From a virus (taxonomy: Duplodnaviria; Heunggongvirae; Uroviricota; Caudoviricetes), in the IMG/VR virus record IMGVR_UViG_2909314774_000001: a stretch of 64,000 bases of DNA; one strand, written 5' to 3'. This document shows, piece after piece, positions 1 through 64,000 of this stretch; within the stretch, counting starts at the first letter, position 1, and the number at the start of each line of letters is the position of its first letter. The position numbers were made by a program, and so were the translations under genes. The notes below the pieces were generated by a model. The model did no database searches, had not been told where the DNA came from, and saw only the letters and a list, made by a program, of their open reading frames with translations.

Positions 1-2443
1 TGGCGTTAATAATGCGGAATTTATTTATGTGTACAATGGCAGTGATTACTCGCCAGGCTGGCGTCGTTCTTATAATACTAGAAACAAACCAACAGCTTCT
101 GATGTAGGAGCATTATCGCTTTCTGGAGGAGCGTTAACTGGCGGATTAACTGCTGCTGGCGAGATTATTTCAAAATCGGCGAATGGTCTGCGCATTGCCT
201 ACGGAAACTACGGATTCTTTATCCGAAACGATGGTTCAAGCACATACTTCATGTTGACCGATTCGGGTAACAGCCTGGGAACCTATAATAGTTTAAGGCC
301 GCTTATCATTAACAATGCCAATGGTGCTGTTAGGATCGGTAATGGACTCAATGTTACTGGCGGCATCAATGGTAGTTTGAACGGTAATGCTTCAACAGCT
401 ACGAAGTTGCAAACAGCGAGAAACATCAATGGTGTTAAGTTTGATGGTTCAGGCGATATCAATATTAATACATTGGTATCTCGTGGCCGAGTTACGGCGT
501 TAAGCGGCTCTACTCAAGGCACTGCTGGCATTCAAATGTATGAGGCGTACAACAATAGCTACCCGACCACGTATGGCAACGTATTGCACATGAAAGGTGC
601 GAGTGCTGCTGGTGAGGGCGAGTTGCTTATTGGCTGGAGCGGAACGGATGGTGCTCATGCACCGGTTTATGTTCGTTCACGCCGTGATACTTCGACAGCG
701 AATTGGTCTGGTTGGGCGCAGGTCTATACCACTGCTCATAAACCCACAGCGAAAGATGTTGGGGCTGCACAGACGTTTAGCGCGTCATACAGTACTGGGG
801 CTGGCAACTGGACTACCGCTGAATTTATCGCATGGCTGAAGGAGCGTGGTGCTTTCGCCGTACCGTATTGGATGATGAAAGGCTCTTGGTCATATGCCGA
901 CAATAAAATTATCACTGATACAGGTGTCGGCAATATTTGTCTTGCTGGTGCGGTTATCGAGGTTTTAGGTCACGAAGGCGCAATGACCATCCGAGTTACT
1001 ACGCCTACAACGACAACCGGAGGTGGTATTGCCAGTGCTCAGTTCACCTATATTAATCACGGTAGCGCGTATGCCCCTGCCTGGCGCAGAGATTACAACA
1101 CGACTCTCAAACCAACTGCGGCTGATGTTGGTGCGTTGCCGAGCGGTGGCGGCACACTTTCCGGCGCACTCACATTATCTATGGTTGCGCCGAGTGTTCA
1201 ATTACGAGGGCAAGGTACTGATACCAGGCAGTACATCATGGCTTACAGAACCGATGGTGCTACATCATGGTATGTAGGTAAGGCTAACAACGGCTCTGAT
1301 AGCGCGATGCTCTGGAACTATACGGGGGCAAACGGAGTCGAGTTGGCTGCCGATGGCAATGTGCGCATTAATGCGAAGGGTAAGCAGTTTACGTTCGCAA
1401 ACAACGGCAATTTGGGGCTTGTCGCTTCGTTGGATCAAAGTTCTGTTCCACAGGGCATTTACCATCAAGTTGCTATGAACTCTGGAACCAGAGGTGCTAA
1501 ATCCTATCTTCGTAAGTTCAGGGGTGGGAACGCAGATACCGTCTGGCATGAAACCGTTCAAGACGGAAATTACCGACTTGCTACTGGTGACACTGATTCT
1601 CAGGGTGAAATGTACCTTTCGACTTCGGGTTGGGTTCGTTTCCGTGGTGAAGTTGTTTCAGAATCGGCCAATGGTTTGCGAGCCGCATTCGGTAACTTCG
1701 GTTTCTTTATCCGAAATGATGGAACGAACACTTATTTCCTTTTGACAGCTTCAGGTGACAAGTACGGTTCTTGGAATGGTTTGCGGCCTCTGACTATCAA
1801 CAATGTCAGTGGCGCAGTGTCAATGAGCAACGGACTAACTGTTGCTGGTGGACTTAATGTAACGAGCGGAAACCTGAAAATCTCGACGTCCAGCACATCG
1901 TGGATCGACATGAGAGCAGGCGTAGCCCTTTCGAACTCTTCAGCTGTTTCGACGTCATCCGCTTCGGCGATAGTCCGTCAAGAACACGCCGATCGCCATT
2001 TCATTCTTGGCGGTTTGGGTAACTCGCAGTTCGGGATTTACATGATTAACAAATCTCGAACTGCGAACGGCACTGACGCTGCCGCTTATCTCCAGAACGA
2101 CGGCACTTGGGTTTGCGCAGGCAACGGTAGTTTTAATGACGTTTACATCCGTTCCGACCGCCGTAGTAAGCGCAATATTCGCAAAATTGAGCGGGCGCTC
2201 GACAAGCTGGAGCAGATCGAAGGTGTTCTCTACGAGATTCAGGTCTGTGGCCGTTATGAGCAGTCTGGTGGCCTCATCGCTCAGGATGTCCAGAATGTTC
2301 AGCCTGAACTGGTAACGGTCGACCATAACGATCAGTCAGGAGAGCCTCGTCTGCGTCTTAACTACAACGGCGTTATCGGCATGTTGGTTGAGGCTGTCAA
2401 AGAGCTGCGCGAGGAAGTGCGCGAACTGAAGGCAAAAATGTAA
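1..2443 (+). CDS. Tail fibre protein, 5'-partial at window edge, with C-terminal intramolecular chaperone (peptidase S74-like) domain
   Basis: Frame is open from nt 2, so the gene continues upstream. Internally duplicated modules (SANGLR[IA]A[YF]GN[YF]GFFIRNDG... twice; Y[SA]P[GA]WRR.YNT..KPTA.DVGA three times). C-terminus ...RSDRRSKRNIRKIE...LVEAVKELREEVRELKAKM resembles autocleaving chaperone domains of tail fibres and endosialidases. Confidence 0.8.
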   Translation, partial: GVNNAEFIYVYNGSDYSPGWRRSYNTRNKPTASDVGALSLSGGALTGGLTAAGEIISKSANGLRIAYGNYGFFIRNDGSSTYFMLTDSGNSLGTYNSLRPLIINNANGAVRIGNGLNVTGGINGSLNGNASTATKLQTARNINGVKFDGSGDININTLVSRGRVTALSGSTQGTAGIQMYEAYNNSYPTTYGNVLHMKGASAAGEGELLIGWSGTDGAHAPVYVRSRRDTSTANWSGWAQVYTTAHKPTAKDVGAAQTFSASYSTGAGNWTTAEFIAWLKERGAFAVPYWMMKGSWSYADNKIITDTGVGNICLAGAVIEVLGHEGAMTIRVTTPTTTTGGGIASAQFTYINHGSAYAPAWRRDYNTTLKPTAADVGALPSGGGTLSGALTLSMVAPSVQLRGQGTDTRQYIMAYRTDGATSWYVGKANNGSDSAMLWNYTGANGVELAADGNVRINAKGKQFTFANNGNLGLVASLDQSSVPQGIYHQVAMNSGTRGAKSYLRKFRGGNADTVWHETVQDGNYRLATGDTDSQGEMYLSTSGWVRFRGEVVSESANGLRAAFGNFGFFIRNDGTNTYFLLTASGDKYGSWNGLRPLTINNVSGAVSMSNGLTVAGGLNVTSGNLKISTSSTSWIDMRAGVALSNSSAVSTSSASAIVRQEHADRHFILGGLGNSQFGIYMINKSRTANGTDAAAYLQNDGTWVCAGNGSFNDVYIRSDRRSKRNIRKIERALDKLEQIEGVLYEIQVCGRYEQSGGLIAQDVQNVQPELVTVDHNDQSGEPRLRLNYNGVIGMLVEAVKELREEVRELKAKM

Positions 2444-2509
2444 TCAAGGTGAATGGTGAGGGGCCACCCTCACCAATTCAGGATATTCACATCAAAAAGG
2501 AGATTAGAT

Positions 2510-3292
2510 GTGCCAATTGTCGGTGTTCCCGGTTGGATTGGGTCTTCGGCTGTCAGTGTGACAGGCCAGAGATGGATGAGTGCGGCTCGAACGGCGGTGC
2601 AACTGCCAGCGGCTGGTTCAATGTCTCAAATGGCCGGGCGATCTAAAGAAGTTCAGTACAGCATCGGTGCGAATCATAACTACAACAAAGACACACTGAT
2701 CAACTATTTAAAATCCCAGGGGGCGACGCCAGTCGTTGTTACCATTACAGGGGATCTGGTGTCGTCCAGTAGCGGCGTGCCATGTTTAGATTTCCCGAGT
2801 TCACTTACCAACTCTTATATCAGCCTTGTAATCAACGCAGGTGTGACTGTCTATGGACGCGGTGGCAATGGTGGTAGTAACGCTGCCGGTGCTGCTGGTG
2901 GTAACGCAATTAATAATGGCATCGGTACACGCTTGCGTATTACGAATAATGGTGCAATCGCTGGAGGTGGCGGCGGCGGTGGCGGCGGTAACAGGGGTAA
3001 ACTAATATTTGGTGGTGGCGGTGGTCGCCCATTCGGTGCTGGTGGGTCTTCCTCTCATATGAGTTCCGGTGCAACTGCTGGTACTATTTCCGCTCCTGGT
3101 AAAGGATCTGTTGGTGAGGGGTCTCTTAGTGCATATACAGGCGGTTCGGGTGGTAATGTCGGTGCTGCTGGAGGAAGATGTAATACTCAAGGTAACGGTA
3201 CAGAATATAACGGCGGAGCAGCTGGTAAAGCCGTAACTGGCAACGCGCCTACATGGACTAAAGCTGGGGCAATTTACGGCGCTCATGTGTAA
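2510..3292 (+). CDS. gp38-like tail fibre adhesin with glycine-rich motifs
   Basis: N-terminus VGVPGWIGSSAV..TGQRWMS and repeated poly-Gly tracts (GGGGGGGGGN, GGGGG) resemble T2/S16-type gp38 adhesins. Start moved to in-frame GTG 2510, which has AAGGAG 8 nt upstream; the ORF-track ATG at 2453 overlaps the previous gene. Confidence 0.55.
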   Translation: MPIVGVPGWIGSSAVSVTGQRWMSAARTAVQLPAAGSMSQMAGRSKEVQYSIGANHNYNKDTLINYLKSQGATPVVVTITGDLVSSSSGVPCLDFPSSLTNSYISLVINAGVTVYGRGGNGGSNAAGAAGGNAINNGIGTRLRITNNGAIAGGGGGGGGGNRGKLIFGGGGGRPFGAGGSSSHMSSGATAGTISAPGKGSVGEGSLSAYTGGSGGNVGAAGGRCNTQGNGTEYNGGAAGKAVTGNAPTWTKAGAIYGAHV

Positions 3293-3366
3293 GTACTTAC
3301 CTACCAAGTGTGGGCGTTTTATGATATAAAACCGCCATCCCGATTTGACGATTCATGGAGGAAATA

Positions 3367-3690
3367 ATGTCGAACGAGATGGCAGGCGTAACGCCAGAGC
3401 AGGTAGAGCGCATTGCCGCTATCGTTGCGCGTGAAGTTGTCGGCAAATTAGGTAAGGAGTTGCGTGAGGAAATTGGCCAGGAGGTCAACGACCAGCTCAA
3501 AACCTACTTTGGCGATATGACGCCTTCGCAACACAGCATTCAGCACTCCAACCTGGACAAACTACTTAATCGGCTAGACGCCATCTCCAGCGGGTTCTTT
3601 GGCGGCATTATCTCAAAGATAACGTCGTTCCTGATTACCGCGCTGCTGCTGGGTCTGGCCGCTTATGGCGTGAAGAATGGACTGCAATAA
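3367..3690 (+). CDS. Small protein with C-terminal transmembrane helix, putative holin
   Basis: GGAGGA RBS 4 nt upstream of ATG 3367; single hydrophobic helix ITSFLITALLLGLAAYGV at the C-terminus; sits directly upstream of a lysis-like cluster. Confidence 0.35.
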   Translation: MSNEMAGVTPEQVERIAAIVAREVVGKLGKELREEIGQEVNDQLKTYFGDMTPSQHSIQHSNLDKLLNRLDAISSGFFGGIISKITSFLITALLLGLAAYGVKNGLQ

Positions 3691-4396
3691 CAGGAGATCA
3701 AGGATGAAAACTCCGAGAGGCATTCGTAATAACAACCCTGGCAACCTCGACAAAGGTTCGCCGTGGCAGGGGCTAATCGACAACCCTGCCGAACCGCGCT
3801 TTTGCACGTTTAAAGACCCTGTTTGGGGGATTCGTGCGCTGGCGGTGACTCTAATTACCTACCACGATAAACGTCGCGCAAAAGACGGCACAAGTATCGA
3901 TACCATTCGTGAAGTTATTGAACGTTGGGCACCGCCGAATGAAAACAACACTGACGCCTACATTAATGAGGTGTCTAAAGCCGTTGGTGTAACCGCAGAC
4001 ATGATCATCGATCTGCATGATTACGACATTCTTCGACCTTTGGTTGAGGCAATCATTCGCCATGAGAATGGGCGAGGTCCGCTAAAAACGCTGAACACCT
4101 GGTATGCGGCAGAAGTTATTGAGGAAGGTCTGCGTCGAGCTGGCGTCGTTAAGCCGGTGAAAACCGTGAAGGCTGTTCCTGTAACTAAAGAAACTGCAGG
4201 CGCAACTGTTACAGCAGGTATTGGTCTGGCGCAGCTGGCCGATGTTATGCCGCAGGTTTCCGCTGCTATGGATAAAGCACAAGGTCATATCTCTAGCGGG
4301 GATACAGTACGCATCATCTTCGGTATTGCCACTATTGTTGTGGCAGGATTCATTGCCTGGTCGCAGGTAAGAAAACACCAGAAAGGGATGGTCTAA
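3677..4396 (+). CDS. Putative cell-wall hydrolase / endolysin-like protein with C-terminal membrane anchor
   Basis: Conserved-looking N-terminal motif GIRNNNPGNL...W.G and a C-terminal TM helix (IIFGIATIVVAGFIAW); lies between the holin-like and spanin-like genes. Function is inferred from context only. Confidence 0.3.
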   Translation: MDCNNRRSRMKTPRGIRNNNPGNLDKGSPWQGLIDNPAEPRFCTFKDPVWGIRALAVTLITYHDKRRAKDGTSIDTIREVIERWAPPNENNTDAYINEVSKAVGVTADMIIDLHDYDILRPLVEAIIRHENGRGPLKTLNTWYAAEVIEEGLRRAGVVKPVKTVKAVPVTKETAGATVTAGIGLAQLADVMPQVSAAMDKAQGHISSGDTVRIIFGIATIVVAGFIAWSQVRKHQKGMV

Positions 4397-4397
4397 T

Positions 4398-4649
4398 ATG
4401 CTAGGCAGCCTGATGACAAAGCTAAAAGTTGCTTTGATTACGCTGGCTGCCGTTCTTTTCGTTCTTGTCGGCGCTTACACGATGGGCGGGAATGCGGCGC
4501 GACGAGCAATGGAAGAGAAGGCAAAACAGGAAGACAGAAAACGACTTCAAAACACAGTGAAAGTGGTGAATGAGACGAGCAGTAAAATACGTCAGAAAGA
4601 TGCTTCTGCCGTTCATCGTGAGTTGTATGATAAGTGGGTGCGTCATTAA
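4398..4649 (+). CDS. Putative i-spanin (Rz-like)
   Basis: N-terminal TM helix followed by a charged coiled-coil region; position immediately after the putative lysin. Confidence 0.45.
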   Translation: MLGSLMTKLKVALITLAAVLFVLVGAYTMGGNAARRAMEEKAKQEDRKRLQNTVKVVNETSSKIRQKDASAVHRELYDKWVRH

Positions 4650-4785
4650 ACCACAAACAGCCAGCGTGTTGTTCTGCGATGGGGCTGAGCCTATCTATAT
4701 CAGCAATAATGATGTAATGACTGAAGAAACCGAACGCCAAATCCTTTTTCACAATACGATGGGAGAGAGGGTTTGTGGTTGGTGA
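4570..4785 (+). CDS. Putative o-spanin lipoprotein (Rz1-like), overlapping the i-spanin in another frame
   Basis: Signal peptide with lipobox MISGC; small Cys-containing protein; overlapping arrangement is typical of Rz/Rz1 pairs. Confidence 0.4.
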   Translation: MRRAVKYVRKMLLPFIVSCMISGCVIKPQTASVLFCDGAEPIYISNNDVMTEETERQILFHNTMGERVCGW

Positions 4786-4817
4786 TGTCGAAGTTCCCCT
4801 CAAATGAGGGGAACACA

Positions 4818-5339
4818 TTATTCTTCGAACAATTTTTCGATAGATTTTGTAGGATAGAACAAAGAACGCTCGTTGTTACCAACCAGCTGGATAAAGCCTA
4901 AACTTTTATAAAACGCCTTGGCTTTGTCATTTAACGCCTCAACGAAAAGTCCATGAATGCCTACAGCAAGAGATGCATTGTACACAACGCGCATTGCATG
5001 TGTTACAAGCATTGAGCCAAATCCTTGACCTTGAAGGGACTTGTCCAAAGCCAGCCTACCCAAAGTAACACTTGGAACATTCCGATAAGGAACCTTCTTT
5101 TGTTTGCTTCTTGAAGGTAAGGACTCCTTTTCAAAACAACTACCTGACAAAGTGTAATATCCTAACACTTTTGGCCTTTCTTCTTGAGTGCAAAGCACAT
5201 AAGCACGAAGAATTTTTCCCTCATGCTGCCTTTTTAAGTGGTTGGCTAAAAAGGCGTTTAGTGACTCTTCGCCGCAATCAAAACCGTTTAGATCATAATC
5301 TTTCTCTCCAGAGAAAATCTCTATCGTTGTATTGCTCAC
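4818..5339 (-). CDS. GNAT-family acetyltransferase toxin (TacT/AtaT-like)
   Basis: GNAT acetyl-CoA binding region (QGQGFGSML...); immediately downstream of a small RHH/DUF1778-like gene on the same strand, separated by 8 bp. Confidence 0.8.
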   Translation of the reverse strand: MSNTTIEIFSGEKDYDLNGFDCGEESLNAFLANHLKRQHEGKILRAYVLCTQEERPKVLGYYTLSGSCFEKESLPSRSKQKKVPYRNVPSVTLGRLALDKSLQGQGFGSMLVTHAMRVVYNASLAVGIHGLFVEALNDKAKAFYKSLGFIQLVGNNERSLFYPTKSIEKLFEE

Positions 5340-5346
5340 GAGTAAA

Positions 5347-5616
5347 CTACTCCATGCTTTTCAGACGATCAGCAGCTCGTTTCAGCTTGTCGTTCGGTGC
5401 CGGAGGATTGCTTATAGCGTCCATAACCAGATTCCAGGATTCTTCATTCAGAACTAGTCTACGGTGTTGCTCTATAACTTTCACGGCACGTTCAGATGCA
5501 CTGCTAACCATAAACTGAGTAATGCTCTGGTTAGACATTGCGGCAGCTTCCTCGATGATGCTTTTATCGTCATCGGTTAATCTCAAATCGATGCGCTGCT
5601 TTTTTAGTGCTGACAT
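5347..5616 (-). CDS. RHH/DUF1778-type antitoxin (TacA/AtaR-like)
   Basis: Start set at MSALKKQRIDLRLTDDDK with AGGAGG RBS upstream; partner of the downstream GNAT toxin. Confidence 0.75.
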   Translation of the reverse strand: MSALKKQRIDLRLTDDDKSIIEEAAAMSNQSITQFMVSSASERAVKVIEQHRRLVLNEESWNLVMDAISNPPAPNDKLKRAADRLKSME

Positions 5617-5934
5617 GTATTCCTCCTGATGGCCGTGATGTAGGAAGGCCATCAATCTCCTCTGTTCAAACTGAGTTTTCGACTCAAAAATTACTTTAAA
5701 AGGCTATAGCCCATTACGTGTGCATTATCAAATTGTGTACGGCATATCACCGTACTTGTAATATAGAGGTCATTGTTACTTTTTTCAACAGACAAATACA
5801 AGCTATGATTGCCAATTGTTAATCACAACCTACCATTTAACCTTTACACCGCAGCCGTAGGCATTTAGGCTATATCACATATAAGAAAACAAGTTGTTTC
5901 AGACGATAATTATATACGCAAAGGGAACTCTCCA

Positions 5935-6603
5935 ATGACCAAGATCTTTGTGGTTGGCGGCACAAAGGGCGGGCCTGGCAAATCCACCGTTGCCCAGCAA
6001 ATTGCCGTTTGCCTGAAAGTCAAAAAGAAGAAGAAGGTTTATATTACCGATATAGATATTCAGCGCACGACAACGAGCTGGTGTGAAGACCGTCGACAGA
6101 ACGAAGACCTTGAGCTGATTCCTTTTGCATACGTTCAGGATGACATCATTAAGCACCTAAAATCGCTTCAGGGTAGAGCTGAGTTTGTAGTGGTAGATGC
6201 CGGTGGCTTTGACTCCGAAATTCAGCGACAAGCGATGCTGATGGCTGACGTTATCATTATCCCGCTTCGTCCTAAGCGTCGTGATTTGAAATCTCTGCGT
6301 GACATTGATCCTATTATCGACAATGTTCGTAATGTAAACGATAAAGTGAAGGTCCGCGCGGTCATGAACCAGTGCCCGGCTTTGCCATCACAAGTGTCTC
6401 GCATTCTGGCGGCTAAAGAGATTGTCGAGACGTTTGGCATCGAGTCTGCGCCAGTCAATCTATATAACCGCAACGTCTATGATGATGCGGAAGAGTCTGG
6501 TCGTTCTATCTTTGAAATGACCGGTAGCGAGCGCGACAAAAAGGCGGAAGCCGAGTTTGAAGAATTTGTAGATTATCTGTTGAGTCTGGAGGAAGAAGAA
6601 TAA
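5935..6603 (+). CDS. parA: ParA-like partition ATPase
   Basis: Deviant Walker A GGTKGGPGKST near the N-terminus; followed by a small DNA-binding partner with a TAATG overlap. Confidence 0.85.
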   Translation: MTKIFVVGGTKGGPGKSTVAQQIAVCLKVKKKKKVYITDIDIQRTTTSWCEDRRQNEDLELIPFAYVQDDIIKHLKSLQGRAEFVVVDAGGFDSEIQRQAMLMADVIIIPLRPKRRDLKSLRDIDPIIDNVRNVNDKVKVRAVMNQCPALPSQVSRILAAKEIVETFGIESAPVNLYNRNVYDDAEESGRSIFEMTGSERDKKAEAEFEEFVDYLLSLEEEE

Positions 6604-6962
6604 TGTCCATGAAAATGGGTGACCTAGCAAAGCGCAAAGAGCCTGATGCACCGGCTAAGAACACAACTCCTTTGCGCCAACCAGTCAGACCACAGGGACG
6701 CCCGACTCGTGGCAAAGAGAAAATTAAAAGCCGCACAATGTCACTGGAGGACGAATACTTCGAACTGCTGGAGATGATGAAGTTCATCCCTCGCTTCGAG
6801 AAATTCACCCGCTCTGATGTGATTCGTGCTGCTATTTTCCATCTTGCGGAGAAGACACCGCAGGAAATCGAGGACATCGTGAAACTTAACGAGGCGATCA
6901 CAGCTGCCGATGTCACGATGCGTACCGATGAAATTAAACGCGAGTTGATGAAGAAAGGGTGA
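6603..6962 (+). CDS. Ribbon-helix-helix centromere-binding partition protein (ParG/ParB-like)
   Basis: Basic N-terminus and an RHH-like segment (SLEDEYFELLEMMKF...RSDVIRAAIFHL); translationally coupled to parA. Confidence 0.55.
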   Translation: MSMKMGDLAKRKEPDAPAKNTTPLRQPVRPQGRPTRGKEKIKSRTMSLEDEYFELLEMMKFIPRFEKFTRSDVIRAAIFHLAEKTPQEIEDIVKLNEAITAADVTMRTDEIKRELMKKG

Positions 6963-7013
6963 TTATATTGGGCGTTTGTTACGCCCAATATATGAGTTGA
7001 AGGATAGACACCA

Positions 7014-8720
7014 ATGGAATCGATAGAAGTATTTTTAAAAAATTTTTTGGACTCAGATCATCGGGTTGCTGTCATAAAAGGAAATTGGGGAGTAGGTAAA
7101 ACGCATTATTGGAATAGCTTTTATACTAAACATTCTAAAAAATTAGATTTTAATGCATATTCATATGTTTCTTTGTTTGGAATAAATTCTATTGGAGACA
7201 TTAAAAAAGCTCTTTATCATTGTGCCACACCAATTAATGAAAAGAAATATAAAGAACTGATTTTATCTGAAACGGATCGAACTATGATTCGTTATAGAAA
7301 TGGGTTTTGGGGATGGTTGAAATACAACTCCTTGTCAAAATTTTTAATACATTTTGGAAAGAACGATTTTTTTGGGTTCAAAACTGATAATCTGCTGTCA
7401 TCTCTTGAGTATAAATTTGTTAATAATTATTTGGTTTGCATTGATGATATTGAACGAAAAGGTAGTGCGCTAGAAATTAAAGAGATTATGGGGGTAATTG
7501 ATGAGTTGGCAAGAAGAAAAAATTGCAAGGTTGTTCTAATATTAAATGAAGATAACTTACATGAAGAAACTGCACAACAACAGTTTTTAGAGTATAGAGA
7601 AAAAATAATTGATGTGGAAATAAAATACGATCCCACGCCTGAGAAAAACTTAAGAAAAGTTTTTTATGAGACTGACCCTGATTTTCTTTTGTTAAAAAAC
7701 CTAGTAAATGATTTAAACATCAAAAACATTAGAATATTAAATAAAATAAAATCATCTCTAGTTATATTTAGAGATGTGCTAAAGTTAGCAGAGGATAAGG
7801 TTAGAGAAAGTTTTATTAATAGATTGGTCTTATTTTCAGTGGTTTACTATTTTGGTGTTCCTAGCGTTGATTATGCTTCATTTAAGGAGTCAATCAAAAA
7901 TATACATGCATTCGACTATATGTTAGATGATAAAGATGAAAAGGAAGAAGTTAACTCTGTATATTCATTTGTTAATAGCCTTGATGTTATTTATGAACGA
8001 GCAGAAAGTGCTTTCGATGATGATATAGATTTTTACCTTAAGAACGGTTATGTTTCTTCTGAAAGCAATATTCTAAATATAATAAAAGAAAAAAATGAAC
8101 AATATAGAGATAATAGGGTTTTATGTGAGGTTTATAAAATTTGGGATGTTTTTAGAAACTCTTTTAAAGATAATGAATCAGAGTTTATTTTTCAAATTGA
8201 GCGCGTAATTAACGATAGTCTGTTGCGTATACCAATTGGACAGTTCGTAGGTTTAATAAATGTCCTAATTAAATTGGATAGAGATTGTAATAATATTATA
8301 GAGGCATATGCAGATGCTTTTGTTAATAAAGAAAATGCGTATGCTACATTTAATTCTTTGCGAGTAGAGATCTTCGGAAATGAAGAATTAGGTTTCAGAA
8401 TTGAAAAAAAATTGAAAGATAGAAATCCAGATGACTATAACTTAGATAAAATTATAAAAAAAATAGCTGGTGGAAGATTTAACCATAGTGATGTGAATAT
8501 TCTTAACAGTTTTTCTAAAGATGATTACGTAAACTGGATATTATCCTGTGATCAGGATGCTTTGAATTTAGTAGAAGAGACTATGCTCAAGTTCAAGGGT
8601 ATGCAACACCCGACAGACGAACAGAAGAGCATCACTGATAAAGCAATAGAAGCTTTGGAGGAAGTTGCTTCAAAATCAACACTTAATAAGCTGCGTGTTA
8701 ATAAAATACTCAATCATTAA
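7014..8720 (+). CDS. KAP-family P-loop NTPase (PifA-like)
   Basis: Walker A GNWGVGKT at residues 22-29 and Walker B LVCIDDIERK; the gene is markedly more AT-rich than its neighbours. Confidence 0.65.
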   Translation: MESIEVFLKNFLDSDHRVAVIKGNWGVGKTHYWNSFYTKHSKKLDFNAYSYVSLFGINSIGDIKKALYHCATPINEKKYKELILSETDRTMIRYRNGFWGWLKYNSLSKFLIHFGKNDFFGFKTDNLLSSLEYKFVNNYLVCIDDIERKGSALEIKEIMGVIDELARRKNCKVVLILNEDNLHEETAQQQFLEYREKIIDVEIKYDPTPEKNLRKVFYETDPDFLLLKNLVNDLNIKNIRILNKIKSSLVIFRDVLKLAEDKVRESFINRLVLFSVVYYFGVPSVDYASFKESIKNIHAFDYMLDDKDEKEEVNSVYSFVNSLDVIYERAESAFDDDIDFYLKNGYVSSESNILNIIKEKNEQYRDNRVLCEVYKIWDVFRNSFKDNESEFIFQIERVINDSLLRIPIGQFVGLINVLIKLDRDCNNIIEAYADAFVNKENAYATFNSLRVEIFGNEELGFRIEKKLKDRNPDDYNLDKIIKKIAGGRFNHSDVNILNSFSKDDYVNWILSCDQDALNLVEETMLKFKGMQHPTDEQKSITDKAIEALEEVASKSTLNKLRVNKILNH

Positions 8721-8728
8721 TAGATTAT

Positions 8729-8791
8729 GACCTGCTTCCGTATGTATTTAATAAGTTACTTATTATTTGTATATACAGAAGCAGGTCTTTT
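8729..8791. terminator. Long palindromic element / putative bidirectional terminator
   Basis: Stem GACCTGCTTC...GAAGCAGGTC enclosing an AT-rich loop, then TTTT; a near-twin sits at 56152-56226. Confidence 0.5.
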
Positions 8792-8901
8792 AAAGACACC
8801 CACCAGAACAAGTCCCTTCCGTTTCCACTTCCAAAAACTGCCACCAGTCGCTATCATCCGCTCATTGTGATAAGTAAGTAACTACCTACCAGGTGAGCCA
8901 C

Positions 8902-9642
8902 ATGAGCCAAATCTTTTTCGATACCATCGACAACGACCAGTACGACTTCATGACAGAGTGGAATACCGCTGTTATGGACAAGTGGGTTGCTGAAAACATT
9001 GGTTTGTCGCGCTGCAAAGACGAGGCTGAACTGTTTGAGACGAAGTGGTTTGATTACCGCGATATGCATCCTCTCATGGCCACCTGTCTGTTTACGGAGG
9101 CATACAAACGTCAGTACTCAAATATCATGCTGACGCACGGTCGTGAACACTTTGAAACAGCTCCGTTCACCACCGGGTTAAAACGCTTGCCTTATCAGGA
9201 GTTGTCGACTGCTAATAAAACGTCGCTATGGAAAGCACGCCAGTTTGCGGATCGCTATTGCTGCTCATACGACTACTTTATCTCCACTGTTCTTTCCGCA
9301 GCTGCACGACGTCTGTGGGACAAGCTGCCTCGCCCACAGCATTTGTGGCAGCCAGAACTGATTGAGATATTTGAAGAGAAATTAGCCAGACGCGCAACAA
9401 CCCGTCTGGATGACTCTCTGGTTAGCTTTAAGCATATGGGAGACATGCAGTTCAACCCGATTCAGGAAAGCTATTTTGAGTGGATTCTGGAGCGTTTGCG
9501 CACCATCCCTCGCAGCAAGCGCATACGCGCAATTTTCTCCGCTATCTGGCTAATGGAAATCGTTCCAGAGCGCCTTATTTCCGACCACTTTCCAGAAGAA
9601 CTGGAAGAAGCACGGCGGTTTATTGATCCCCTATCTAATTAA
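8902..9642 (+). CDS. Hypothetical protein
   Basis: ORF with AGGTGA RBS 5 nt before ATG 8902; no recognisable motifs. Confidence 0.5.
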   Translation: MSQIFFDTIDNDQYDFMTEWNTAVMDKWVAENIGLSRCKDEAELFETKWFDYRDMHPLMATCLFTEAYKRQYSNIMLTHGREHFETAPFTTGLKRLPYQELSTANKTSLWKARQFADRYCCSYDYFISTVLSAAARRLWDKLPRPQHLWQPELIEIFEEKLARRATTRLDDSLVSFKHMGDMQFNPIQESYFEWILERLRTIPRSKRIRAIFSAIWLMEIVPERLISDHFPEELEEARRFIDPLSN

Positions 9643-9685
9643 CTAATACTAGAAAACAATTTGTTTAAAAAACAAAGGAAAGCAC

Positions 9686-11026
9686 ATGACCGAACTTTGC
9701 CATACAGGACGCGGGCTGTCCGAAGAGTTTGATGAAGATTTCCAGAACAGACTGACGGCATATTTTTGTCGTGATCACGAGTTTCTTACTCGTGCGGGAG
9801 ATCTGGTTGTGCCTAGCCAGTTTGCCAATGCGGCCAATGCCATATTGGTTAATATGGTTTCGGGCTATTACCGTATGTACAAGAGCGCGCCCTCTTCATC
9901 TGCAATTCTGGATATGCTTAAGCGTGCGAAACGCGATAAGACTATCCGTGAGGAACTATTCGCCGATGTTGTTGCTGCGTTTAAGCGCATTCTTGCAGAA
10001 AAATTGTCCGATACCTCGTACATGGTTGACCAGGTATCAACCTTCGCAAAAAGTGTAGCGTTTGATGATGCTCTGATTAAGGCTGCTGAACTGAAAGAGA
10101 AAGGCGACTTTCAGGGGGCGATGGCAATCATGGCCAAGGTTCAGCAGATTGGATCGAACGAAGCGACCGGAATCTATGACTACTACACCTCCGCAAGTGA
10201 GCGATTGAAAGCGCGTGAATATGAGGCTTCAGAGGAGTATGTACCAAACAGTATTACAACTGGACTCCCTCTTCTCGATAGGTTGCTGTACCAAAAAGGC
10301 TGGGCAAAGCGCGAAATGGTGCTCTTCATGGGGTTCGCTAAATCCGGTAAATCGACCGCAATGGGTGAGTTTTCCATAAACGCAACGCTTGCTGGCTACA
10401 ATGTTCTGTATCTCTCGCTGGAGGTTCACACCACCATTTTATCCGACCGTTTTGATGCAAGATTGTCGGAGACAGAAATGTCCAAGCTGGTGGAACGGCG
10501 CGATGAGGTTCATCGTAAGTTGGCAGAGTTGGGAGCCACGAAGGGGATTGGTAGTTTGTGGGTGGTTGAGCGTCCGTCAGGAAGTATGTCACCGGCAGAT
10601 CTGGACCGTATGCTTAACAGCATGAAAGCCAACGGCATGGTACCTGACATGGTTGTTGTCGACTACGCAGATTTGATGCGTGCCAGTTATGACCTTCGTG
10701 ATGATCGCGCCAACATTCGTAGTATCTACACCGATTTACGTGCTCTTTATGACAAGCATAACGTTGCTGGGATCACGGCATCGCAGACAAACCGTGAAGG
10801 TGGAGCGTCAGAAGTTGCCACAATGATGCACGCTGCCGACAACATCGAAAAAGTACGTATTGCTGACCTGGTAATAACGATCAACAAAACCGAAGAAGAA
10901 GAAGCGAAAGGAGAGGCTCGTCTCTACTTTGCTGGTTCACGTAACCAGCAGGGAGGGATCAGCATTCGCGTTAAACAAAACCTCGAACAAATGCGCTTCA
11001 TTGAGCGAATCTTAGACGTTACCTAA
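9686..11026 (+). CDS. DnaB-family replicative DNA helicase
   Basis: Walker A GFAKSGKST and RecA-like C-terminal domain; conserved AAAGGAAAGCACATG start context. Confidence 0.85.
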   Translation: MTELCHTGRGLSEEFDEDFQNRLTAYFCRDHEFLTRAGDLVVPSQFANAANAILVNMVSGYYRMYKSAPSSSAILDMLKRAKRDKTIREELFADVVAAFKRILAEKLSDTSYMVDQVSTFAKSVAFDDALIKAAELKEKGDFQGAMAIMAKVQQIGSNEATGIYDYYTSASERLKAREYEASEEYVPNSITTGLPLLDRLLYQKGWAKREMVLFMGFAKSGKSTAMGEFSINATLAGYNVLYLSLEVHTTILSDRFDARLSETEMSKLVERRDEVHRKLAELGATKGIGSLWVVERPSGSMSPADLDRMLNSMKANGMVPDMVVVDYADLMRASYDLRDDRANIRSIYTDLRALYDKHNVAGITASQTNREGGASEVATMMHAADNIEKVRIADLVITINKTEEEEAKGEARLYFAGSRNQQGGISIRVKQNLEQMRFIERILDVT

Positions 11027-11107
11027 AAAATAAGCGTGGAGAACACCTCCACGCTTGATTCATTGGTGAAACAACTTTTCTTTTGCCAAACCACAAAAGA
11101 AAAACAC

Positions 11108-12286
11108 ATGAGCCTTTATGTTATATCAACATTTAGGTTGGTCACAATATTGCCTGTTAAAAGTGGAATTATCGTGAGCGAGCTGAAAGAGCTAATTACC
11201 GAATTAGATTTTGAACAATGGTTGGATACTGAAGGTATCGTTTATCGACGTGGAGGCGTGAGTGCTCGCGGTCGTGAAGTGAATATCAAGGAATGTCCGG
11301 TATGCGGCAGCTCCAACTGGAAGGTATATTTCAATCTGACCAGTGGCGTCGGCAAATGCTTTGCTGGTGATCATCCCGAAGAGATTCAGTTCAATAAGCT
11401 GGTCTTCCTCAAGCACTACAGCGGCAAATCACGACGACAGTTCGAGGAATATGTGCAGAACGCCCTTCTTTCCCAGGGGTGGGCACCAAAGAAAGAAGAG
11501 ATAGTGCTTGCAAGCACAGTCGAGTTAGAGGGACCACTTGCACTCCCTCGTCATTACGAACTTCCTATAGATGGCCGTCTTCCAGACTATCTGGTTGAAC
11601 GAAACATATCGCCTGAAATGGCAAAGTATTTTGACCTACGATACTGCGTCGAAGGCAAGCACGCCTATGTAGATCCGTATACAGATCAGGTTAAAGGACA
11701 GATATTCGATATGCGAATACTGATACCGGTTTACGATCTGGATGGGGTAATGAAGACATTTCAGGGACGAGACATTACCGGTACAGCAGAACGCCGCTAC
11801 CTCTTTCCTATGCAGCTTCCAGCTTCAGGTAAGTTTCTCTACAACGGCCATAATGCAGTCGGCAAACAGACTGTAGTTGTCTGTGAGGGGGCGTTCGATG
11901 TTATGGGGGTTAAACGAGCTATTTTTGACGAAGAAACATTACGTGATTACGTGGAACCAATAGGAACGTTCGGGATGCATCTATCTGGTAACACCACTCA
12001 GGATGCAGAAGATCAGTTAGGCGCGTTCCTGACGCTCAAGGCGCGTGGGTTACGTAATGTGATCATGATGTGGGATAGTGAAAAGCAAGCTATACGTAAT
12101 ACGATGGCCGCAGCCAGGCGACTGACCAGTATTGGTCTTAATGTCAAAGTGGCGTGTTTGGGCGAGGAAGGACTCGACCCGGGCGATGCAACGCCAGAGC
12201 AAATCATCAAAGCCTATTATCGGGCAAAACCGTATACCAAGCAGTTGGAGTTACAAAGCAAGGTTTTGGGCATTAAGGCTCTATGA
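11108..12286 (+). CDS. DNA primase (zinc-finger + TOPRIM, DnaG-like)
   Basis: CPVCGSSNWKV...GKCF zinc ribbon and TOPRIM motif VVVCEGAFDVMGV; start moved to ATG 11108, which carries the conserved AAAAACACATG context. Confidence 0.75.
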   Translation: MSLYVISTFRLVTILPVKSGIIVSELKELITELDFEQWLDTEGIVYRRGGVSARGREVNIKECPVCGSSNWKVYFNLTSGVGKCFAGDHPEEIQFNKLVFLKHYSGKSRRQFEEYVQNALLSQGWAPKKEEIVLASTVELEGPLALPRHYELPIDGRLPDYLVERNISPEMAKYFDLRYCVEGKHAYVDPYTDQVKGQIFDMRILIPVYDLDGVMKTFQGRDITGTAERRYLFPMQLPASGKFLYNGHNAVGKQTVVVCEGAFDVMGVKRAIFDEETLRDYVEPIGTFGMHLSGNTTQDAEDQLGAFLTLKARGLRNVIMMWDSEKQAIRNTMAAARRLTSIGLNVKVACLGEEGLDPGDATPEQIIKAYYRAKPYTKQLELQSKVLGIKAL

Positions 12287-12364
12287 TAACAATCACCTTT
12301 AAAATAAGTAGATGATTACTTATCTTTCTGTGAGAATACTTTCATCTGTTAGCTAGGAGTTGGT

Positions 12365-13141
12365 ATGAAAGACGAAATTCAGAAATTAGCCTGCGACATC
12401 ATTGATAAAACTGGTTTAGAAATCAGCGAGAGCAATCGGCTAGACATCATTGAAAAAGCCGTAAAAACAGCAATGGATCATATCGCCACTCGTTTGGTCG
12501 AGATCCCGCTACCAGGGCTACCTTATCTGAAAGTTGAGTTACACGTATGGGGTGAACCTTCTTGTTCACGGCGTTCTGCATTAGTTGTTTTTATTAGCAA
12601 AGAAAACCCGCTCAGTCTTAAAGTGCAGGTTGGTGCATGGATGGATGGAAAAGTGATCTACACAAATACCGTTTTTTGTCTTTCAAACGACGAAACTATT
12701 GAAGCGGCCATTCAAGAAGCAGTTCTAGCAATGCGCAGCAGCGGTTTGATGAAGAATAACTACGAAGAGTACTTGCGTTCGATAAGTGGTGAAAAGACAT
12801 TATCTCTGAAAGCAGATTTCGTTACCCCGAAAAATCTGTTGGAAGTCTTGCTTAATAAAGGGGCTAATGATGCCGTAAATGTAATCAGAGAGAGTGAGTA
12901 TGCGTCTCTTTGCGACATGTGCAAAAGCCAGTTGGATCTGGTGCATATCGTTATTGATGCTGGGAAGGCATGTGATGGCGTAATGGCGGAATTTGCTTGG
13001 AAGGTGGTCAGGATTGCTAACGAATTACCGATGATAGAGCAAGAGGCCAAATCATACGCCACCAATCATGTCACAGAGCTTCTTGTCCCCTATCGCTTAG
13101 AAAGCAATCAGCGCAAGATGGTTAGCTGGGGAAGTTGGTAA
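12365..13141 (+). CDS. Hypothetical protein
   Basis: 258-codon ORF in the replication gene cluster. Confidence 0.5.
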   Translation: MKDEIQKLACDIIDKTGLEISESNRLDIIEKAVKTAMDHIATRLVEIPLPGLPYLKVELHVWGEPSCSRRSALVVFISKENPLSLKVQVGAWMDGKVIYTNTVFCLSNDETIEAAIQEAVLAMRSSGLMKNNYEEYLRSISGEKTLSLKADFVTPKNLLEVLLNKGANDAVNVIRESEYASLCDMCKSQLDLVHIVIDAGKACDGVMAEFAWKVVRIANELPMIEQEAKSYATNHVTELLVPYRLESNQRKMVSWGSW

Positions 13142-13196
13142 TCTCTCCGCGCGTCGTTTTTTACGCAAATAACGATAGGTAAGTACAAGATTATTT

Positions 13197-13679
13197 ATGG
13201 CGGTAGTTGTGAAAGCTGATTTGTCAAAAATCCCTTCTATTTCAGGAAATAACGGTTATTCACTTCGTTGTGAGGAAGTAAAGATAAACGGTGAGTCGGC
13301 ATATTGCAGCTATTCCGTTTGCCAGCACACCATTCTTGCCTTCAAAGAAAACCGTCTTCCTCGAACTTCTTTCCAGTCGTGCGCAACCGCTATCAAAGAA
13401 GGCAAATGCAAGGCGTTAAAAATGATGGTTGAAGAGATTCGTAAAGGAGAATCTCTGTATTTCGAAGATATGACCGCGCTCATTAAGGAGGTTGAAGAAC
13501 GGAATAAACAAGCCAGAACTATAAAACGAAAACGTGACAGTGTAACGATTAATAGCATGGTTAAGAAGAGCACCACATCACAAACAGCGATCACTGACGT
13601 GTATGCGGCGTTGCTTGAAGAAACAACAAAAGAAACACATGAGCAAATCGATCAACATATGGAGGCAAAACAACAATGA
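13197..13679 (+). CDS. Hypothetical protein
   Basis: 160-codon ORF with a Cys cluster; overlaps the ligase start (ATGA). Confidence 0.45.
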   Translation: MAVVVKADLSKIPSISGNNGYSLRCEEVKINGESAYCSYSVCQHTILAFKENRLPRTSFQSCATAIKEGKCKALKMMVEEIRKGESLYFEDMTALIKEVEERNKQARTIKRKRDSVTINSMVKKSTTSQTAITDVYAALLEETTKETHEQIDQHMEAKQQ

Positions 13680-14998
13680 AAAAGTTGATCGCACTTAAGC
13701 ATAAGCTGGACGAAATGAAAGCTATGGGAACCAATGCAAAAAAAGAGGCATTGGCCAACATGGATGACTTCGAGCAAAGCATGGTTTCATTGATGCTCAA
13801 CCCTTTCATCCGTTTTGGGGTAAAGAAATACAAAGTGGCAGAGCCGCTTAGTGAGTCCGTCCCAAGTGACGAAAAAGCCATTGATATACTGAATAAGCTG
13901 GCCTCTCGCGAGCTGACGGGGAACGCAGCAATAGCTGCTGTTGAGTCTATCGTGGCGTCAATGTGCGCCGATGGGCAGGACGTGTTCCGTCGTTTCCTCT
14001 TAAAAGATCCGAAAGCTGGCGTTGGGATTAGCCTATGCAACAAGGTTTTTGAAAATCCCATTCCGAAATTTGAGGTGCAGCTGGCGTCACCGTATAAAGA
14101 AAAAGGCGACAAATACCCCTTCAAGCCAAATCCTAAAGCCAAATGGCCGATGATTGGCAGCCTTAAGCTCGATGGTTTGCGAGTAATTTGTGAGGTTATT
14201 GTTGACGAGGAAGAGGTGAACTTCCTTTCTCGTACTGGTAATCCAATCACGTCTCTCGATCACCTAAAGCCAGCCATGCTCGAATTAGGCAAACTTTCAG
14301 GCCACAAACACATCTTCTTCGATGGTGAAGGAACAGCCGGTTCATTTAACCAGTCCGTATCTGCATTGCGCAAAAAGAACGTGCAGGCAATTGGCGCTAT
14401 TTATCATGTTTTCGACTTCTTCCTACCGGAATGGCGGGCACAGGCTAAATCCAAAGAGTATGCAAAGACAGGTATGAAGCTGAAAGAGCGCCTGGCTATT
14501 CTCGTGGCGTTGTTCAAAAACGATCGCAGTGAAGACTACGCGCAAGACATTCACCTACATCCGTTCTACATCATCCATAGCCACGAAGACTTCATCGAAC
14601 GCTTCATGAAACGCCTGGACGATAACGAAGAAGGGGAGATGGGCAAAGATCCGAACTCTGTTTACGAGTTTAAACGTACCCGCAGCTGGTGGAAGTTAAA
14701 AGACGAAGATTCAGAAGATGGTGAAATTATCGACTTTGAGCCTGGCGACCCGGACTCTGGTTTTGCCAACACGCTTGGAAAAATTGTTATTCGTCTTGAA
14801 AACGGCGTCATCGTTCGTGCGAGTGGCATTAAGCATAAATATCTGGACGAGATCTGGAACAACAAAGAGAAGTACCGTGGTCGTATTGTCGAGGTTCATT
14901 GTCACGAGAAAACACCTGATGGCAGCTTACGCCACCCACGACTGAAATGGCCGCGTTGCTTACGCGATACCGAAGATCGAATCGGAGATAAAGAATGA
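13676..14998 (+). CDS. ATP-dependent DNA ligase
   Basis: Adenylation motif I KLDG (GSLKLDGLRVICEV) and later ligase motifs. Confidence 0.8.
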   Translation: MKKLIALKHKLDEMKAMGTNAKKEALANMDDFEQSMVSLMLNPFIRFGVKKYKVAEPLSESVPSDEKAIDILNKLASRELTGNAAIAAVESIVASMCADGQDVFRRFLLKDPKAGVGISLCNKVFENPIPKFEVQLASPYKEKGDKYPFKPNPKAKWPMIGSLKLDGLRVICEVIVDEEEVNFLSRTGNPITSLDHLKPAMLELGKLSGHKHIFFDGEGTAGSFNQSVSALRKKNVQAIGAIYHVFDFFLPEWRAQAKSKEYAKTGMKLKERLAILVALFKNDRSEDYAQDIHLHPFYIIHSHEDFIERFMKRLDDNEEGEMGKDPNSVYEFKRTRSWWKLKDEDSEDGEIIDFEPGDPDSGFANTLGKIVIRLENGVIVRASGIKHKYLDEIWNNKEKYRGRIVEVHCHEKTPDGSLRHPRLKWPRCLRDTEDRIGDKE

Positions 14999-15210
14999 TC
15001 GTATTAAGTAAAAGGGAGAAAGAAACGCTTCATGAAATCAGTAAGTGGCCGGAGTTCCCTGAGTACTGGAAGCCTAAAACGCGAGCTAAGTTAGAGCGTT
15101 TAGGGTTGGTTGCAAACGTTTCTGAAACGTGGTGCTCGGCCAACTACCAGTTAACTGATAAAGGGAAAGTATTGCTACAGCAATTAGTAGAATCAGGAGT
15201 GTTAAAATGA
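14995..15210 (+). CDS. Hypothetical small protein
   Basis: 71-codon ORF, start overlaps the ligase stop. Confidence 0.4.
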   Translation: MIVLSKREKETLHEISKWPEFPEYWKPKTRAKLERLGLVANVSETWCSANYQLTDKGKVLLQQLVESGVLK

Positions 15211-15359
15211 TTCCATACATCTCATTAGCTTTTATGGGTGGCTTCCTTATCGGCTTCGGCATCTGTCGTGATTTAATTAAGCAGGAACTTAAAACCAAAA
15301 CACTGTGCATCGGAAAGCGTGTGTATCGGGTAGTTCATGAAACAAAGGTTAGAAAATGA
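15207..15359 (+). CDS. Small membrane protein (50 aa), translationally coupled
   Basis: ATGA overlaps at both ends; hydrophobic helix ISLAFMGGFLIGFGIC; below the ORF-track length cut-off. Confidence 0.35.
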   Translation: MIPYISLAFMGGFLIGFGICRDLIKQELKTKTLCIGKRVYRVVHETKVRK

Positions 15360-15646
15360 GCAATTTAACTTCTTGGGACTGGTGGTTGGCCACCTATTTC
15401 TTAGCGGCCGGAGTCGCATTCGCCTTTTACGTAGGTCAGTTAGTCGTAAAACTGCTGCTGATTAAATTTGCCAGTCATAAACGTATCGATGATGGTCTGT
15501 GGCGTCTTGGCACCCTGGTGGAAACTCGCTACGGGCAACTTAAGGAGAACGAAACCATTACTATCCAAGCGAAACGGTTCACTGCCACCATCACAAGAAC
15601 ACCTAGTCGTAGAGTGGCCTTGATCAAAAAAGTCACAACCGAATAA
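15356..15646 (+). CDS. Hypothetical membrane protein
   Basis: N-terminal TM helix (WWLATYFLAAGVAFAFYVG). Confidence 0.4.
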   Translation: MSNLTSWDWWLATYFLAAGVAFAFYVGQLVVKLLLIKFASHKRIDDGLWRLGTLVETRYGQLKENETITIQAKRFTATITRTPSRRVALIKKVTTE

Positions 15647-15881
15647 AAATACAATGATAAGTATTTACTTACTTATCTTTTATGTATAAGATGACTTTGT
15701 TTTCGTTGAGACGCGACTGTTTGAACTTAAATACAAGTGCAAACGAAGAAGTCTATCTGGCAGTAGCCTAATAAGCCAAACACCAGCGAGGTCAGTTTCC
15801 AGCCTCGTTACCGAAATGGGACACACTGAGCGAGTGTGATTGCAGAACGCAGGAGGGAACATTCATGTTCCCTCCGATGAA

Positions 15882-15960
15882 GTAACAGAATGGGCGGTTG
15901 GTATATTTTCAACTCCATATGACTCCCGGATTCTTAGCCACTGACCGCCCATCCTGTTAC
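15882..15960. repeat. Long imperfect hairpin A (candidate structured RNA)
   Basis: 17 bp arms GTAACAGAATGGGCGGT / ACCGCCCATCCTGTTAC around a ~45 nt loop. Confidence 0.5.
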
Positions 15961-16034
15961 GTCATTTTGTTCAATTATGCCGTTTATACTGGGTTAAAAA
16001 GCGGCGACGTAGCCCGGCTGGTATGGTTAGCCAG

Positions 16035-16160
16035 CACACAACGTTGAGGCCATTACATTTTTATCAATTCTAAGGTTCTATTCACAGAGATACCGGCGAG
16101 CGTTGATATGTAACATGTTGGGCAAACATTCAATCGGAGTAGTGGCCTCAACGTTGTGAA
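16035..16160. repeat. Long imperfect hairpin B (candidate structured RNA)
   Basis: Arms CACAACGTTGAGGCCA / TGGCCTCAACGTTGTG around a ~85 nt loop. Confidence 0.5.
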
Positions 16161-16424
16161 GACGGGATTGTTGTGTAGGTTTAACCACTGTTGCCATTGG
16201 TGCCTGTTTTCACAACAAATGATTCCATACATCACATTGTATAAATTACAAAGTAGGTGCTGTCCTCAGAAACATCATCTACTTAAAGATTTTGCCTTCT
16301 ACTATTGAGCGAAGTCGAAAGCGTCTGGCACTAACGAAAAGTGCAAGTAGCGGTGCGTTTCCTGGCAGAAACTAAACCGTCGCGATTGGCACTGTTGAGT
16401 AATAAATACTGGCAGTGCTGAATT

Positions 16425-16499
16425 GATGGTGTAGCTCAGCGGTAGAGCAGTTGGCTGTTAACCAACTGGTCGGTGGTTCGAATCCACCCACCATCGCCA
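16425..16499 (+). tRNA. tRNA-Asn (anticodon GTT)
   Basis: Hand-folded cloverleaf: acceptor GATGGTG/CACCATC, anticodon loop CTGTTAA, T-loop GGTTCGAATCC, 3' CCA encoded. Confidence 0.85.
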
Positions 16500-16504
16500 A
16501 TTTA

Positions 16505-16591
16505 GGGGAGTTAGTCCGTAGGGGCAGCGGGGTAGACTGTAAATCTACTGTCATTGCGACTCGGGTGGTTCGACTCCATCACTCCCCACCA
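16505..16591 (+). tRNA. tRNA-Tyr (anticodon GTA), class II with long variable arm; D-arm non-canonical
   Basis: Acceptor GGGGAGT/ACTCCCC, anticodon arm GTAGA-CTGTAAA-TCTAC, T-loop TTCGACT, CCA encoded; the D-arm would not fold canonically by hand. Confidence 0.6.
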
Positions 16592-16595
16592 AATT

Positions 16596-16671
16596 GCCGG
16601 TTTAGCTCAGTTGGTAGAGCGCCTGCCTTGTAAGCAGGATGTCAGCGGTTCGATCCCGTTAACCGGCACCA
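16596..16671 (+). tRNA. tRNA-Thr (anticodon TGT)
   Basis: Acceptor GCCGGTT/AACCGGC, D-arm GCTCAGTTGGTAGAGC, anticodon loop CTTGTAA, T-loop TTCGATC, CCA encoded. Confidence 0.85.
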
Positions 16672-16762
16672 ACACAACAGGTAAGAGCATTGGGCGAATC
16701 GGCGATACTGACCACAAGCCCGTAAATCGATAGAGTCAGACCAGTGCTCTTACCGTTGTGAG
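16672..16762. repeat. Long imperfect hairpin C (candidate structured RNA)
   Basis: Arms CAACAGGTAAGAGCATTGG / CCAGTGCTCTTACCGTTG, ~47 nt loop; begins right after tRNA-Thr. Confidence 0.5.
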
Positions 16763-16807
16763 GAAGTGCAGCTCTTTGAAGCAACCAGAAGATAAGCATC
16801 TGGCTTC

Positions 16808-16892
16808 ACAACACAACGATAAGATCATTACGGTTAATCGTCGTTCATGTGCACAATGACTGGTCGAAAGGTAGTGATCTTACCGTTGTGAT
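16808..16892. repeat. Long imperfect hairpin D (candidate structured RNA)
   Basis: Arms CAACGATAAGATCA / TGATCTTACCGTTG, ~48 nt loop. Confidence 0.5.
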
Positions 16893-16990
16893 GAATGCAC
16901 AGGCTGATGTGCCGCAACTACAGTAGTGCGCGCTTTGCGGGGCTTGCTACAACCCTGTGTCGGAGTTCAGCACCGACCATCACAATAGCT

Positions 16991-17074
16991 GGAGAGTAGG
17001 GAGCATGGTGCTCAAGCGGTCTTGAAATCCGTCCCATTGTGCAAACGATGATGGTTCGATTCCATTACTCTCCG
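16991..17074 (+). tRNA. tRNA-Ser (anticodon TGA), class II; D-arm and anticodon stem imperfect
   Basis: Acceptor GGAGAGT/ACTCTCC with discriminator G and CCA; anticodon loop CTTGAAA; T-loop TTCGATT; long variable arm. Confidence 0.55.
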
Positions 17075-17075
17075 C

Positions 17076-17157
17076 CAGACACAGCGTTGAGCGGTTTGGC
17101 CTTTTAATCAACCAGATTAAGACTCCGCTAACATAAACCAGACCGCTCAACGCTGTG
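17076..17157. repeat. Long imperfect hairpin E (candidate structured RNA)
   Basis: Arms ACAGCGTTGAGCGGTTTGG / CCAGACCGCTCAACGCTGT, ~38 nt loop; directly after tRNA-Ser. Confidence 0.5.
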
Positions 17158-17234
17158 ATAGACAATTACGGCAGACGTTCTTAACCATAGCTTGCTAACA
17201 TCCTAGCAACACTTTTTTCAGCGCAAAATTCAAA

Positions 17235-17254
17235 GGGGCTTCGGCCCCTTTTTT
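17235..17254. terminator. Intrinsic terminator, probably bidirectional
   Basis: GGGGC-TTCG-GCCCC followed by TTTTTT on the + strand, with a T-rich tract on the - strand as well; separates the tRNA cluster from the convergent gene at 17270-18532. Confidence 0.7.
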
Positions 17255-17269
17255 GTTGAACAGTGCAAT

Positions 17270-18532
17270 TTACTTTGCATAGTCGCCCAATTTTAATATT
17301 TCGCGCTTATATTCATTAACCATGCTACTGGATTCAGTATAAATTCGATTTAAAAGATTATCGTTATCTTTATTTTCATTTATCTTAATTAGTGCTAATT
17401 TATATTCATAGTCATCAAATGCCACAATTAAATGGTGGCCTGGGATTATATCTTCGTCACTCTTAAAGTATATATCTTCAAGTATGTAATCTAGTTGATT
17501 AGATTTTCTTTTCTCGATGTAATCTTCAGCCATAGCTATTACATCATTCCTGTCATTTAACCTGTTTTTTTCGGAAGGCACATCTTCGTAATGTTGCACG
17601 ATTGAACAACCAATAAGGCGTGGGATGTAAACGTCAAAATGAGTAACTCTATCATTCGCGGTTTTAAGTAGTTCCTCAAAGTAGTTTCTTACATGTAAAG
17701 GCAACTTCTCAAAGTAATCATTAATTATAGGAGAACAAGGAGTTTTATAATTCATAAGAACCGACGGTACGAGCTTTGGGTGTCGAAACATCCAGTCCCT
17801 TTTAACGTCCGATGGAACATAATAACTTTTAATGATATTATCAAAATAATTTATCATTCGAGATTTGAATATTTTGTTGAATCTAAGGTTTATGAATGTA
17901 TCCAGATAAGGCATATTTGAATAAGCATCATCAAAAAATATTTCATCATTGAAAAAATCATATTTATTCAATAAACAACACAGTTTTTCCGAATTAATAT
18001 GTTCACAATAATCGATTTTTAATCCAAAGATAGCAATGATCAACTTCATCTGAGGTGGGATTTTAAAAATTAATTGTGACACATACGCTCTTTTTTCCTT
18101 GAGACATTCCCCATCAATATAAAATGAACCATCCACATACTCAAATATATTAATAATATGCTTCACATACTGTATTACCTCATGCTGTCTTACCAATGGG
18201 TAATATAGTCTATGTAACTCATCGCTGTTTAAATTAATTTTGTGTTTATCGATAATTTGTTTTGCAAGAAGACATAACTCATCATGTTGATTTAATAAGG
18301 AATCAAACCATTGTTTAAATGCACTCTTTCGCATTTCGAACAATGATTCAGTTGTTAATTGAAGGGCTGAAAAAGCTGCTTTTGCACTTTTTCTCGCTTC
18401 GTAGGCATTCCATGCTGTTGCTATAAAAGCAAATGCTGTAGCCAATGTTCCAACAGTTTGACCATTTAAAACAACCCAATCCCAAAAAATGACGGTGAGC
18501 AGTAGTATAATAATGAAAATTAAAAAAGGCAT
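17270..18532 (-). CDS. Membrane-anchored protein of unknown function (420 aa), AT-rich island
   Basis: N-terminal hydrophobic helices (FLIFIIILLLTVIFWDWVVL; TLATAFAFIATAW) then a large Asn/Tyr/Lys/Phe-rich soluble domain; base composition far more AT-rich than flanking genes. Confidence 0.6.
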   Translation of the reverse strand: MPFLIFIIILLLTVIFWDWVVLNGQTVGTLATAFAFIATAWNAYEARKSAKAAFSALQLTTESLFEMRKSAFKQWFDSLLNQHDELCLLAKQIIDKHKINLNSDELHRLYYPLVRQHEVIQYVKHIINIFEYVDGSFYIDGECLKEKRAYVSQLIFKIPPQMKLIIAIFGLKIDYCEHINSEKLCCLLNKYDFFNDEIFFDDAYSNMPYLDTFINLRFNKIFKSRMINYFDNIIKSYYVPSDVKRDWMFRHPKLVPSVLMNYKTPCSPIINDYFEKLPLHVRNYFEELLKTANDRVTHFDVYIPRLIGCSIVQHYEDVPSEKNRLNDRNDVIAMAEDYIEKRKSNQLDYILEDIYFKSDEDIIPGHHLIVAFDDYEYKLALIKINENKDNDNLLNRIYTESSSMVNEYKREILKLGDYAK

Positions 18533-18706
18533 GTATGTATTTCACTCTACTAACTATAAAATATTAGGCTAATGTTAACCAAACAATGCCTTAATTAATA
18601 GATTGATCGAGGCTTTAATAGCTTTATAATGCAGATTGCAAAGATAAGTATGCACACACCTATCTTCTTTGTAAGTAAAGTTGCATATCAATTCTATGAG
18701 GTAACA

Positions 18707-18952
18707 ATGACAATCACTATCTACGGACGAGATAACTGCTCATACTGCAAACGTGCGGTCGAGCTGGCGAAGCAACTAAAGGGACATGGCTACGGTGATT
18801 ATGAGTACATCGACATCACTACTGCCGGTATCGACAAGGAAAAACTTAGTGAAATTGTTGGTAAACCGGTAGAGACTATCCCCCAAGTACTGATCGATGG
18901 TCAACCGATTGGCGGATACACAGAACTGGCTGCATACGTCAGCACCCTCTGA
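18707..18952 (+). CDS. Glutaredoxin (NrdH/Grx-like)
   Basis: Thioredoxin-fold N-terminus MTITIYGRDNCSYCKRA with CxxC active site; start moved to ATG 18707, with GAGG upstream. Confidence 0.75.
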   Translation: MTITIYGRDNCSYCKRAVELAKQLKGHGYGDYEYIDITTAGIDKEKLSEIVGKPVETIPQVLIDGQPIGGYTELAAYVSTL

Positions 18953-18958
18953 TTTTAA

Positions 18959-18981
18959 CGGCTCACAGGAGCCGTTTTTTA
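18959..18981 (+). terminator. Intrinsic terminator
   Basis: CGGCTC-ACAG-GAGCCG followed by TTTTTT. Confidence 0.65.
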
Positions 18982-19163
18982 TTCCCACCAAACTCACTCC
19001 TGTTTCCCTTAAAATTCAAAAAACAACGTCTAAATGATTCCATACCTACTATGTATGGAATCATTGCTGAAAATGAGTTACTTTTACTCTTGATCCTATA
19101 AGAATCTATGCCTAATATACTGTTTACTTATACAGTGCATCGGCGTAACTCGGTGATTGTCAT

Positions 19164-20267
19164 ATGAAAAATAGCTTTGACAGAGCACGCGCTGCGGAGA
19201 ACACCTCAAAAGAGGCGATAGAGTATCTCGAAAGAGCATCTCAAATGCAGGCCGTTATGATCTCCCAGGTCAGCAATGACATGAGATTCTCGGACGCATT
19301 CATGTTATTCACTCGCTTATCTCTGCTGATAACCAGACGTCGGCCAGAGATCGCTGTTCATTGTATTTTGATACATGTTTTGCCGCACATTGCCGATGTA
19401 AAAGTAAGTGACATTAATAGGTTCATGGTGAACCAACTGGTCAACCCACTAATACTGGATGGCAAAATTGTTATGGGCCGCCGCGTTTTCTCTCTGATGA
19501 AGCAGTTCCTTAGCTGGTGCGCCTTCCAGGGGATGATAGACGTGTCACCGTTAAACGATATGTCACTTAACAAAGTTGCCGGTGGCGCAAAGCCCACACC
19601 TCGCGAGCGGAAGCTGACCGACGCAGAGGTATGGGTGTTCTGGAATATATGGGACTACTTCAATGTGTGTGCTGGTACAAAATGGGCGGCCAGGCTATGT
19701 CTTGTATCCGCAAGACGACCTGACGAAGTACTGCGGGCTAAAAAAAGTGAGTTCAATCTTAAGCGTGGGGTTTGGAATCAAGGCAAGAGGAACAAATCTG
19801 CCCGTGAGCATTCTCTGCCTTTAAGCTCATTAATGCGCACTTGTATTGAAGAGTTGTTCGAATATGGTAAAGACAGCCAGTGGCTCGTGCCTTCGAATAA
19901 AAAAATCGGGAAAGACCTTCCTATGTCTAAAGTGGCAATAGCCCAGGCATTACGTCGTATTCTGGAACGACCAGAACTGATGGAGCTTGAGCCATTTACA
20001 CCCCGAGATTTGCGCCGTACTGCGCGTAGTTACTTCCCAGCATTAGGCATAAGCCAGGAGGTATCACGTAAAATCATGAACCACAGTCTTGAGGGGATAG
20101 ATCGGGTCTACGACCGGCACGATTATATGGACGAGATGCGAGACGCCTTAGAAAGTTTCTCGACGTACATCGCATCAATCGTAGAGCAACCGGATTTAGA
20201 CGAAATTGACCACAAATTTAAGGGAGATCGTCTATCAACAGAGCTTATTCGTGTAAATTTTTCATAG
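19164..20267 (+). CDS. Tyrosine recombinase (phage-integrase family) lacking an N-terminal arm-binding domain
   Basis: Core-binding and catalytic domains with R...H..R...Y-type segments (LVSARRPDEV..., ...RDLRRTARSYF..., HSLEGIDRVYDRHDY); nothing upstream resembles an arm-binding domain. Confidence 0.7.
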   Translation: MKNSFDRARAAENTSKEAIEYLERASQMQAVMISQVSNDMRFSDAFMLFTRLSLLITRRRPEIAVHCILIHVLPHIADVKVSDINRFMVNQLVNPLILDGKIVMGRRVFSLMKQFLSWCAFQGMIDVSPLNDMSLNKVAGGAKPTPRERKLTDAEVWVFWNIWDYFNVCAGTKWAARLCLVSARRPDEVLRAKKSEFNLKRGVWNQGKRNKSAREHSLPLSSLMRTCIEELFEYGKDSQWLVPSNKKIGKDLPMSKVAIAQALRRILERPELMELEPFTPRDLRRTARSYFPALGISQEVSRKIMNHSLEGIDRVYDRHDYMDEMRDALESFSTYIASIVEQPDLDEIDHKFKGDRLSTELIRVNFS

Positions 20268-20648
20268 AGACTTTATGGCCTCAACAACCTTTTGTGATGC
20301 GCCTTTCTCTTTACCGAATCGCTCGTTATATGCAGCAAGAACCTGTTTTTCGTCCTCGTTAAGAGGAGCAGTGCCTTCTTTGTATAAAAATGCTGCGAGT
20401 TCGGGTTGGCGTTCTTCCAGCACCATCATCATAAGACGACTTGGCTCAATACCCAGTGCCAGCGCCAGCGGACGAACCTTATCGATAGGCAAAGGAATTT
20501 TGCCGCTTTTAATTAAAGAAAGGTTGTTGGCGTTTTTATACCCAATTGTTTTGGCTATCTGGGCCTGGCTCATAGGTGAGGATTCAATCAACCCTGCGAT
20601 AAAAGCAGCGTAGCGACTTTCTATAAATTCAATCTTGTTATCAGACAT
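20262..20648 (-). CDS. XRE-family helix-turn-helix transcriptional regulator
   Basis: HTH segment SQAQIAKTIGYKNANNLSLIKSGK; divergent from the downstream + strand genes; its promoter region carries a GGTAAGTGCTTACC palindrome. Confidence 0.7.
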   Translation of the reverse strand: MSDNKIEFIESRYAAFIAGLIESSPMSQAQIAKTIGYKNANNLSLIKSGKIPLPIDKVRPLALALGIEPSRLMMMVLEERQPELAAFLYKEGTAPLNEDEKQVLAAYNERFGKEKGASQKVVEAIKSL

Positions 20649-20899
20649 GGTTACAACCTTTGCGCGTTCAATTCTCTCTGGTAAGTGCTTACCGATATTA
20701 CATCAAAGGTTAGGGTTGTAAAGCTATTATCATTTTTTTCGATAGGCACTTAAAAGACCGGTTAAAGGCCATTGCACGGAGAAAAATTAGCCCAAAACAG
20801 GTAAGAAAATCAACTTGCATATGATATGAATGTATTCAGTATTGATACAAATTTTAGTAGTATTCCTTACCATAATATAAGTTAGAATGGATTGATTGA

Positions 20900-21112
20900 A
20901 TGAACACCACTATTTCCAGCCTAATCGCTCTTGAGATCGGACACGTACAGAAATTAGCTGATGAGTGTGTAGCTGACATCCTCACCGATCTACCGAATGA
21001 GCAGATTCAGGTTGGTGTGAATGACACAACTGGATTTATATTCGAACTTAACAACAAACGCTTCACGCTTCTCAATACCGGCTCCGGGTCTTTAGCCGTC
21101 AGAATCTGTTAA
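20900..21112 (+). CDS. Hypothetical protein
   Basis: 70-codon ORF downstream of an AT-rich divergent promoter region. Confidence 0.4.
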   Translation: MNTTISSLIALEIGHVQKLADECVADILTDLPNEQIQVGVNDTTGFIFELNNKRFTLLNTGSGSLAVRIC

Positions 21113-21210
21113 CCCCTCTTCTCCCTGCGCGAATGGCTTAGTTCCCTGTTCGCGCAGTGCTACATTAAACACACTAGTAAATAATTTGTTTTCATAACAA
21201 AGGATTAGCC

Positions 21211-23319
21211 ATGTCTAAAAAACGTTCCATCAAAGAGGTTCAGGACTTCCGTGACAGTGTAAAACGAGTAGTCGCTCTCCTTTCAGGTAAAAACATCCCT
21301 GTTGCAGAACGAGGGGACGACGCTTATGTACGCTATAACGATGATGGAGAGCCAATTCTCGTAAACATCCCATCAATCCCGGATAACGCAACACCGGCAT
21401 TGATGAATGCTGTGCGCGGATTTCTCGATCATGAGGTTGCTCACATTTTGTTTACCGATATTCGTGTGTCCAACAAAATGAGAGAAAAAGGACGCGTTCC
21501 TTCCTGGTCGCTATGGAATGCCTTAGAAGACGTGTTCATCGAGCGAAAAATGGGTCAGGTCTTTAACGGAACAAGACGTAATCTGATGGCAACTCAGCGC
21601 CTTATAATCGAAAAAGTCTTTAAACCAAAGGCTTCAGAGGCTATTGCTTATTGTGGCAAAGATCAGCGCGCGCTTTTTCTAAACTTCTTTCTCTGTCCGG
21701 TTGTAAGAGCCTGGGATGGCCAAGCACCGTTCGTAGATTTCATGGATGAATATTGGCCTGTCATTGAGAAACCAATTTCATTATTAAAAGAACATGGTAT
21801 CGATGTGGCCGTGCGTAACATGTCTTGCACCGAGGATTGTGTAAAGGTGGCTGCGACCATAGCTAAGATCCTCAAAGACACTGAAAGTGAAAGCAAAGGT
21901 AAGGAGTCAGCTCCGGGAAAAACTTCCGATCCTTCAGACGCTGACCAGACGGATGCCTCTGGAGAAAACAATGAAGACAACGAAGATCATGAGACACCCT
22001 CATCGTTAGATAATCACAAATCTATTAAATCAGAGTCACATAGTAAGCACAAACATGATAATAACGACAGTGATGATTCAGATAATCCTGAATCATCAGA
22101 AACAATATTCGATGATACAGAAAATGATAAAGCGGTATCAGATTCTGATGCTTCTGATAACGCGGCGTCAGAATCATTAACCGCTGACCACGAAAAAAGA
22201 AAAACGACAGAAGACGGCTCTTCAGACATTCCAACTCCGTCAAAAATGAGTCTGGAAGAGGCTTTAGAGGAGTTGGATAGCATGGAAGATGAAGTCGGAG
22301 GCATGACAGAAGATGCGCTATCCGAAACGATTAAAAGCGAGTTAACAGAAAGCTCGAAAAGCGAATACAGGCCATACAATCGCTCATACGACTTCATCGG
22401 CTCGATTGATCAGGCAGAAGCCCATATCAAACGGCTTATTAAAACATTCTCCGATATTGATTTAGGTGGATATCCAATCAGCCGTTATCGCATCGTTCCT
22501 GAAGGCAACCAACTCTTCGACAAATATATTGAAAAGCACCTTTCGTCAGGTGTTTCGTCGACGCTGGCAAAAGACCTGGAACGTGCAATAGCAAGCAGAA
22601 ACAGAGTTCAGTTTATACCTGGCCAGCGTCGGGGGCGCATTCATGGTTCAAGTATCTACAGATTAACAATGAATGATGATCGCGTGTTTCGTAAAAAAGA
22701 AGAATCTAAAGCCGTTAACGCCTGTGTTCAACAAGTGATTGATTTATCGGGTTCAATGAGTGGCGAAACGATAAAACTAGCTCTTGCAAGTGCATATACC
22801 ATCGCCGATGCACTTGATCGAATAAATGTTCCCAACATTATCACCGGCTTCACTACATTTGGCAGTCATATGGCAGCAGGAGAACTTAAGGCTATCAAAT
22901 ATGAGTTCTCTCGCTTTGAATCTTTAATGCTACCTATCATCAAAAATTGGAATGAAAAAGCAAATTCTCGCGAAGTTCGCTCACGTATGGGGTGCGTAGG
23001 CTACACATTCCCACTTCTTAATAACGTGGATGGTGAAAGCATAGCCAGCCTTGCATCGTTATTTTCCGGTCGCTTGGAGGACAGGAAGATCATGCTTGTT
23101 CTGAGCGATGGCGCGCCGTGGGCTGTTGGGAGAGGTTTTGACGCCCATTTGCGTTCGGTTACGAAGCAAATTGAAACGCAGACTGACATTGATTTGATGG
23201 CAATTGGCATCATGACTGATGCACCGGAGAGATTTTACGCAAATCATGCCCTGGTAACTAGTGTTGATAGTCTTGGTTCATCTGTAGTTACTGAACTATC
23301 TCGTATCATTTTGAAGTAA
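21211..23319 (+). CDS. von Willebrand factor A domain protein (CobT-like) with long acidic Ser/Asp-rich disordered insert
   Basis: MIDAS motif DLSGSMSG in the C-terminal half; central ~110 residue low-complexity acidic segment. Confidence 0.65.
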   Translation: MSKKRSIKEVQDFRDSVKRVVALLSGKNIPVAERGDDAYVRYNDDGEPILVNIPSIPDNATPALMNAVRGFLDHEVAHILFTDIRVSNKMREKGRVPSWSLWNALEDVFIERKMGQVFNGTRRNLMATQRLIIEKVFKPKASEAIAYCGKDQRALFLNFFLCPVVRAWDGQAPFVDFMDEYWPVIEKPISLLKEHGIDVAVRNMSCTEDCVKVAATIAKILKDTESESKGKESAPGKTSDPSDADQTDASGENNEDNEDHETPSSLDNHKSIKSESHSKHKHDNNDSDDSDNPESSETIFDDTENDKAVSDSDASDNAASESLTADHEKRKTTEDGSSDIPTPSKMSLEEALEELDSMEDEVGGMTEDALSETIKSELTESSKSEYRPYNRSYDFIGSIDQAEAHIKRLIKTFSDIDLGGYPISRYRIVPEGNQLFDKYIEKHLSSGVSSTLAKDLERAIASRNRVQFIPGQRRGRIHGSSIYRLTMNDDRVFRKKEESKAVNACVQQVIDLSGSMSGETIKLALASAYTIADALDRINVPNIITGFTTFGSHMAAGELKAIKYEFSRFESLMLPIIKNWNEKANSREVRSRMGCVGYTFPLLNNVDGESIASLASLFSGRLEDRKIMLVLSDGAPWAVGRGFDAHLRSVTKQIETQTDIDLMAIGIMTDAPERFYANHALVTSVDSLGSSVVTELSRIILK

Positions 23320-23414
23320 TTAAAACAGCCTTAATGATAAGTAACTACTTACCATAGTTAATGGTATATTTATATAAGAACTTGAACGCTCATTAGAGAA
23401 CAAAGGAAAAGCGC

Positions 23415-24650
23415 ATGACTACTACTGCACTGCAAAATGATAAAAATCCTTCTGATTACCTTGTTTGCAAGTGGTGCGGCAAATCATTTCACTATTTTAA
23501 GTCCCATGTAGCCAATGGTAATTGCGAGGGCATTCCTGAGTCAGTAAAAGATGCCGATCCTGACACCGTACTGAAAATGTACACAACGCAGTTTCCAGAT
23601 GAACCAACGCTATCGAAAAAGGCACTTGATGCAATTCAAGCTAAACGTGCCGAGCAAAAAAGCGAAATGGCGAAATCTTCTGGCTTGACCAGTAGCCCAG
23701 GCTACACAGGCACAGTTGAGTACAAGACAGATCTGGTCGCAGCTCACGAACTGCTAAACGTAACGGTGGAAGAACTCGGAACAAAACGTGGGACGCCGCT
23801 CATGGTTAGCGTCAACGTCAATACGCCGTATCCAGAGTTCGTTCCAGAAGTGAAGAAGGGCTACGTATATGGCGACTTCGAACTGATCAAAGATATTTTC
23901 ATGATGCTTGAACTTGGCATACCTGGCTATTTGTGGGGTCATGCAGGAACAGGCAAATCGTCATTGCCTACACAGCTATGTGCTTTGCTCAATCGTCCGT
24001 TGATCCGTGCCCAACATACAGCATCAATGGAAGAGGCACATGTTACGGGGCAAATTCTGGCGCGTGATGGCTCTACGTATTTCGAGCCTGGCTTGCTTGC
24101 GCTCGCAATGAAGCATGGCTGGGTTTACCTCGCGGATGAATACGACTTTGCGTTTCCACAAATTCTTGGCGTGTATCAGCCAGTGCTGGAAGGTGAGGCG
24201 TTGGTCATCAAAGAGGCAACTCCAGAATGGCGTCGCATTACTCCGCATGAACGGTTTGCTTTCATTGGCACTGGCAACACAAACGGTTCTGGTGATGAAA
24301 CCGGCTTGTACCAGGGTACAAACATCCAGAACGCCGCGAACTTTTCACGTTTTGGCATCGTTTCGAATGTGAAATACATGAGCAAAGAGGCAGAGATCAA
24401 CATGTTGATAAATGCCGGCATCGTGGATGAATACGCTGAAAAGATGGTTAAGTTTGCCGGTATCGTTCGCGATGGATATGAAGAACACCTTATCAGCCAG
24501 CCAATTGGGCCTCGTGAGCTTTTGTTGTCGGCCAAGATTGGAATGATGCGAGGCGACTTTGTGACAGGTATTGAGCGTTCTTTCATTAACAAACTCCCTT
24601 CAGCTTCTGCGCAAGCGGCTCGTGAAGTTGTTCAAAAAATATTTGGTTAA
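23415..24650 (+). CDS. AAA+ ATPase (CobS/MoxR-like)
   Basis: Walker A GHAGTGKSS and Walker B VYLADEYD; adjacent to the VWA protein, the usual pairing. Confidence 0.7.
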   Translation: MTTTALQNDKNPSDYLVCKWCGKSFHYFKSHVANGNCEGIPESVKDADPDTVLKMYTTQFPDEPTLSKKALDAIQAKRAEQKSEMAKSSGLTSSPGYTGTVEYKTDLVAAHELLNVTVEELGTKRGTPLMVSVNVNTPYPEFVPEVKKGYVYGDFELIKDIFMMLELGIPGYLWGHAGTGKSSLPTQLCALLNRPLIRAQHTASMEEAHVTGQILARDGSTYFEPGLLALAMKHGWVYLADEYDFAFPQILGVYQPVLEGEALVIKEATPEWRRITPHERFAFIGTGNTNGSGDETGLYQGTNIQNAANFSRFGIVSNVKYMSKEAEINMLINAGIVDEYAEKMVKFAGIVRDGYEEHLISQPIGPRELLLSAKIGMMRGDFVTGIERSFINKLPSASAQAAREVVQKIFG

Positions 24651-24652
24651 TC

Positions 24653-24856
24653 GTGCGTAAAGGATGTTTCGGCTCTCTTATCGCTGCTTCTGAAACTGGC
24701 AAGGCTTGTCTGGGGTGTCCAGACAAGCCCGATTGTCACCAATCAGCAAAAGAAGTTGCGATTTCGATGTATGGGAAGTTCGTAGGCTTCCCCAATGACA
24801 AAATCAAAAAAACCAGAAAGGTAAAAACACATGAAGGCACTGATGGTTCGAACTGA
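24653..24856 (+). CDS. Small Cys-rich protein
   Basis: 67-codon ORF with C..C...C pattern; overlaps the start of the polymerase gene. Confidence 0.35.
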   Translation: MRKGCFGSLIAASETGKACLGCPDKPDCHQSAKEVAISMYGKFVGFPNDKIKKTRKVKTHEGTDGSN

Positions 24857-27800
24857 CTTCTCACTTGGGGAGTCGGCTCTAAAAGCAGAAAACGCGGTGA
24901 AGATTGCCAGAGAAGCTGGCTACACCGCTGTAATTTCAGCAGATAGCATGAATATTGCAAGTGTTATTCCACTACAACGTGCCGCTGGTGACGACATGGC
25001 GGTTATTTGTGGTGTGAAACTAAACATTGTTGATGATCCCACATACGAGCACCGGGCTAAACTTGCTAAAGAATCTATGAGATGTATGGAATCATTAGAG
25101 CGGGGACGTAACTACTCGTTTACCGCTCTAATTAAAAATGAGCAAGGATATCGCGACATCTGCGAACTAATGACGGCGGCCAACACACGAGAACAGTTCT
25201 ACTTTGTACCGCGTCTCTCGCTCGAACAGTTGGTTTCTACATATGCCAAAGGCAACATCATCCTGCTTACTTCCGACATCGGTAGCGTGTTCCAACGCAA
25301 CGATTTTGCAAAAATCATAAGCACACTGATTACAGCGGGTGGAAAAGACAACTTCTATAGTGTGGTTTATCCGCACCCTACCCCATTCTACGACCAGATT
25401 AACGTCCGGGCGATGAAAGTCGCCAGCGCATTGAAAATAGAGCCAGTGGCGTTCTATCCCGCTTATTACGAATCGATCGACGATGCAGACATTAAAGACA
25501 TTGCGCACATGGTTACGAACAACATCAAAATCGACCAGCCGCATCGTCTGCGTATCCCCCACCAGCGAGATAACGCCGTCAATGGTCGCCGCCATCTCCT
25601 TGAGGCGCTTAAAGCCTTCTCCGTTCGCATGGATGTGCCGGTAACAGCTGCAATGGCCTCAACAACGCAGGATACCATTATCGATGCCTGCACATGGCGC
25701 TGGCATGAATTGCCGCCAGCACTGCCAAAGATGGCAGACGACGAGCCTGCAACGCTTATGAAACTGGCTGTTGCAGGGCTGCGTAAACGTCTTACCACAA
25801 AAGAGTTTGGCTACACACCACCTGCTTCTGAGAACAGGGTTTATGTTGAGCGGCTAAAGTACGAAATGGACACGCTGACTCGCCTGGGATTTTGTGGTTA
25901 CTTCCTGATGGTACGCGATCTGATGAATCATAGTCGTGAAACTGGCATTCCCGTTGGGCCTGGTCGTGGTTCCTCTGCCGGTTCTCTGGTGGCGTGGTGC
26001 ATAGGCATAACCAACGTCGACCCAATCCGTCACGGTCTTCTGTTTGAGCGTTTCATCAACCCTGAGCGTCTCGACTTGCCGGATGCGGACTTGGACTTCA
26101 GCCAGGCACGTCGCCATGAGGTGATCGAGTATCTGAATGAACGCTACGGCGAAGATTACGTTGCGGGTATTCCGAACTTCACCTACCTGGGCGCAGCCTC
26201 TGCACTACGTGATACCGCTCGTATTTATGGTGTGGAGTCCGCAGATATGGCGGTATCAAAAGAACTGAAGAACGCTGAGGATGATAGCCTTCCATTGGAA
26301 GAACTGCGCGAACAACTGGCAAGTCTCGACAAATACGCAACAAAATATCCTGATGCATTCAATGCAGCCTGCAAGTTACAAAGCCTTATGCGTGGCTTTG
26401 GTAGACATGCGGCAGGGATGATCGTAGCAGGTGTTCCTCTGACAGAACGTACACCGGTTGAGCGCCGTGGTGACGCGCGTTGTATCGCATTTGACAAGCG
26501 TTACTGCGAGGCTATGGGCCTAATTAAGCTGGACGTGCTTGGCCTGGCAACTCTCGATTTGCTCGATAGTGCAAAACGCTACATAAAAGAGAACACAGGT
26601 GAAGATATCAATCTTGATGCCATTTCTCTTGAAGATCGCAAGGTGCTGGATGGTTTTGCTGCTGGGTACACTCAAGGTGTTTTCCAGCTTGAATCAGGCC
26701 CAATGCGCAAGCTGCTTAAAGATTTAGGTGGTGGAATTGAGCCAATGAGCTTTAAAACGGTCGTCGCTACAACTGCGCTCTTCCGGCCGGGGCCAATTCA
26801 ATCAGGCATGTTGGATGACTATGTTTCTGTCGCCAAAGGCTTTATGACGCCGGAATCATTACACCCCGTTCTTGATGAACTTACCGCGGAAACAAATGGC
26901 GTGATTCTCTATCAGGAACAGACGATGAACGCGACTCGATTGCTTGCCGGCTTCACAATGGCTGAAGCTGACGCTGTGCGTTCCGCAATCGGTAAGAAGA
27001 ACATGGAAAAAATGAAGAGCATGGGCGAGAAGTTCATCGTTCAGGCTCAAGCTGGCTGGATAGACGTTGAGCTGGAAGATGGCACTACACAGCGCATTCA
27101 CCGTGCGGAACATTTTAAATGCGAAGACGGAACTCTGAAAACTGTCGAAGAGGCACTTGAGCACGGCGCAAAACTACCTATAAACGCAGTACGCGTTACA
27201 GCGTCACATCCAGGGCTATCAGAGATGAAAGCGAAGGAGATCTGGACCGCATTTGAGAAAAACGGAGCCTATCAGTTCAATAAATCACACTCCGTTGCTT
27301 ATTCTTTAATCAGTTATCAGTCTATGTGGCTAAAGACGCACTACCCTGCTGAGTTCTTCGCAGCTGCGCTCACCATTCTGGGCGAGGATAAGCATCAGGG
27401 GCTGGTGAAGGATGCGCTGACCTATGGCATTCGCGTATTGCCACCAGACGTTAATGTGTCATCTAACCGAATTGAGATCCGCACACTCGAAGACGGCAGT
27501 CAGGCACTGTATGCGCCATTCTCTGCTGTGAAAGGCTGTTCTGAAAATGGTTGTCAGGCAATTATGCGTGCGCGTGAGAAAGTTGGTGGCAAATTCGAGT
27601 CAGTGGCACAATTCGATGAAGCGGTCGAGAAGCGTGCATGTAACAGTCGTGTACGCGAGTCGCTTCATAAAGTAGGGGCTTTTGCGTCAATTGAGCCAGG
27701 CAGTCTTCCAGCAACTGATCCTGAACGACTGCGCGACCAGGCTGAGCTGATGGGCAATCTCATCATTGACGCTGTTAAAGCATCACGTCCGTTCGAAATG

Positions 27801-28349
27801 AATCCTAAGCGTTCTGCCGAAATCAACGTACTCATGACACGTATGGCGGCTGAAATGGGCTTGGGTGAGGAGTTGATACGCCCGACTATTGGTATTAAAC
27901 CCAAAATCATGATCATTCTGGACAATGCGAACGGCAATGACGCTCGTACCGGCTACTTCATGGAGAACGGATACGACGACTTTAAGGCAAAACTACTGAC
28001 AGTTGGAGATCTGCGCATGGGCGATCTTTATGTCACGGGTGTTTGTAAGAAGGTTAAGGACAAAGAGAAAGACTATACCAAAGACGAGATAGGCCAGTTC
28101 ACAGACTTTATGCGGGAAGAAATTAATCTTGTACGACCAACCTACATTTTGACGTGTGGTAGTCGTTCAACCGCACTATTTAACAATAAGAGTAAACCAT
28201 CAGATCTGATTGGTCGTAAGGAGTACTTCCCAGAGCTTGATGCAACCGTCTTCTACGGATTTAACCCGAATATCCTGTACTTCCGACCGGAAGAAGGAGA
28301 GCGACTGGAGGCCATTCTGGCTGATATCGCGGAGACAATAAATAAGTAA
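24831..28349 (+). CDS. DnaE-type DNA polymerase III alpha-like replicative polymerase with extra C-terminal domain
   Basis: PHP N-terminal domain and Pol III alpha core motifs (GFCGYF..., GPGRGSSAGSLVAW..., LLFERFINPER..DAD.DF); C-terminal ~170 residues are not part of the canonical core. Confidence 0.85.
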   Translation: MKALMVRTDFSLGESALKAENAVKIAREAGYTAVISADSMNIASVIPLQRAAGDDMAVICGVKLNIVDDPTYEHRAKLAKESMRCMESLERGRNYSFTALIKNEQGYRDICELMTAANTREQFYFVPRLSLEQLVSTYAKGNIILLTSDIGSVFQRNDFAKIISTLITAGGKDNFYSVVYPHPTPFYDQINVRAMKVASALKIEPVAFYPAYYESIDDADIKDIAHMVTNNIKIDQPHRLRIPHQRDNAVNGRRHLLEALKAFSVRMDVPVTAAMASTTQDTIIDACTWRWHELPPALPKMADDEPATLMKLAVAGLRKRLTTKEFGYTPPASENRVYVERLKYEMDTLTRLGFCGYFLMVRDLMNHSRETGIPVGPGRGSSAGSLVAWCIGITNVDPIRHGLLFERFINPERLDLPDADLDFSQARRHEVIEYLNERYGEDYVAGIPNFTYLGAASALRDTARIYGVESADMAVSKELKNAEDDSLPLEELREQLASLDKYATKYPDAFNAACKLQSLMRGFGRHAAGMIVAGVPLTERTPVERRGDARCIAFDKRYCEAMGLIKLDVLGLATLDLLDSAKRYIKENTGEDINLDAISLEDRKVLDGFAAGYTQGVFQLESGPMRKLLKDLGGGIEPMSFKTVVATTALFRPGPIQSGMLDDYVSVAKGFMTPESLHPVLDELTAETNGVILYQEQTMNATRLLAGFTMAEADAVRSAIGKKNMEKMKSMGEKFIVQAQAGWIDVELEDGTTQRIHRAEHFKCEDGTLKTVEEALEHGAKLPINAVRVTASHPGLSEMKAKEIWTAFEKNGAYQFNKSHSVAYSLISYQSMWLKTHYPAEFFAAALTILGEDKHQGLVKDALTYGIRVLPPDVNVSSNRIEIRTLEDGSQALYAPFSAVKGCSENGCQAIMRAREKVGGKFESVAQFDEAVEKRACNSRVRESLHKVGAFASIEPGSLPATDPERLRDQAELMGNLIIDAVKASRPFEMNPKRSAEINVLMTRMAAEMGLGEELIRPTIGIKPKIMIILDNANGNDARTGYFMENGYDDFKAKLLTVGDLRMGDLYVTGVCKKVKDKEKDYTKDEIGQFTDFMREEINLVRPTYILTCGSRSTALFNNKSKPSDLIGRKEYFPELDATVFYGFNPNILYFRPEEGERLEAILADIAETINK

Positions 28350-28355
28350 TAAAGA

Positions 28356-28380
28356 AAACCCGCCTGTTGGCGGGTTTATA
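28356..28380 (+). terminator. Intrinsic terminator
   Basis: AACCCGCC-TGTT-GGCGGGTT followed by a T-rich tract. Confidence 0.6.
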
Positions 28381-28652
28381 AAGAATTATGGCGCTTGTTG
28401 AGGAAGTCACTCCTCTTACGCACTTTGTTTTGCCATGCCGGCAGTTAGCTTCTGCCTTTGACTATTCATGCGGCAACCCCGCATTTCGCCACAATGGGCA
28501 ATTCACTTTTATGGAATAAACTGGCCGTTGTGTCGATTTAATTAGCATGGCCTTACCATGCTAATTTATTCAACTTGTACAATCCTGCAAATCTATCCAC
28601 TCAGGCTTACACCGTCTTCGTTATTGTAGAAATGAGGATCATCAGCGTTGAA

Positions 28653-28868
28653 TCAGCTTAGAGCAATGACATTTGCTGCTGCTGGGCCTTTAGCCCCATT
28701 CTCGATAGAGAATTCGACCTGCTGGCCTTCTTCCAAAGTGCGGAAATTATTACTCTGAATTGCCGAAAAATGTACAAAAACATCTTTACTGCCATCAGCA
28801 GGAGAAATAAAGCCAAAGCCTTTATCAGAGTTAAACCATTTTACTAAACCAGTCATTTTATTAGACAT
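28653..28868 (-). CDS. Cold-shock protein (CspA family)
   Basis: [23 protein letters not shown]...VFVHFSAIQ... closely matches the E. coli CspA-family sequence; start set at the conserved MS.KMTG. Confidence 0.95.
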
Positions 28869-29197
28869 AGATATTACCTTCTTAATTTTGTGAGCCACAT
28901 AGTGCGGCGAGAATTTGATCTGTATAGATTGGGACTTACTTAGGCACTTAAGGAGGAGACTCACGAAGAAGGGAAATCAGAAGATAACACTGAACTGAGA
29001 CTGCTTTACTAAAACTGCTTACATAAGGTCTGTCTTGCAAACCAACGATGCTATTAACGCATACCCCTTCTTTTCATGCAACCTTTATTTTTCAAAGATA
29101 ACTAATTTTTGTCACCATTGGTTTAGTAAACGTTAACGAACCAGACGATGCCAGACACCTTTACAGAGAACAGATGCCCGCCAATTGGCGGGCATCA

Positions 29198-29761
29198 TTA
29201 TGCGCATTTCGCAATATCTTTGCGGCGTTTAATCAGTTTCTCCGCAATTTGCTCTATTTCGTTGAAATCTTTCGAGACGCTGTTTCGAAGCGCCAGATTC
29301 CATTTACTCAAAGTTCGGGCATTTTGGACAATTTGATCGCCCTCTTTAAGTCGTCCGTTATTCATGAGCCATTCAGCCACATCAGCCCAATCCCAGAGAG
29401 GAGACTGGCCTTTTATGCGTTGTACAGGGCAAGGGAAGTCGCCGCTTCCGCGCTTACCGTCTTTGAGCAACGCCACTGCCTGGCGAGACAGGTCTGTCAG
29501 TTCCGCGATATCGCTTAAGCCCACAAGAGCCGAGTCGACGGATTCAACAATTGCACCGATACCGGCTGATTCAATATTGTCGACCGCAGATGCGATAGCT
29601 GCATCAAGTGATTGTGCTTCGCGGTCAAATTCTACATAGACGGAGTTTCCATATGCGCAAATTAGCGCATCGTCACAGCCGTTTTGGTACAGCGCGTCTT
29701 CCAGTCCTTCCGTCTCATACGATACGCCTGAGAGCGTCAGAGTGAAGTTATAAAGCGCCAT
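29198..29761 (-). CDS. Hypothetical protein with HTH-like C-terminal segment
   Basis: Start set at MALYNF; C-terminal ...SDIAELTDLSRQAVALL... is HTH-like. Confidence 0.4.
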   Translation of the reverse strand: MALYNFTLTLSGVSYETEGLEDALYQNGCDDALICAYGNSVYVEFDREAQSLDAAIASAVDNIESAGIGAIVESVDSALVGLSDIAELTDLSRQAVALLKDGKRGSGDFPCPVQRIKGQSPLWDWADVAEWLMNNGRLKEGDQIVQNARTLSKWNLALRNSVSKDFNEIEQIAEKLIKRRKDIAKCA

Positions 29762-29821
29762 AGTTTTCCTTTGAAGATAGTTGGACAGTTTCTGCAAAAG
29801 GCGGCTAATGCCGCCTTGAAA

Positions 29822-30046
29822 TCATTTACAACGATCAACCATTCGTTTGATCTGTTTGGCATGGTTTTCGGGATTACCCGGAGTCGACCATACGCTCATT
29901 TGGTGAGTTTTGTGTTCACCTTCTGGATTACCGCATCGCAGTCTGCAAAAACAATGTGCAGCACCACCAGCTGCTACCCAGATCCAGCCTTTACTTAATG
30001 CATAGTCAATGGCTGCTTGAATATGCTTATTCGGATGTTGCTTCAT
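29822..30046 (-). CDS. Hypothetical small protein
   Basis: 74-codon ORF immediately upstream, on the same strand, of 29198-29761. Confidence 0.35.
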   Translation of the reverse strand: MKQHPNKHIQAAIDYALSKGWIWVAAGGAAHCFCRLRCGNPEGEHKTHQMSVWSTPGNPENHAKQIKRMVDRCK

Positions 30047-30300
30047 TCGCCTCCGATAATAGTATTCTATTCACAGTGTTGACATCTGTCAACGGCGACT
30101 GAATTTCATCCGTTCATGCCACACCCCCATCCATCTCATGTATGTGACCTAAAGATGGTCAGCACAGCTTACCAAAATAAGACAACTAATTATCTTCGGT
30201 GATCTCAATATTTTCCCCTGAACAAAGTTGACATGACGCCATAAACCCGTTCTCTGTTTGATATAATTGATACAGATTTTATAAGTAGGAACCTATTAGA

Positions 30301-30732
30301 GTGAACACTGATATTTTTTCTAAAATCATGGCCGATCTGGAGTTCGACCGCGACAACCTTGAGGAAGTATGGCGTAAACAGCCACGGCTTTTAATGGAGT
30401 ATGGGTCAAAACTAGCGCAGGCAGATCGAGATGTCGCAGAGGCAAAACTTAACCTTGAAGCTGTTGAAGCAAAGCTATACGACACAGAGCGTAAGAACTT
30501 GAGTATGAACGGCATTAAGTTCAACGAGTCTGTACTGGACGCTAAGGTTAAAACAAACCCACAGTATCTGTCTAAACGGCAGAAGTTGGATGAAGCACGG
30601 CACATCGCAGACATATACAAACATGCTGTCGCCGCCTTTTCGCATCGCCGAGACATGATCGTTCAGGCGTCAAAGATGGCCATCGTTGAATTAGAGCGAT
30701 TAGGCTCTGAACGCTTTATTACTCCCCGTTGA
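30301..30732 (+). CDS. Hypothetical protein
   Basis: 143-codon ORF (GTG start) upstream of the SSB-like gene. Confidence 0.4.
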   Translation: MNTDIFSKIMADLEFDRDNLEEVWRKQPRLLMEYGSKLAQADRDVAEAKLNLEAVEAKLYDTERKNLSMNGIKFNESVLDAKVKTNPQYLSKRQKLDEARHIADIYKHAVAAFSHRRDMIVQASKMAIVELERLGSERFITPR

Positions 30733-30849
30733 TTTTTGATAGATAATAAGTAAGTACTGATCTATCATTTAACAGCTCGAAAGAGCCACGAATGAACGAA
30801 AGCCCAACGCGCATAGCGCCATCGGCCAAATCACAACAAGGAGAAACAC

Positions 30850-31878
30850 ATGTCTAAGACATTACTTGATTTGCTTAACAAAACTCGTGAAGACATTGCC
30901 GCCAAACGTGGCAACAACGTTGATCTGACTCGCTTAAAAGACGGCGTCAACTATATCCGCATCTTCCCGAATAAAGACGACCCAAACGGTAAGTTCTTCC
31001 AGACTTTCGGTATGCACTACGTTAAGTATCAGAACGAGGAAGGTAAAGAAGCAACCAACGCTTATATTTGTGAGCAACATACTCACGGTCGCGCTTGTCA
31101 GCTATGCGAAATGGTTATGGAAGGTCGCGCTCGTCACAAGGGTAACAAAGCAATGGAAGAACGCATCGGTCAAATGCGTGCCACTCCTCGCTACCTGGTC
31201 AACGGCATTCTTTCTGCTCGTGAGGATTTCGCAGATGCTGAGAAATGCCAGTTAATCGAGCTGCCGTCTACTGTATTCGATGATATCTGCAAAGCAATCA
31301 CCGAAGACATCGCTGATGATATCGGCAATCCACTGAGCAAAGAGGAAGGCTACGCATTCCTGATTAAACGTACTGGCTCTGGTCGCGATACCAAATATGA
31401 CGTCTCGCCTAAGCGTAAAGTCTACAAAGGCGATATCGAAGATAAATTCTGGAACACCCAGCATGATCTGATCGCATACGCAAATCAGGCTGATGAAACT
31501 CGTCTTCTGTCGACAGTTCGCACTATGGGTCGTCTGATTGGCATCGCTGCACCAACTGCCGCAGCATCTGCACCAGCAATTTCCTCAACCGCGAAAACAT
31601 CGGCTGCGGCACTACCTGGATTTGGCTCTGTCACTGGTCATACGGAGGGTGCGACTGCTGTAGCAACCGCTCACACCCCAGCTTCTGAACCAACCAGTCT
31701 GGTTGATGAAGAAATCCTCCGTGCCGTTGAAACTGAATTTAAACCAGAAGCAAGTTCCGCTGCCGTTGCCGTATCAGTCAAAGAGTCTGAAGCAGTCGCA
31801 GCGACATCTGTAGCAGCCGCATCTGCGACGGAAGACGAAGGTCTGGATGACCTACTGAGAGAGCTGGACTCTCTGTAA
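30850..31878 (+). CDS. Putative single-stranded DNA-binding protein
   Basis: Cys/His cluster (C..H...C..C), Ala/Ser/Thr-rich linker and acidic C-terminal tail DEGLDDLLRELDSL typical of SSBs; sits with FEN and RecA. Confidence 0.5.
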   Translation: MSKTLLDLLNKTREDIAAKRGNNVDLTRLKDGVNYIRIFPNKDDPNGKFFQTFGMHYVKYQNEEGKEATNAYICEQHTHGRACQLCEMVMEGRARHKGNKAMEERIGQMRATPRYLVNGILSAREDFADAEKCQLIELPSTVFDDICKAITEDIADDIGNPLSKEEGYAFLIKRTGSGRDTKYDVSPKRKVYKGDIEDKFWNTQHDLIAYANQADETRLLSTVRTMGRLIGIAAPTAAASAPAISSTAKTSAAALPGFGSVTGHTEGATAVATAHTPASEPTSLVDEEILRAVETEFKPEASSAAVAVSVKESEAVAATSVAAASATEDEGLDDLLRELDSL

Positions 31879-31893
31879 TCCCATTACGTGACC

Positions 31894-31923
31894 AGTAAGG
31901 CGTCTACGGACGCCTTACTTTTT
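31894..31923 (+). terminator. Intrinsic terminator
   Basis: AGTAAGGCGTC-TACG-GACGCCTTACT followed by TTTTT; lies inside the ORF-track extension of the next gene. Confidence 0.6.
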
Positions 31924-31938
31924 GGAAGGAATGTACCG

Positions 31939-32883
31939 GTGAATTATCTCTTCGTAGATGGCAATAGCCTGGGTTATTACCACCAACAATCTGACAAATT
32001 GCACAACGGCGAAATGGAAGTACAGGCTGCTTTCGGCTTTGTTAAGAACGTCCGTCGTTATGCCTCCATCCTCCATGCCCGACCTATGATTCTTTGGGAT
32101 GGATTTAGTGACAAGCGTCGCGACTTTTACCCGGACTACAAAGCAAATCGCGACGACGATCCTGATATGAAAAAGATGAAGGAAGGCTTTGCTATCCAGA
32201 AGCCATACATCCTCAAAATGATGACCGCGCTTGGAGTTACCCAACTCATTGCAAAAGATGCAGAAGCGGATGATCTGGCCGGGCTGCTGGTATCCCGCAT
32301 GGCACCGCAGCCAACCGTTGAACACATCTATCTGTTAACAGGCGATAGCGACTGGCTTCAGTTAGTTCGTGAAAACGTAAGCTGGGTAAGCCTGCGTGAA
32401 GACGCCAAAAACAAGCAGGTTAATTTTGAGCAATTTGCGGAGCTGACAGGATTCGCCACGCCTCGCGCATTTTTGGAAGCAAAAGCATTACAAGGCGATA
32501 ACTCGGACAACATTAGCGGTGTTGGTGGCATTGGTGCTGGCGGTGCGAAAGAGCTGCTGCATGAATGGGGAAGTGTCGCAACGATGGTACGCGGCATCAA
32601 CGACGGCTCAATCGTGGTTAATAAAGGGCGTCATAAGACCGCCTTCAACAAACTAGCGAAGAATGCCTTCAACGAGAAAACAGGCTGTCGAATGCTCGAA
32701 GCGTTCAAGAGAAACATCACGCTAATGAACCTGATTGAGACGAAGTTTCCGCCTACCGAAATCGAAACAATCAAAGGCAATCGTGACGTGAAAGCATTCG
32801 AGCAACTGTGCTACGAGCTGAATTTCCGTTCGTTCCTTGAAGACCTTGAAGTGTTTGTTCTTCCATTCGAAAGGTATTGCTAA
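31939..32883 (+). CDS. 5'-3' exonuclease / flap endonuclease (FEN)
   Basis: N-terminal nuclease motifs (LFVDGNSLGYY, ILWDGFSDKRRDFYP, LLTGDSDWLQL) and helix-3-turn-helix (GDNSDNISGVGGIG); start moved to GTG 31939 to exclude the terminator hairpin. Confidence 0.8.
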   Translation: MNYLFVDGNSLGYYHQQSDKLHNGEMEVQAAFGFVKNVRRYASILHARPMILWDGFSDKRRDFYPDYKANRDDDPDMKKMKEGFAIQKPYILKMMTALGVTQLIAKDAEADDLAGLLVSRMAPQPTVEHIYLLTGDSDWLQLVRENVSWVSLREDAKNKQVNFEQFAELTGFATPRAFLEAKALQGDNSDNISGVGGIGAGGAKELLHEWGSVATMVRGINDGSIVVNKGRHKTAFNKLAKNAFNEKTGCRMLEAFKRNITLMNLIETKFPPTEIETIKGNRDVKAFEQLCYELNFRSFLEDLEVFVLPFERYC

Positions 32884-33149
32884 TGCTTAAATCGATTATC
32901 AATGGCGCTACAACCACCCCTGCCCAACTGGCAAAAGAGATTGTCTTTTATCACGGTGAGTACGCTGTCATCGCACTGCCGTCAATTCTAGGCGCTGCCG
33001 GAATGAAAGCGACAGATCGCGAGTTTGGATTAGTCAGCGAGCAGGTCGTAAAAATCCTCGCTCGTGTATCCAGACTCCTTAACCACGATGCGATTGTATT
33101 CGATGAATCCGCCGCTTTAAAACGAATCAACGAAACAAAAGGAGCCTGA
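32877..33149 (+). CDS. Hypothetical protein
   Basis: 90-codon ORF between the FEN and RecA genes. Confidence 0.4.
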   Translation: MLMLKSIINGATTTPAQLAKEIVFYHGEYAVIALPSILGAAGMKATDREFGLVSEQVVKILARVSRLLNHDAIVFDESAALKRINETKGA

Positions 33150-33151
33150 TC

Positions 33152-34225
33152 ATGGCAAAAGGAAAATCCGCACTGGCACTTGCTCTGAAAAAGAAAATCG
33201 GTAGCAACGACGAAATTCAGAAAGTAACTCATTGGATTGATACAGGCTTTCCACCGTTAAACAAAGCTATTTCTGGTCGTTACGATGGCGGCTTCCCATG
33301 TGGTCGTATCGTCGAAGTATTCGGTCCTCCAAGTGCAGGGAAAACGTTCCTTGCAACAGCAGCGATGATCTCCGCTCAAAAACAAGATGGTCTGGCGGTA
33401 TTCCTCGATCATGAAAACAGTTTTGACGTTGGCCTGGCTGTAGCCAATGGCCTGAACGCAGATGAGGATGACGGTCAGTGGGTATACAAGCAGCCAGATA
33501 CCTTCGAAGACTCTGTAGAGTTGATCGGCACAATACTTAAATTGGTTCGTGATGAAGAGCTTATCCCCGAATCAGCACCTATCTGTATCGTGGCTGACTC
33601 TCTTGCGTCTATGGTTCCGAACTCCAAAGCCGAGAAGTTCGAAAAGATGGCTGAAGGCACTGCCAAAGACAAAGATCAGCTAAACATGAACGACAATACG
33701 GCACTGGCTCGTGCGACGAGTGCGAACTTCCCTACTCTGGCTTTGTGGGCACGCAAATACAACGCCTGCATCATCTTCTTGAATCAGGTTCGCACAAAAA
33801 TCGGTGTAATGTTTGGCGACCCTACTACGTCGCCAGGTGGAGATTCACCGAAGTTCTACGCTTCTGTACGTATCCGTCTTGGTGCATCGGTGATGAAGGA
33901 TGGTAAAGAGAAGATCGGCCAGGACGTAGGCGCAGAATGCATCAAAAACAAAGTTGCACCACCGTATGGCAAATGCACCTGGAAATTCTACTTCGATCCT
34001 ACTCGTGGCCTCGACGTTATCGAATCGCTCGTCGAGTACATGCTGGAAGAAGGATACCTGCCAAAGAACGCCAGCGGGCGAGTTGAAATTGGTGACAAGA
34101 AATACACCAAATCGCAGATCGTTGAGATGTATCGGGAGAAGCCACTGGCTGAAATCATTGCGGCTTTGCAGGCAATCGACGACCGAAGAGCAAAAGACAA
34201 CCCCACCGAGTCAGTAGAAGAGTAA
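33152..34225 (+). CDS. RecA-family recombinase
   Basis: Walker A GPPSAGKT and RecA-like core. Confidence 0.8.
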   Translation: MAKGKSALALALKKKIGSNDEIQKVTHWIDTGFPPLNKAISGRYDGGFPCGRIVEVFGPPSAGKTFLATAAMISAQKQDGLAVFLDHENSFDVGLAVANGLNADEDDGQWVYKQPDTFEDSVELIGTILKLVRDEELIPESAPICIVADSLASMVPNSKAEKFEKMAEGTAKDKDQLNMNDNTALARATSANFPTLALWARKYNACIIFLNQVRTKIGVMFGDPTTSPGGDSPKFYASVRIRLGASVMKDGKEKIGQDVGAECIKNKVAPPYGKCTWKFYFDPTRGLDVIESLVEYMLEEGYLPKNASGRVEIGDKKYTKSQIVEMYREKPLAEIIAALQAIDDRRAKDNPTESVEE

Positions 34226-34227
34226 AC

Positions 34228-34256
34228 ACAAGGCGTCCACAGGACGCCTTGTTTAT
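34228..34256 (+). terminator. Intrinsic terminator
   Basis: AAGGCGTCC-ACAG-GGACGCCTT followed by a T-rich tract. Confidence 0.6.
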
Positions 34257-34317
34257 CTCTTGAAAATATATAAGTACTTACTTATTATTTTCGCATAACA
34301 ACCACATAGGAAAACAC

Positions 34318-34518
34318 ATGATCAAAATCTATCTATTGGCAGTAGCCACAGGCCTTTCAGTGGCTCTCATCTACGGTTTACTGGTTCCGTCGCTGATTTC
34401 TACCAAGAGTGATTTAGCCGTCATGTTTGGAGTTATCGTTGGTTTTGGTGCTCCTGTAATCGGTCTTATTGCTGGTCGTAAGTTTATCAACTCATTAATC
34501 AAAGCAAAGGGGAAATAA
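34318..34518 (+). CDS. Small two-helix membrane protein
   Basis: 66-codon ORF, almost entirely hydrophobic; 3 nt upstream of the SPFH gene. Confidence 0.5.
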   Translation: MIKIYLLAVATGLSVALIYGLLVPSLISTKSDLAVMFGVIVGFGAPVIGLIAGRKFINSLIKAKGK

Positions 34519-34521
34519 GTA

Positions 34522-35352
34522 ATGAAGAAAGGTTTACTTGCAGTTGCTCTGGCGGCTATTTGCACAATGGGTCTTACTGGCTGCGATCGCGTGGAGCCTG
34601 GATACGTTGGCATCAAAGTAAACAAATTAGGTGAAGACAAAGGGATTGGTGAAGTGGTTGGCGTTGGTCGCCAATGGACAGGTCTTAACACCGAACTTTA
34701 CGTATTCCCGACCTTCAAACAAATGAAGACCTACGACGAGCCGTTCACATTCCAGATGAGTGACGGTACTGCTATTGGTCACAAAATTGGCGTTGCGTAT
34801 CTGGTTAATCGTGACAAGGTAACGACGGTGTTCCAGACCTATCGCAAAGGCGTAGACGATATCACCGAATCAGATCTGCGTCAGAAAATTGCCGACTCTC
34901 TAAACCGTTTGGCCAGCCGTATGACCACTGACTCATTTATCGACGGTGGTAAGGCACAATTGCTGGACAACGCACTGAAAGATATTCAGAAAGAGATGTC
35001 TCCGGTTGGTATTGAGGTACTGAGCCTGTCATGGGTTGGAAAGCCTGATTACCCAAAAACTGTCATTGAATCTATTAACGCCAAAGTAACGGCTAACCAG
35101 CGTACTCTGCAACGTCAGCAGGAAGTTGAACAACGTAAAGCTGAGGCGAATATGCTACGTGAACAGGCTAATGGTGAAGCTGATGCTATCCGTGCTCGTG
35201 CGCAAGCAGAAGCAGACGCCATTCGTCTACGCGGTGAAGCTCTGCGTCAAAACCCGAACGTTATGGAACTGGAAGCCATCAATAAATGGAATGGCCAGTT
35301 ACCGCAGTACATGACTCAAGGGGCTAACACTCCTTTCATTACAGTGAAATAA
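34522..35352 (+). CDS. SPFH/Band-7 domain lipoprotein
   Basis: Lipoprotein signal peptide with lipobox LTGC; SPFH-like core and Ala/Glu/Arg/Gln-rich C-terminal coiled coil. Confidence 0.6.
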   Translation: MKKGLLAVALAAICTMGLTGCDRVEPGYVGIKVNKLGEDKGIGEVVGVGRQWTGLNTELYVFPTFKQMKTYDEPFTFQMSDGTAIGHKIGVAYLVNRDKVTTVFQTYRKGVDDITESDLRQKIADSLNRLASRMTTDSFIDGGKAQLLDNALKDIQKEMSPVGIEVLSLSWVGKPDYPKTVIESINAKVTANQRTLQRQQEVEQRKAEANMLREQANGEADAIRARAQAEADAIRLRGEALRQNPNVMELEAINKWNGQLPQYMTQGANTPFITVK

Positions 35353-35368
35353 CTCCCCTAAAAAGTTC

Positions 35369-35394
35369 AGGCGTCCAGTTGGACGCCTTTTTTA
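35369..35394 (+). terminator. Intrinsic terminator
   Basis: AGGCGTCC-AGTT-GGACGCCT followed by TTTTTT. Confidence 0.7.
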
Positions 35395-35443
35395 TCGCAA
35401 TTATCTTATTAAGAAAACAATTTGTTTAAAAGGATAAGAAAAC

Positions 35444-35869
35444 ATGACAACTATTAAGAAACTCTACGATGCCGCAAACGTGGCTCTGGATGTTATTGAT
35501 GATGAAGTAGCAAAAGGCTTTCCTGAACCTGATTGGGCGCATCAGCTACGAAACGCTATCGCAGAAATGACCCCACCAGATCCAACCCCCGACGAGACAG
35601 ACTGGCAGCGATTCATCCGTATGTACGCTCAGGAAATAGGTCCAACGCCAACGGCAGAGCAGGCAATGCTGCTGAAATACTTCAAAGAGGCGGGAGAGGA
35701 TTTACCAATTGATGACTCAGCATATTGGTTCCACTGCGCATGGCGTAAGTATGACGTGATATTCACACAAGGCATGGGAAGCAAAGATATGGTTGTGTGG
35801 CATCTACTCCATATAGACACAGCCGTTGACAGAGTTATTGAACAGTTTTTCCCTAAACAAGAAGATTGA
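35444..35869 (+). CDS. Hypothetical protein
   Basis: 141-codon ORF preceded by the GAAAACAATTTGTTTAA palindrome. Confidence 0.5.
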   Translation: MTTIKKLYDAANVALDVIDDEVAKGFPEPDWAHQLRNAIAEMTPPDPTPDETDWQRFIRMYAQEIGPTPTAEQAMLLKYFKEAGEDLPIDDSAYWFHCAWRKYDVIFTQGMGSKDMVVWHLLHIDTAVDRVIEQFFPKQED

Positions 35870-35924
35870 TCGCCTATTCATAACTAACAAAATAAGTAAA
35901 CACTAACCACAAAAGGAAAAACAC

Positions 35925-36200
35925 ATGAGAGTTTTAGTTCGAATCGTTACCAGCACTGTCTATGACGTGTTTCCGCTTTTTATGGTCAAAGCCGATGGCC
36001 TTAACGACGAAGAAACTGACGCGCTGATCCAGCGTATTCTCGTTGAATATACAGGTCATGACGCTGATTCAGTGATGGTTGATGATGATGGTGTTTGTTG
36101 GCATAACGGCAACTGTTGGTACGTAGAAGAGACTCAACAAATCAGTGATGAAGATGCCGAACATCTTGAGCGTATTTTAAGCATCAGCACTTTTGAGTGA
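35925..36200 (+). CDS. Hypothetical protein
   Basis: 91-codon ORF with conserved AAAGGAAAAACACATG start context. Confidence 0.45.
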   Translation: MRVLVRIVTSTVYDVFPLFMVKADGLNDEETDALIQRILVEYTGHDADSVMVDDDGVCWHNGNCWYVEETQQISDEDAEHLERILSISTFE

Positions 36201-36415
36201 GTTTACAGTAAAATTTATATAAGTTAGTATCTACCTATCATGAAGATTTTTATTGAATACTTGTTACTCATCGTTTCAATAGCTTTTGTCATCGACTGCA
36301 TTTTCACTGGTGTCATTCGTAAAGTCTTTTCCCCGGTGCACGACGTAGTCATAAACGCTTTGGCTATCGTGCTCGTATTTAATTCAGCATTTGATGTAAT
36401 CAAAGAGGTGGCAGC

Positions 36416-36751
36416 ATGAAGGCCATCCCATTCGCGCTGTTGTTCCTTTCTTCGATCGTTGTGGCCGACACCACTGTTTATCAGTGTGAAATGTCTGTAG
36501 CCGACGTTAAGAATGGCGCTCTTACCGACGTCATAAAAGCACCATATGGAGCGATGGTCGTAGACAGCGGCGACCAGTTCTATGTTGTGCGTGACGATCG
36601 AGTGTTGTCATCCCCATATCTCACAAATCGTAATGGCAAATTAACCGGCGTCGGAGAAGACCACTTCGTATACAACAAATACAAGGGCTTCTATGGCGTT
36701 CACGCTTCTCAGCAAAGCTACCTTTTCGATGACTGCAAGGAGGTTGGATAA
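36416..36751 (+). CDS. Hypothetical secreted protein
   Basis: N-terminal signal peptide MKAIPFALLFLSSIVVA. Confidence 0.45.
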   Translation: MKAIPFALLFLSSIVVADTTVYQCEMSVADVKNGALTDVIKAPYGAMVVDSGDQFYVVRDDRVLSSPYLTNRNGKLTGVGEDHFVYNKYKGFYGVHASQQSYLFDDCKEVG

Positions 36752-36963
36752 TGGCATTAACACTGGCAGGTCTGGAAATCGAGAAAACAAGCGGCTACTG
36801 GCGTGCTAAGGGTTTCAAGCAGCCTGGCATTCTTGAGCGTCTGGAACGTGAAGATGGGTATATCGTCCACCAGCGGCGTGAATGGCGTATGTACGATCCA
36901 GAAACAGGAAAACTGACTACAAAAGCCGGAACACTTTGGGGTCTGTTGAAGAAAATTCACTGA
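36751..36963 (+). CDS. Hypothetical protein
   Basis: 70-codon ORF, start overlaps the previous stop. Confidence 0.35.
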   Translation: MALTLAGLEIEKTSGYWRAKGFKQPGILERLEREDGYIVHQRREWRMYDPETGKLTTKAGTLWGLLKKIH

Positions 36964-36972
36964 TAACACCAA

Positions 36973-37450
36973 CCACTGCGGTGAGTAGTCTGCTCACCGC
37001 ATTCGTATCCAGCTCATTATCCACTGTAGTCAGTAACAAAACCTTCCTACATATCTGCTAACCACTGTAGCGAGTAGACAGCCTTTCATTCGCATCAAAC
37101 AACCACTATGGTGAGTATTGGAGTGAGATGTCCAGCGGGTATCCACTATGGTGAGTAAGCCTTTGCTGTTTTCAGTGGATATCCACTCGCCACAGTGGAT
37201 ACGCTCAAAGATGAGGGCGACAACAACCACTATAGACAGTAAATTTTCCAAGATACCCAGTGACCACTAACCTCGCAGCCCTTGTTTCATCAGTGTTAGT
37301 GATCACTAACATTTAATTCAGTATTTGCATTCTACTGCCTACAGTGGTTATCAACAGATAACGATACTCACTATAGTGGATAGCGAATTACAGATATAAG
37401 TAAGGCTCACTACAGTGGATAGTGAGCCTTACTACTAACTACAGTGGTTG
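36973..37450. repeat. Iteron array downstream of repA (incA-like)
   Basis: At least six direct copies of the 15-mer CCACTRYRGNSAGTA (36973, 37021, 37062, 37103, 37144, 37227) plus inverted copies (37173-37201, 37339, 37375, 37406, 37439) and a perfect 16 bp palindrome GTTAGTGATCACTAAC at 37303. Confidence 0.8.
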
Positions 37451-37452
37451 GG

Positions 37453-38508
37453 CTATTTGCGAGTCTTTGCCTTGCGCAACTCTTCGAGAAGCGCCAGTTC
37501 TTCTTTACTCAACATGACCATTTTGCCTTCTTTTTCGTCAGGCACAACGTCGATAATGTCATCTTGATTCTCATCTGGGAGGCTATATTCCGTCTCATCA
37601 TTATCGATTTTTGTTGATATTTGTGCCTGGCGTAACTTTGGCCGCCTATAGTGGATGACGAAGTAGACCGAGTTTCCGCGCTTAACTTCCGTGTAATCGA
37701 GATATCCTATCTCTCGCAGCTGTTCCATAGCCTTTCTTACCGTCGCATTCTGAGTAATAGTGCGACTTGTCAGATTAAGTCTGGCGCGTAAACGGGCTAG
37801 TGATATTGGTGCCGGATCAGGCGGCAAACTTTCAATAAAAGTATAAAGCGCCTGAGCGGATTCTTTTCTTGAGAGTTCGTTTATAGCCCGGAGTTGCAGA
37901 AGAACCTTTTTGTCGAACTGGTAGAGTTCGAAAATCTTGGGATCTGCTTTCAGTTCGACCGTATCGTGCTTGACACTATATTTTGCCGTTTGCACAAGAT
38001 GCGTTACGTAAAACTCATCAGAGCCTTTGCTACGGAACGAGATGGTATTTGTGGCAATACGGCTTAGCGAACTGTCCAGGCGTTTGCGTAACTTCGCTGA
38101 TGACCTGGCGGTCGGAATGCCACACAGCCTTACAAACTCAACGAACGGCAATGTGACAGTATCGCCAACGACCTTGTGTTTGGCAAACGCGTGGATTATT
38201 CCCACCCACGTTTTAAAGTCGTTATCCATATCAAGCCGAAGGCCAGAGATCCTTATGTCTTCGTACCCTTCGGCTTTTGCCAGAGACAGCTGTTTGAGTT
38301 CAGCAGAGGCATCCATAGAGACCATTTGCCCCTTTCTTCCTCTGGATGTCGATTTCAGCGTCGGAACGAAGAGGCCCAGACGCATCAAAGCAACAGGCTG
38401 AACAGTGTTATTAGTGTTAGGAACCAACGTAACAACTTCGCCTGTCTTTTTATCTGTTTCTGAAAATGCTTCAACGATCGCTATGTTTTTATTGCCGTTT
38501 TCGCTCAT
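37453..38508 (-). CDS. repA: RepA-type plasmid replication initiator (P1 RepA-like)
   Basis: N-terminal ...[16 protein letters not shown]... and ...[25 protein letters not shown]... match my recollection of P1 RepA; flanked by iterons on both sides. Confidence 0.8.
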
Positions 38509-38551
38509 TCCAAATGTCTCTTGTTATTCGACGGCTTTGGTGGCCTTTGCT

Positions 38552-38671
38552 GATTACAGTGGATAGTAGCACTCATCACAGCGGTTATCCTACCGTCTAT
38601 AGTGGTTTTTCTCCTCTCTATAGTGGTTGCTTTGCTCCCTATAGTGGATTATTCGCTCTCTATAGTGGATA
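38552..38671. repeat. Iteron array upstream of repA (origin-proximal)
   Basis: Five direct copies of CTCTATAGTGG[AT]T-like repeats at ~21 bp spacing (38552, 38597, 38617, 38638, 38659). Confidence 0.8.
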
Positions 38672-38699
38672 TCGATCATGTCTGAAGGCAGATGGCACA

Positions 38700-38838
38700 A
38701 CGGTTTGAGGTTGGCGGGGATCTTATTGGGTCTTTATGGGTCTCTTTGGTTCTCTTTGTGATCTGAATTACTGGATCGGGCCTGTGGATAAAAATCAGAG
38801 GATTTCAAGAACAGGTAACTCTACTCTTCTGTGGATAT
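38700..38838. promoter_or_regulatory. Origin core: AT-rich GATC-containing repeats plus DnaA boxes
   Basis: GGATCTTATT / GGGTCTTTAT / GGGTCTCTTT / GTGATCT repeats (GATC at 38719, 38759, 38774); perfect DnaA box TGTGGATAA (reverse of TTATCCACA) at 38784-38792; near-consensus TGTGGATAT at 38830-38838. Confidence 0.7.
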
Positions 38839-38950
38839 TTAAGGACATAAGAATCATGACTAAGAGTAGAGTTGAGATATATCTATGTATATCAGTATGT
38901 TAATGAAGAATTAAGTCATTAAGTTATCCATAAAAGACAATGTGCTCTAC

Positions 38951-39053
38951 TCTCTACAGTGGATATATACAGCTCTCCAGAGTGGTTGTTTTACTCTTCA
39001 TAGCGGTTATTCAGCTCTCTACAGAGGTTTCTTTGCTCTCCATAGTGGATGGC
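38951..39053. repeat. Second upstream iteron array
   Basis: Five direct copies of CTCTMYAGWGGWT-like repeats at ~21 bp spacing (38951, 38973, 38995, 39015, 39037). Confidence 0.7.
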
Positions 39054-39091
39054 AACACCCTTTCAGACCAGTAACCGCAACGGCTAGAGGC

Positions 39092-39165
39092 GATCGGGGA
39101 TCTCTTTGGATCTTCTATTTGATCTTACTTGGGATCTCTTATTTGGATCTATCCAGTGGATAACT
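39092..39165. promoter_or_regulatory. GATC cluster with 13-mer-like AT-rich repeats and a DnaA-box-like site
   Basis: GATC at ~39092, 39100, 39111, 39121, 39133, 39146; repeats GATCTCTTTGG / GATCTTCTATTT / GATCTTACTTGG / GATCTCTTATTTG resemble oriC 13-mers (GATCTnTTnTTTT); AGTGGATAA at 39156. Confidence 0.6.
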
Positions 39166-39250
39166 GGGATAAGTAAAACAGGCAAATGCAGATTAAGGTA
39201 TGCCTAATGAGTTATCGTAGCATCGGCCAATAACTACTGAAAAAACGATT

Positions 39251-39895
39251 ATGGATCTAAAACGCACGCGCTGGGTTCGTCGTCTTGAGGACGGCTCCTA
39301 CACTATCGAATCAAATTCCAACCTGAATAAGCAGAAGTTACTTTGTGATATCTGCGGTATAGCGGCGAAGTGCCCGATCTACGAAACCAGAATTAAACTT
39401 GATAAGGCTGGTGTGAACTTTCATTTGAATAGTTGTATCAGGTACGTTCCATTGCTCGCATTTCGTAAACCGATCATCGGATTGGATGCGCCCTACTTCA
39501 ACACACTCCGTTCAGGAGTAACGTGGCGAGATCGTTTATCACCAGACAAACTGATTTGCCTTGTATCCGCAGATACAGGAAAAATCATTCGTTTTGGGAA
39601 AGTAGACAAGGTTTACTCAGGCCCAGTTGACGAGATGTTGCGGAAACACAGCCGGTTTAATCACCTCTGCATGGGTGGTGAGAAAATCGAGAAGGTTGAA
39701 GAAGTGATCCGCAAATCCTACGGACACTTCCTGACCAAAGATAGCCTGCTCACTGCAATCTACATCAGACATGTAAAACGTGAGTTCGACCTTGAATACC
39801 ATAGCGAAGAAGAACTGAACCTTGTCGATCCACGTCCTAAAGCTGGCGTCATAAGCATAAATGCAGCGCGTAAAAAGCCCACTGACGCGCTGTAA
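39251..39895 (+). CDS. Hypothetical protein
   Basis: 214-codon ORF next to the origin. Confidence 0.5.
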   Translation: MDLKRTRWVRRLEDGSYTIESNSNLNKQKLLCDICGIAAKCPIYETRIKLDKAGVNFHLNSCIRYVPLLAFRKPIIGLDAPYFNTLRSGVTWRDRLSPDKLICLVSADTGKIIRFGKVDKVYSGPVDEMLRKHSRFNHLCMGGEKIEKVEEVIRKSYGHFLTKDSLLTAIYIRHVKREFDLEYHSEEELNLVDPRPKAGVISINAARKKPTDAL

Positions 39896-40150
39896 CCCTC
39901 CAGATCGTATATTGGCGTAGATAGAATCTACGCCCCCTCAAAATAGCTCTCATAGCGTTCTACAGTGATCCTGTCTTATTTTTAGTCATACAGACAAGCA
40001 AAGTTGCGCCACGATAAATAGGTATATACTTACTTATAAATTTTTGTATATTAAGGCGCTCGTTTCATTCCTAACATACCGTTATGCATAGTTGTTTACC
40101 TCCTCATTGCTCTTAGAATTTGTATCAAAATAACCACAAAGGAAAAACAC

Positions 40151-41236
40151 ATGACTTTGCCATACGGCGTCATTTCTGACTGCCACTACCATAAATGGGA
40201 TGCGTTCTCCACGACGAACGCTGAGGGGCTTAACTCCAGACTTGAAATACAGTTGGAAGCAACGAAAGAAGCAGCCATCGCCATGAAGAAGGCCGGTTGT
40301 AAGTACATGTTGGTTGCCGGTGATACATTTCACGTCCGAGGAACTGTGTCCCCTTCTGTTTTGCATTACGTAACTGAAACGTACAAGTGGATTATCAACG
40401 AGCTTGATCTGACAGTAGTAATGCTGGCCGGTAATCACGATCTTGAAACCAACGATTCAGTATATAGCGCCAACGCAGCAGCATCGCTGAGTTCTATCGG
40501 CGTGGTAATCGTATGTGGCAAGCGCCCACACTCAATAAAAATTGGTGATGTGACTGTCCACCTGATTAGCTGGCGTAACAATCATGCGGAGCTTATCAGC
40601 GATCTGAAAGCATTACGTAAGAGCGTAGAAGGTGATAATCATGACGTTGTTATCCATACATCCATTAACAAAGCCATTCCAACAATGCCTGACGTCGGTA
40701 TCGATGCGCAGGAGTTAAAGGATATCGGCTTTCGTCTCGTGCTTAGTGGGCATTACCACAACCACAAAGAGGTCATTCCTGGAGTTATCAGTGTCGGTGC
40801 ACTGACTCATCAAAATTGGGGAGATGTTGGATCTCTGGCTGGCTACATGATCGTAAACCCGGACGGCAGTTTCAGTCACTACGAAACCAGTGCGCCTAAA
40901 TTCATTAACCTGGAAGATGATGTTGCTGATGACCAAATTCGCGGCAACTACGTGCGTTTCCGCGCCGTAATTGAGAACGATGAAGAAGGCATTAAGTACC
41001 AGAACATCCTCAAAACAATGGGTGCAAAAGGTGTCGTGTGCAACTTCATCCGTAAGTCATCAATGATGGAAGGTACAGCCAGCACAACTGAAACCAGCAA
41101 AATCGATAGCCTGGGAGAGTCGGTATCTGCTTATTGCAAGATTGTCCACGATACTGACGGCGGATTTGATCTGAGCAAATTGGATATTTTGTGTCAGGAA
41201 ATCCTCACCGAAGCGGAGAGTTCGGAGGCTGTGTGA
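40151..41236 (+). CDS. SbcD/Mre11-like nuclease
   Basis: Calcineurin-like phosphoesterase motifs (DCHYH, GDTFH, GNHD). Confidence 0.8.
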   Translation: MTLPYGVISDCHYHKWDAFSTTNAEGLNSRLEIQLEATKEAAIAMKKAGCKYMLVAGDTFHVRGTVSPSVLHYVTETYKWIINELDLTVVMLAGNHDLETNDSVYSANAAASLSSIGVVIVCGKRPHSIKIGDVTVHLISWRNNHAELISDLKALRKSVEGDNHDVVIHTSINKAIPTMPDVGIDAQELKDIGFRLVLSGHYHNHKEVIPGVISVGALTHQNWGDVGSLAGYMIVNPDGSFSHYETSAPKFINLEDDVADDQIRGNYVRFRAVIENDEEGIKYQNILKTMGAKGVVCNFIRKSSMMEGTASTTETSKIDSLGESVSAYCKIVHDTDGGFDLSKLDILCQEILTEAESSEAV

Positions 41237-41277
41237 AGCAAAGTCGTTATGGGAGCTTTCGAGACTTTGCCATCACG

Positions 41278-41469
41278 ATGAAAAGACTTGAACGAGGCCA
41301 GACGGTGATGTTTCACAAGCCCTACCCGCCACAAGGAAATCCCGTAGCGTTTTATCTTGGAAGGTTAACAAGAAAAGGCGTATTGAGGCGCAGATCCTTC
41401 CCGGCGCATACGGAGTTCAGATTGAAAGAAGGCCAAAAGCTAACACACGGTATCAGAGGTGTTATATGA
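41278..41469 (+). CDS. Hypothetical small basic protein
   Basis: 63-codon ORF filling the SbcD-SbcC gap; its stop overlaps the SbcC start. Confidence 0.3.
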   Translation: MKRLERGQTVMFHKPYPPQGNPVAFYLGRLTRKGVLRRRSFPAHTEFRLKEGQKLTHGIRGVI

Positions 41470-43382
41470 AGTTTTTAAAGCTCCAGGTTGAGAATTTTAT
41501 GGCTATCGCCAGCGCGGAGGTCGAGTTAGATCAGCGTGGTTTAGTGCTTATTCAGGGTGTTAATAGTGATGATAGTTCCGCATCAAGTAATGGCTCTGGA
41601 AAGTCAACTCTAATGAATAGCCTGATGTGGTGTCTTTATGGCGAAACAGCTCATGGTGTGAAGGGTGACGATGTGTTGTCTACCGACCATGAAAAGAACT
41701 GTCGTGTTGCAGTAACCATCGAGGATGAAGGCAAGAGATACGCAATCATTCGTCACCGTAAACACAAAGAGTTCAAAAATCGTCTTATCGTTCGTGGTGA
41801 AGATGGCGATATGACGAAAGGCAAAGATGCGCTGACGCAGGAGTTCGTCGAGCGTCTGATCGGTGCATCTAAAGAGGTTTTCATGGCTTCCATCTATGCG
41901 AGCCAAGAAGCTATGCCAGATTTACCTGGAATGTCCGACAAAAACCTCAAAACCATCGTAGAAGAAGCCGCTGGCGTTGACAGACTGACACGCGCCTACG
42001 CTATTGCTCGTGAGCGAGCTAATGCAGCTGCCGCACGTATGGATGTGGTTAAAACCAAATTGGAGTCGACAATCTCGACCATTGAGGCAACACAGTCAGA
42101 AATTGAGTCAGCGAAAGCCTCCTCTGAATCATGGGAGCAAGAGCGTTCTAAACGTTATGACGATGCCCTGGCTGGGCTGGCCAGTGCCGAAGTTGAGTTA
42201 ACGGAAGTTGAACTTGAGATCCGCACTCTTCCCGAACAGATACGTGATACCGAGAAGGCAATCGAAAGTGAGCGCAAAAAGTTAGCCTCAAAAGAAGAAC
42301 ATGACGCCAAGTTGCTCAAAGTTCGTGGTGCGATAACTGATATTCGGGCAAGCATCAAAGCTACAGAAAATAGTCAGGCTGATGCAATGAGCCGCGCGCG
42401 TAATTTTAAGACCAAAGCAGAAGAGGTTGGTACTAAAGTGGGATCACCATGCCCTACTTGTGGCAAAGCCTACTGCGAAGAAGATCTATCAACGGTGAAG
42501 GAGAATTTCATTGAACAAGCACGTCAGGAAATTGGTCAGGCGAAGACACTTGCAGAGGCAATGGCTAAACACAAAACGAATCTTGAGAAAGCGTTAAGCA
42601 TTGAGTCTGCCCTTGTTAAAACGACACCTGATGTAACGGCTATCATTGCCCGGATTGAAGAGCTTACGAAACAACTCTCATCTTTGCGTCATCGTGAGAA
42701 GGAGGTTGTTGCTATTGAGTCTCTTGTGACTCGTGCTCGTACTGAGGTCGATCGTATATCAAAAGAGATTAATCCGTTTATTGCTCTTATCGCCAGACAC
42801 GAAGATAACCTGGTATCCAGTAAGTCTACCTTCAAGTCCTTAAAAGATGAGTTGAAGGCTATTCAGGAACAAACGTTGCTATTGGAAAAAGCTCGTCAGG
42901 TCTACTCTCCTGCCGGGGTGCGTTCTCATATTTTGACGTCTGTTACGCCTTTCCTGAATACACGCACTGCCGAGTATCTCAATACGTTGTCTGACGGGAA
43001 TATTACTGCTGAGTGGTCGACGATGGATGTCACTAAAAAAGGTGAGTATCGCGACAAATTCAACATTAGTGTGCAGAAGAAAGGTTCAAGTAAGTCGTTC
43101 CAGACCCTCTCTGGTGGTGAGAAGCGGAAGGTTCGCATTGCGTGTTCTTTGGCATTGCAGGATCTGGTTAGTAACCGGGCGAGTAAAAACATCGATTTGT
43201 TTATCGGCGACGAAATTGACGATGCACTCGATACAGCCGGTCTTGAACGCCTCATGGGTATTCTGGAGTCCAAAGCTCGCGAGCGAGGTACTGTGCTGAT
43301 TATCTCCCATAAAGAGATGAAGTCATGGTTCCGGGAAACTATTACGCTGGAAGTTAAAGAGGGGCGCAGCTATGTCGTTTAA
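41466..43382 (+). CDS. SbcC/Rad50-like ATPase
   Basis: N-terminal Walker A (NGSGKST), central coiled coil with CPTCG zinc hook, C-terminal signature LSGGEKRK and Walker B LFIGDEID. Confidence 0.85.
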   Translation: MKFLKLQVENFMAIASAEVELDQRGLVLIQGVNSDDSSASSNGSGKSTLMNSLMWCLYGETAHGVKGDDVLSTDHEKNCRVAVTIEDEGKRYAIIRHRKHKEFKNRLIVRGEDGDMTKGKDALTQEFVERLIGASKEVFMASIYASQEAMPDLPGMSDKNLKTIVEEAAGVDRLTRAYAIARERANAAAARMDVVKTKLESTISTIEATQSEIESAKASSESWEQERSKRYDDALAGLASAEVELTEVELEIRTLPEQIRDTEKAIESERKKLASKEEHDAKLLKVRGAITDIRASIKATENSQADAMSRARNFKTKAEEVGTKVGSPCPTCGKAYCEEDLSTVKENFIEQARQEIGQAKTLAEAMAKHKTNLEKALSIESALVKTTPDVTAIIARIEELTKQLSSLRHREKEVVAIESLVTRARTEVDRISKEINPFIALIARHEDNLVSSKSTFKSLKDELKAIQEQTLLLEKARQVYSPAGVRSHILTSVTPFLNTRTAEYLNTLSDGNITAEWSTMDVTKKGEYRDKFNISVQKKGSSKSFQTLSGGEKRKVRIACSLALQDLVSNRASKNIDLFIGDEIDDALDTAGLERLMGILESKARERGTVLIISHKEMKSWFRETITLEVKEGRSYVV

Positions 43383-44115
43383 ATTAAGCCGCTCGCAGTT
43401 TTTGCAGGTATTTGCAGTGATGCAGTCGATAAAACTGATCAATGGGCATACTTCCAATGGTGCGGCTCCACGTATTCTGTGGGGCAGCAACAATATTGAC
43501 GGAGTACAATTCGCCGCGTTGCTTGGTCTAATATCCGAGACGCCATTGATGCAAAGTTTGAAATCACTACCACCTGGATGTATTGCGCCGATCCTGATTA
43601 ATCCTTTTGTTGAGGGGGGATATCTTCCCAACGTCGGGCCTGGGTTTATTGCATCCCATGAAACTGAAGATCTTAACATTAATAGCGAAGGGTTCTTTGG
43701 GGGAATGGGTGCGCATCACTGTATGGCTTTCACGAACCTTATTCGACTTGCCAATAAGCGGGTGGATAGTTTGGCATCGCCAGGTGATGCTTTTACTGGT
43801 TTCCTTATCCAAAGGAGGGATAAAAAGTACAGTGCGGACAAACTACAGTTTGTTGGTAAGTATGGAGAAATGGTAGAAATCGAACTTCAGCTCCCTCATG
43901 TTTTAGCAAACGATAGTGCAGACAGTCGGAGGCTATTGGGCATCATGCGTCATTTCATAGCAAGTGGTGTTAAACATGCCGCAGATAAACGTGTCACGCA
44001 GGAAAATGAGTATTCAGACTTTGCAAACTATCCCCAACCAACGTTGCAAACGGCAATAGTAGCCAATTCGTTGGAGGCGAGATTATTGGAAAACCCTATA
44101 TGGGGAACATGGTAA
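43372..44115 (+). CDS. Hypothetical protein
   Basis: 247-codon ORF between the SbcC and resolvase genes. Confidence 0.5.
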   Translation: MSFKLSRSQFLQVFAVMQSIKLINGHTSNGAAPRILWGSNNIDGVQFAALLGLISETPLMQSLKSLPPGCIAPILINPFVEGGYLPNVGPGFIASHETEDLNINSEGFFGGMGAHHCMAFTNLIRLANKRVDSLASPGDAFTGFLIQRRDKKYSADKLQFVGKYGEMVEIELQLPHVLANDSADSRRLLGIMRHFIASGVKHAADKRVTQENEYSDFANYPQPTLQTAIVANSLEARLLENPIWGTW

Positions 44116-44124
44116 GGAGACTAT

Positions 44125-44694
44125 ATGAGTAAAAAAATCAGCGTAGTTGGTGTTGATCCCTCAATGAGCAACTTTGGGCTTGCTGTGGGCACTTTAGACC
44201 TTGAGACGGACGAACTTGAGATTCACGGCCTTACTCTTGTTGAGACTAAAGCGGGGAGTAACAAAAAGACCGTTCGTGTGAACAGTGACGATCTGCGCCG
44301 CGCCAGTGAAATATGGCGTGTTGCGAAGCCAATCATTGATAAGGCAAATATGGTTTTTTGTGAGCTACCGGTTGGGAGCCAAAACTCTCGTTCGCAGACG
44401 TCTTACGGTATTTGTATCGGTGTACTTGCGTGTGTGGATAAGCCATTGATCCAGGTTACTCCAAACGAAATCAAGCATTTTGTCGGCAATAAACTTACTA
44501 CATCGAAAGAAGAGATTATCCAGTGGGCTACGAAAAAACACCCTAAAGCACCGTGGCTGCGTCGTAAGCAATCTGGACAGGATGTTCTCGTGAACAAAAA
44601 CGAACATTTGGCTGATGCGGTGGCTGCCATCCATACCGGTATGCAAACAGATCAGTTCCGCCAGGTGCGCGATGTTCTTAAGTCTCTCATTTGA
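44125..44694 (+). CDS. RuvC-like Holliday junction resolvase
   Basis: N-terminal VGVDPSMSNFGLAV resembles the RuvC catalytic start; placement with recombination genes. Confidence 0.5.
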   Translation: MSKKISVVGVDPSMSNFGLAVGTLDLETDELEIHGLTLVETKAGSNKKTVRVNSDDLRRASEIWRVAKPIIDKANMVFCELPVGSQNSRSQTSYGICIGVLACVDKPLIQVTPNEIKHFVGNKLTTSKEEIIQWATKKHPKAPWLRRKQSGQDVLVNKNEHLADAVAAIHTGMQTDQFRQVRDVLKSLI

Positions 44695-44767
44695 TTTCAT
44701 TGATAGGTAAGTGCTTATCTATTAACATGGGCCACTATATTTAGTGGCCCTCTTTATTTGGTGATAC

Positions 44768-47083
44768 ATGATAAGCATCGTAAAACGTAACGGCCAAACA
44801 GAGCCGTTATCCGAAGAAAAATACAACCGCGTCGTAATGTATGGCGTAGAAGGCATTCGTGGTGTAAGCGCATCCGCTGTAGCAATGGGAGCTGCGGCCA
44901 GCATTTTTGATGGGATTACCACCAGCCAGTTGCATGAGGCTTTGGTTAAATCTGCCGCTGATTTGATCTCACCAGAAGCACCAAATTACTCACAGGTGGC
45001 TGCCCGCCTGAACATTTTTAAAATCCGCAAAGATGCCTTCGGTCGTTACGACTATCCGAACTTCTACCAACACATTGTCAAGAACGTTAACAAGGGCGTT
45101 TATGACAAGGATTTGCTGACACATTATTCGTTTGAAGAGATCGAAGAACTCGGCAATTACATTAAGCCGAAACGTGACGATCTTTTTGGCTATGCAGCTA
45201 CGGTGCAGTTGCAAAGCAAATACCTCGTTCAAAACCGTGTTACTGGTGAGATTCATGAGGGGCCGCAACATATCTATATGCTGGTAGGCATGTGTCTGTT
45301 CCAGAATTGGGAAGACGACTGCGCTGGCAAAACACGTATGGAGATGGTCAAAGGTTTCTATGACGTTACAAGTACGTTCAAACTGTCTCTGCCCACACCA
45401 ATCATGGCCGGCGTCCGTACTCCAACCCGTCAGTTCTCCAGTTGTGTGCTGATTGAGTCTGGCGATAGTCTGAAAGGGATTAGTGCAGCTTCAGCCGCAA
45501 TTATCGACTACGTTTCACGTCGTGCTGGAATTGGTATTGGTTTTGGCCGTATCCGTGCGCTGGGCAGCGAGATCCGCAATGGTGAAGCCACCCATACCGG
45601 AGTTATTCCATTCCTGAAGCATTTCCAGACTGCTGTTAAATCTTGCTCGCAAGGTGGTGTCCGTGGTGGCGCAGCAACAGCGTTTTACCCGATCTGGCAT
45701 CTTGAAGTTGAAAGTCTGCTGGTGGTGAAAAATAACCGTGGTATCGATGAAAACCGCGTTCGCCATCTTGATTACGGCGTCATGAGTAACCGTCTGATGT
45801 ACCGTCGACTCGTCAGAAGCGAGAACATCACTCTGTTCAGCCCGCATGATGTGCCTGATATGTACGAAGCCTTCTTCACAGATCAGGATCTGTTTGAAAA
45901 GCTGTACCATAAATACGAAGCCGATGATTCAATTCGCAAGAAGTCAGTACCTGCCATTGAGCTGTTCTCATCTCTGATGCAGGAACGAGCGTCCACGGGC
46001 CGAATTTATATTGCGAACGTCGATCATATTAACGAGCATGGCGCTTTCATTCCTGCTCTTGCACCTGTTCGCCAGTCAAACCTGTGCATGGAGATCACTC
46101 TACCCACCCGTCCACTGGCATTTACCGACGACCCGAACGGTGAGATCGCGCTATGCACTTTATCCGCTTTTAACCTCGGAGCCATCCGTTCACTGGAGTC
46201 TCTTAAAGAGGTGGCGTTCTATGCCGTTGCTGCACTGGATTCGTTACTGGATTATCAAGACTATCCGATGGAGGCAGCCGAAGTGCCTGCCAAAGCTCGT
46301 CGTAGCTTGGGAATTGGTGTAACCAACTTTGCTTATTACCTGGCAAAGAATGGCGTTCGTTATTCTGATACCGCTGGCAATAAACTGGTGCATGAAACGT
46401 TCGAAGCTATCCAGTATTACCTTCTTGATGCCAGCTGCCGACTTGCTGAAGCAAAAGGTGAGTGTGACTGGTTTGAGCAGACCAAGTACGCAATTGGTCA
46501 GTTGCCGATCGACCATTACCGTTCTTCATTAGACGAAAGTGGCGAAACCAACTTTGAGTTAAAGATGCCGTGGGAAGAACTGCGTGAACGTATTGCAAAA
46601 TACGGCCTTCGCAACTCCACACTGACGGCACAAATGCCATGCGAGACTTCCAGCCAGATCACTAATTCCACCAACGGCATCGAACCGCCTCGTGGCCCGG
46701 TGTCGGTGAAATCTTCTAAGGACGGCATCGTTAAGATGGTCGTGCCTGAGTTTGAAAAACTGAAGGAACAGTATGAATACCTGTGGGATATGCCGGACAA
46801 CCGCGGCTATCTGACAAAGGTGGCGATCATCCAGAAGTTCTTTGACCAGGCTATTTCAGCCAATACCAACTATGACCCTTCTCGCTTTGAAGGCGATAAA
46901 GTCCCAATGATGACGCTACTGTCAGATTTGCTTCTCGCCTACAAGATGGGAGTTAAAACGCTTTACTACCACAACACCAGAGATGGGGCAGGAAAGCGTG
47001 ATGACGACGAACCGCAGAATCCACTGACGCAAGCTGTAGCCGTCGAGCCAGAAGATGAGTGCGACGGGGCCTGCAAAATCTGA
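44768..47083 (+). CDS. nrdA: Ribonucleotide reductase class Ia large subunit
   Basis: N-terminal ATP-cone, catalytic SNLCMEI motif, C-terminal Cys pair (CDGAC). Confidence 0.9.
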   Translation: MISIVKRNGQTEPLSEEKYNRVVMYGVEGIRGVSASAVAMGAAASIFDGITTSQLHEALVKSAADLISPEAPNYSQVAARLNIFKIRKDAFGRYDYPNFYQHIVKNVNKGVYDKDLLTHYSFEEIEELGNYIKPKRDDLFGYAATVQLQSKYLVQNRVTGEIHEGPQHIYMLVGMCLFQNWEDDCAGKTRMEMVKGFYDVTSTFKLSLPTPIMAGVRTPTRQFSSCVLIESGDSLKGISAASAAIIDYVSRRAGIGIGFGRIRALGSEIRNGEATHTGVIPFLKHFQTAVKSCSQGGVRGGAATAFYPIWHLEVESLLVVKNNRGIDENRVRHLDYGVMSNRLMYRRLVRSENITLFSPHDVPDMYEAFFTDQDLFEKLYHKYEADDSIRKKSVPAIELFSSLMQERASTGRIYIANVDHINEHGAFIPALAPVRQSNLCMEITLPTRPLAFTDDPNGEIALCTLSAFNLGAIRSLESLKEVAFYAVAALDSLLDYQDYPMEAAEVPAKARRSLGIGVTNFAYYLAKNGVRYSDTAGNKLVHETFEAIQYYLLDASCRLAEAKGECDWFEQTKYAIGQLPIDHYRSSLDESGETNFELKMPWEELRERIAKYGLRNSTLTAQMPCETSSQITNSTNGIEPPRGPVSVKSSKDGIVKMVVPEFEKLKEQYEYLWDMPDNRGYLTKVAIIQKFFDQAISANTNYDPSRFEGDKVPMMTLLSDLLLAYKMGVKTLYYHNTRDGAGKRDDDEPQNPLTQAVAVEPEDECDGACKI

Positions 47084-47188
47084 CATATGGTGGGGTATAA
47101 CCCCACCTTCTCTTTGATTTGTAAGCCTTGTTTAAACAAATAAGATAACAACTTGTTTAAACACATCAAAAAGCAAAAGGAAAAACAC

Positions 47189-48331
47189 ATGTCATATTCA
47201 ACGTTCCGTTTGGGTGCTAATGATGCAACCAAAGAGCCTATGTTCCTCGGACAATCTGTCAACGTGGCACGTTACGATCAGCAAAAATACCGTGATTTTG
47301 AAAAGTTGATTGAACGTCAATTGTCTTTCTTCTGGCGGCCGGAAGAAGTTGATATTTCGAGCGATCGTATCGACTTCAACACGAAGCTGCGGGACCACGA
47401 ACGTCACATTTTTCTGAGCAATCTCCGTTATCAAACGTTACTCGATTCAGTTCAGGGACGTAGCCCAAATGCAACGCTGCTGCCGCTTATCTCTATTCCT
47501 GAACTGGAAACGTGGGTTGAAACATGGTCTTTCTCTGAGACTATCCATAGCCGCAGCTACACCCACATTATTCGTGGCATGGTGGACGATCCGAGCATTG
47601 TTTTTGACGGTATTGTTACGGATGAAGAAATCATCAACCGAGCGATCAGTATCTCTGCTGAATATGACAGGCTTTATGGGATGACCTGCGAGCGCCAGTC
47701 GTTAGGTGAGAAGGAGTTTGAACGTCTGTACGTAAATGAATATGGCTGGGAGCCATACCCTTTGCACCGTCAGCTTTTCCGCACGTTGGTGTCCATTAAT
47801 GCGCTTGAGGCGATCCGTTTCTATGTAAGTTTTGCATGTACGTTTGCCTTTGGCGAACGGAAGTTGCTTGAGGGTAACACCAAAATTATGCGCTTTATTG
47901 CCCGTGATGAAGCTCTGCATTGCGAAGGAACTGAACGCATGATCCGCTTCATGCGTACCGGTCGCGAAGGTTTATTGTGGAAAGAGATTGCTGCTGATGA
48001 AGAAAACGTCATTTACGACACCATGAAATCAGTAGCCGAACAAGAAATGAACTGGGCAGACTATCTCTTCAAAGACGGTTCGATGATTGGTTTAAACGCG
48101 GACATTCTCAAAACCTATGTAAAATACCGCACCAATCTGGCTATGAATCGTCTTGGCCTGAAGGCTTTATTTCCAGAAGTTACCACTGATCCGCTGGTCT
48201 GGATGAACAAGTGGTTGTTAACCGACACACTGCAAATTGCACCACAAGAGGCAGAGCAAAGTACATATCTGGTAGGTCAGATCGATTCTACCGTGGATAA
48301 GGCTTCTCTAAGCCAGTTTGCTGACCTGTAA
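47189..48331 (+). CDS. nrdB: Ribonucleotide reductase class Ia small subunit
   Basis: Di-iron ligand motifs (E..H in FGERKLLEG...DEALHCEG); start moved to ATG 47189 with the conserved AAAAGGAAAAACACATG context. Confidence 0.9.
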
Positions 48332-48408
48332 ACCGATACAAAGCATTATGTGGCCTGGCAACGCTGGGCCACAATGGATCACAAGAATTAAGAAGGAACA
48401 AAACTAGC

Positions 48409-49278
48409 ATGAACTTTACCAAACTGACTGACCACCTGAAACTTGCCACCGATCGACTCATTGGATTTAAGCCAGAACCATATGAGTTGCATGAAGGTCA
48501 TGGTGTAGCTACTGAAAGTATTTACAAGATGGTCGATCAGTTTCATGAACTATTCCAGCATCCGAGACGCGTTATGCCGACACCAGAGCTGCTTCGTCTC
48601 CGTGCAAGCCTGATTCATGAAGAAGCTGTAGTGGAAGGTATTCCAGCCGCAATGAATGGGGATATTGAGCAACTGCTGGATGCAATGGCCGACTTTTTAT
48701 ACGTTGGTGTTGGTACGATGGTCGCCATCAAAGGTGGTATTTCTACCGGCATGACCTATTACACGCAGGAACAGAGCATTGATCGCTTTATGCAGACAAT
48801 TTTTGTGCCCGGTAACACTGTTTTCGATGATATGGCAATGCCATTTCAGGAAGCTCGTGAGGCGTCATGTATGCTCGAAGAGCTGGCAGATAAACTTGAG
48901 AACAAGACTGTTAAGGATTCTGAGCTGATTCAGGAACTGCGCCGTGTCATGAACAAAATCTATGTGGCGTGCATGATGACCTATCGACTGGCTGATTTCC
49001 TCGGTATCAATGTAGTCGAGCTGGTTGGCGAAATTCATCGGTCTAACATGACAAAATTATGGCCTGCTGATGTTGAGGAACGTCGCCAGGCTGTGGCCAA
49101 CTGCAAATACGACTCTTCAGATCTGGGATTCCGCCATGCTGATGGCACCGATAAGATGATCGGTTTTCGAATTTCCGATGGAAAGATTCTGAAGTCTCCA
49201 ACCTATAGTGATGTCGATTTATCCTCCTTTGTTGAGCAAGCTAAAGCCTCAGCAATGTACGGAATGATCAAAAAATAA
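48409..49278 (+). CDS. Hypothetical protein, possibly an all-alpha nucleotide pyrophosphohydrolase (MazG/dUTPase-like)
   Basis: Sits between nrdB and thyA; the functional guess rests on context and a loosely MazG-like E..E...D pattern. Confidence 0.3.
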   Translation: MNFTKLTDHLKLATDRLIGFKPEPYELHEGHGVATESIYKMVDQFHELFQHPRRVMPTPELLRLRASLIHEEAVVEGIPAAMNGDIEQLLDAMADFLYVGVGTMVAIKGGISTGMTYYTQEQSIDRFMQTIFVPGNTVFDDMAMPFQEAREASCMLEELADKLENKTVKDSELIQELRRVMNKIYVACMMTYRLADFLGINVVELVGEIHRSNMTKLWPADVEERRQAVANCKYDSSDLGFRHADGTDKMIGFRISDGKILKSPTYSDVDLSSFVEQAKASAMYGMIKK

Positions 49279-49449
49279 TTGTAGGTAGTTATCTATCTGT
49301 GTATATTGCGTTGGCGCGTTAAATTTCTGAAACAACTATTCGTTTTTGGTGGCCTATGGCCACCATTTTTTTATCTATCTGGTCTTGTTCTCTCAATAAA
49401 TGTAAACTCACGCAATGAATAAGTGGTTACTTATCTTTGTGAGGTTTTT

Positions 49450-50553
49450 GTGTCACTCCTTTTGAATCGTGAGCATACGAACGGTCAGGTAACAAACGCA
49501 TCGTATGCAAAAGTTATTGAGACGGTGCTTAAAAGCGGCGTGCAGGCTGATGATCGCACAGGCACTGGTACTTTAAGCACCTGCTACGTTCCCTCTTACT
49601 ACATGCTTACTGGTGGGACTGTGCCGCTTATTTCTGGAAAGGCGGTAAATCTTAAGCCACTGCTTGTCGAACTTGAGTGGTATCTGAAAGGCACGGGCAA
49701 CATCCAATTTCTCAAGGATAACGGCGTTAAGATTTGGGATGCATGGGCCGATGAGAATGGCGATTTGGGGCCGGTTTACGGTAAGCAGTGGCGTCGATGG
49801 GAAGATACCCGCATCGTGAGCCATAGTGAATATCTGAGCAAGATCGCTACTTTCCGTGAACGCGGGTACAAAGTCGAGGGATACCTGGGTATCAGTGAAG
49901 ATCGCGTAGTGCTGTCCCGTGAAATCGATCAGCTACAGCGTATTGTCGATACACTGCGCACGAACCCTACCGATCGTCGCATCATGCTTAACGCATGGAA
50001 CGTAGGCGAGCTTGAGGATATGAAACTGCCACCTTGCCACTTTGTCTTCTCTTTGTGGAGTCGTGAGCTGGATTTTGAAACCCGTTTAACGATGGCAACT
50101 GACATTGGTCTTCAACACAGTCGCCTCGGTTACGAGTCTATCTACACCAAGATGCTATACGATCTGGAGATGGACGGCAGTGTTACTGAAGCTGAACTGG
50201 ATGAACTTGGAATCCCCAAACGCATCCTCAACTCCTGCCTCGTACAGCGTAGCGTAGACACTTTTGTTGGTATGCCATTCAATATTGCTGGCTATGGCAT
50301 TCTCACTCATTTTCTCGCGAAGATTACGGGTCACATGGCCGGTGCATTTGTGCATTTTGGCTTTGACGTGCATTTGTACAACAACCACATGGAAGGTGTG
50401 TGTGAGCTAATGAAACGACAGGCTCCAGAGCATTCAGATCCGGTCGTTATTTTCCCTCATGAATGGTCAGAGTTGGATGATTTCAAATGGGACGAGGTTT
50501 TAATTCTTGGCTATGACCCTCTATCGTGGATCAAGGTTCCAGTGGCGGTGTGA
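49450..50553 (+). CDS. thyA: Thymidylate synthase (ThyA family) with two internal insertions
   Basis: Motifs DRTGTGT, IWDAWADENGDLGPVYGKQWRRW, DRRIMLNAWNVGELEDMKLPPCH, VGMPFNIAGY, FDVHLYNNH, GYDP...KVPVAV; start set at GTG 49450 with GAGG upstream. Confidence 0.85.
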   Translation: MSLLLNREHTNGQVTNASYAKVIETVLKSGVQADDRTGTGTLSTCYVPSYYMLTGGTVPLISGKAVNLKPLLVELEWYLKGTGNIQFLKDNGVKIWDAWADENGDLGPVYGKQWRRWEDTRIVSHSEYLSKIATFRERGYKVEGYLGISEDRVVLSREIDQLQRIVDTLRTNPTDRRIMLNAWNVGELEDMKLPPCHFVFSLWSRELDFETRLTMATDIGLQHSRLGYESIYTKMLYDLEMDGSVTEAELDELGIPKRILNSCLVQRSVDTFVGMPFNIAGYGILTHFLAKITGHMAGAFVHFGFDVHLYNNHMEGVCELMKRQAPEHSDPVVIFPHEWSELDDFKWDEVLILGYDPLSWIKVPVAV

Positions 50554-50554
50554 T

Positions 50555-50968
50555 ATGGCAAGAGGTATGTATGTCTTATGCGAAATTGAAGGTGTGCTGG
50601 CAAATGCCAGCCATCGTAAATCAGTATCTGACGCGGATGCAGGCCAGCTCATTGCCGGTGATGAACTCATTTTCCCCACCAGCCGTATGTTGCGTGGTTT
50701 TGCTCGCTCAGGGGCTGAAGTGGTGCTTATCAGTAGCCGCTCTGAAACTCTTGAAGCGCCCACTAAACGATGGCTGAAAGATTTTGGCGTTGATTACGAC
50801 TGGCTTCATCTCGTACCGAATAGCACCAGTTATGAGAAGCATATTAAGCGCACATTAGCGGAGCATAAAGGCGATCTGCTTATCGCTGCGCTGGTGCACG
50901 ATCCTCGACTCCGTGCCGCTTTAGCTGACTCTCATCATAGACCGGTCATCTATGAGGTGAGCAAATGA
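50555..50968 (+). CDS. Hypothetical protein
   Basis: 137-codon ORF between thyA and the DHFR gene. Confidence 0.4.
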   Translation: MARGMYVLCEIEGVLANASHRKSVSDADAGQLIAGDELIFPTSRMLRGFARSGAEVVLISSRSETLEAPTKRWLKDFGVDYDWLHLVPNSTSYEKHIKRTLAEHKGDLLIAALVHDPRLRAALADSHHRPVIYEVSK

Positions 50969-51441
50969 AGATGATAGCTGCTGTTGGCCGTAACTATGAG
51001 ATCGGCATAGCGAACGAACTGCCCTGGCGTTGTTCTACCGATCTGAAGCTATTTAAGAGACTCACCAAAAACGCCACTGTCGTTATGGGGCGTAAAACGA
51101 TGGAAAGTCTCAAACGCCCTCTTCCAGAGCGTCATAACCTCGTTTTGACGCGCTCTCATGGCTTTGTACCAAATGGATTCTACCCTGCTGGTGTGGATGA
51201 TGTGTTGCGATTACCAGAGCCTGTGTGGGTGATTGGCGGGGAACAAATTTACTCGCTATTCATGCCGCATGTTGAAGAGATTTGGCTCTCCCACATCGGC
51301 GTTGATGTACCAAACGCCGATGCATTCTTCCCGGCAAGCATGATGCGTAACTTAGGCTTTGTGCCTGTTGAAACAGCTTATACCCAACGAGCCAGCGAGG
51401 AAGAGCCTGGCTTTTCGCAGATCGTATACAGAAGGTCGTAA
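50965..51441 (+). CDS. folA: Dihydrofolate reductase
   Basis: MIAAVGRNYEIGIANELPW...VVMGRKT...VIGGEQIY matches DHFR. Confidence 0.85.
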   Translation: MKMIAAVGRNYEIGIANELPWRCSTDLKLFKRLTKNATVVMGRKTMESLKRPLPERHNLVLTRSHGFVPNGFYPAGVDDVLRLPEPVWVIGGEQIYSLFMPHVEEIWLSHIGVDVPNADAFFPASMMRNLGFVPVETAYTQRASEEEPGFSQIVYRRS

Positions 51442-52085
51442 TGGATTACCGGATTGGGATCACTGGTGCTCAGGGCAGTGGGAAAACAACCCTGGCTAAA
51501 TATATCGACAAACATTACGGAATCCCTTACGTGGATGCTGGTGTCGGAAGTTTGATGAGCCGCCTCGGTGTTCTAGTAGGTGAGTCTATGCCTCTATATG
51601 AGCGGCTTCAGATTCAAATGGAAATAGCAAAGCATATAGAGCTACTTACACGTGGTGTTGAAGGCTTTATTATCGATCGCACACCTGCTGATGTTATGGC
51701 CTACACGTTGGATTTGGTCGGCCATACAAATGAAGATCGGTGTATTGAGTTAGCCCTCGATATCGAAAAGTTTTGCCACAAAACTGCTATTTCAAACTTT
51801 AACGCCATTGCTGGCTTACGCCCGGGAGTCGCTCTCTCAGAGCGAGATTACTTGCGATCACAACGAGCATCATTAGACCGTCTGTATGTCGCTCGTATTG
51901 ATGCGTTGATGTGCGGGGAACTGACAAAAATTCACCTGCATCCGCAAAGGGGAGATCTGCAAACCTTCGTCGTTTCCAACCGATATCGCACGGTTGAAGC
52001 AAGAGCCAGATCAGTGATGAGAATGCTAGATAACGCTGTAGAAAAGATAGAAAACCGGTTCTGTGGCCGAGTAACCGTTCATTAG
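51441..52085 (+). CDS. P-loop nucleotide kinase-like protein
   Basis: Walker A GITGAQGSGKTTLAKY; sits in the nucleotide-metabolism cluster. Confidence 0.5.
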   Translation: MDYRIGITGAQGSGKTTLAKYIDKHYGIPYVDAGVGSLMSRLGVLVGESMPLYERLQIQMEIAKHIELLTRGVEGFIIDRTPADVMAYTLDLVGHTNEDRCIELALDIEKFCHKTAISNFNAIAGLRPGVALSERDYLRSQRASLDRLYVARIDALMCGELTKIHLHPQRGDLQTFVVSNRYRTVEARARSVMRMLDNAVEKIENRFCGRVTVH

Positions 52086-52146
52086 AAATTGTTCGCCTCT
52101 TCAACATTGCGACAATAAAACTCTCAAAATGGGTTAAGGATAAAAA

Positions 52147-52566
52147 ATGTTTAGTGAAATGTTGCTTGAAGATGAACTGGATCGGAAAACAACAGAGGCT
52201 TTGATTCGTGTAGCGGACGAACATTCCCGGTCGCTTATGAGCGATCGAGAGGCTCGTCTGGCTATTCGTGCCATATTCGAAACTGCGCAGGGGCTTGTTG
52301 GCGCACAAGTAGGTGAAGCCATTAACATCGCCATGTCTCAGTTCAGTGAAGACAGTAAAAAGCCTCTGTTTCCTATGCATTTGATGCTGGCTGGTGGCAC
52401 GGTGCTTTATATCTCTGTTTGTCTGGATAGCAACCAAATCAATATTCTCAACACTGCGTCAGGTAAGTGGAAAGATCCGATTGTCTGTGAAACCAGTGAA
52501 GAAACTTTGAAAAAAGCGGCTCAATTTGTACGTAGCGCACTACTTAAGGGCGCTAAGAAGTTGTAA
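52147..52566 (+). CDS. Hypothetical protein
   Basis: 139-codon ORF. Confidence 0.45.
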   Translation: MFSEMLLEDELDRKTTEALIRVADEHSRSLMSDREARLAIRAIFETAQGLVGAQVGEAINIAMSQFSEDSKKPLFPMHLMLAGGTVLYISVCLDSNQINILNTASGKWKDPIVCETSEETLKKAAQFVRSALLKGAKKL

Positions 52567-52575
52567 GGAGTTCTG

Positions 52576-53130
52576 ATGACAACGATTGTTGCAGGCATCG
52601 ATATCGAGTCTACGGGACTGGATTTCCTTGCTGGTCATAAAATTATTGAAATCGCAATTACCCGCTATGAACTGGAGACACAGACAATGGTTGATAGTTT
52701 TGTAATGCGGTTCAACCCGCGTCGCAGTATCGATCCGAAAGCGCAAGCGGTACACGGCATCAGTCTTGAAGATTTAGCCGCCGAGCCGTTACTAGCCGAT
52801 CACGCTTCATCTGTCGCTTCGTATCTCTCTTCTTCCGATATTTGGATAGCCCACAACGGCGAAGCGTTCGATATTCCGTTTATTAGGCATGAGCTGAAAA
52901 GTTACGGTTTTTCGCTTCCAGACATCCCATTGATTGACACTCTATTTTCCCTGTGGGCCACAGAAGACGGTAAACGTCCTCGCCTTGAAGAATTGGCCTT
53001 CTCTCTTGGCTTTATATACGATCATGCCAAAGCACATAGTGCCTTATATGACACAAACTTAATGATGCAATGCTTCTTTAAGGCACGTAATAAATACGGA
53101 TTTTTTAAATTACCCTCTGAAATTGTGTAA
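52576..53130 (+). CDS. DnaQ-like 3'-5' exonuclease (DEDDh)
   Basis: Exo I GIDIESTG, Exo II HNGEAFDIPF, Exo III HSALYDTNL. Confidence 0.8.
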   Translation: MTTIVAGIDIESTGLDFLAGHKIIEIAITRYELETQTMVDSFVMRFNPRRSIDPKAQAVHGISLEDLAAEPLLADHASSVASYLSSSDIWIAHNGEAFDIPFIRHELKSYGFSLPDIPLIDTLFSLWATEDGKRPRLEELAFSLGFIYDHAKAHSALYDTNLMMQCFFKARNKYGFFKLPSEIV

Positions 53131-53145
53131 AACAAAAGCCTGCTT

Positions 53146-53185
53146 TAAAGAGAGTTTGAAGCAGGCTTTCTTTTAAAGAACAGTC
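53146..53185 (+). terminator. Intrinsic terminator
   Basis: AAGCCTGCTT...AAGCAGGCTT followed by TCTTTT. Confidence 0.55.
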
Positions 53186-53907
53186 GCCTTTCAATCATTT
53201 CCTGCCTGTATTTAATACTTTTCCGCCTGATAGGTTTAGTCAAAATGTAGCCATCGAAACGCAAATGCAACTAAACAGAAGGAGACTTACATGAGTTCGG
53301 TTGAAAATGTAATGACAAATGATGATCTGGATGAGCTGACAGCCATGTTGCAATCACTTGATGAACCAGTAAAAAAAGCCGCACAGGTTGAAAATACTGA
53401 TGATATTGACGATCTGCTGCTCGGCCTCGATGCTGGCGTAGCCATGAGTTCTGATGATGTTGCCGAAGAACTGTTCAATGAAGAAAAAGCAGGTGATTTC
53501 AGCTCTGCTTTAAATGAGTTGGAGTTAGCGCATGAGCCTATAAACGTAATTAACGCTGAAAGTGTTGAATCTGCCGAAAACGAGCCAGAACAATTGGGAT
53601 TGATTGAGGTTGAAGAGTGTGTTGAGGTTAATGATGAATTAAAAGTTCAACAGTCAAATGATAGCAATACAAATAAAAAAGCTCGTGCTGCAAGAGGTCC
53701 TCGTTTTACTTTAAGTGATAAAGATGATTCGTTTTTCAATAAAGCGGGCTTAGAAAAAGATATTTTCTTAGACGCTTACGATAACGCGCCTGTCAAAGCA
53801 AAGGATAAGATATTAAACCTTCTTAATTGGTTTAGCGGAGGTCCAGATATTAGTGTTTACACGGTAATTTCCATGAGTGAAGTGGTCAACAAAAACTGGC
53901 CACCGAG

Positions 53908-55055
<1,148 letters not shown>

Positions 55056-55536
55056 TATGGCACCTGTGTTGTTCTGAGGTGAGCATATCACCTCTGTTCA
55101 GGTGGCCAAATTCAGTAAACCACTTCAGAGACACCTTCTCACAGAAAAGAAGGCTACAAGTAATAGTATTAAGATTGCTTTAATGAGCAATCCAGAAAAA
55201 CCGTATCCGCTTAACACTGCGTCAACTCAGGCTGGGCAAATGATGGCTGTATTTCCAGCGACAGGAATTGCCGTTAGAGGCGGTGGAAATCTAACATTGA
55301 ACGAAGAATCACCGATCGTTAAGAAGTTTGTCGCGGAGTACACTATTGGATGACGTTCCCCTACTGAAAATAAAGCCCATAGAGAGCTTTATAGTGCTGG
55401 GTAAGCCAATCACATACCCAGCACCACAAAAACGCGCCAGAGAGCTTCTCGTTTGCATTTCTGGCGCGTTTTATTTGATTGCCAGACATAAAATCAAATG
55501 CAAAAATAGGTATTTACTTACCTATCGAGAAAGAAG

Positions 55537-56130
55537 ATGATTGCAGCCGAAAAAATCAAACAGCGAAAGCGCGACAACTCTCTTCGTGACCTCTGGAGAA
55601 CACCTGACTGGCTGTTTTCTGCCATTCAACGTTATCTTGGAGTGACATTTGATGTTGACGTTGCCTGCAACAAGGACAATGCAAAGCTGCCTAATTTCAT
55701 AGGCGTTGAGCGTGATGCTTTGAAATCTGAATGGGGACAGCCAGGTACAATTGCCTTCCTCAATCCACCCTACTCCAAAATCTCCCCCTGGATTGATGCG
55801 GCTATACGTGAGCAGGCTCGCGGAGTTACAACAGTGATGCTAATTCCTCAATCCCTAGATACAAAGTGGTATGAGCGTGCAACAGAGTGTGCGAATGAGA
55901 CGATTATTCTGTCTGGTGGCCGCGTAGCGTTTGTCGAGCCTGACGTCAATCTGGGTCAGGTAGAAGTAAACATCAACCCAGGTGGCAGTATGCTCGTTGT
56001 TTTTCGAGGATTCTGTCAGGACGCTGGGCACTCTATAAGCAAGATCCCTTTGGACGTCATGAAAAGTCTGGGAGGGTATGATCCTGCGAATGTGATCAGG
56101 AAAAAAAGACCATCAAAGAAGGCTGCTTAG
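55537..56130 (+). CDS. DNA N6-adenine methyltransferase (phage Dam-like)
   Basis: Catalytic motif NPPYS with the upstream W.TPDWLF segment typical of small phage adenine methyltransferases. Confidence 0.7.
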   Translation: MIAAEKIKQRKRDNSLRDLWRTPDWLFSAIQRYLGVTFDVDVACNKDNAKLPNFIGVERDALKSEWGQPGTIAFLNPPYSKISPWIDAAIREQARGVTTVMLIPQSLDTKWYERATECANETIILSGGRVAFVEPDVNLGQVEVNINPGGSMLVVFRGFCQDAGHSISKIPLDVMKSLGGYDPANVIRKKRPSKKAA

Positions 56131-56151
56131 TTTGTTCTGGCGTCTGTAATT

Positions 56152-56226
56152 AGCCTGCTTCTGTATATATAAATAACTACATATTAATTATTAATATACG
56201 GAAGCAGGCTGTTTTGTATCAGAGAC
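56152..56226. terminator. Long palindromic element / putative terminator (twin of 8729-8791)
   Basis: Stem AGCCTGCTTC...GAAGCAGGCT around an AT-rich loop containing TGTATATATA, followed by GTTTTG. Confidence 0.5.
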
Positions 56227-56291
56227 TCCAGACCTGAACATCACTACAGAATCCACTAGAACCCCTTCCCAGACGCTTTAAAATCGATTTT

Positions 56292-56546
56292 ATGAATCAC
56301 TTTAAGGAAACTAACATGTCATACCCGACTAATGTCGTTGCGCTCGTAGAGAGCGATTTTCTGGCCCAGGCCCGTGAAATGATGAAAGATCGCGAGCAGG
56401 CTTTCAACTTGTACGAATGGGCAATTAAGTGCTTGCATCTTGGGGAGCATCGCGAACTTGTTGAACAGCTTTTAGGTGAGTTGATTAACGAGGTGTTTGC
56501 CTTGAATGTTCAACTACATGGTCGAGAAAATAATCAATCGAAATGA
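56292..56546 (+). CDS. Hypothetical protein
   Basis: 84-codon ORF. Confidence 0.4.
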   Translation: MNHFKETNMSYPTNVVALVESDFLAQAREMMKDREQAFNLYEWAIKCLHLGEHRELVEQLLGELINEVFALNVQLHGRENNQSK

Positions 56547-57130
56547 TAGATAAGTACAAACTATTCATAAAGTGAATTGTAAGTGCTAAGATCTGATAGT
56601 TTCCAGTCGTAGACTGGAGACTCGACCTGATGGGTGGGGGTAAGCGTCACTGGCGTCAGGTTTAAAAAAGCTCACTACCAGCGTAGAACCGGTGCCGTTT
56701 AGGTGTCGGGGAAGGGGGAACCAAAGTGAGCGGAGACAAGGGTCACTTTATGATTGTCGAGTCTGGGGTGTTTCGAGAGGTTGAATCCAGTACTCCCCTT
56801 CATAAAGTGTGGGAAGATCTCGGTTCTGGGGTGCTGTCATCCATAACTTCCCAAGTCTAAGCTGGCAGTAGACTTAGGCCATAACTTTTCAGGTTATGAA
56901 ACGACCAGGTTGGTGAGGGATTTTTATACTCACCTCCCTGGGAGAGTATTACCTGAAAAGACAACCTCTCACTTCGTTCGAGGTGAACTTCACTCACTTC
57001 GTTCGTTCAGTTCAGGTTTATAAAAACCTGTTCTGGGAAGTAATTTGTTTATTTTAATAATTATTAACACGCACGCGTGTGCGCACGCGCGAGGAAAAAA
57101 ATCGGCGCGGCGCTTGATTCAGGAGTTTAT

Positions 57131-57724
57131 ATGACGACGAAGACACCAGCCCGATCGCAAGAAAAAACTCGCAAAAAAGCCAAAAACAAAAATTCTCCCC
57201 GCACCAATTCCACAACGCCTGTCGTAGAGTTCAATCCCCAGCTTAAAACCGTGAAAATCTTCAGTGATGGCTCTTGCCTTAAAAATCCGGGTGGCCCGGG
57301 CGGTTACGGTATAGTTCTCCAGTATCGTGGTGAGGAACGCGAGTTCTCAGATGGTTTTCATAGCACCACCAATAACCGCATGGAGATGATGGGGGCACTT
57401 ATCGGGCTGGAGCGTTTGAAATATCCATGCAACGTTATTTTGCACTCTGATAGCCAGTATCTGAAAAACGGCATGACACAGTGGATGAAATGGTGGAAAC
57501 GCAATGGATGGGTGACTTCTGACAAAAAACCGGTAAAGAATGTTGATCTGTGGAAGCGTCTGGATGAGGCTGCAAGTCGACATAATGTTCGCTGGAAGTG
57601 GGTTAAAGGTCACGCCGGGCATCGTGAAAATGAAATATGTGATCGACTCGCGAAGATCGCAGCTTTTTCCGCAGCAGATATGCCTCACAAGAAAGATATT
57701 GGTTTTGTTTACAACAAGCAGTAA
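57131..57724 (+). CDS. rnhA: Ribonuclease HI with basic N-terminal extension
   Basis: RNase H motifs (FSDGSC...[25 protein letters not shown]); start moved to ATG 57131 (AGGAG 6 nt upstream) to leave the GC-alternating tract upstream. Confidence 0.85.
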
Positions 57725-57869
57725 GTAAGTGTTTACCTATCATTTTAAATCATGTATCTTATCAGCGTCAGGATGACAATGTGTCGGTAAGACACAGTTC
57801 CAGGATGGAACGAGAAAGGCGGCTGGCAATCGCCAGCCGCAACTCTTTCTGACACTGGATGGAGTCCAC

Positions 57870-58364
57870 ATGGCACGTCAAACCTATTTCACTTCTGCAA
57901 CTAAACGTCCTCGTTCACTACGTCAAATTTTGGCCGAATTATTTAGCGGTCGTGTTCTGTCACGTCTTGATGAACTAGAGACTGCCGTTCGGTTGCTGAA
58001 TGAACGTTTAGATAAGCAAGCGTCAGTTGTTGCGAACGTGGGGGCGATTGTTACCTCTGGTTCTTCACGCGAAGCGAAAAGTACACGGCCTTTAGTGAAG
58101 GAGAAAAACAACAAGGACAGTTCGAATGGAAAATTTTCAAAGAAAGAGGCTGAAACCAATGGCCTACGTTCTCATTATAGTTTCACTGGCGACGATAGCC
58201 GTTCCAGCCGGCCAGAGCCTTTTGATGCCGGGTTCATCCATCACCACACCTCCGTCGACGACAATTACCACCACTCCAGTAGAGCGTCCTGTCACTCTGG
58301 ATGGGATGACGGTGGATGCGATACCTCAAGTTCATCCAGTTACTCAGGATCATGCTGTGACTAA
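57870..58364 (+). CDS. Hypothetical protein; 3' half uncertain
   Basis: First ~90 codons look protein-like; the Ser/Cys/Asp-rich tail overlaps the better-looking ORF at 58159-58377. Confidence 0.3.
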   Translation: MARQTYFTSATKRPRSLRQILAELFSGRVLSRLDELETAVRLLNERLDKQASVVANVGAIVTSGSSREAKSTRPLVKEKNNKDSSNGKFSKKEAETNGLRSHYSFTGDDSRSSRPEPFDAGFIHHHTSVDDNYHHSSRASCHSGWDDGGCDTSSSSSYSGSCCD

Positions 58365-58377
58365 GGCGGTTGTATGA
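58159..58377 (+). CDS. Hypothetical small membrane/secreted protein
   Basis: Hydrophobic N-terminus MAYVLIIVSLATIAVPAG followed by a Thr/Pro-rich region. Confidence 0.35.
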   Translation: MAYVLIIVSLATIAVPAGQSLLMPGSSITTPPSTTITTTPVERPVTLDGMTVDAIPQVHPVTQDHAVTKAVV

Positions 58378-58571
58378 ACTGGTTTTCAAATCACTTTGGA
58401 AAAACTTGGCTGGCGATTCTGGCTTTCATAGCTCTCATGGCCGCCGGTTGGGTATCGAACATTGTAAAACTCGTTTGCTCTGGTGATCTCCAGTTTCAGG
58501 CTGGTATGACCTTGGCTCGTGTTGTTGGGATTTTTGTTTTTCCAGTCGGTTCGGTACTTGGTTATTTCTGA
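58374..58571 (+). CDS. Hypothetical small membrane protein
   Basis: 65-codon ORF with two hydrophobic helices. Confidence 0.4.
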   Translation: MNWFSNHFGKTWLAILAFIALMAAGWVSNIVKLVCSGDLQFQAGMTLARVVGIFVFPVGSVLGYF

Positions 58572-58664
58572 CGGTTGTTAGTGCATATGCATTGACCGTC
58601 TTTTCGTAAGCAATTCATGTAACTAGAAAACAACTTGTTTTAACAAATAACAAAAGGAAAGCAC

Positions 58665-59090
58665 ATGTTAGGTTTATTCAAAAAGAAAACTCGTAAAGCT
58701 GTTATCGAGGTCAAAAAAATGGAGAACCGAGATGCGGTTGAAGCCACCGTGTGGGGCGCGTACATGATCTCCTATGCCGATGGCACATGCGACGCAAAGG
58801 AAATTTCCATTCTTGAGAAAACAATTGCAGCTCTGCCTGCGTTTTCTCCGTTTGCTGGTGAGATTGCCCAAATGAGCGCCAATATCCGTGCTCAATACGA
58901 AGCCTCACCGCGCCGCGCTAATGCCCAGGCTTTACGTGAGCTGGCTGATGTGGCCGGGACTAATGATGCAGTAGATGTACTGTGTCTGTGCCTTGATATT
59001 GCCGACCAAGACGGTATTGGCGAACAAGAAGAGCTGGCCCTGAAAAAGATCGCACAGGCGCTTCAGTTGTCACTGGATGCTTATCTCTAA
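58665..59090 (+). CDS. TerB-like domain protein
   Basis: ...YMISYADGTCDAKEISILEK...DVLCLCLDIADQDGIGEQEELALKKIAQAL... resembles TerB-fold proteins. Confidence 0.5.
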   Translation: MLGLFKKKTRKAVIEVKKMENRDAVEATVWGAYMISYADGTCDAKEISILEKTIAALPAFSPFAGEIAQMSANIRAQYEASPRRANAQALRELADVAGTNDAVDVLCLCLDIADQDGIGEQEELALKKIAQALQLSLDAYL

Positions 59091-59248
59091 TGCTTGAGAG
59101 ATTCCGGCTTGTGACCGTCATTGCTCTTCTGGTGATGGCGGTGTTGGTGGATTTTACGGGAAAGATGATGTCTGTCATTTCTGATGGCGTCCTCATTGGT
59201 CTGGCGATCTACTTCGCTTATCCGCTAGTCCGTAAAGCAACGTGTTAA
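59090..59248 (+). CDS. Small hydrophobic protein (52 aa), translationally coupled to the TerB-like gene
   Basis: TAATG overlap with the previous stop; two hydrophobic segments; followed by a hairpin (GACAAGGGCC...GGCCCTTGTG); below the ORF-track length cut-off. Confidence 0.4.
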   Translation: MLERFRLVTVIALLVMAVLVDFTGKMMSVISDGVLIGLAIYFAYPLVRKATC

Positions 59249-59387
59249 TGACAAGGGCCAAATGGCCCTTGTGTTTCGTTGACCGAAATAGAGAGTTTGC
59301 ACCTTTACGTTTAGCTTGCTCCCCTTTTATGCCACATCACAATAAAGCCAATAAGAAAACAACTTGTTTAAGCATTAGGAAAAACAC

Positions 59388-59957
59388 ATGTGCAAGAAAT
59401 GCAAAGCGATAGCTGATGAACAAAACGCCTTATTCGAAGAAATGGATGCTAATGAACTGGTCAAAATGTTAGCCATTCTTCGAGGAATAGAAGACGTTTC
59501 CATATTTGAGAGAGTGGTTACAGCACTTAATTTTGAGTCCACCTTTGAAGAGCCAACTCAGGTTGTAGCTTTAGCACATCATTTCGGTGTTCATTATCTT
59601 GCTGAAAAAGAGCGCGCTGATAAGTTGCAGGCGACTTTGGATATGGTGAGCGAGACTCAACGAACTGATGACACTAACAAGAGTGAGGCGATTATTGCCA
59701 GCAAAGATCGTGAAATTGCTGGGCTTAAATCCTCTCTAACGATGTTGATGTCTGCGTTCAATCTTATGTCTTCTCAGGCGGGTTATAAAATGCCATCACT
59801 AAACAGCGATGATCCGATGGCCGTTCGTCAGCTTTTGGGAGCAATGGCCGACCAACTCGACGACACAAAGAGTCGGCTTGAAGACATGATGCGTGAGTTA
59901 AGCCATCGACATAACCTCGCAACACAGCCACACAAAGCCTTTCAAAGCTCTAATTGA
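59388..59957 (+). CDS. Hypothetical protein (coiled-coil)
   Basis: 189-codon ORF with the conserved upstream palindrome and AAAAACACATG context. Confidence 0.5.
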   Translation: MCKKCKAIADEQNALFEEMDANELVKMLAILRGIEDVSIFERVVTALNFESTFEEPTQVVALAHHFGVHYLAEKERADKLQATLDMVSETQRTDDTNKSEAIIASKDREIAGLKSSLTMLMSAFNLMSSQAGYKMPSLNSDDPMAVRQLLGAMADQLDDTKSRLEDMMRELSHRHNLATQPHKAFQSSN

Positions 59958-60012
59958 TCTGATATGGCCGCATGATCGGCCATATTGTGTTGATAAAAAA
60001 CAAGGATGAAAA

Positions 60013-60294
60013 ATGGCATACGGTACAGGGATTTACAACAATAAAGGAATTAACGTTACTGGCTTCCTTACTCCTATTTTTTTTCTTGATCGATTTACTG
60101 CGTCATCAGGCTCTAAGACGTACTCCAATCCGCCACCGGGTAAATCGCTACATGCCGTGTGGTCATTGATGCCTCTTAACAACGACAACTACATTAATTT
60201 ACCTGTTCCAACAGTTACTATTAATGGAAATACGGTTAGTTGGTCAAATTTATATACGGGGCTTGGTTCTTACATATACACATACTGGGGATAA
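60013..60294 (+). CDS. Hypothetical protein
   Basis: 93-codon ORF. Confidence 0.4.
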   Translation: MAYGTGIYNNKGINVTGFLTPIFFLDRFTASSGSKTYSNPPPGKSLHAVWSLMPLNNDNYINLPVPTVTINGNTVSWSNLYTGLGSYIYTYWG

Positions 60295-60296
60295 TT

Positions 60297-60911
60297 ATGT
60301 TCGGGATGTCAATTACTCAATCAGATGGAAGTTTGTGGATGAGTCCAGAATTTACTCCGCAAAATCTGATTAATAAAGGGACAATGTCTACATCTAAAGG
60401 TTCTGTTTTTCAAACATCAATCCCATCAAACAAATCATGCTTTTTCTTCATAAAAAGCAGTAATAAGGCGAACATGATGTTTATTCATGAGCATAGTAAC
60501 GGATACAATGCTCTCAGATTGCATCAGGTAAATGGTAGCCCCGGAACAATAACAGTTTATGCTTTTTCTGATATGGTGTTACCACATTCTGGCTATGGCA
60601 TTGCCATGTATAACAGCGCAGGCGCAATGGTGTATCACGGTGAGATGATGCCCCTTGATGCGAAACTTATCACTATTTCTGACCCTCAATTTACAATAGA
60701 TATGGGGTATCCATGTGCGGTAATGCCTGCTATGGTTGGGGTATATAACTATAGACGAACCGATTACGACAGACCTGTCTATGTAACAATGACAGGTGCA
60801 ACTGGAAACCAAGTATATAACGGTCAATGGTATTCCGGTAATGTCACATGGGATATTAAGAAGATTTATACAAACAAAATTCTGGTGATAAATACCTCCA
60901 AGTATGATTAG
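60297..60911 (+). CDS. Hypothetical protein
   Basis: Start set at ATG 60297, directly after the previous stop. Confidence 0.4.
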   Translation: MFGMSITQSDGSLWMSPEFTPQNLINKGTMSTSKGSVFQTSIPSNKSCFFFIKSSNKANMMFIHEHSNGYNALRLHQVNGSPGTITVYAFSDMVLPHSGYGIAMYNSAGAMVYHGEMMPLDAKLITISDPQFTIDMGYPCAVMPAMVGVYNYRRTDYDRPVYVTMTGATGNQVYNGQWYSGNVTWDIKKIYTNKILVINTSKYD

Positions 60912-61014
60912 CCAATGCCTTTATTTGAAGGATTGCCTGTTTATTTCTATTTAGTACCTTTTCATTTTTGAAATAATTGCACCATTAAACAAATCACTTC
61001 TTAATGGTGCAATT

Positions 61015-62700
61015 ATGAATACAGCCCTTTCCATCATCGACGATGCCAACTCAAACACTGCTATCGACTATCGGCAGGAAATGAACGTCATCCACGAAAT
61101 TGTGGCCGAGTGCGAGAAAGAGATCGCCTTCATGTATCAGGTACACGACTTCGTTTATGGCGACGAACGCCACAACATGATTAATCGCCTGCTGAGACTA
61201 AACCATCGACCAGATGAAGATCGCTCGCGTTTAAATCGAGGTTGGTTGGATAAAGTCGATCTGGAATGGGTGAAACAGAATATTTGGGCCGAGTACTGGA
61301 GGAAGGTCACGGACATGACTAACGTTTTGCTGATCATGCCAGCTTCCCGTCGAGATGAGTGGCGCGAGCAGTTTATAGAGGGCAAACAGGAAGTCATCAA
61401 AACTGACAGAACCGGCTACCAGATGAAGGTTAAAGAGTTCGTTGGTGTACCGGAGTTCAAAGCAGAAACGGTCATACCCACGATGCTTAATTTGCTGAAT
61501 GACAGGCACAAATATCTCTCTGAGCGCGTGTATGGCTTGTTTAAGGCGCTGAGTCCTGCGCACAAGACAAATAAGACAAACGGTTTCAGCGAACGTCTGA
61601 TAATCGCTGACTGCATTTCTGATTTCTGGCGGGACAGCGTTAGTGTGAACTATCGCAAAGAGGACTATATCGACGATCTGCGTGTCTTGCTTCATTTCTT
61701 CGCGCACAAAGAATTTATTACCATCAACCGCACTGCTGAGGTGCTATCAGCTGCGTATCGGGCAAACGACTGCCAGACCGGTGACTGGATGAACGTCGAT
61801 GGAAATCTAATGCGCGTGAAGATGTTCAAGAACGGCAACGTTCACTTTGAAATACATCCTGACGTGGCCTGGAAGTTGAATGAGGTGCTGGCTTACAGTA
61901 TGCCTGCTGCAATCCCCGCGCCATGTCGCACCGCGCCAAAAACACGGGCACCAAAGCAGTTCGGGTTAATCCAGAAGACGATCTCCGTGCCGGTTCGCAC
62001 TGCGCTTCGTGACGGGCGATTAAGCAAAGACAAAGGCGTATGGTACTTCTCTGATTCAGCTCTCCAGAAGTCGCAGGTGGAAGAGCTTGAGCGCACACTG
62101 AGCTTCATTGGCGGCGTGCAGGAGAAAAAGCACTGGCAGTTCCCGTATGAGATCGGCCATACGCTAAATACGATTGTGGCTACCGGATTAATACCGGATA
62201 CAAAATCACACCAGTTCTACCCTACCCCACGCTTGATTGCTGAGTACGTTGCCAGAGCCACTGAATTGAAGTCTGGTGAGAAGCTGCTGGAGCCTCAAGC
62301 CGGACGTGGGGATCTTCTGGCCTATATCAACGCCGATCTGGAAGATGTTACCTGCATAGAAATCGCACCTCTCTTCGCTGATATCCTGCGCGGAAAAGGG
62401 TATACGAACACGATTTGCTGCGACTTCATAAAGTGGTCTGAGGACAACGTAGGTTATCAGTTCGACAAAATCGTTATGAACCCGCCGTACTCGCTTGGTC
62501 GTCATAGAGAGCACACGCTGGCTGCGCTGGGGCATCTGAAAGTCGGCGGGCGTCTTGTAGCAGTATTGCCGGGCACTGCGCCAATACTGGACTGGATGAC
62601 GATGGATAATTACGTTTATGCCAGAGGGAAGTCGTTTACCAACGAGTTTGAAGACACAGGGATCACAGTCAGCGTATACGTTTTCAAACGCGTTAAATGA
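61015..62700 (+). CDS. Two-domain protein with C-terminal SAM-dependent N6-adenine methyltransferase domain
   Basis: Motif I LLEPQAGRGDL and motif IV NPPYS in the last ~160 residues; ~400 residue N-terminal domain of unknown function. Confidence 0.65.
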   Translation: MNTALSIIDDANSNTAIDYRQEMNVIHEIVAECEKEIAFMYQVHDFVYGDERHNMINRLLRLNHRPDEDRSRLNRGWLDKVDLEWVKQNIWAEYWRKVTDMTNVLLIMPASRRDEWREQFIEGKQEVIKTDRTGYQMKVKEFVGVPEFKAETVIPTMLNLLNDRHKYLSERVYGLFKALSPAHKTNKTNGFSERLIIADCISDFWRDSVSVNYRKEDYIDDLRVLLHFFAHKEFITINRTAEVLSAAYRANDCQTGDWMNVDGNLMRVKMFKNGNVHFEIHPDVAWKLNEVLAYSMPAAIPAPCRTAPKTRAPKQFGLIQKTISVPVRTALRDGRLSKDKGVWYFSDSALQKSQVEELERTLSFIGGVQEKKHWQFPYEIGHTLNTIVATGLIPDTKSHQFYPTPRLIAEYVARATELKSGEKLLEPQAGRGDLLAYINADLEDVTCIEIAPLFADILRGKGYTNTICCDFIKWSEDNVGYQFDKIVMNPPYSLGRHREHTLAALGHLKVGGRLVAVLPGTAPILDWMTMDNYVYARGKSFTNEFEDTGITVSVYVFKRVK

Positions 62701-62761
62701 TAGGTAAATACTTACCTAATTTGTGTAAGAATGTAGTTACTAAACGATAAGAGAAAAACAC

Positions 62762-63466
62762 ATGAACAACCTCCAGTTAGAGCATTTTAACGTCACAGGC
62801 CATTCTGATTTTCCTTTCAAGTTTACATTGAAAGGTTATGCAGAGGATGCGGTAGGCCAGATCATTATTGATAAAGGCATCGTTAAGTTTGAGGGGGATT
62901 TTGATGAATCCGCGAAAACATTCATAGACTTCGTTGCCAAACGTTGGAGCGAGCAATGGAAAAACCTGGAAAAGCGCGCCAATGAGTTTGATCGGTTCAT
63001 GGATGCAATGGATACAGCAAAAGAGGCTCTTGATGCCGGGACTCCGTTAGATCTGGAGTCACTTTTCAACGGCGAAGTGGCCTCTGCGATGTTCGCCACC
63101 ATGTTCGCGGGTGAGTTCGTCCGCAGCGGTGCCAAAAACTACCTTGAGCTGGATTACAACGTCCCTGCAATTGGCGATTTCGTCGTTACCATCCAACGCA
63201 AAGAAGGTAAGACGCCAGGTGAACGCGTCGCAGAACTTGAGGCTGTTGTGGATCAGCGTAACGGAGAGTGTGACCGTTTGATCAACGAGCTTCATGCACT
63301 TCGGGAAGAAAGAATATGCGCGGGTAGCAATACACGTAATGCAGCGGATATCTACTTCCAGTTAGTTGAGGAATGCCAGATTCCACCAGGCGGCTCTCTT
63401 GTCGATTACGTCAGACATTTAATGACGGAAGTTAACTCCAGCCATAAAGATGGTGAGGTGCGCTGA
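62762..63466 (+). CDS. Hypothetical protein
   Basis: 234-codon ORF with the conserved AAAAACACATG start context. Confidence 0.5.
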   Translation: MNNLQLEHFNVTGHSDFPFKFTLKGYAEDAVGQIIIDKGIVKFEGDFDESAKTFIDFVAKRWSEQWKNLEKRANEFDRFMDAMDTAKEALDAGTPLDLESLFNGEVASAMFATMFAGEFVRSGAKNYLELDYNVPAIGDFVVTIQRKEGKTPGERVAELEAVVDQRNGECDRLINELHALREERICAGSNTRNAADIYFQLVEECQIPPGGSLVDYVRHLMTEVNSSHKDGEVR

Positions 63467-63846
63467 TGTTTGGCATTGACGCACAGCGTATAGCCGCTTT
63501 TGCAAAAAGCCCTCTTGATAATCCCTTGTCTCGTAGTGAGCAAATGGAGCTGGCAAGGCTTTTTCTTCACATTCAAAAACAGGCAGACGTTTTCAATAAC
63601 ATGCCTGATCAACCTATTCTGGATGGTCACATCCAGATGGTCATTAACAGTCATGAGAAAGGCTGGGCTGCAATCGTCCCCTGCACAATTACATACAAGT
63701 TGGCGAAAGAGGTTCAAGAGTTTCGAAAAGTCAGCGTCGAATCAGAGTCTACCAAAGCCGCAATAAACACTCTTATTCGCATGGGGTTCACATGGGACGG
63801 TGGAGCTTACTGGCAAGCACCTCACCCCATTTTATCCGGCAATTAG
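63466..63846 (+). CDS. Hypothetical protein
   Basis: 126-codon ORF, start overlaps the previous stop. Confidence 0.45.
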   Translation: MFGIDAQRIAAFAKSPLDNPLSRSEQMELARLFLHIQKQADVFNNMPDQPILDGHIQMVINSHEKGWAAIVPCTITYKLAKEVQEFRKVSVESESTKAAINTLIRMGFTWDGGAYWQAPHPILSGN

Positions 63847-63984
63847 ACGCTACAAATCCTTCGGCATGAATAAATAAAGGCCATAAGTTGTGGCCTTAAA
63901 TAAATTGTTTTCTACCTTTTCTTATTTGTGAAAATAAACCAGCACTTGGTAGTGCTTATGTAACAGCAAAGAAGAGAAAAACAC

Positions 63985-64000
63985 ATGAGTAACAAAATCG
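63985..64000 (+). CDS. Hypothetical protein, 3'-truncated by window edge
   Basis: ATG 63985 carries the conserved GAGAAAAACACATG context; only 5 codons fall inside the window. Confidence 0.3.

Follow-up and report, generated by a model that had tools for sequence, protein, structure and literature searches.

An already catalogued plasmid-maintenance origin in an SSU5/pHCM2/pLF82-type Escherichia coli phage-plasmid

Repeat arrays on both sides of a gene for a RepA-like protein raise the question of whether a viral sequence is kept as a plasmid, and of which of its elements start and restrain replication. Such a locus lies at 36962-39172 of the 64,000-nucleotide stretch of tailed-phage DNA analysed here (the window). 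A preliminary description had read it as a P1 R-replicon-like origin with the incC-repA-incA layout, and the order of elements matches the annotated P1 oriR map element for element. This origin reading was correct, yet the replicon is not new, because the same replicon is found in Cyrano (pLF82), IncFIB plasmids, SSU5, pHCM2 and pMT1. It is the already catalogued plasmid-maintenance origin of an SSU5/pHCM2/pLF82-type E. coli phage-plasmid. Over 2351 bp, identity to the phage-plasmid Cyrano and pLF82-like plasmids was 99.7-99.8%. The near-identical records are circular E. coli plasmids replicon-typed IncFIB, and repA together with its flanks is nearly identical to plasmids typed as IncFIB (pHCM2/pLF82 phage-plasmid). 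pHCM2 and pMT1, likewise typed IncFIB, showed ~83% identity to the replicon. The segment is very probably the maintenance replicon of an SSU5/pHCM2/pLF82-type plasmid-prophage, an iteron-controlled theta replicon of the P1-R/RepFIB family. Low-copy plasmid maintenance, also argued earlier, agrees with the near-identical circular IncFIB plasmids and with the 5.5 copies per cell measured for Cyrano/pLF82 (PMC9928086). The ParA ATPase and the toxin-antitoxin pair (TacA/GNAT) cited in its favour are both encoded in the window. The replicon comprises the following features.

36968-37452, mixed strands: incA-like control array of 12 iterons, from the matrix scan and cross-validated with the upstream-only matrix; starts at 36968 (-), 37016 (-), 37057 (-), 37098 (-), 37138 (-), 37162 (+), 37182 (+), 37222 (-), 37331 (+), 37363 (+), 37402 (+) and 37431 (+)
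37402-37430, minus strand: hairpin beginning 23 nt past the repA stop, with one iteron in its stem and loop
37453-38508, minus strand: repA, a 351-aa ORF for a predicted Rep_3-family (WH1+WH2) iteron-binding initiator
37638-37659, plus strand: weaker iteron-like site in the repA coding sequence (16.4 bits; codons for IHYRR)
38546-38673, plus strand: proximal upstream array of 6 iterons, spacing 21-22 bp
38674-38718: proximal spacer, by module alignment a diverged counterpart of the P1-type GC-rich spacer
38719-38782: proximal repeats of ~10-14 bp, with GATC at 38719, 38760 and 38774
38783-38791, minus strand: perfect DnaA box TTATCCACA, outermost element of the proximal module (the plus strand reads TGTGGATAA)
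38792-38945: inter-module segment, poorly conserved, with 25-30% GC at 38840-38960 and DnaA-like boxes ATATCCACA at 38830 and TTATCCATA at 38924
38946-39053, plus strand: distal upstream array of 5 iterons, spacing 21-23 bp, counterpart of P1 incC
39054-39091: distal GC-rich spacer, homologous to the P1-type spacer (against P1, SJ46, PhiR41_1 and Klebsiella)
39092-39154: distal GATCT-type repeats of ~11-13 bp, with GATC at 39092, 39099, 39109, 39121, 39133 and 39146
39155-39172, minus strand: two DnaA boxes in tandem, outermost elements of the distal module, TTATCCACT at 39155-39163 and a degenerate TTATCCCAG at 39164-39172

The RepA-like gene reported on the minus strand was confirmed as the 351-aa ORF, and the similarity to plasmid initiators expected of its product was recovered on profile search. 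Both Pfam domains scored above their curated cut-offs, Rep3_N at 42.2 bits (cut-off 22.4, E 1.3e-10) and Rep3_C at 22.6 bits (cut-off 21.1, E 1.3e-4). RepA was 47.5% identical to P1 RepA (E 1e-71), ~62% to the F/E. coli RepFIB initiators and 92% to the RepA of SSU5 and pMT1; this Pfam, P1 RepA and RepFIB homology places it among the Rep_3 initiators of P1-R/RepFIB replicons. Cyrano and the plasmid records annotate the same gene as repA. Searches of NCBIfam and of PDB sequences returned no match, so the family assignment rests on Pfam and on P1/RepFIB homology; we counted these missing matches against the favoured explanation. repA is the one Rep gene of the replicon, is intact and is 90-100% conserved across hundreds of plasmids. 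The iteron-like site within it is kept in all close homologues and in Rahnella. At one codon of this site, AGG is restricted to the clade whose iterons are of the present type, and the F, E. coli and Salmonella RepFIB genes have CGG.

Iterons were located with a 22-bp position matrix built from the repeats and run over the whole window. The scan returned 24 sites of 16.4-29.6 bits, all within 36968-39053, against a best score of 9.7 bits elsewhere, and their consensus is TACTCnCTAyAGTGGwT. The repeat features are real and far beyond chance, and both repeat mapping and the matrix scan confirmed arrays on both sides of repA. A matrix made from the 11 upstream sites only scored all 12 downstream sites at 13.7-29.0 bits, with a background maximum of 10.5 over 123,158 positions; a matrix made from the downstream sites scored the upstream sites at 9.3-26.0 bits, with a maximum of 10.2. 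Upstream and downstream iterons are one family, partly inverted downstream. The preliminary description had taken the two sets to differ in sequence and had suggested two specificities. Read on the plus strand alone, the outer downstream repeats (CCACTATGGTGAGTA) do look unlike the upstream ones (CTCTCTATAGTGGAT). However, ~7 downstream sites lie on the other strand, both sets are reverse complements of one consensus, each matrix finds the other set far above background, and only one Rep gene is present. The cross-validated matrices refute the idea, and two different specificities are extremely improbable. Handcuffing, the other arrangement suggested, would not be unusual: the standard model for P1 and RepFIB already pairs arrays that share a specificity in this way.

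Downstream of repA, where six or more repeats had been noted, the array stands but its count is 12, with about 5 sites on the plus and about 7 on the minus strand. The four iterons adjoining repA point the same way as those upstream, and the outer five are inverted with a spacing of ~41 bp. Equivalent arrays in SSU5, pMT1, pHCM2 and Enterobacter plasmids hold 13-15 sites. Mixed orientation combined with a single specificity is the arrangement of incA and of the E-K repeats. The hairpin next to the repA stop folds as RNA (37380-37460, minus strand) into a 15-bp stem at -27.7 kcal/mol (z = -5.6). It is kept in 6 homologues, in which the arms show a single change, one that still allows a G-U pair on the repA-sense strand, and we propose that it may act as the repA terminator. 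The only match in a terminator scan, at 39096-39115, falls within the GATC repeats and is likely to be spurious. Beyond the array the DNA encodes small hypothetical proteins on the opposite strand. An Rfam scan of 36500-39600 gave no match and so no sign of an antisense-RNA-controlled replicon.

Upstream of repA, two blocks of five repeats at ~21 bp had been described. The distal block does have five; the proximal block has six, and direct iterons at 21-23 bp precede the gene in both. The proximal iterons probably act as the repA operator, because the repA promoter must fall within the region that they cover; P1 PrepA is located inside the equivalent iterons. A sigma-70 promoter scan for repA gave only weak matches at 9 of 12 positions (7 found, 3.9 expected), the best of those in the proximal iterons running from 38675 to 38648 on the minus strand. 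The absence of a convincing sigma-70 promoter was counted against the favoured explanation.

Both modules end in DnaA boxes. The perfect box had been placed at 38784, one nucleotide off its actual start. The window holds two perfect boxes, and at least two occurred in 10 of 100 shuffled sequences; a single perfect box is not significant alone and draws its weight from position and conservation. Homologues have TTATACACA at this place, which fits TTWTNCACA. In the distal module, TTATCCACT is identical to the second P1 DnaA box, P1 reads CTTATCCACATTATCCACTGG at the homologous place, which is annotated as a DnaA-binding feature, and the homologues have TTATTCACA. Outer DnaA boxes and GATC repeats precede the iterons here as they do in P1, in alignment with the annotated P1 DnaA and Dam features. 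An oriC-type (DnaA-only) chromosomal origin was rejected: each module has just one or two DnaA boxes, and the locus includes a Rep gene as well as 24 iterons. GC-skew and cumulative-skew profiles showed no inflection at the origin, the skew being positive throughout and tracking gene orientation. This missing inflection counts against the favoured explanation.

The two GATC clusters reported earlier are both present, with periods of ~10-13 bp, and the proximal one is degenerate. No other 60-bp stretch of the window is as dense in GATC as that of the six distal sites (39092-39146); unrelated stretches reach at most 3, against a window mean of 4.2 per kb. The number and spacing of the six sites are invariant in 6 homologues, and the P1 annotation marks Dam sites at the corresponding position, 7, 10 and 11 bp apart. 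We propose 39092-39154 as a candidate methylation-controlled unwinding region. The GATCT-type repeats resemble oriC 13-mers only in the way that those of P1 do. The proximal cluster has 3 GATC sites plus GGTC/GGTT variants, its inner units reading GACCC/GACCC/GAACC in repA orientation, and this GATC-poor state is kept in SSU5, pMT1, pHCM2 and Enterobacter (93% identity) as well as in Rahnella and Pantoea. The AT-rich DNA between the modules was considered as a conserved unwinding element and rejected, as its AT-richness is not kept in homologues.

All origin elements recur at the same positions in the ~83%-identity homologues (SSU5, pMT1, pHCM2 and Enterobacter), so the repeats expected in homologous loci are indeed conserved there; the distal upstream array is kept in all homologues. 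Against the SSU5 group, the proximal GAnCC repeats were 93% identical and the distal ones 78%, the proximal iterons 89% and the distal ones 85%, and the proximal spacer 74%. The inter-module segment was lowest of all segments at 64%, and both modules are conserved well above it. By alignment, the origin core is present twice in tandem, each time with DnaA box, GATC repeats, spacer and iterons; the copy farther from repA is canonical, and the proximal one is GATC-poor yet conserved. The duplicated core is common to a monophyletic RepA subclade, and a single core is present in P1, in F and in all other relatives examined. In Rahnella and Pantoea, whose plasmids are not phage-plasmids, the distal copy is again canonical and the proximal one GATC-poor. 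For the upstream region, 334 plasmid records cover at least 80%, the remaining matches listed cover at most 25%, and no single-module deletion variant was found among the matches listed. No description of a duplicated core was found in the pMT1 and pHCM2 literature searched.

By analogy with P1 and RepFIB, we infer a working model of replication control. Upstream of repA, the iterons at 21-bp spacing would be occupied by RepA monomers and the boxes at the outer ends by host DnaA, and the two proteins together would open the adjacent GATC-repeat region. Dam methylation and hemimethylation of that region, with SeqA sequestration, would gate re-initiation. RepA on the gene-nearest iterons would repress the repA promoter, while the 12 downstream iterons would hold the copy number at a few per cell through RepA titration and handcuffing with the origin iterons.

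Of the two cores, the distal copy (38946-39172) is our leading candidate for the main initiation site, a tentative choice that we put at slightly below an even chance; the proximal copy (38546-38791) would then serve mainly as repA operator and as an extra RepA-binding control array. The choice is made because the distal copy keeps the full P1-like set of six invariant GATC sites, TTATCCACT and a homologous GC spacer, because it is the canonical copy in Rahnella and Pantoea too, and because 39062-39172 is shared at 92% with PhiR41_1, whose only core it is. The proximal module may nevertheless be a functional origin and no relic, as it is better conserved than the distal one and has the sole perfect DnaA box. 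Both modules could be active, as two adjacent RepA/DnaA-dependent sites that differ in Dam/SeqA sensitivity (6 GATC against 3). Each is conserved well above the DNA between them and has kept five or more iterons along with a spacer, repeat units and a DnaA box; the duplication is retained across a monophyletic clade reaching Rahnella and Pantoea, and the matches listed (334 covering at least 80%) include no single-module variant. However, the inner proximal repeat units have no GATC in any member, P1 origin function depends critically on its GATC heptamers, and an operator or control role could also account for the proximal conservation. We consider joint activity unlikely.

The proximal module could also be the real origin, like P1 incC, with the distal one either left over from cassette recombination or serving as an accessory array for control or incompatibility. 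The P1-like position of the proximal module directly upstream of repA, its sole perfect box and highest conservation, and the recombination breakpoint exactly at the distal-iteron edge argue for this assignment. The invariant number and spacing of the distal GATC sites and the canonical distal features of the non-phage Rahnella and Pantoea plasmids argue against it, and it appears quite improbable. Finally, the whole replicon could be a relic in an element maintained by its own phage replication genes, since the window encodes a full phage replication protein set (helicase, primase, Pol III alpha and ligase). Against this, repA is intact and highly conserved, all iteron arrays are conserved, and pMT1 carries the replicon yet presumably lacks much of the phage backbone. 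Incompatibility exerted by the homologous pMT1 replicon is also on record, a clone of it being listed as curing pMT1 (Ni et al. 2008, tabulated in PMC6199537). A relic is very improbable. The duplication may be an old, selectively retained innovation of a RepFIB subclade (pLF82/SSU5/pHCM2/pMT1, the Rahnella megaplasmid and the Pantoea plasmid) whose copies have divided jobs and which is coupled with a RepA-iteron specificity cassette. The jobs might be split between a Dam-gated distal origin and a Dam-poor proximal origin or operator, or between two origins used under different methylation states; the element encodes a Dam-family methyltransferase of its own. This reading is possible but doubtful.

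The cassette itself is suggested by PhiR41_1, whose flanks are 99% identical left of 36961 and 92% identical right of 39062. The recombination breakpoint coincides with the edge of the distal array, and the joints lie within ~10 bp of the outermost iterons, so that the shared DnaA/GATC host-factor part would be reused. RepA with all its iterons (36962-39061) thus appears to behave as a swappable specificity cassette among SSU5-like phage-plasmids, which bears on how phage-plasmids switch incompatibility group while keeping their backbone. The replicon marks the window as a plasmid-prophage and is mostly of housekeeping value. An exact map of its iterons, Dam sites and DnaA boxes, previously un-annotated, can serve replicon typing, vector design and curing by incompatibility in pLF82/pHCM2/pMT1-type elements, Y. 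pestis and S. Typhi plasmids among them. The duplicated core and the cleanly bounded RepA-iteron cassette offer small, testable additions on iteron-replicon evolution.

Compared with P1, the order and orientation of tandem DnaA boxes, GATC repeats, GC-rich spacer, five 21-bp-spaced iterons, repA and mixed-orientation array is the same, and P1 incA likewise has 3 gene-proximal sites in origin orientation plus 6 inverted ones. The P1 iteron is ATGTGTGCTGGAGGG, in contrast to the consensus given above. P1 has one origin core, 9 downstream iterons and a RepA of 286 aa, whereas here there are two tandem cores, 12 downstream iterons and a RepA 65 aa longer, which extends beyond the aligned core on either side and has an acidic, coiled tail at its C terminus. 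No par operon adjoins the replicon here: no parA-parB-parS block lies right downstream of the incA-like array, and the sole ParA-type ATPase in the window, at 5935-6603, is ~31 kb away. That distance, unlike P1, was counted against the favoured explanation; it affects the likeness to the P1 gene neighbourhood, not membership of the replicon family.

RepFIB (F/P307/pO157), with BCDD'D'' repeats upstream of rep and E-K downstream, has the closest characterised initiator. It shares the upstream origin iterons and downstream control iterons (PMC11983097) and the same DnaA-box and GATC-repeat region; its upstream iterons go with the origin, and its downstream block alone exerts incompatibility (PMC11983097). 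The F, E. coli and Salmonella RepFIB replicons differ in their single origin core and iteron type ATAAGCTGTA. The same replicon family occurs in SSU5, pHCM2 (S. Typhi) and pMT1/pFra (Y. pestis), at 83% nucleotide and 92% RepA identity and with an identical architecture, down to both origin cores, the six distal GATC sites and the in-gene iteron-like site. These differ from the present replicon only by drift at the sequence level, in the larger downstream arrays, a proximal box TTATACACA in place of TTATCCACA and divergent inter-module DNA. The PhiR41_1 (E. coli) and Klebsiella ST13-OXA48phi12.3 type has the same backbone, DnaA boxes, GATC repeats and spacer, but its RepA is 46-51% identical, its iteron is GTATGCTGTCAGCGGT, and it has a single origin core in an intergenic region of 320 bp, compared with 742 bp here.

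A profile search of the RepA-like protein found the plasmid-initiator families Rep3_N and Rep3_C of Pfam, both above curated thresholds. Over residues 40-293 it shares 47.5% identity with the RepA proteins of P1 and P7 (E 1e-71); its identity to RepB-family initiators from the RepFIB replicons of E. coli and Salmonella, F among them, is 61-65%. The preliminary description placed iteron arrays, putative RepA-binding repeats of ~22 bp, on both sides of this gene, and matrix and repeat searches recovered both:

37453-38508, minus strand: repA, 351-aa ORF (ORF call)
36968-37452, seven on minus and five on plus: 12 downstream iterons (matrix scan)
37638, plus strand, inside repA: one weaker iteron-like site (matrix scan)
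38546-38673, plus strand: six proximal upstream iterons (matrix scan)
38946-39053, plus strand: five distal upstream iterons (matrix scan)

The matrix (22 columns, from 21 copies) was scanned over all 64 kb on both strands. It yielded 24 sites of 16.4-29.6 bits, all within 36968-39053, and the best score elsewhere in the 64 kb was 9.7 bits. The consensus is TACTCnCTAyAGTGGwT. A repeat finder and TRF agreed on a 21-bp period for the upstream arrays and dispersed copies downstream; spacing is 21-23 bp upstream and ~41 bp in the outer downstream array. A matrix built only from the 11 upstream sites detected all downstream sites at 13.7-29.0 bits (background maximum 10.5 over 123,158 positions), and the reverse test, with a downstream-built matrix on the upstream sites, likewise succeeded. 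The reported difference in sequence between the two iteron sets is therefore an artefact of one-strand reading.

The in-gene site (37638-37659, plus strand) is conserved and covers codons ATC CAC TAT AGG CGG (IHYRR). AGG is confined here to the clade with iteron CCACTATAG; in F and the RepFIB replicons of E. coli and Salmonella, the identical peptide is specified with CGG CGT or CGG CGA. The site may either function in RepA binding or be coincidental. A hairpin at 37402-37430 (minus strand; 15-bp stem, -27.7 kcal/mol, z -5.6) begins 23 nt past the repA stop, carries an iteron within its stem and loop, and is kept in homologues apart from a single G-U-compatible change. The hairpin may terminate repA transcription, and binding of RepA could modulate this.

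The origin core occurs twice in tandem, at 38546-38791 (proximal, directly upstream of repA) and 38946-39172 (distal), with ~65% identity over 257 aligned columns. This duplication is the sole non-standard feature of the replicon. The perfect upstream DnaA box reported earlier, TTATCCACA, is present, one base away from its reported position, at 38783-38791 (minus strand), and is by itself not significant. The only other perfect box in the window lies outside the replicon at 44433-44441 (minus strand). Two upstream GATC clusters had also been described, and both were found. The distal one (39092, 39099, 39109, 39121, 39133, and 39146) is the densest in the window, with six sites in <60 bp; the runner-up among unrelated stretches has three, and the window-wide density is 4.2 per kb. 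The proximal one has sites at 38719, 38760, and 38774, with GGTC/GGTT variants between them.

A Rahnella aquatilis megaplasmid (RepA 78% identical) and a Pantoea plasmid (71%) likewise have two cores upstream of their RepA homologues. Their distal copies have tandem DnaA boxes and five GATC sites, and their proximal copies have two or three GATC sites and GAACC-type inner units. One core was found in all other relatives examined: P1, SJ46, PhiR41_1, a Klebsiella SSU5-like phage, F, E. coli and Salmonella RepFIB, and an Acinetobacter plasmid. A neighbor-joining tree of RepA places the two-core replicons in a single monophyletic group. With the upstream region alone as query against the plasmid database, 334 records covered at least 80% of it and the other matches listed at most 25%; no single-core deletion variant was among the matches listed. 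We therefore read the tandem core as a probable old duplication that has since been retained. Of the two, the distal copy has the canonical form; the proximal copy is better conserved and carries the perfect DnaA box. Our best guess, a tentative one, is that the distal copy serves as origin and the proximal copy as operator and control array. In the Pantoea sp. BRR-3P plasmid, the distal iterons (-520 to -410 upstream of repA) have drifted to ATGACTGCTrTAG / ATGACCAATATAnAG, and the proximal iterons read ACCGCTrTAGnGAGTA. This drift hints that two arrays within one replicon may diverge.

Comparison with PhiR41_1, an E. coli SSU5-like phage-plasmid, delimited the replicon independently. Identity is 99.0% up to 36961 and 92.2% from 39062 on, with nothing alignable between these sharp breakpoints (36961/36962 and 39061/39062); PhiR41_1 RepA is only 46-49% identical and its iteron is unrelated. 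The joints, 36962-39061, reproduce almost exactly the extent in the preliminary description. The first iteron begins at 36968 and the last ends at 39053. Since the breakpoints lie just outside the outermost iterons, RepA and all its iterons behave as one exchangeable specificity unit. The right joint separates the distal iterons from their GC spacer, and in the plasmid-database search ~500 Klebsiella and E. coli plasmids matched the upstream region only at 39062-39244. The DnaA-box/GATC/spacer part of the distal origin belongs to the shared backbone.

Six homologues were compared: SSU5, pMT1 (pG8786), pHCM2, two Enterobacter plasmids, and a divergent E. coli plasmid. In all six, every element is present at the same relative position, including both upstream arrays, the proximal GATC-poor repeats, both DnaA-box sites, and the in-gene site. 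The six distal GATC sites also recur with identical spacing, and downstream iterons number 13-15. Identity to these homologues was 0.93 for the proximal repeats, 0.89 for the proximal iterons, 0.85 for the distal iterons, 0.78 for the distal GATC region, and 0.64 for the inter-module segment (38792-38945). A passage of PMC4543863 citing Lindler 1998 describes the pMT1 replication region as repA plus accessory elements, and one of PMC6199537 citing Ni 2008 reports curing of pMT1 by incompatibility using a pMT1 replicon clone.

Over the 2.35 kb around the replicon, identity is 99.7% with Escherichia phage Cyrano (the E. coli LF82 phage-plasmid pLF82) and 99.7-99.8% with circular plasmids of ~100 kb from E. 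coli, E. albertii, and Shigella, which are typed as IncFIB and as non-mobilizable; it is ~83% with Salmonella phage SSU5, S. Typhi pHCM2, Yersinia pestis pMT1-type plasmids, and Enterobacter plasmids. Cyrano is present at 5.5 copies per cell (PMC9928086). Neighboring genes form an SSU5-like phage-plasmid set (tail fibre, lysis, helicase, primase, Pol III alpha, RecA, SbcCD, RNR, integrase, and repressor). A plasmid-stability cluster (4818-6962) lies ~31 kb from repA, and a methyltransferase gene was also found:

4818-5339, minus strand: GNAT toxin
5347-5655, minus strand: TacA-type antitoxin
5935-6603, plus strand: small ParA-type ATPase
6603-6962, plus strand: 119-aa ORF, RelE/ParE-like in the Cyrano annotation, without a Pfam match
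55537-56127, plus strand: phage Dam-family N6-adenine methyltransferase (Pfam PF05869, E 2.5e-38; TIGR01712)

The Dam-family enzyme may let the element methylate its own GATC-rich origin without host Dam. With 97-99% identity, the window is a mosaic relative of Cyrano and distinct from it. Three segments (6963-8724, 16501-19015, and 53877-55128) had no megablast match >300 bp to the corresponding regions of Cyrano, the closest named relative, and are mosaic differences. Four tRNA genes lie at 16425-17077 (plus strand; Asn-GTT, Tyr-GTA, Thr-TGT, and Ser-TGA). Of these, Asn, Thr, and Ser alone are annotated in the Cyrano record; the window thus differs by an additional tRNA-Tyr and a local rearrangement. 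Its recA (33152-34225, plus strand) is an uninterrupted 357-aa ORF and therefore an insertion-free allele; the annotated recA of Cyrano and pEHP91H1-1 measures 2340 bp and holds an additional ~1.26-kb insertion, itself annotated as a LAGLIDADG homing endonuclease, at a point corresponding to window ~33341-33343.

Our analysis establishes homology, anatomy, conservation, plasmid state, and low copy number. By analogy, from P1 record annotations, the general iteron model (PMC6090056), and work on Dam/SeqA and chaperones in P1, RepA monomers would load onto the phased upstream iterons and DnaA onto the outer boxes. The GATC-repeat region between them would open, and its methylation state would gate re-initiation. 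RepA at the gene-proximal iterons would repress repA, and the downstream array would cap copy number through titration and pairing with origin iterons.

The P1-R/RepFIB family, the IncFIB type of pHCM2/pLF82/pMT1, and repA are all documented in databases and the literature; the finding is thus not new. The fine map, duplicated core, and cassette joints were not annotated in the records examined or described in the searchable literature; the original pMT1/RepFIB papers lay outside that search, and we therefore claim no priority for them.

In the GenBank P1 record, a DnaA-binding site is followed by five Dam sites, five incC iterons within which PrepA lies, repA, and then nine incA iterons. In repA orientation, the distal module aligns directly with the P1 origin (window, CTTATCCCAGTTATCCACTGGATAGATCC...GATCCCCGATCGCC; P1, CTTATCCACATTATCCACTGGATAGATCC...GATCCCTGATCGTT). 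P1 incA has three repA-adjacent iterons in incC orientation and then six inverted; the window's downstream array has four repA-adjacent in origin orientation, a mixed trio, and five inverted. The proposed incC-repA-incA layout holds in detail, with order and orientation matching the annotated record. Together with RepA homology, this alignment and the incA-type orientations bear out the structural interpretation in the preliminary description. For RepFIB, PMC11983097 links the upstream iterons to the origin and describes displacement of a resident FIB plasmid by the downstream block on its own, in keeping with handcuffing.

Follow-up and report, generated by a model that had tools for sequence, protein, structure and literature searches.

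A ThyA-type thymidylate synthase with two inserts in an SSU5-like phage-plasmid

Thymidylate synthase (TS; EC 2.1.1.45), a textbook enzyme, is also a drug target. In the 64,000-nucleotide stretch of DNA analyzed here (the window), the gene thyA (49450..50553, + strand) encodes a ThyA-type TS of 367 amino acids, which in two places is longer than the E. coli enzyme. We asked whether this gene still encodes an enzyme that makes dTMP, what the extra segments are and what they might do. The evidence taken together makes it very probable that the product of thyA is a genuine TS that forms dTMP, and that its two inserts are real, structured and inherited.

The gene, its operon and the proposed chemistry

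The thyA gene starts with GTG and ends with a TGA stop at 50551-50553; a ribosome-binding site, GAGG (49441..49444, + strand), was read from the sequence 5 nt ahead of the start. In SSU5 and a Klebsiella relative, the start codon is TTG instead. A CDS of identical extent is annotated in phage Cyrano, and the same CDS is annotated in SSU5 and ST13-OXA48phi12.3; thyA belongs to an SSU5-like phage-plasmid. The Cyrano record (OV696614) names the product ThyX, the flavin-dependent TS, which is a mislabel, as PF00303 is the sole Pfam family matched at E<=0.01. That match is strong (261.8 bits against a cut-off of 24.3, E=7.6e-78) and splits into two stretches. The TS equivalog model TIGR03284 was also passed (217.2 bits against 108.35), and PHROG 160 matched with E=5e-94. 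The narrower NCBIfam TS equivalogs NF002497 (259 against 327), NF002499 and NF002496 scored under their cut-offs because the inserts break the match into pieces. Core identity to bacterial ThyA proteins is 44-49% (44% for E. coli ThyA). The AF2 model of the protein reached a pLDDT of 94.4 and a pTM of 0.92, and Foldseek aligned it to E. coli TS (1tys; E 3e-31) with a TM score of 0.94 on the E. coli chain and 0.68 on the query, meaning that the E. coli chain leaves about 30% of the model unaccounted for. Part of the excess is an N-terminal extension of about 15-17 residues beyond E. coli ThyA (49450..49500, + strand; MAFFT); in the model, pLDDT is low for its residues 1-4, while the remainder runs into a helix at 11-29.

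The first-pass annotation of this DNA had described a ThyA homologue with all catalytic motifs present, and we indeed found the TS-type residue at each catalytic position and at the C-terminus. The 25+ catalytic and ligand residues are all identical to their E. coli counterparts, including the carboxylate segment PVA[IV] of TS (here ...IKVPVAV), and 42 alignment columns are invariant among 61 homologues. The cysteine noted earlier in the PPCH motif is Cys196, which together with His197 (E. coli C146 and H147; codons at 50035..50040, + strand) is invariant in the 61 homologues, as are R36, R267 and R176/R177 (E. coli R21, R166 and R126'/R127'). The folate and hydride-transfer set is also kept (E74, W96, W99, Y110 and D270, for E. 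coli E58, W80, W83, Y94 and D169). The uracil-specifying asparagine had been misplaced in the motif FDVHLYNNH, which contributes H308 and Y310 (E. coli H207 and Y209); the pyrimidine-specificity determinant is instead Asn278 in the PFNIA motif (codon at 50281..50283, + strand). Its E. coli counterpart N177, together with His147, forms the dUMP-type determinants (PMC8670742).

The conserved residues and what is known of the family suggest an ordinary reaction. Cys196 would attack C6 of dUMP, with the uracil read by N278 and H197 and the phosphate held by R36, R267 and the R176 and R177 of the partner subunit. The methylene of CH2-THF would then be transferred and, beneath the closed C-terminus PVAV, reduced by the hydride of the cofactor, giving dTMP and dihydrofolate. 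In known TS, the counterparts of R176/R177 act across the dimer; their conservation and the DHFR gene of the operon suggest that the enzyme is an obligate homodimer with dTMP and DHF as products.

The genes around thyA fit with this chemistry. A terminator-like hairpin with an 8 bp stem (6 GC) and a T-run (49347..49375, + strand; consensus scan and sequence) lies between a MazG-like gene and thyA and probably marks the start of the operon. thyA heads a translationally coupled operon, all on the + strand, of thyA, a HAD/PNKP-phosphatase-like gene of 137 aa (50555..50968; PHROG 5387, with PF25109 at 22.7 bits, below its cut-off of 27.6), a DHFR gene of the DfrA51 type (50965..51441; Pfam DHFR_1 E=1.6e-34, trim_DfrA51 338 bits against a cut-off of 322) and a P-loop kinase of 214 aa, thymidylate/(d)CMP-kinase-like (51441..52085; Pfam AAA_28, PHROG 2107 thymidylate kinase E=2.9e-10, with a weak TIGR02173 match). 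The junctions are tight: one nucleotide separates the thyA stop from the start of the HAD-like gene (TGA-T-ATG), the end of the latter overlaps the DHFR start by ATGA, and the DHFR stop and the kinase start overlap in TAATG. Upstream, on the same strand, lie nrdA (44768-47083) and nrdB (47189-48331), both known from the ORFs and the Cyrano annotation, and the gene for a MazG-like NTP pyrophosphohydrolase (48409-49278; ORFs, Cyrano annotation, Pfam PRA-PH, PHROG 671). With DHFR and kinase downstream, and ribonucleotide reductase (RNR) and MazG-like protein upstream, the locus looks like a module of dTTP supply for phage replication, in which the dihydrofolate made by TS would be recycled by the DfrA51 DHFR two genes downstream. 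The support that the first-pass annotation drew from an adjacent DHFR thus stands as to the shared operon and fails as to adjacency, as the HAD-like gene lies between the two.

Position, predicted fold and conservation of the inserts

Insert 1 covers residues 119-155 (49804..49914, + strand; DTRIVSHSEYLSKIATFRERGYKVEGYLGISEDRVVL) and adds a net 34 aa at E. coli positions 101-105, while insert 2 covers residues 204-260 (50059..50229, + strand; SRELDFETRL...GIPKRIL) and adds a net 51 aa at positions 153-158. The insertions had been put at about 33 and 50 residues before; MAFFT against E. coli ThyA gave +34 and +51 aa, and phmmer and Foldseek agree. In the phmmer search against PDB, the query aligned to E. 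coli TS in blocks that leave out both segments (q18-118 = Ec3-102, q156-203 = Ec106-153, q261-367 = Ec160-264). Alignment artefact, named in the first-pass annotation as what could undo its reading, does not hold, because HMMER, MAFFT and Foldseek are concordant on the boundaries.

Both inserts are confidently folded in the AF2 model. Insert 1 is predicted as a three-stranded sheet (117-124, 141-146, 152-159) with two short helices, and it lengthens a surface hairpin where eukaryotic TS have 8-11 extra residues, as in human TS (1hw3). Insert 2 is predicted as three helices (209-225, 231-242, 247-253) at the tip of the hairpin between strands 197-206 and 258-270. Modeled by itself, it kept a pLDDT of 92, so that a three-helix mini-domain folding autonomously is predicted. 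The strands of this hairpin begin at C196/H197 and finish at R267/S268; its tip would thus stand about 10 residues of strand, or some 30 A, away from the active site. The strands are probably part of the sheet that makes up the dimer interface of TS, and the one following insert 2 is the counterpart of the human TS peptide LSCQLYQR. This octapeptide is reportedly taken from the interface strand of hTS itself. PMC8041318 describes it as designed against, and crystallographically bound at, the interface between the hTS monomers.

Among known enzymes, E. coli ThyA (1tys, 2tsc and others) has the same fold, catalytic and ligand residues and C-terminus as the query and differs by lacking the N-terminal extension and both inserts. 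The human TS has nothing at the hairpin of insert 2, and neither has the L. casei enzyme (1lca). In these textbook cases of TS with insertions, segments of 12 aa in human and 50 aa in L. casei TS (L. casei 90-139) follow E. coli N87, a site with 0 extra residues in the query; this rules out a L. casei-type TS with an enlarged small domain. T4 Td (1tis), a phage ThyA working with a phage DHFR, has small surface insertions at E. coli positions 74, 87 and 232, whereas those of the query are at 101-105 and 153-158. At the site of insert 2, none of the solved TS structures carries an insertion.

Both inserts are under purifying selection, with dN of 0.04-0.30 against saturated dS. In the SSU5-like clade, D119, T120, R121 and R138-G139-Y140 of insert 1 are conserved. 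Among 50 two-insert TS, R212 and P256 of insert 2 are invariant and L260, R258 and D251 are conserved at 84-98%. The inserts are nonetheless much less conserved than the core (mean pairwise identity 0.22-0.29 versus 0.52), and the center of insert 2 is hypervariable in sequence and in length, from 36 to 72 residues. Composition was examined for a sign of recent acquisition of the inserts, and no GC anomaly was found.

Weighing other identities for the enzyme and its extra segments, a dUMP hydroxymethylase would make 5-hmdUMP for modified phage DNA, the inserts opening the active site to water. Such enzymes are ThyA homologues that retain Asn177, MazG-like NTPase and P-loop kinase genes lie close by as in hmU phages, and the established dUMP hydroxymethylase SPO1 gp29, at 383 aa, likewise exceeds the minimal TS length. 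gp29 keeps the Cys, Asn177, R21, R166, E58 and Y94 of the superfamily, but its extra length is a C-terminal extension and not the two inserts of the query. It also departs from TS where the query does not: W80 is missing, W83F, H147N, R127Q, F176A and D205S are changed and the TS C-terminus is absent, while the query has W96, W99, H197, R177, F277, D306 and PVAV. The two share only 19% identity (BLASTP E 0.023), against the core identity to bacterial ThyA and the TIGR03284 pass given above. DHFR is required by TS and not by dUMP-HMase (PMC4528723), and the SSU5 orthologue of the operon's DHFR is functional when cloned (PMC12217456). The Cyrano annotation of the region has no 5-HMUDK or aGPT-Pplase-type genes. 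A hydroxymethylase is therefore very improbable, and the preference of the first-pass annotation for thymidylate synthesis is borne out by the TS-type residues, TIGR03284, the low identity to gp29 and the DHFR of the operon. An enzyme acting on dCMP, as methylase or hydroxymethylase, is scarcely credible: it would come from the same superfamily, in which Asp177 phage TS homologues modify cytosine, but N278 (position 177) and H197 (position 147) are dUMP-type residues and the model is a far poorer match to T4-type gp42 homologues (BFVD TMq 0.48). Hardly any credence can be given either to extra segments that are alignment artefacts or in-frame remnants of an intein or group I intron, even if group I introns and homing endonucleases are classically found in the td/thy genes of phages. 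The boundaries are identical by three independent methods, and a Rfam scan of 48000-52000 at E<=1 matched no intron or leader RNAs. An intein would be far longer than these segments of 37 and 57 aa, which had no intein-like, family or PDB matches. Moreover, they lie in a continuous ORF, with GC equal to the rest of the gene, purifying selection at the protein level and high-confidence folds; the mobile-element and artefact reading is refuted. A disruption of the I-TevI/I-BmoI homing site of td/thyA by insert 2 was considered as well and dropped, as the insert would stop about 5 codons short of the cleavage position at Q165/R166, on its upstream side and outside the site.

Distribution of the two-insert form

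The genuine TS found here represents an undescribed, phage-specific structural variant. For this analysis, and not as a curated family, we defined a two-insert subgroup by at least 11 aa at E. coli 101-105 and at least 28 aa at 153-158, with insert 2 also showing an ...ER... start and a LD..xP.R.L end. It contains the query, about 30 SSU5-like cluster representatives, about 20 distant phage and metagenome proteins and the TS of Wellington, Goslar, SPAsTU and phiKZ. Single inserts also exist, as RaK2 has insert 1 alone and Lak-A2 insert 2 alone.

The TS of phiKZ-like and other jumbo phages (phiKZ gp235, 201phi2-1, Erwinia phage Wellington gp257, Goslar gp141 and the Salmonella SPAsTU/SPN3US group) have inserts at the same two sites. 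The boundary motifs are in common with the query, W-x-D-x-R-[VI] ... RG[YF] for insert 1 and [ST]RE[LM]..ER ... LD..G[IVA]P.R.L[SN] for insert 2. The phiKZ-like TS are also the best BFVD structural matches of the query (TMq 0.85 and 0.82, where E. coli TS reaches 0.68), and hhalign of the SSU5-like insert-2 profile with that of jumbo and uncultured phages gave a probability of 97.3% (E 2e-11). The resemblance has its limits: overall identity to the query is just 34-40%, the jumbo-phage insert 2 has 41-45 aa, or 70 aa in phiKZ, and phiKZ TS bears an additional insert of about 118 aa at the L. casei site, absent in the query. The jumbo-phage genes have no DHFR or other shared neighbor beside them, and their carriers are lytic jumbo phages rather than phage-plasmids. 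A core-only NJ tree does not join the two groups as one clade, and exact monophyly of the insert-2 bearers was recovered in 0 of 100 bootstrap replicates. That the inserts of SSU5-like TS are homologous to those of phiKZ-like and other jumbo-phage TS therefore rests on shared position, motifs and hhalign.

Outside TS, the insert-2 module has no detectable relatives. Its sequence alone had no phmmer match in PDB (insert 1 had one chance match), and in 1.84 billion representatives the insert-2 profile found SSU5-like TS only, bar a few marginal matches. These are HTH-like repeat proteins (E 4e-4 to 9e-4) that have in common only '...IP[KR]R', and they were discarded as chance. In the literature on SSU5, pHCM2, jumbo phages, phiKZ gp235 and phage-plasmids the inserts are undescribed, TS being merely named as an annotation, and we found no enzymology of the query or of any two-insert relative.

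Possible roles of the inserts

What the inserts do is a separate question. Tentatively, they may have no effect on the chemistry and instead influence quaternary structure, or give a docking surface to other phage proteins, as a feature inherited within a phage TS lineage in common with phiKZ-like jumbo phages. The human and L. casei enzymes tolerate surface insertions with their chemistry unchanged, which is what we propose for the query. A more specific reading, in which insert 2, possibly with insert 1, is a phage-specific module for quaternary structure or docking, set on the hairpin of the dimer interface, is quite doubtful. Phage-plasmids and nucleus-forming jumbo phages would both have inherited such a module. 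It could restrict the phage TS to homodimers and keep it from pairing with the host ThyA (44% identical to the phage TS) in mixed dimers that might be inactive, or it could tether TS to DfrA51, RNR and the kinase, in an analogue of the T4 dNTP-synthetase complex. The surface insertions of T4 Td were reportedly discussed by Finer-Moore et al. 1994 as contact sites in the T4 dNTP-synthesizing complex.

The inserts might also be tolerated, lineage-specific decorations, inherited with the TS of an ancestral phage and kept only as their removal would destabilize the fold. The variable center of insert 2, the low identity of the inserts next to the core and their separate occurrence in RaK2 and Lak-A2 are consistent with this. 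So is the lack of a partner gene: none is conserved within about 3 kb of the two-insert TS in jumbo and uncultured phages, and the SSU5-like and jumbo-phage loci have none in common. Set against this are the purifying selection, with dN far under the saturated dS, the invariance of R212 and P256 and near-invariance of D251, R258 and L260 in phages that are very divergent, the predicted autonomy of insert 2 and the retention of the inserts by phages with compact genomes, phage-plasmids and jumbo phages alike. We consider mere decoration possible but rather unlikely.

Established knowledge of TS is not overturned by these results, and the chemistry looks entirely ordinary. While solved TS vary at few surface sites, here a small domain, predicted to fold by itself, stands at a site unused in them, which applies to insert 2 and not to insert 1; the site is a hairpin flanked by dimer-interface strands, in a form that is widespread and phage-borne. 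The common inserts moreover link the nucleotide-metabolism genes of SSU5-like phage-plasmids and phiKZ-like jumbo phages. The gene, already annotated as thymidylate synthase, is carried by 756 PLSDB plasmid records, mostly non-mobilizable plasmids of about 105-120 kb from Klebsiella, E. coli, Enterobacter and Salmonella. On the plasmid, TS is a near neighbor of the trimethoprim-resistance DHFR DfrA51, and the extra TS-DHFR pair could affect antifolate susceptibility, as well as the thymidine supply during induction of the phage-plasmid.

A bona fide thymidylate synthase in a nucleotide operon

The thyA gene occupies 49450-50553 on the + strand, with a GTG start preceded 5 nt upstream by GAGG, a TGA stop (50551-50553) and a product of 367 aa. 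A matching CDS is annotated in Escherichia phage Cyrano, Salmonella phage SSU5 and Klebsiella phage ST13-OXA48phi12.3. Its start is non-ATG throughout (GTG in the window and Cyrano, TTG at the homologous codon in SSU5 and the Klebsiella phage), which may reflect deliberately low or regulated translation initiation. We also noticed that the Cyrano record (OV696614, 8024-9127) labels the gene 'ThyX Thymidylate synthase', while profile searches give ThyA (PF00303).

The product matched Pfam PF00303 (E=7.6e-78), PHROG 160 (E=5e-94) and NCBIfam TIGR03284 (217 bits, cut-off 108). Residue mapping showed that the E. coli TS positions used in catalysis or ligand binding are all kept (R21, K48, E58, I79, W80, W83, Y94, R126, R127, L143, P145, C146, H147, Q165, R166, S167, D169, G173, F176, N177, D205, H207, Y209, H212, and PVA[I/V] at the C-terminus), in agreement with the first-pass annotation, which had noted all ThyA catalytic motifs, including the PPCH cysteine; the mapped positions are invariant among 61 homologues. 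That annotation was mistaken in placing the uracil-specifying Asn in FDVHLYNNH. The pyrimidine-specificity residue of TS is N177 (PMC8670742), which corresponds to N278 in PFNIA, and FDVHLYNNH supplies H308 and Y310.

We asked whether the protein could instead be a dUMP hydroxymethylase. SPO1 gp29, for which this activity is biochemically established, is only 19% identical (BLASTP E 0.023); it has no W80, carries W83F, H147N, R127Q, F176A and D205S, and lacks the TS C-terminus, whereas the window protein is TS-type wherever gp29 deviates. Moreover, tetrahydrofolate regeneration by DHFR is needed for TS and not for dUMP hydroxymethylase (PMC4528723). The gene is therefore a bona fide ThyA, already annotated so in hundreds of records, and the initial interpretation, thymidylate synthesis rather than hydroxymethylation, was essentially right.

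The DHFR had been described as adjacent to thyA. Both are in the same operon, but a 137-aa HAD-like gene (50555-50968) sits between them, so DHFR is not the immediate neighbour. The HAD-like gene starts one base past the thyA stop, DHFR (50965-51441) overlaps it by ATGA, and a P-loop kinase 3' of DHFR overlaps DHFR by TAATG. Upstream are NrdAB and a MazG-like NTP pyrophosphohydrolase, with a terminator-like hairpin (49347-49365) and T-run between the MazG-like gene and thyA. The window DHFR scored 338 bits against NCBIfam DfrA51 (trimethoprim-resistant type, cut-off 322). Cloning of the SSU5 orthologue raised trimethoprim MICs (PMC12217456), indicating that the DHFR works. An earlier paper saw no resistance conferred by an SSU5-type DHFR of E. 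coli O104:H4 (PMC7725336). Taken together, the genes of the locus look like a module for dTTP supply.

Some neighbours deserve comment. The HAD/PNKP-phosphatase-like protein has CEIEGV in place of HAD motif I (DxDG[TV]), with Glu at both catalytic Asp positions, a change shared with the SSU5 and Klebsiella phage proteins (CEIEDV), and its Pfam score is under the gathering threshold; judging from sequence, this HAD protein may depart from the canonical type or lack catalytic activity. The Cyrano P-loop kinase (OV696614, 10015-10659), labelled 'ABC transporter ATP-binding protein', is by profiles a thymidylate/(d)CMP-kinase-like protein. In the MazG-like protein (48409-49278, 289 aa), Pfam PRA-PH covers residues 42-106 only, and the other ~180 residues are without a family match.

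Structure and position of the two insertions

The two sizeable insertions previously noticed proved real by phmmer, MAFFT and model superposition. A phmmer search against all PDB sequences split the E. coli TS alignment into three blocks (residues 18-118, 156-203 and 261-367 matching E. coli 3-102, 106-153 and 160-264), and MAFFT gave an extra length of +34 and +51 aa. The AlphaFold2 model, built with 61 homologues (pLDDT 94.4, pTM 0.92), superposed on E. coli TS with a TM of 0.94 over the target and 0.68 over the query.

Insert 1 (residues 119-155; 49804-49914, +) is predicted to form a sheet of three strands (117-124, 141-146, 152-159) and two short helices. Insert 2 (residues 204-260; 50059-50229, +) is predicted to form three helices (209-225, 231-242, 247-253) capping the hairpin tip of strands 197-206 and 258-270; it is acidic (net charge ~ -6). 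Block pLDDT is ~89-98 in both. When insert 2 was modelled by itself from 16 aligned sequences, it kept its secondary structure (pLDDT 92, pTM 0.72), suggesting an autonomous mini-domain. In GC and GC3 the two inserts do not stand out from the remainder of the gene. Compared with SSU5 and the Klebsiella phage, they show a dN of 0.04-0.30 with dS saturated, and dN/dS is 0.03 where computable.

We then compared insertion sites using human, L. casei and T4 TS sequences that exactly match 1hw3_A, 1lca_A and 1tis_A. After E. coli N87, L. casei (+50), human (+12) and T4 (+8) enzymes are extended, as are those of phiKZ (+118) and Prevotella phage Lak-A2 (+43), and the window protein has no extra residue. 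The insert 1 site (E. coli 101-105) holds +8 to +11 in human TS and +34 here, while the insert 2 site (hairpin 153-158) is unused in solved TS and holds +51 here. This phage-specific variant, with a helical mini-domain at that site, appears undescribed, as does its sharing between SSU5-like phage-plasmids and phiKZ-like jumbo phages.

Relatives and possible role of the insertions

Both inserts are present in all of the closest ~35 cluster representatives (46-100% identity, ~100-113 kb contigs) from Salmonella, Klebsiella, Enterobacter, Raoultella, Morganella, Providencia and Xenorhabdus, and in ~20 remoter proteins (36-42% identity, 315-354 aa), for which the two loci inspected (104- and 356-kb contigs) have phage-like gene content. 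The next-best cultured-phage matches were jumbo-phage TS (Erwinia Wellington, Salmonella SPAsTU/SPFM, E. coli Goslar); Wellington gp257, Goslar gp141, SPAsTU TS and phiKZ gp235 carry inserts at the same two sites with common boundary motifs. Across 50 two-insert proteins, insert 2 has invariant R212 and P256, 84-98% conserved L260, R258 and D251, and a variable middle of 36 to 72 residues. Profile-profile comparison of insert 2 linked the SSU5-like clade with jumbo and uncultured phages (probability 97.3%, E 2e-11), and BFVD predictions of phiKZ-like TS gave a closer fit to the full model (TMq 0.85 and 0.82) than did any solved TS (<=0.70). The inserts are separable, as RaK2 Td has only insert 1 and the Lak-A2 DHFR-TS fusion only insert 2. 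A core-only neighbour-joining tree did not recover insert-2 bearers as one clade; a single origin is thus backed by the inserts themselves and not by core phylogeny.

The Lak-A2 fusion is a single 522-aa ORF (964-2529) with DHFR_1 and Thymidylat_synt in a megaphage; its TS part lacks insert 1 and, besides insert 2, is extended by 43 aa where L. casei TS has its insertion. PhiKZ gp235 (883-2349, 488 aa), with both inserts (insert 2 of 70 aa) and ~118 aa more after N87, is the most elaborated TS among those examined. The insert-2 profile also gave marginal matches (E 4e-4 to 9e-4) to two proteins of the representative-sequence search, P0124 and P0126, whose HTH-like repeats ('...EIAKELGV...TI..W...Y.IP[KR]R') look like the insert-2 C-terminal 'ELDELGIPKR'; this is probably chance, aided by the repeats.

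The insert-2 strands start at catalytic C196/H197 and finish at R267/S268, which would place the tip about ten strand residues from the active site. The strand after insert 2 corresponds to LSCQLYQR of human TS, presumably the interface strand from which the octapeptide of that sequence was derived. According to PMC8041318, this octapeptide was designed to target the hTS monomer-monomer interface and was crystallographically bound there. Our best guess, a tentative one, is that the inserts serve quaternary structure or offer a surface for docking. The main rival, that they are a tolerated inherited decoration, is almost as likely. We found no conserved partner gene near two-insert TS of other phages. 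Knock-down of phiKZ gp235 had only a weak effect (PMC12571901). Our literature search on two-insert TS found no description of the inserts.

Spread on phage-plasmids

Over the thyA region, identity is 99.6% to Cyrano and 78% to SSU5. The surrounding Cyrano genes (ParA, RepA, toxin-antitoxin pairs, DNA polymerase III alpha, primase, helicase, ligase, RecA-like and tail genes) are an SSU5-type phage-plasmid set. By tblastn, 756 PLSDB plasmid records encode the protein (Klebsiella 346, Escherichia 202, Enterobacter 90, Salmonella 49), 743 of them non-mobilizable and, among the matches listed, mostly of 105-120 kb; those having annotation name the product 'thymidylate synthase'. Three SSU5-type TS entries from the representative-sequence search (P0121, P0123, P0019) are either disrupted by frameshift or truncation or lengthened to 505 aa, which may mean pseudogenes or misassembly in some phage-plasmids. 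Finally, ARAGORN identified four tRNA genes in the window at 16425-17077 (Asn-GTT, Tyr-GTA, Thr-TGT, Ser-TGA), and the near-identical Cyrano record annotates three, without tRNA-Tyr.

Follow-up and report, generated by a model that had tools for sequence, protein, structure and literature searches.

An intergenic interval of an SSU5/pHCM2-type phage-plasmid (positions 56547-57130 of the window) is probably a gene in its own right, for a heavily structured non-coding RNA of about 450 nt that is encoded on the plus strand and specific to elements of this type. The estimated probability of this reading is roughly 0.62. The window is the whole stretch of DNA that was analysed and is 64,000 nucleotides (64 kb) in length. 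The RNA would be new, with no matching Rfam family and no RefSeq annotation in 231 E. coli genomes. The original prediction had offered two kinds of explanation for the interval, a structured non-coding RNA or a cis element such as a second origin or pac site. The structured RNA is strongly supported by a conserved predicted promoter, an 18-helix covarying fold on the plus strand, the lack of coding potential and a conservation above that of the neighbouring genes. The pac site has no support, and the terminase genes are located elsewhere on the element; an RNA-primed origin stays as the main rival. The features stressed in that prediction, a direct repeat and a Z-DNA-prone tract, are peripheral. 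The features of the interval and its surroundings are as follows.

56292-56546, plus strand: small ORF, phrog_5343 (84 aa counted from the first ATG, of which 76 are conserved; E = 8e-53)
56545-56566: the intergenic palindrome of the family, (GATA)GGTAAGTACTTACC(TATC), in a degenerate copy that comes right after the small-ORF stop and overlaps the -35 box
56564-56592, plus strand: predicted sigma-70-type promoter (-35 TTCATA at 56564-69, 17-nt spacer, extended -10 TGcTAAGAT at 56584-92)
56598-57055, plus strand: predicted structured non-coding RNA of about 450 nt with an 18-helix covarying fold
56599-56621, plus strand: 5' hairpin of the predicted RNA
56624-56662, 56670-56731, 56744-56809 and 56810-56853, plus strand: helices of the predicted RNA, 5' part
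56855-56879, 56880-56898 and 56905-56941, plus strand: helices of the predicted RNA, later part
56964-57037, plus strand: 3' hairpins of the predicted RNA
56964-57014, plus strand: double mini-hairpin module (two 13-mer hairpins)
56964-56984, plus strand: module hairpin 1, with the 13-mer CTCACTTCGTTCG at 56968-56980
56984-57014, plus strand: module hairpin 2, with the 13-mer at 56993-57005
57013-57056, plus strand: 3'-terminal hairpins and U-rich tail (UUUGUUUAUUUU), a putative terminator or 3' end
57041-57066: AT-rich spacer with many indels, 20-45 nt long in relatives and poorly conserved in sequence
57054-57215, minus strand: TTG ORF of 53 aa that only overlaps the right edge of the interval
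57067-57091: alternating purine-pyrimidine (CG/CA) tract, strictly alternating over 25 nt, Z-DNA- and cruciform-prone
57077-57724, plus strand: GTG ORF of 215 aa, an in-frame upstream extension of rnhA that overlaps the right edge of the interval
57091-57101, plus strand: polypurine run GAGGAAAAAAA, directly after the GC-rich tract
57131-57724, plus strand: RNase HI gene rnhA (PF00075, E = 2e-44), the usual downstream neighbour

The interval lies between the stop codon of the small ORF (56546) and the ATG of rnhA (57131). It sits within a replication and nucleotide-metabolism block that encodes RNR, ThyX, DHFR, a DnaQ-like exonuclease, Dam and RNase H. The interval was present in 231 of 5,426 complete E. 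coli genomes and in 686 PLSDB plasmids, and RefSeq carries no annotation at this position in any of the 231 genomes. The counterpart of the interval is on the minus strand in pHCM2 of S. Typhi CT18 (NC_003385.1, 86255-86759), pKPHS1 of K. pneumoniae HS11286 (NC_016838.1, 103842-104353) and CP090273.1 of E. coli (94765-95348). The core (approximately 56614-57013) showed 85-100% pairwise identity among elements from E. coli, Klebsiella, Salmonella, Enterobacter, Citrobacter and Cronobacter. The flanking genes were only 50-85% identical in the same comparison and every one of them was less conserved than the interval, which answers the earlier proposal to examine conservation in related elements. 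One apparent relative of 79% identity (L321) was excluded as a C-to-T converted (bisulfite-like) assembly, and two wrongly extracted rows were left out of alignment A2.

The ORF-free gap that had been described upstream of RNase H was borne out, as 56547-57130 contains no credible ORF. No ORF of 60 or more codons was found inside the interval and the longest ORFs wholly within it encode 30-46 aa. In phage Cyrano a hypothetical protein of 44 aa is annotated at the equivalent of 56726-56860, so the interval could in principle be an unannotated small protein gene; this is extremely improbable. The ORF begins with GTG, and 1-nt and 2-nt indels break it in Klebsiella and Salmonella Concord relatives. 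The substitutions in the interval follow pairing covariation and not codon periodicity. The small-ORF reading was dropped because of the frameshifts in the relatives.

The 18-helix fold comprises 110 pairs, with standard pairing in 97.0% of pair cells. Compensatory double changes were found at 39 pairs compared to 14 ± 2.6 in shuffles, none of 500 being as high, and slid-control alignments gave only 4-8 such pairs. Read as the plus strand, the intermediates include many G-U and almost no A-C pairs. The folding energy was -169.6 kcal/mol (z = -4.9) for the plus strand compared to -138.3 kcal/mol for the minus strand. Structure on one strand is kept by compensatory substitutions, the generic mark of a structured RNA. 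The sequence of the 5' stem-loop varies but its pairing is kept. Both hairpins named in the original prediction are real, with pairing preserved by compensatory changes in the GGTGAG/CTCACC hairpin (56912-17 and 56929-34) and in the GGTTTATAAAAACC hairpin (stem at 57013-19 and 57024-30). The number of independent covariation events is modest because the deep covariation comes mainly from one divergent clade (L317, L322) plus L320 and L328. The 3' half of the RNA is nearly invariant within the main family. This exceeds what the fold needs and hints at an added constraint, for example a function at the level of the DNA or an extended surface for interaction.

The RNA matched no known family. A scan of Rfam 15, one of the checks that had been suggested, returned only cspA and tRNA matches for the whole window at gathering thresholds, both outside the interval. 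At E values up to 10 within 56100-57300 only chance microRNA-like matches were obtained, far below threshold. The families covered include GOLLD, ROOL, RNAI, riboswitches, tmRNA, RNase P and group I and II introns. When the family profile was run with nhmmer against 228 other loci only a short 3' module was matched, so the body of the RNA has no detectable relatives outside the family. An antisense target was considered and was dropped, since complementarity of the element to the rest of the 112-kb phage-plasmid did not exceed chance (13-14 nt or less). A literature search for an SSU5 or pHCM2 non-coding RNA or transcriptome found nothing useful.

Transcription was predicted to start at approximately 56597-56600. 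The promoter pattern, -35 TT(T/C)A(C/A)N, a spacer of 17-18 nt and TGnTAA(N)AT, is kept in all clades. The boxes are retained even in clades that are only 67% identical, and the spacer sequence varies. A simple promoter scan does not call the window copy, which has 8 of 12 hexamer matches plus the TG. Relatives carry GGTAAGTACTTACC at the place of the degenerate palindrome. The 64-kb window holds 14 copies of this intergenic palindrome compared to 1.6 expected, nearly all just 3' of the stop codons of plus-strand genes.

The conserved predicted promoter immediately upstream counts against another explanation, in which the interval acts in cis purely as DNA and makes no functional transcript. 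It might then be a pac or cos site, a site bound by a protein for partition or regulation, or a hotspot of recombination. This explanation is very improbable. Double-stranded DNA sites do not produce 18 helices that covary with one-strand G-U intermediates, and no second copy of the core was found elsewhere in the 112-kb genome. A pac or cos site would be expected close to the terminase genes or at an end of the virion DNA; on CP090273.1 the terminase and portal genes lie at ~63-67 kb and the RNA element at ~95 kb, about 30 kb apart, and nothing supports the earlier pac-site suggestion. Some properties do suit a DNA site, namely the extreme sequence conservation of the 3' half, the repeats, palindromes and Z-DNA-prone tract of the interval, and two module hairpins that are fully Watson-Crick and could be extruded as a cruciform.

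The neighbour that stays constant is the small upstream ORF and not rnhA. The phrog_5343 ORF is immediately upstream of the RNA in every locus examined. It had no match to a Pfam family. Its AlphaFold model consists of three helices (mean pLDDT 80) and had no fold match in the PDB; on the idea of a Rop-like RNA-binding protein this generic bundle of helices is uninformative. Downstream, unrelated genes take the place of rnhA in L008, L009, L328, L317, L319 and L322, where the RNA is retained. The replacements are genes for a DUF7557-like protein or for other hypothetical proteins, or a helicase gene on the opposite strand, and in the divergent clade the 200-aa downstream gene is something other than RNase H. 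The tie to RNase H that the title of the original prediction suggested is therefore not obligatory, and an obligatory rnhA leader or functional coupling to RNase H was rejected on the same grounds. A long 5' leader or cis-regulatory RNA (riboswitch- or thermosensor-like) controlling the downstream gene, usually rnhA, is accordingly quite unlikely. The RNA is co-oriented with rnhA and directly upstream of it in most members, no canonical terminator separates the two, and GC-rich hairpins lie close to the rnhA ribosome-binding site, all as a leader would have it. Against it, a riboswitch or leader would keep a constant downstream gene, which the RNA does not have, and the RNA is far more conserved than rnhA. 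The segment beside the ribosome-binding site has no significant structure and no riboswitch family was matched in Rfam.

The direct repeat that had been reported is present: CACTTCGTTCG occurs exactly twice, at 56970-56980 and 56995-57005, and both copies are invariant across all close relatives. They belong to two copies of a 13-base module, CTCRCTTCGYTCG, near the 3' end of the RNA. The flanking stems of the module are helices 17 and 18; pairing in them reaches 97-98%, and compensatory changes occur in helix 18. Read on the minus strand, each 13-mer is CGAA-C-GAA-G-TGAG, which makes a mini-hairpin with a GAA triloop and tandem G.A flanks. In the window copies (minus strand A-C-GAA-G-T) a C-G pair closes the triloop and the outer pair is A-T. 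Both copies thus have a C-G-closed G-N-A triloop with a further Watson-Crick pair and qualify as GNA-triloop mini-hairpins. With Watson-Crick pairs only, the module hairpins might just as well arise on the minus strand or as a cruciform. Its two strands cannot be ranked by nearest-neighbour folding, which does not model the bonuses for GNA triloops and sheared G.A pairs.

The module was the sole part of the element with matches outside the SSU5 family. It also occurs in T4-like phages and in at least 120 bacterial and archaeal genomes, where the stems are variable and covary. In viral loci positions 4 and 10 of the 13-mer were G:C in 177 cases, A:T in 33 and non-Watson-Crick in 3. Across 450 module instances the flanking pair was Watson-Crick in more than 98% and the loop obeyed TNC/GNA; the loop variants TCC, TGC and TAC are GGA, GCA and GTA on the complement, in agreement with the GNA rule. 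The commonest form elsewhere, CGA-GCGAAGC-GAG, contains GCGAAGC exactly (the hairpin pattern is also written CTCRCTNCGYTCG). In T4-like phages the module flanks an AT-rich core directly upstream of uvsY, the position of T4 ori(uvsY), or adjoins uvsW. It is frequent in the intergenic DNA of phages, bacteria and archaea, including arrays in bacteria and archaea, and to our knowledge its wide distribution as intergenic arrays has no prior description. Rfam searches of T4-like contigs and of eight bacterial array loci gave nothing relevant, and in the literature the sequence itself (CACTTCGTTCG, CTCGCTTCGCTCG and variants) turned up only in primers. No general T-run was found downstream of the module and its bias in gene orientation was modest, with 37 gene 3' ends facing the purine strand compared to 18. 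A role as a simple intrinsic terminator was dropped for these two reasons. The module may inform work on priming signals, terminators or insulators, and non-B DNA.

Two alternative hairpins are predicted at the 3' end of the RNA, CAGGUUU/AAACCUG (57013-30) and CCUG-UUC-UGGG (57027-37). The first shows UA to GC covariation and the second covaries across clades (CCUG/UGGG, CCCG/UGGG and ACCCA/UGGGU). Folding of 57008-57060 gave z = -4.2. The next segment (57058-57135), which contains the alternating tract, had no significant RNA fold (z = -1.0), and structure stops near 57055. A consensus terminator scan calls no terminator at the 3' end, and the U-rich tail begins 6-7 nt past the stem. Hairpin and U tract fall short of a canonical terminator, so read-through into the downstream gene is possible.

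The 25-nt alternating tract at 57067-57091 was confirmed as the longest such run in the 64-kb window; the longest run in 200 shuffles averaged 16.1 nt with a maximum of 23. It spans 14-29 nt in members of the family and is down to 8-9 nt in the divergent clade, and it remains with the RNA unit where rnhA is replaced. What is conserved in the Z-DNA-prone tract is this property, whereas its length varies, and the tract lies outside the folded RNA. The polypurine sequence GCGAG(G/A)AAAAA is kept in the main family, L320, L326 and L328 and is shortened in L322 and L317. The AT-rich spacer, alternating tract and polypurine run all travel with the unit while lying outside the folded RNA. The co-inheritance of the Z-DNA-prone tract and the polypurine run is unexplained by a purely trans-acting RNA.

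These downstream tracts have a part in the main rival to a non-coding RNA gene, an RNA-primed (R-loop) lytic replication origin resembling ColE1 RNA II or T4 oriF/oriG. Such an origin is unlikely, though a serious candidate. The promoter would fire through the structured region and the transcript hybrid would persist at the AT-rich/GC-rich segment. RNase H would trim the hybrid at the polypurine run, leaving a primer from which DNA synthesis would run rightward, and the mini-hairpins on single-stranded DNA would act as priming or primosome-loading signals. A wider version, doubtful to the same degree, takes the unit as a lytic origin with a structured primer RNA and supercoil-sensitive DNA, and the 13-nt CTCRCTTCGYTCG as a cross-domain mark of single-strand initiation or insulation sites. 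If this were true, the CTCRCTTCGYTCG mini-hairpin would be a new nucleic-acid module shared by phages, bacteria and archaea.

The unit has the order expected of such an origin, from promoter through ~450 nt of structured RNA and an AT-rich spacer to a GC-rich alternating tract and the polypurine run GAGGAAAAAAA, and the whole order is co-inherited even where rnhA is lost. It lies inside the replication and nucleotide-metabolism block of an element with genes of its own for DnaE, a primase, a ligase and several AAA-family ATPases, and T4-like phages have the module around the AT-rich core upstream of uvsY or beside uvsW. RNase H, however, is not a constant neighbour, and the folded RNA apparently ends in a hairpin and U-rich tail ahead of the AT-rich/GC-rich segment. 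The AT-rich spacer is only ~26 bp long and lies ~450 nt downstream of the promoter, and the alternating tract is reduced to 8-9 nt in the divergent clade. The GC skew has no inflection, which is weak evidence either way. The bacterial and archaeal intergenic arrays in which the module is common cannot all be origins. In pBR322 the displaced strand at the ColE1 primosome assembly site presumably has the hairpin in its purine version; the displaced strand here would bear the pyrimidine version, a strand orientation opposite to that in ColE1.

For the preferred reading, an independent RNA gene, the following course is proposed. Transcription would proceed from the predicted extended -10 sigma-70 promoter (56564-56592). 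The transcript would begin with the 5' stem-loop, followed by about 10 helices held by compensatory substitutions, and its structured part would end near 57055. The end of the RNA would probably consist of two hairpins displaying the 13-nt module CUCACUUCGUUCG, a short hairpin and the U-rich tail, of which the latter two may terminate transcription and protect the 3' end. Selection would act on the folded RNA as the product. Loops and internal loops that hardly vary, such as GGGGAAGGGGGAACCAAAG and GAUCUCGGUUCUGGGGUG, may be surfaces that bind a protein or nucleic acid, and the most obvious candidate for a partner is the small helical protein phrog_5343, always encoded next to the RNA. The RNA is probably expressed together with the replication and nucleotide-metabolism gene block. 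It is not a gene-specific leader, since the unit is kept where unrelated genes replace rnhA.

Phage-plasmids of the SSU5/pHCM2 type are common in clinical Enterobacteriaceae, with pHCM2 of S. Typhi among them, and phage-plasmids as a class are often carriers of resistance genes. The most conserved non-coding sequence of this region of the element is a predicted, unannotated structured RNA of ~450 nt. It offers a handle on the biology of the element, whether in replication control, lysis-lysogeny or a ribonucleoprotein with phrog_5343, and is large and well supported enough for entry in RNA family databases.

The unit was compared to known systems. Mini-hairpins of the d(GCGNAGC) type are reported at phage and plasmid replication-initiation sites, including the complementary-strand origins of G4, St-1 and alpha3, RSF1010 ssiA and the N4 virion-RNAP promoters, and SSB binds them poorly (PMC13037366). 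This known association favours the origin model. The complement of the 13-mer resembles them in the C-G pair that closes a GAA triloop. It differs in that the second pair of the window copies is A-T (ACGAAGT) and not G-C, and the motif is longer, a 13-mer with flanking CGA/GAG (possible tandem G.A) and a variable outer stem. In the phage-plasmid element the pyrimidine strand would be the transcribed one. A wide occurrence in tandem intergenic arrays of bacteria and archaea is absent from the mini-hairpin review (PMC13037366).

In ColE1, RNase H processes the RNA II primer and extension then exposes a primosome assembly site (PMC3167613). As in ColE1/pMB1, a purine-rich run follows a (predicted) promoter at a distance of ~500 bp, the predicted transcript is long with extensive folding, RNase H is available and GNA-type mini-hairpin sequences are near the unit. 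Unlike ColE1/pMB1, the unit has no homology to ColE1 RNA and no RNA I antisense partner: there was no RNAI match in Rfam, and the promoter scan called nothing on the minus strand within the 5' part of the RNA. These absences count against an origin of this type. The hairpin module is upstream and not downstream of the putative switch point, and the phage-plasmid already holds a RepA/IncFIB replicon.

T4 oriF and oriG consist of a promoter and an AT-rich unwinding element where the R-loop forms; the R-loop is in all probability processed by the RNase H of the virus and the primosome loads on the displaced strand (PMC3016281). Like T4 oriF [ori(uvsY)] and oriG, the unit has a predicted promoter and, ~450 nt downstream, an AT-rich segment of only ~26 bp, with a viral RNase H gene nearby, and T4-like phages carry the same double mini-hairpin module. 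However, minimal T4 origins need only ~100 bp and have no elaborate or conserved RNA fold (PMC3016281), whereas the phage-plasmid has ~400 nt of covarying structure before a very short AT-rich segment at what would be a putative origin.

The RNA is also comparable to GOLLD, ROOL and HEARO. Like these it is several hundred nt long with many covarying helices, is borne by a phage or a mobile element, lacks both coding potential and a known function, and is conserved above its neighbouring genes. It differs from them in having no sequence or structure match to any Rfam model at E values up to 10, in its hosts, which are Enterobacteriaceae phage-plasmids, in its constant pairing with phrog_5343 and in ending with the mini-hairpin module.

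The interval 56547-57130, described in the original prediction as free of ORFs, contained no real ORF when checked. It is bounded by a small ORF and by rnhA, the RNase HI gene, and lies in a + strand block for nucleotide metabolism and replication (RNR, ThyX, DHFR, a DnaQ-like exonuclease and Dam). Both copies of the direct repeat CACTTCGTTCG (56970-56980 and 56995-57005) and the two hairpins named in that prediction were present. The purine-pyrimidine tract was strictly alternating over 25 nt, the longest such run in the window (shuffles: mean longest 16.1, maximum 23).

Features of the interval and its borders
56292-56546 (+): small ORF, PHROG phrog_5343
56564-56569 (+): -35 box TTCATA of a predicted sigma-70 promoter, directly upstream of the element; conserved motif
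56584-56592 (+): extended -10 box TGcTAAGAT of the same promoter, after a 17-nt spacer
about 56597-56600 (+): transcription start, predicted from sequence
56964-57014: two mini-hairpins (13-mer module)
57067-57091: alternating tract
57131 (+): true ATG of rnhA

Directly 3' of the Dam gene, at 56131-56237, is a long AT-rich perfect hairpin (GCCTGCTTCTGTATAT...ATATACGGAAGCAGGC) followed by TGTTTTGT. It is kept in relatives, probably terminates the upstream operon and was the source of spurious microRNA-like Rfam matches. The window also holds a cspA-type thermoregulator with its cold-shock gene (28628-29046, -; Rfam RF01766, 183 bits) and four clustered tRNA genes (Asn, Tyr, Thr and Ser; 16425-17077, +).

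The interval matched SSU5/pHCM2-type phage-plasmids. It was present in 12 phage records, among them Salmonella phage SSU5 and Escherichia phages Cyrano and PhiR41_1, and in 686 PLSDB plasmids from Klebsiella, Escherichia, Enterobacter, Salmonella, Citrobacter and Cronobacter, mostly IncFIB and non-mobilizable. It was also carried by 231 of 5,426 complete E. coli genomes, none of which had a RefSeq annotation under it. The conservation that the original prediction proposed to check was found: when the window was aligned with eight plasmids of different genera, pairwise identity was 85-100% from about 56614 to 57013 and 98-100% over 56814-57013, compared to 50-85% in the flanking Dam gene, small ORF and rnhA. 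A 44-aa ORF in the phage Cyrano annotation does not stay intact in relatives, where 1- and 2-nt indels interrupt it. Judged from these alignments, the interval does not code for protein and is constrained more strongly than the genes around it.

As close relatives were too alike to test the 3' half, distant relatives were sought by synteny. Small-ORF homologues were collected, their contigs fetched and the gap after the small ORF inspected. Each contig had a gap of 520-700 nt, which in L320, L322, L317/L318, L319 and L326-L328 held diverged copies of the element (67-82% identical). In three further contigs (L323-L325, 1726-2437), what comes after a 70% identical small-ORF homologue (P0019) is another kind of non-coding region, about 700 nt long, and then RNase H. 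GGTGTCGGGGAA is all that this region has in common with the window RNA. The 13-mer module is absent from it, and it may represent an analogue that was replaced or has diverged greatly. One Logan contig (SRR8137545; L321) was left out of the alignment as a C-to-T converted, bisulfite-like assembly. In its copy of the element T stands in place of nearly every C, and translating its gene fails to give the query protein. Bisulfite-converted reads seem to have been assembled as if they were genomic, and use of this public contig would yield false G-U covariation.

RNAalifold predicted 110 pairs in 18 helices from the 13-sequence alignment.

Base-pair support in the alignment and in controls
Cells with a standard pair: observed 97.0%; shuffles 91.2%; slid controls 31-50%
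Pairs with compensatory double changes: observed 39; shuffles 14.0 ± 2.6 (0/500 as high); slid controls 4-8

With the distant relatives, covariation extended to helices of the formerly invariant 3' half (56810-53, 56829-42, 56855-79, 56880-98 and 56905-41) and to the stem around the second 13-mer. A long-range helix pairing about 56733-43 with 57030-40 was poorly supported and is unreliable. Significant structure ended near 57055 (z = -4.2 for 57008-57060), with none in the alternating-tract segment (57058-57135, z = -1.0). The Rfam scan suggested originally gave no family match for the element at any threshold.

Where pairs covaried, the intermediate states were G-U when read on the + strand, with A-C hardly ever seen, and the + strand folded more stably than the minus strand (-169.6 kcal/mol, z = -4.9, against -138.3). 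It follows that the folded molecule corresponds to the + strand and has the same orientation as the genes; the covarying fold spans about 450 nt. The 5' stem-loop of the predicted transcript differs wholly in sequence between lineages and always keeps its pairing. The promoter hexamers and the TG were kept in every clade with a variable spacer sequence, and relatives merely 67% identical have TTTACC, 17 nt and TGcTAACAT.

Two GATC (Dam) sites were noted. That at 56589-56594 overlaps the -10 box in the E. coli lineage and is not kept in other lineages, where the -10 is TAAAAT, TAGAAT or TAACAT. The other (56818-56823) lies inside an invariant internal loop of the predicted RNA. A degenerate copy (56545-56566) of a 14-22 bp palindrome, (GATA)GGTAAGTACTTACC(TATC), overlaps the -35 box. 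The window has 14 palindrome copies against 1.6 expected, and nearly all follow a + strand gene, 0-45 nt past its stop codon. Candidate roles for the palindrome are an operator for a phage regulator or, at the RNA level, an intercistronic hairpin or processing site.

Palindrome copies
3288, 8873, 15656, 20680, 23340, 30749, 34269, 40021, 44706, 55509, 57724, 62703

The usual downstream gene, rnhA, was replaced by unrelated genes in several lineages, including Citrobacter pA_CitB, Klebsiella pSC7 and Buttiauxella. In the divergent clade (L317, L322) a 200-aa DUF7557-like protein without similarity to RNase H takes its place. The element is independent of rnhA. The breakpoint lies directly past the polypurine run, which assigns the AT-rich spacer, the alternating tract and the polypurine run to the RNA unit instead of rnhA. 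The tract is conserved as a property rather than a sequence, with 14-29 nt of CG/CA and frequent indels in the main family and 8-9 nt in the divergent clade, and GCGAG(G/A)AAAAA always follows. The constant neighbour is the upstream phrog_5343 ORF, whose protein is predicted to be helical and had no fold match.

The main rival to an RNA gene, an RNA-primed lytic origin, would suit the genomic context and the order of promoter, RNA, AT-rich spacer, GC-rich tract and polypurine run, with ColE1 (PMC3167613) and T4 oriF (PMC3016281) as precedents. However, rnhA is a dispensable neighbour, only a short AT-rich spacer is present, the end of the folded RNA seems to come ahead of that spacer and a GC-skew signal is absent.

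An IMG/VR scan for the two 11-mers spaced 8-30 nt apart matched the SSU5 family and unrelated contigs of the same local design: a short variable stem around CTCACTTCGTTCG, a spacer and a second copy. Several were T4-like phages, with the module in long intergenic regions adjoining uvsW or directly upstream of uvsY. Copies occur in the gene 24-uvsY spacer of cultured Pseudotevenvirus EC-W2 and about 60 RB43/RB16-like phages. There, 85 bp of AT-rich DNA separate two purine-strand copies from two pyrimidine-strand copies, after which come a consensus sigma-70 promoter and uvsY. This spacer is at the map position of T4 ori(uvsY), alias oriF. The genomes of about 60 RB43/RB16-like phages each carry 2-4 stretches of EC-W2-type intergenic sequence. 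Inverted double mini-hairpin pairs in T4-like phages surround AT-rich cores of 85-150 bp, upstream of uvsY or beside uvsW. Possible roles are as origins, as bidirectional terminators or insulators, or as MITE-like cassettes.

Inverted module pairs
L329 2374-2540 (Enterobacter phage EC-W2, MN508622.2 12521-12687)
L084 9026-9251
L101 1890-2111
L098 1100-1141

In two scans, one relaxed and one covering a single genome per species, the module was found, among the matches listed, at >120 loci in very diverse phages and in >120 bacterial and archaeal genomes of many phyla, mostly as short tandem intergenic arrays. The arrays (loci L195-L314) have the loop (C)TCACTTCGTTCG or CTCGCTTCGCTCG and a frequent flank, aGATTSC...GSAATGACA. 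In haloarchaeal arrays, the 3' acceptor sequence of a tRNA gene makes up the first stem. No Rfam family covering the bacterial and archaeal arrays was found.

Array examples
L257 801-1000
L206 6475-6875
L267 3289-3640
L204 and L221, beside tRNA genes

The general form in about 450 instances was CTC-R-C-TNC-G-Y-TCG, with positions 4 and 10 Watson-Crick partners in >98% and the loop TTC, or the variants TCC, TGC and TAC. Its complement, CGA-R'-C-GNA-G-Y'-GAG, is a C-G-closed GNA triloop with flanks capable of tandem G.A pairs, and the commonest form includes the exact d(GCGAAGC) on the complementary strand. Such mini-hairpins have been reported at phage and plasmid replication-initiation sites and in N4 hairpin promoters, and bind SSB poorly (PMC13037366). 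This literature and the module's position in T4-like phages would also favor an RNA-primed origin, but the module is plentiful where origins are impossible, and we consider that reading unlikely. Even members of the divergent clade retain the module, in R:Y and loop variants. When a profile built from the entire SSU5 element was compared with other loci, only the module matched. This makes it a separable unit, located at the 3' end of an RNA that is specific to the family. Its occurrence across domains is the more unexpected by-product and merits separate study.

Of the original alternatives, a structured non-coding RNA or a cis element such as an origin, the promoter motif and + strand fold favor the first. 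We infer that transcription of the element yields a discrete RNA with its end near 57050, and that function resides in this RNA in its folded form. An independent structured ncRNA gene is the preferred reading, with a probability of about 0.6. Readings as a leader, a DNA-only element or a small-protein gene were each contradicted by direct test. With much lower confidence than for the gene itself, we suggest that the RNA probably works together with a protein during replication or early development. The rest of the 112-kb genome contained no extended match complementary to the element. No database or paper describing this RNA was found. Large structured RNAs of mobile elements are a known kind, and the RNA of this element is a new family among them.
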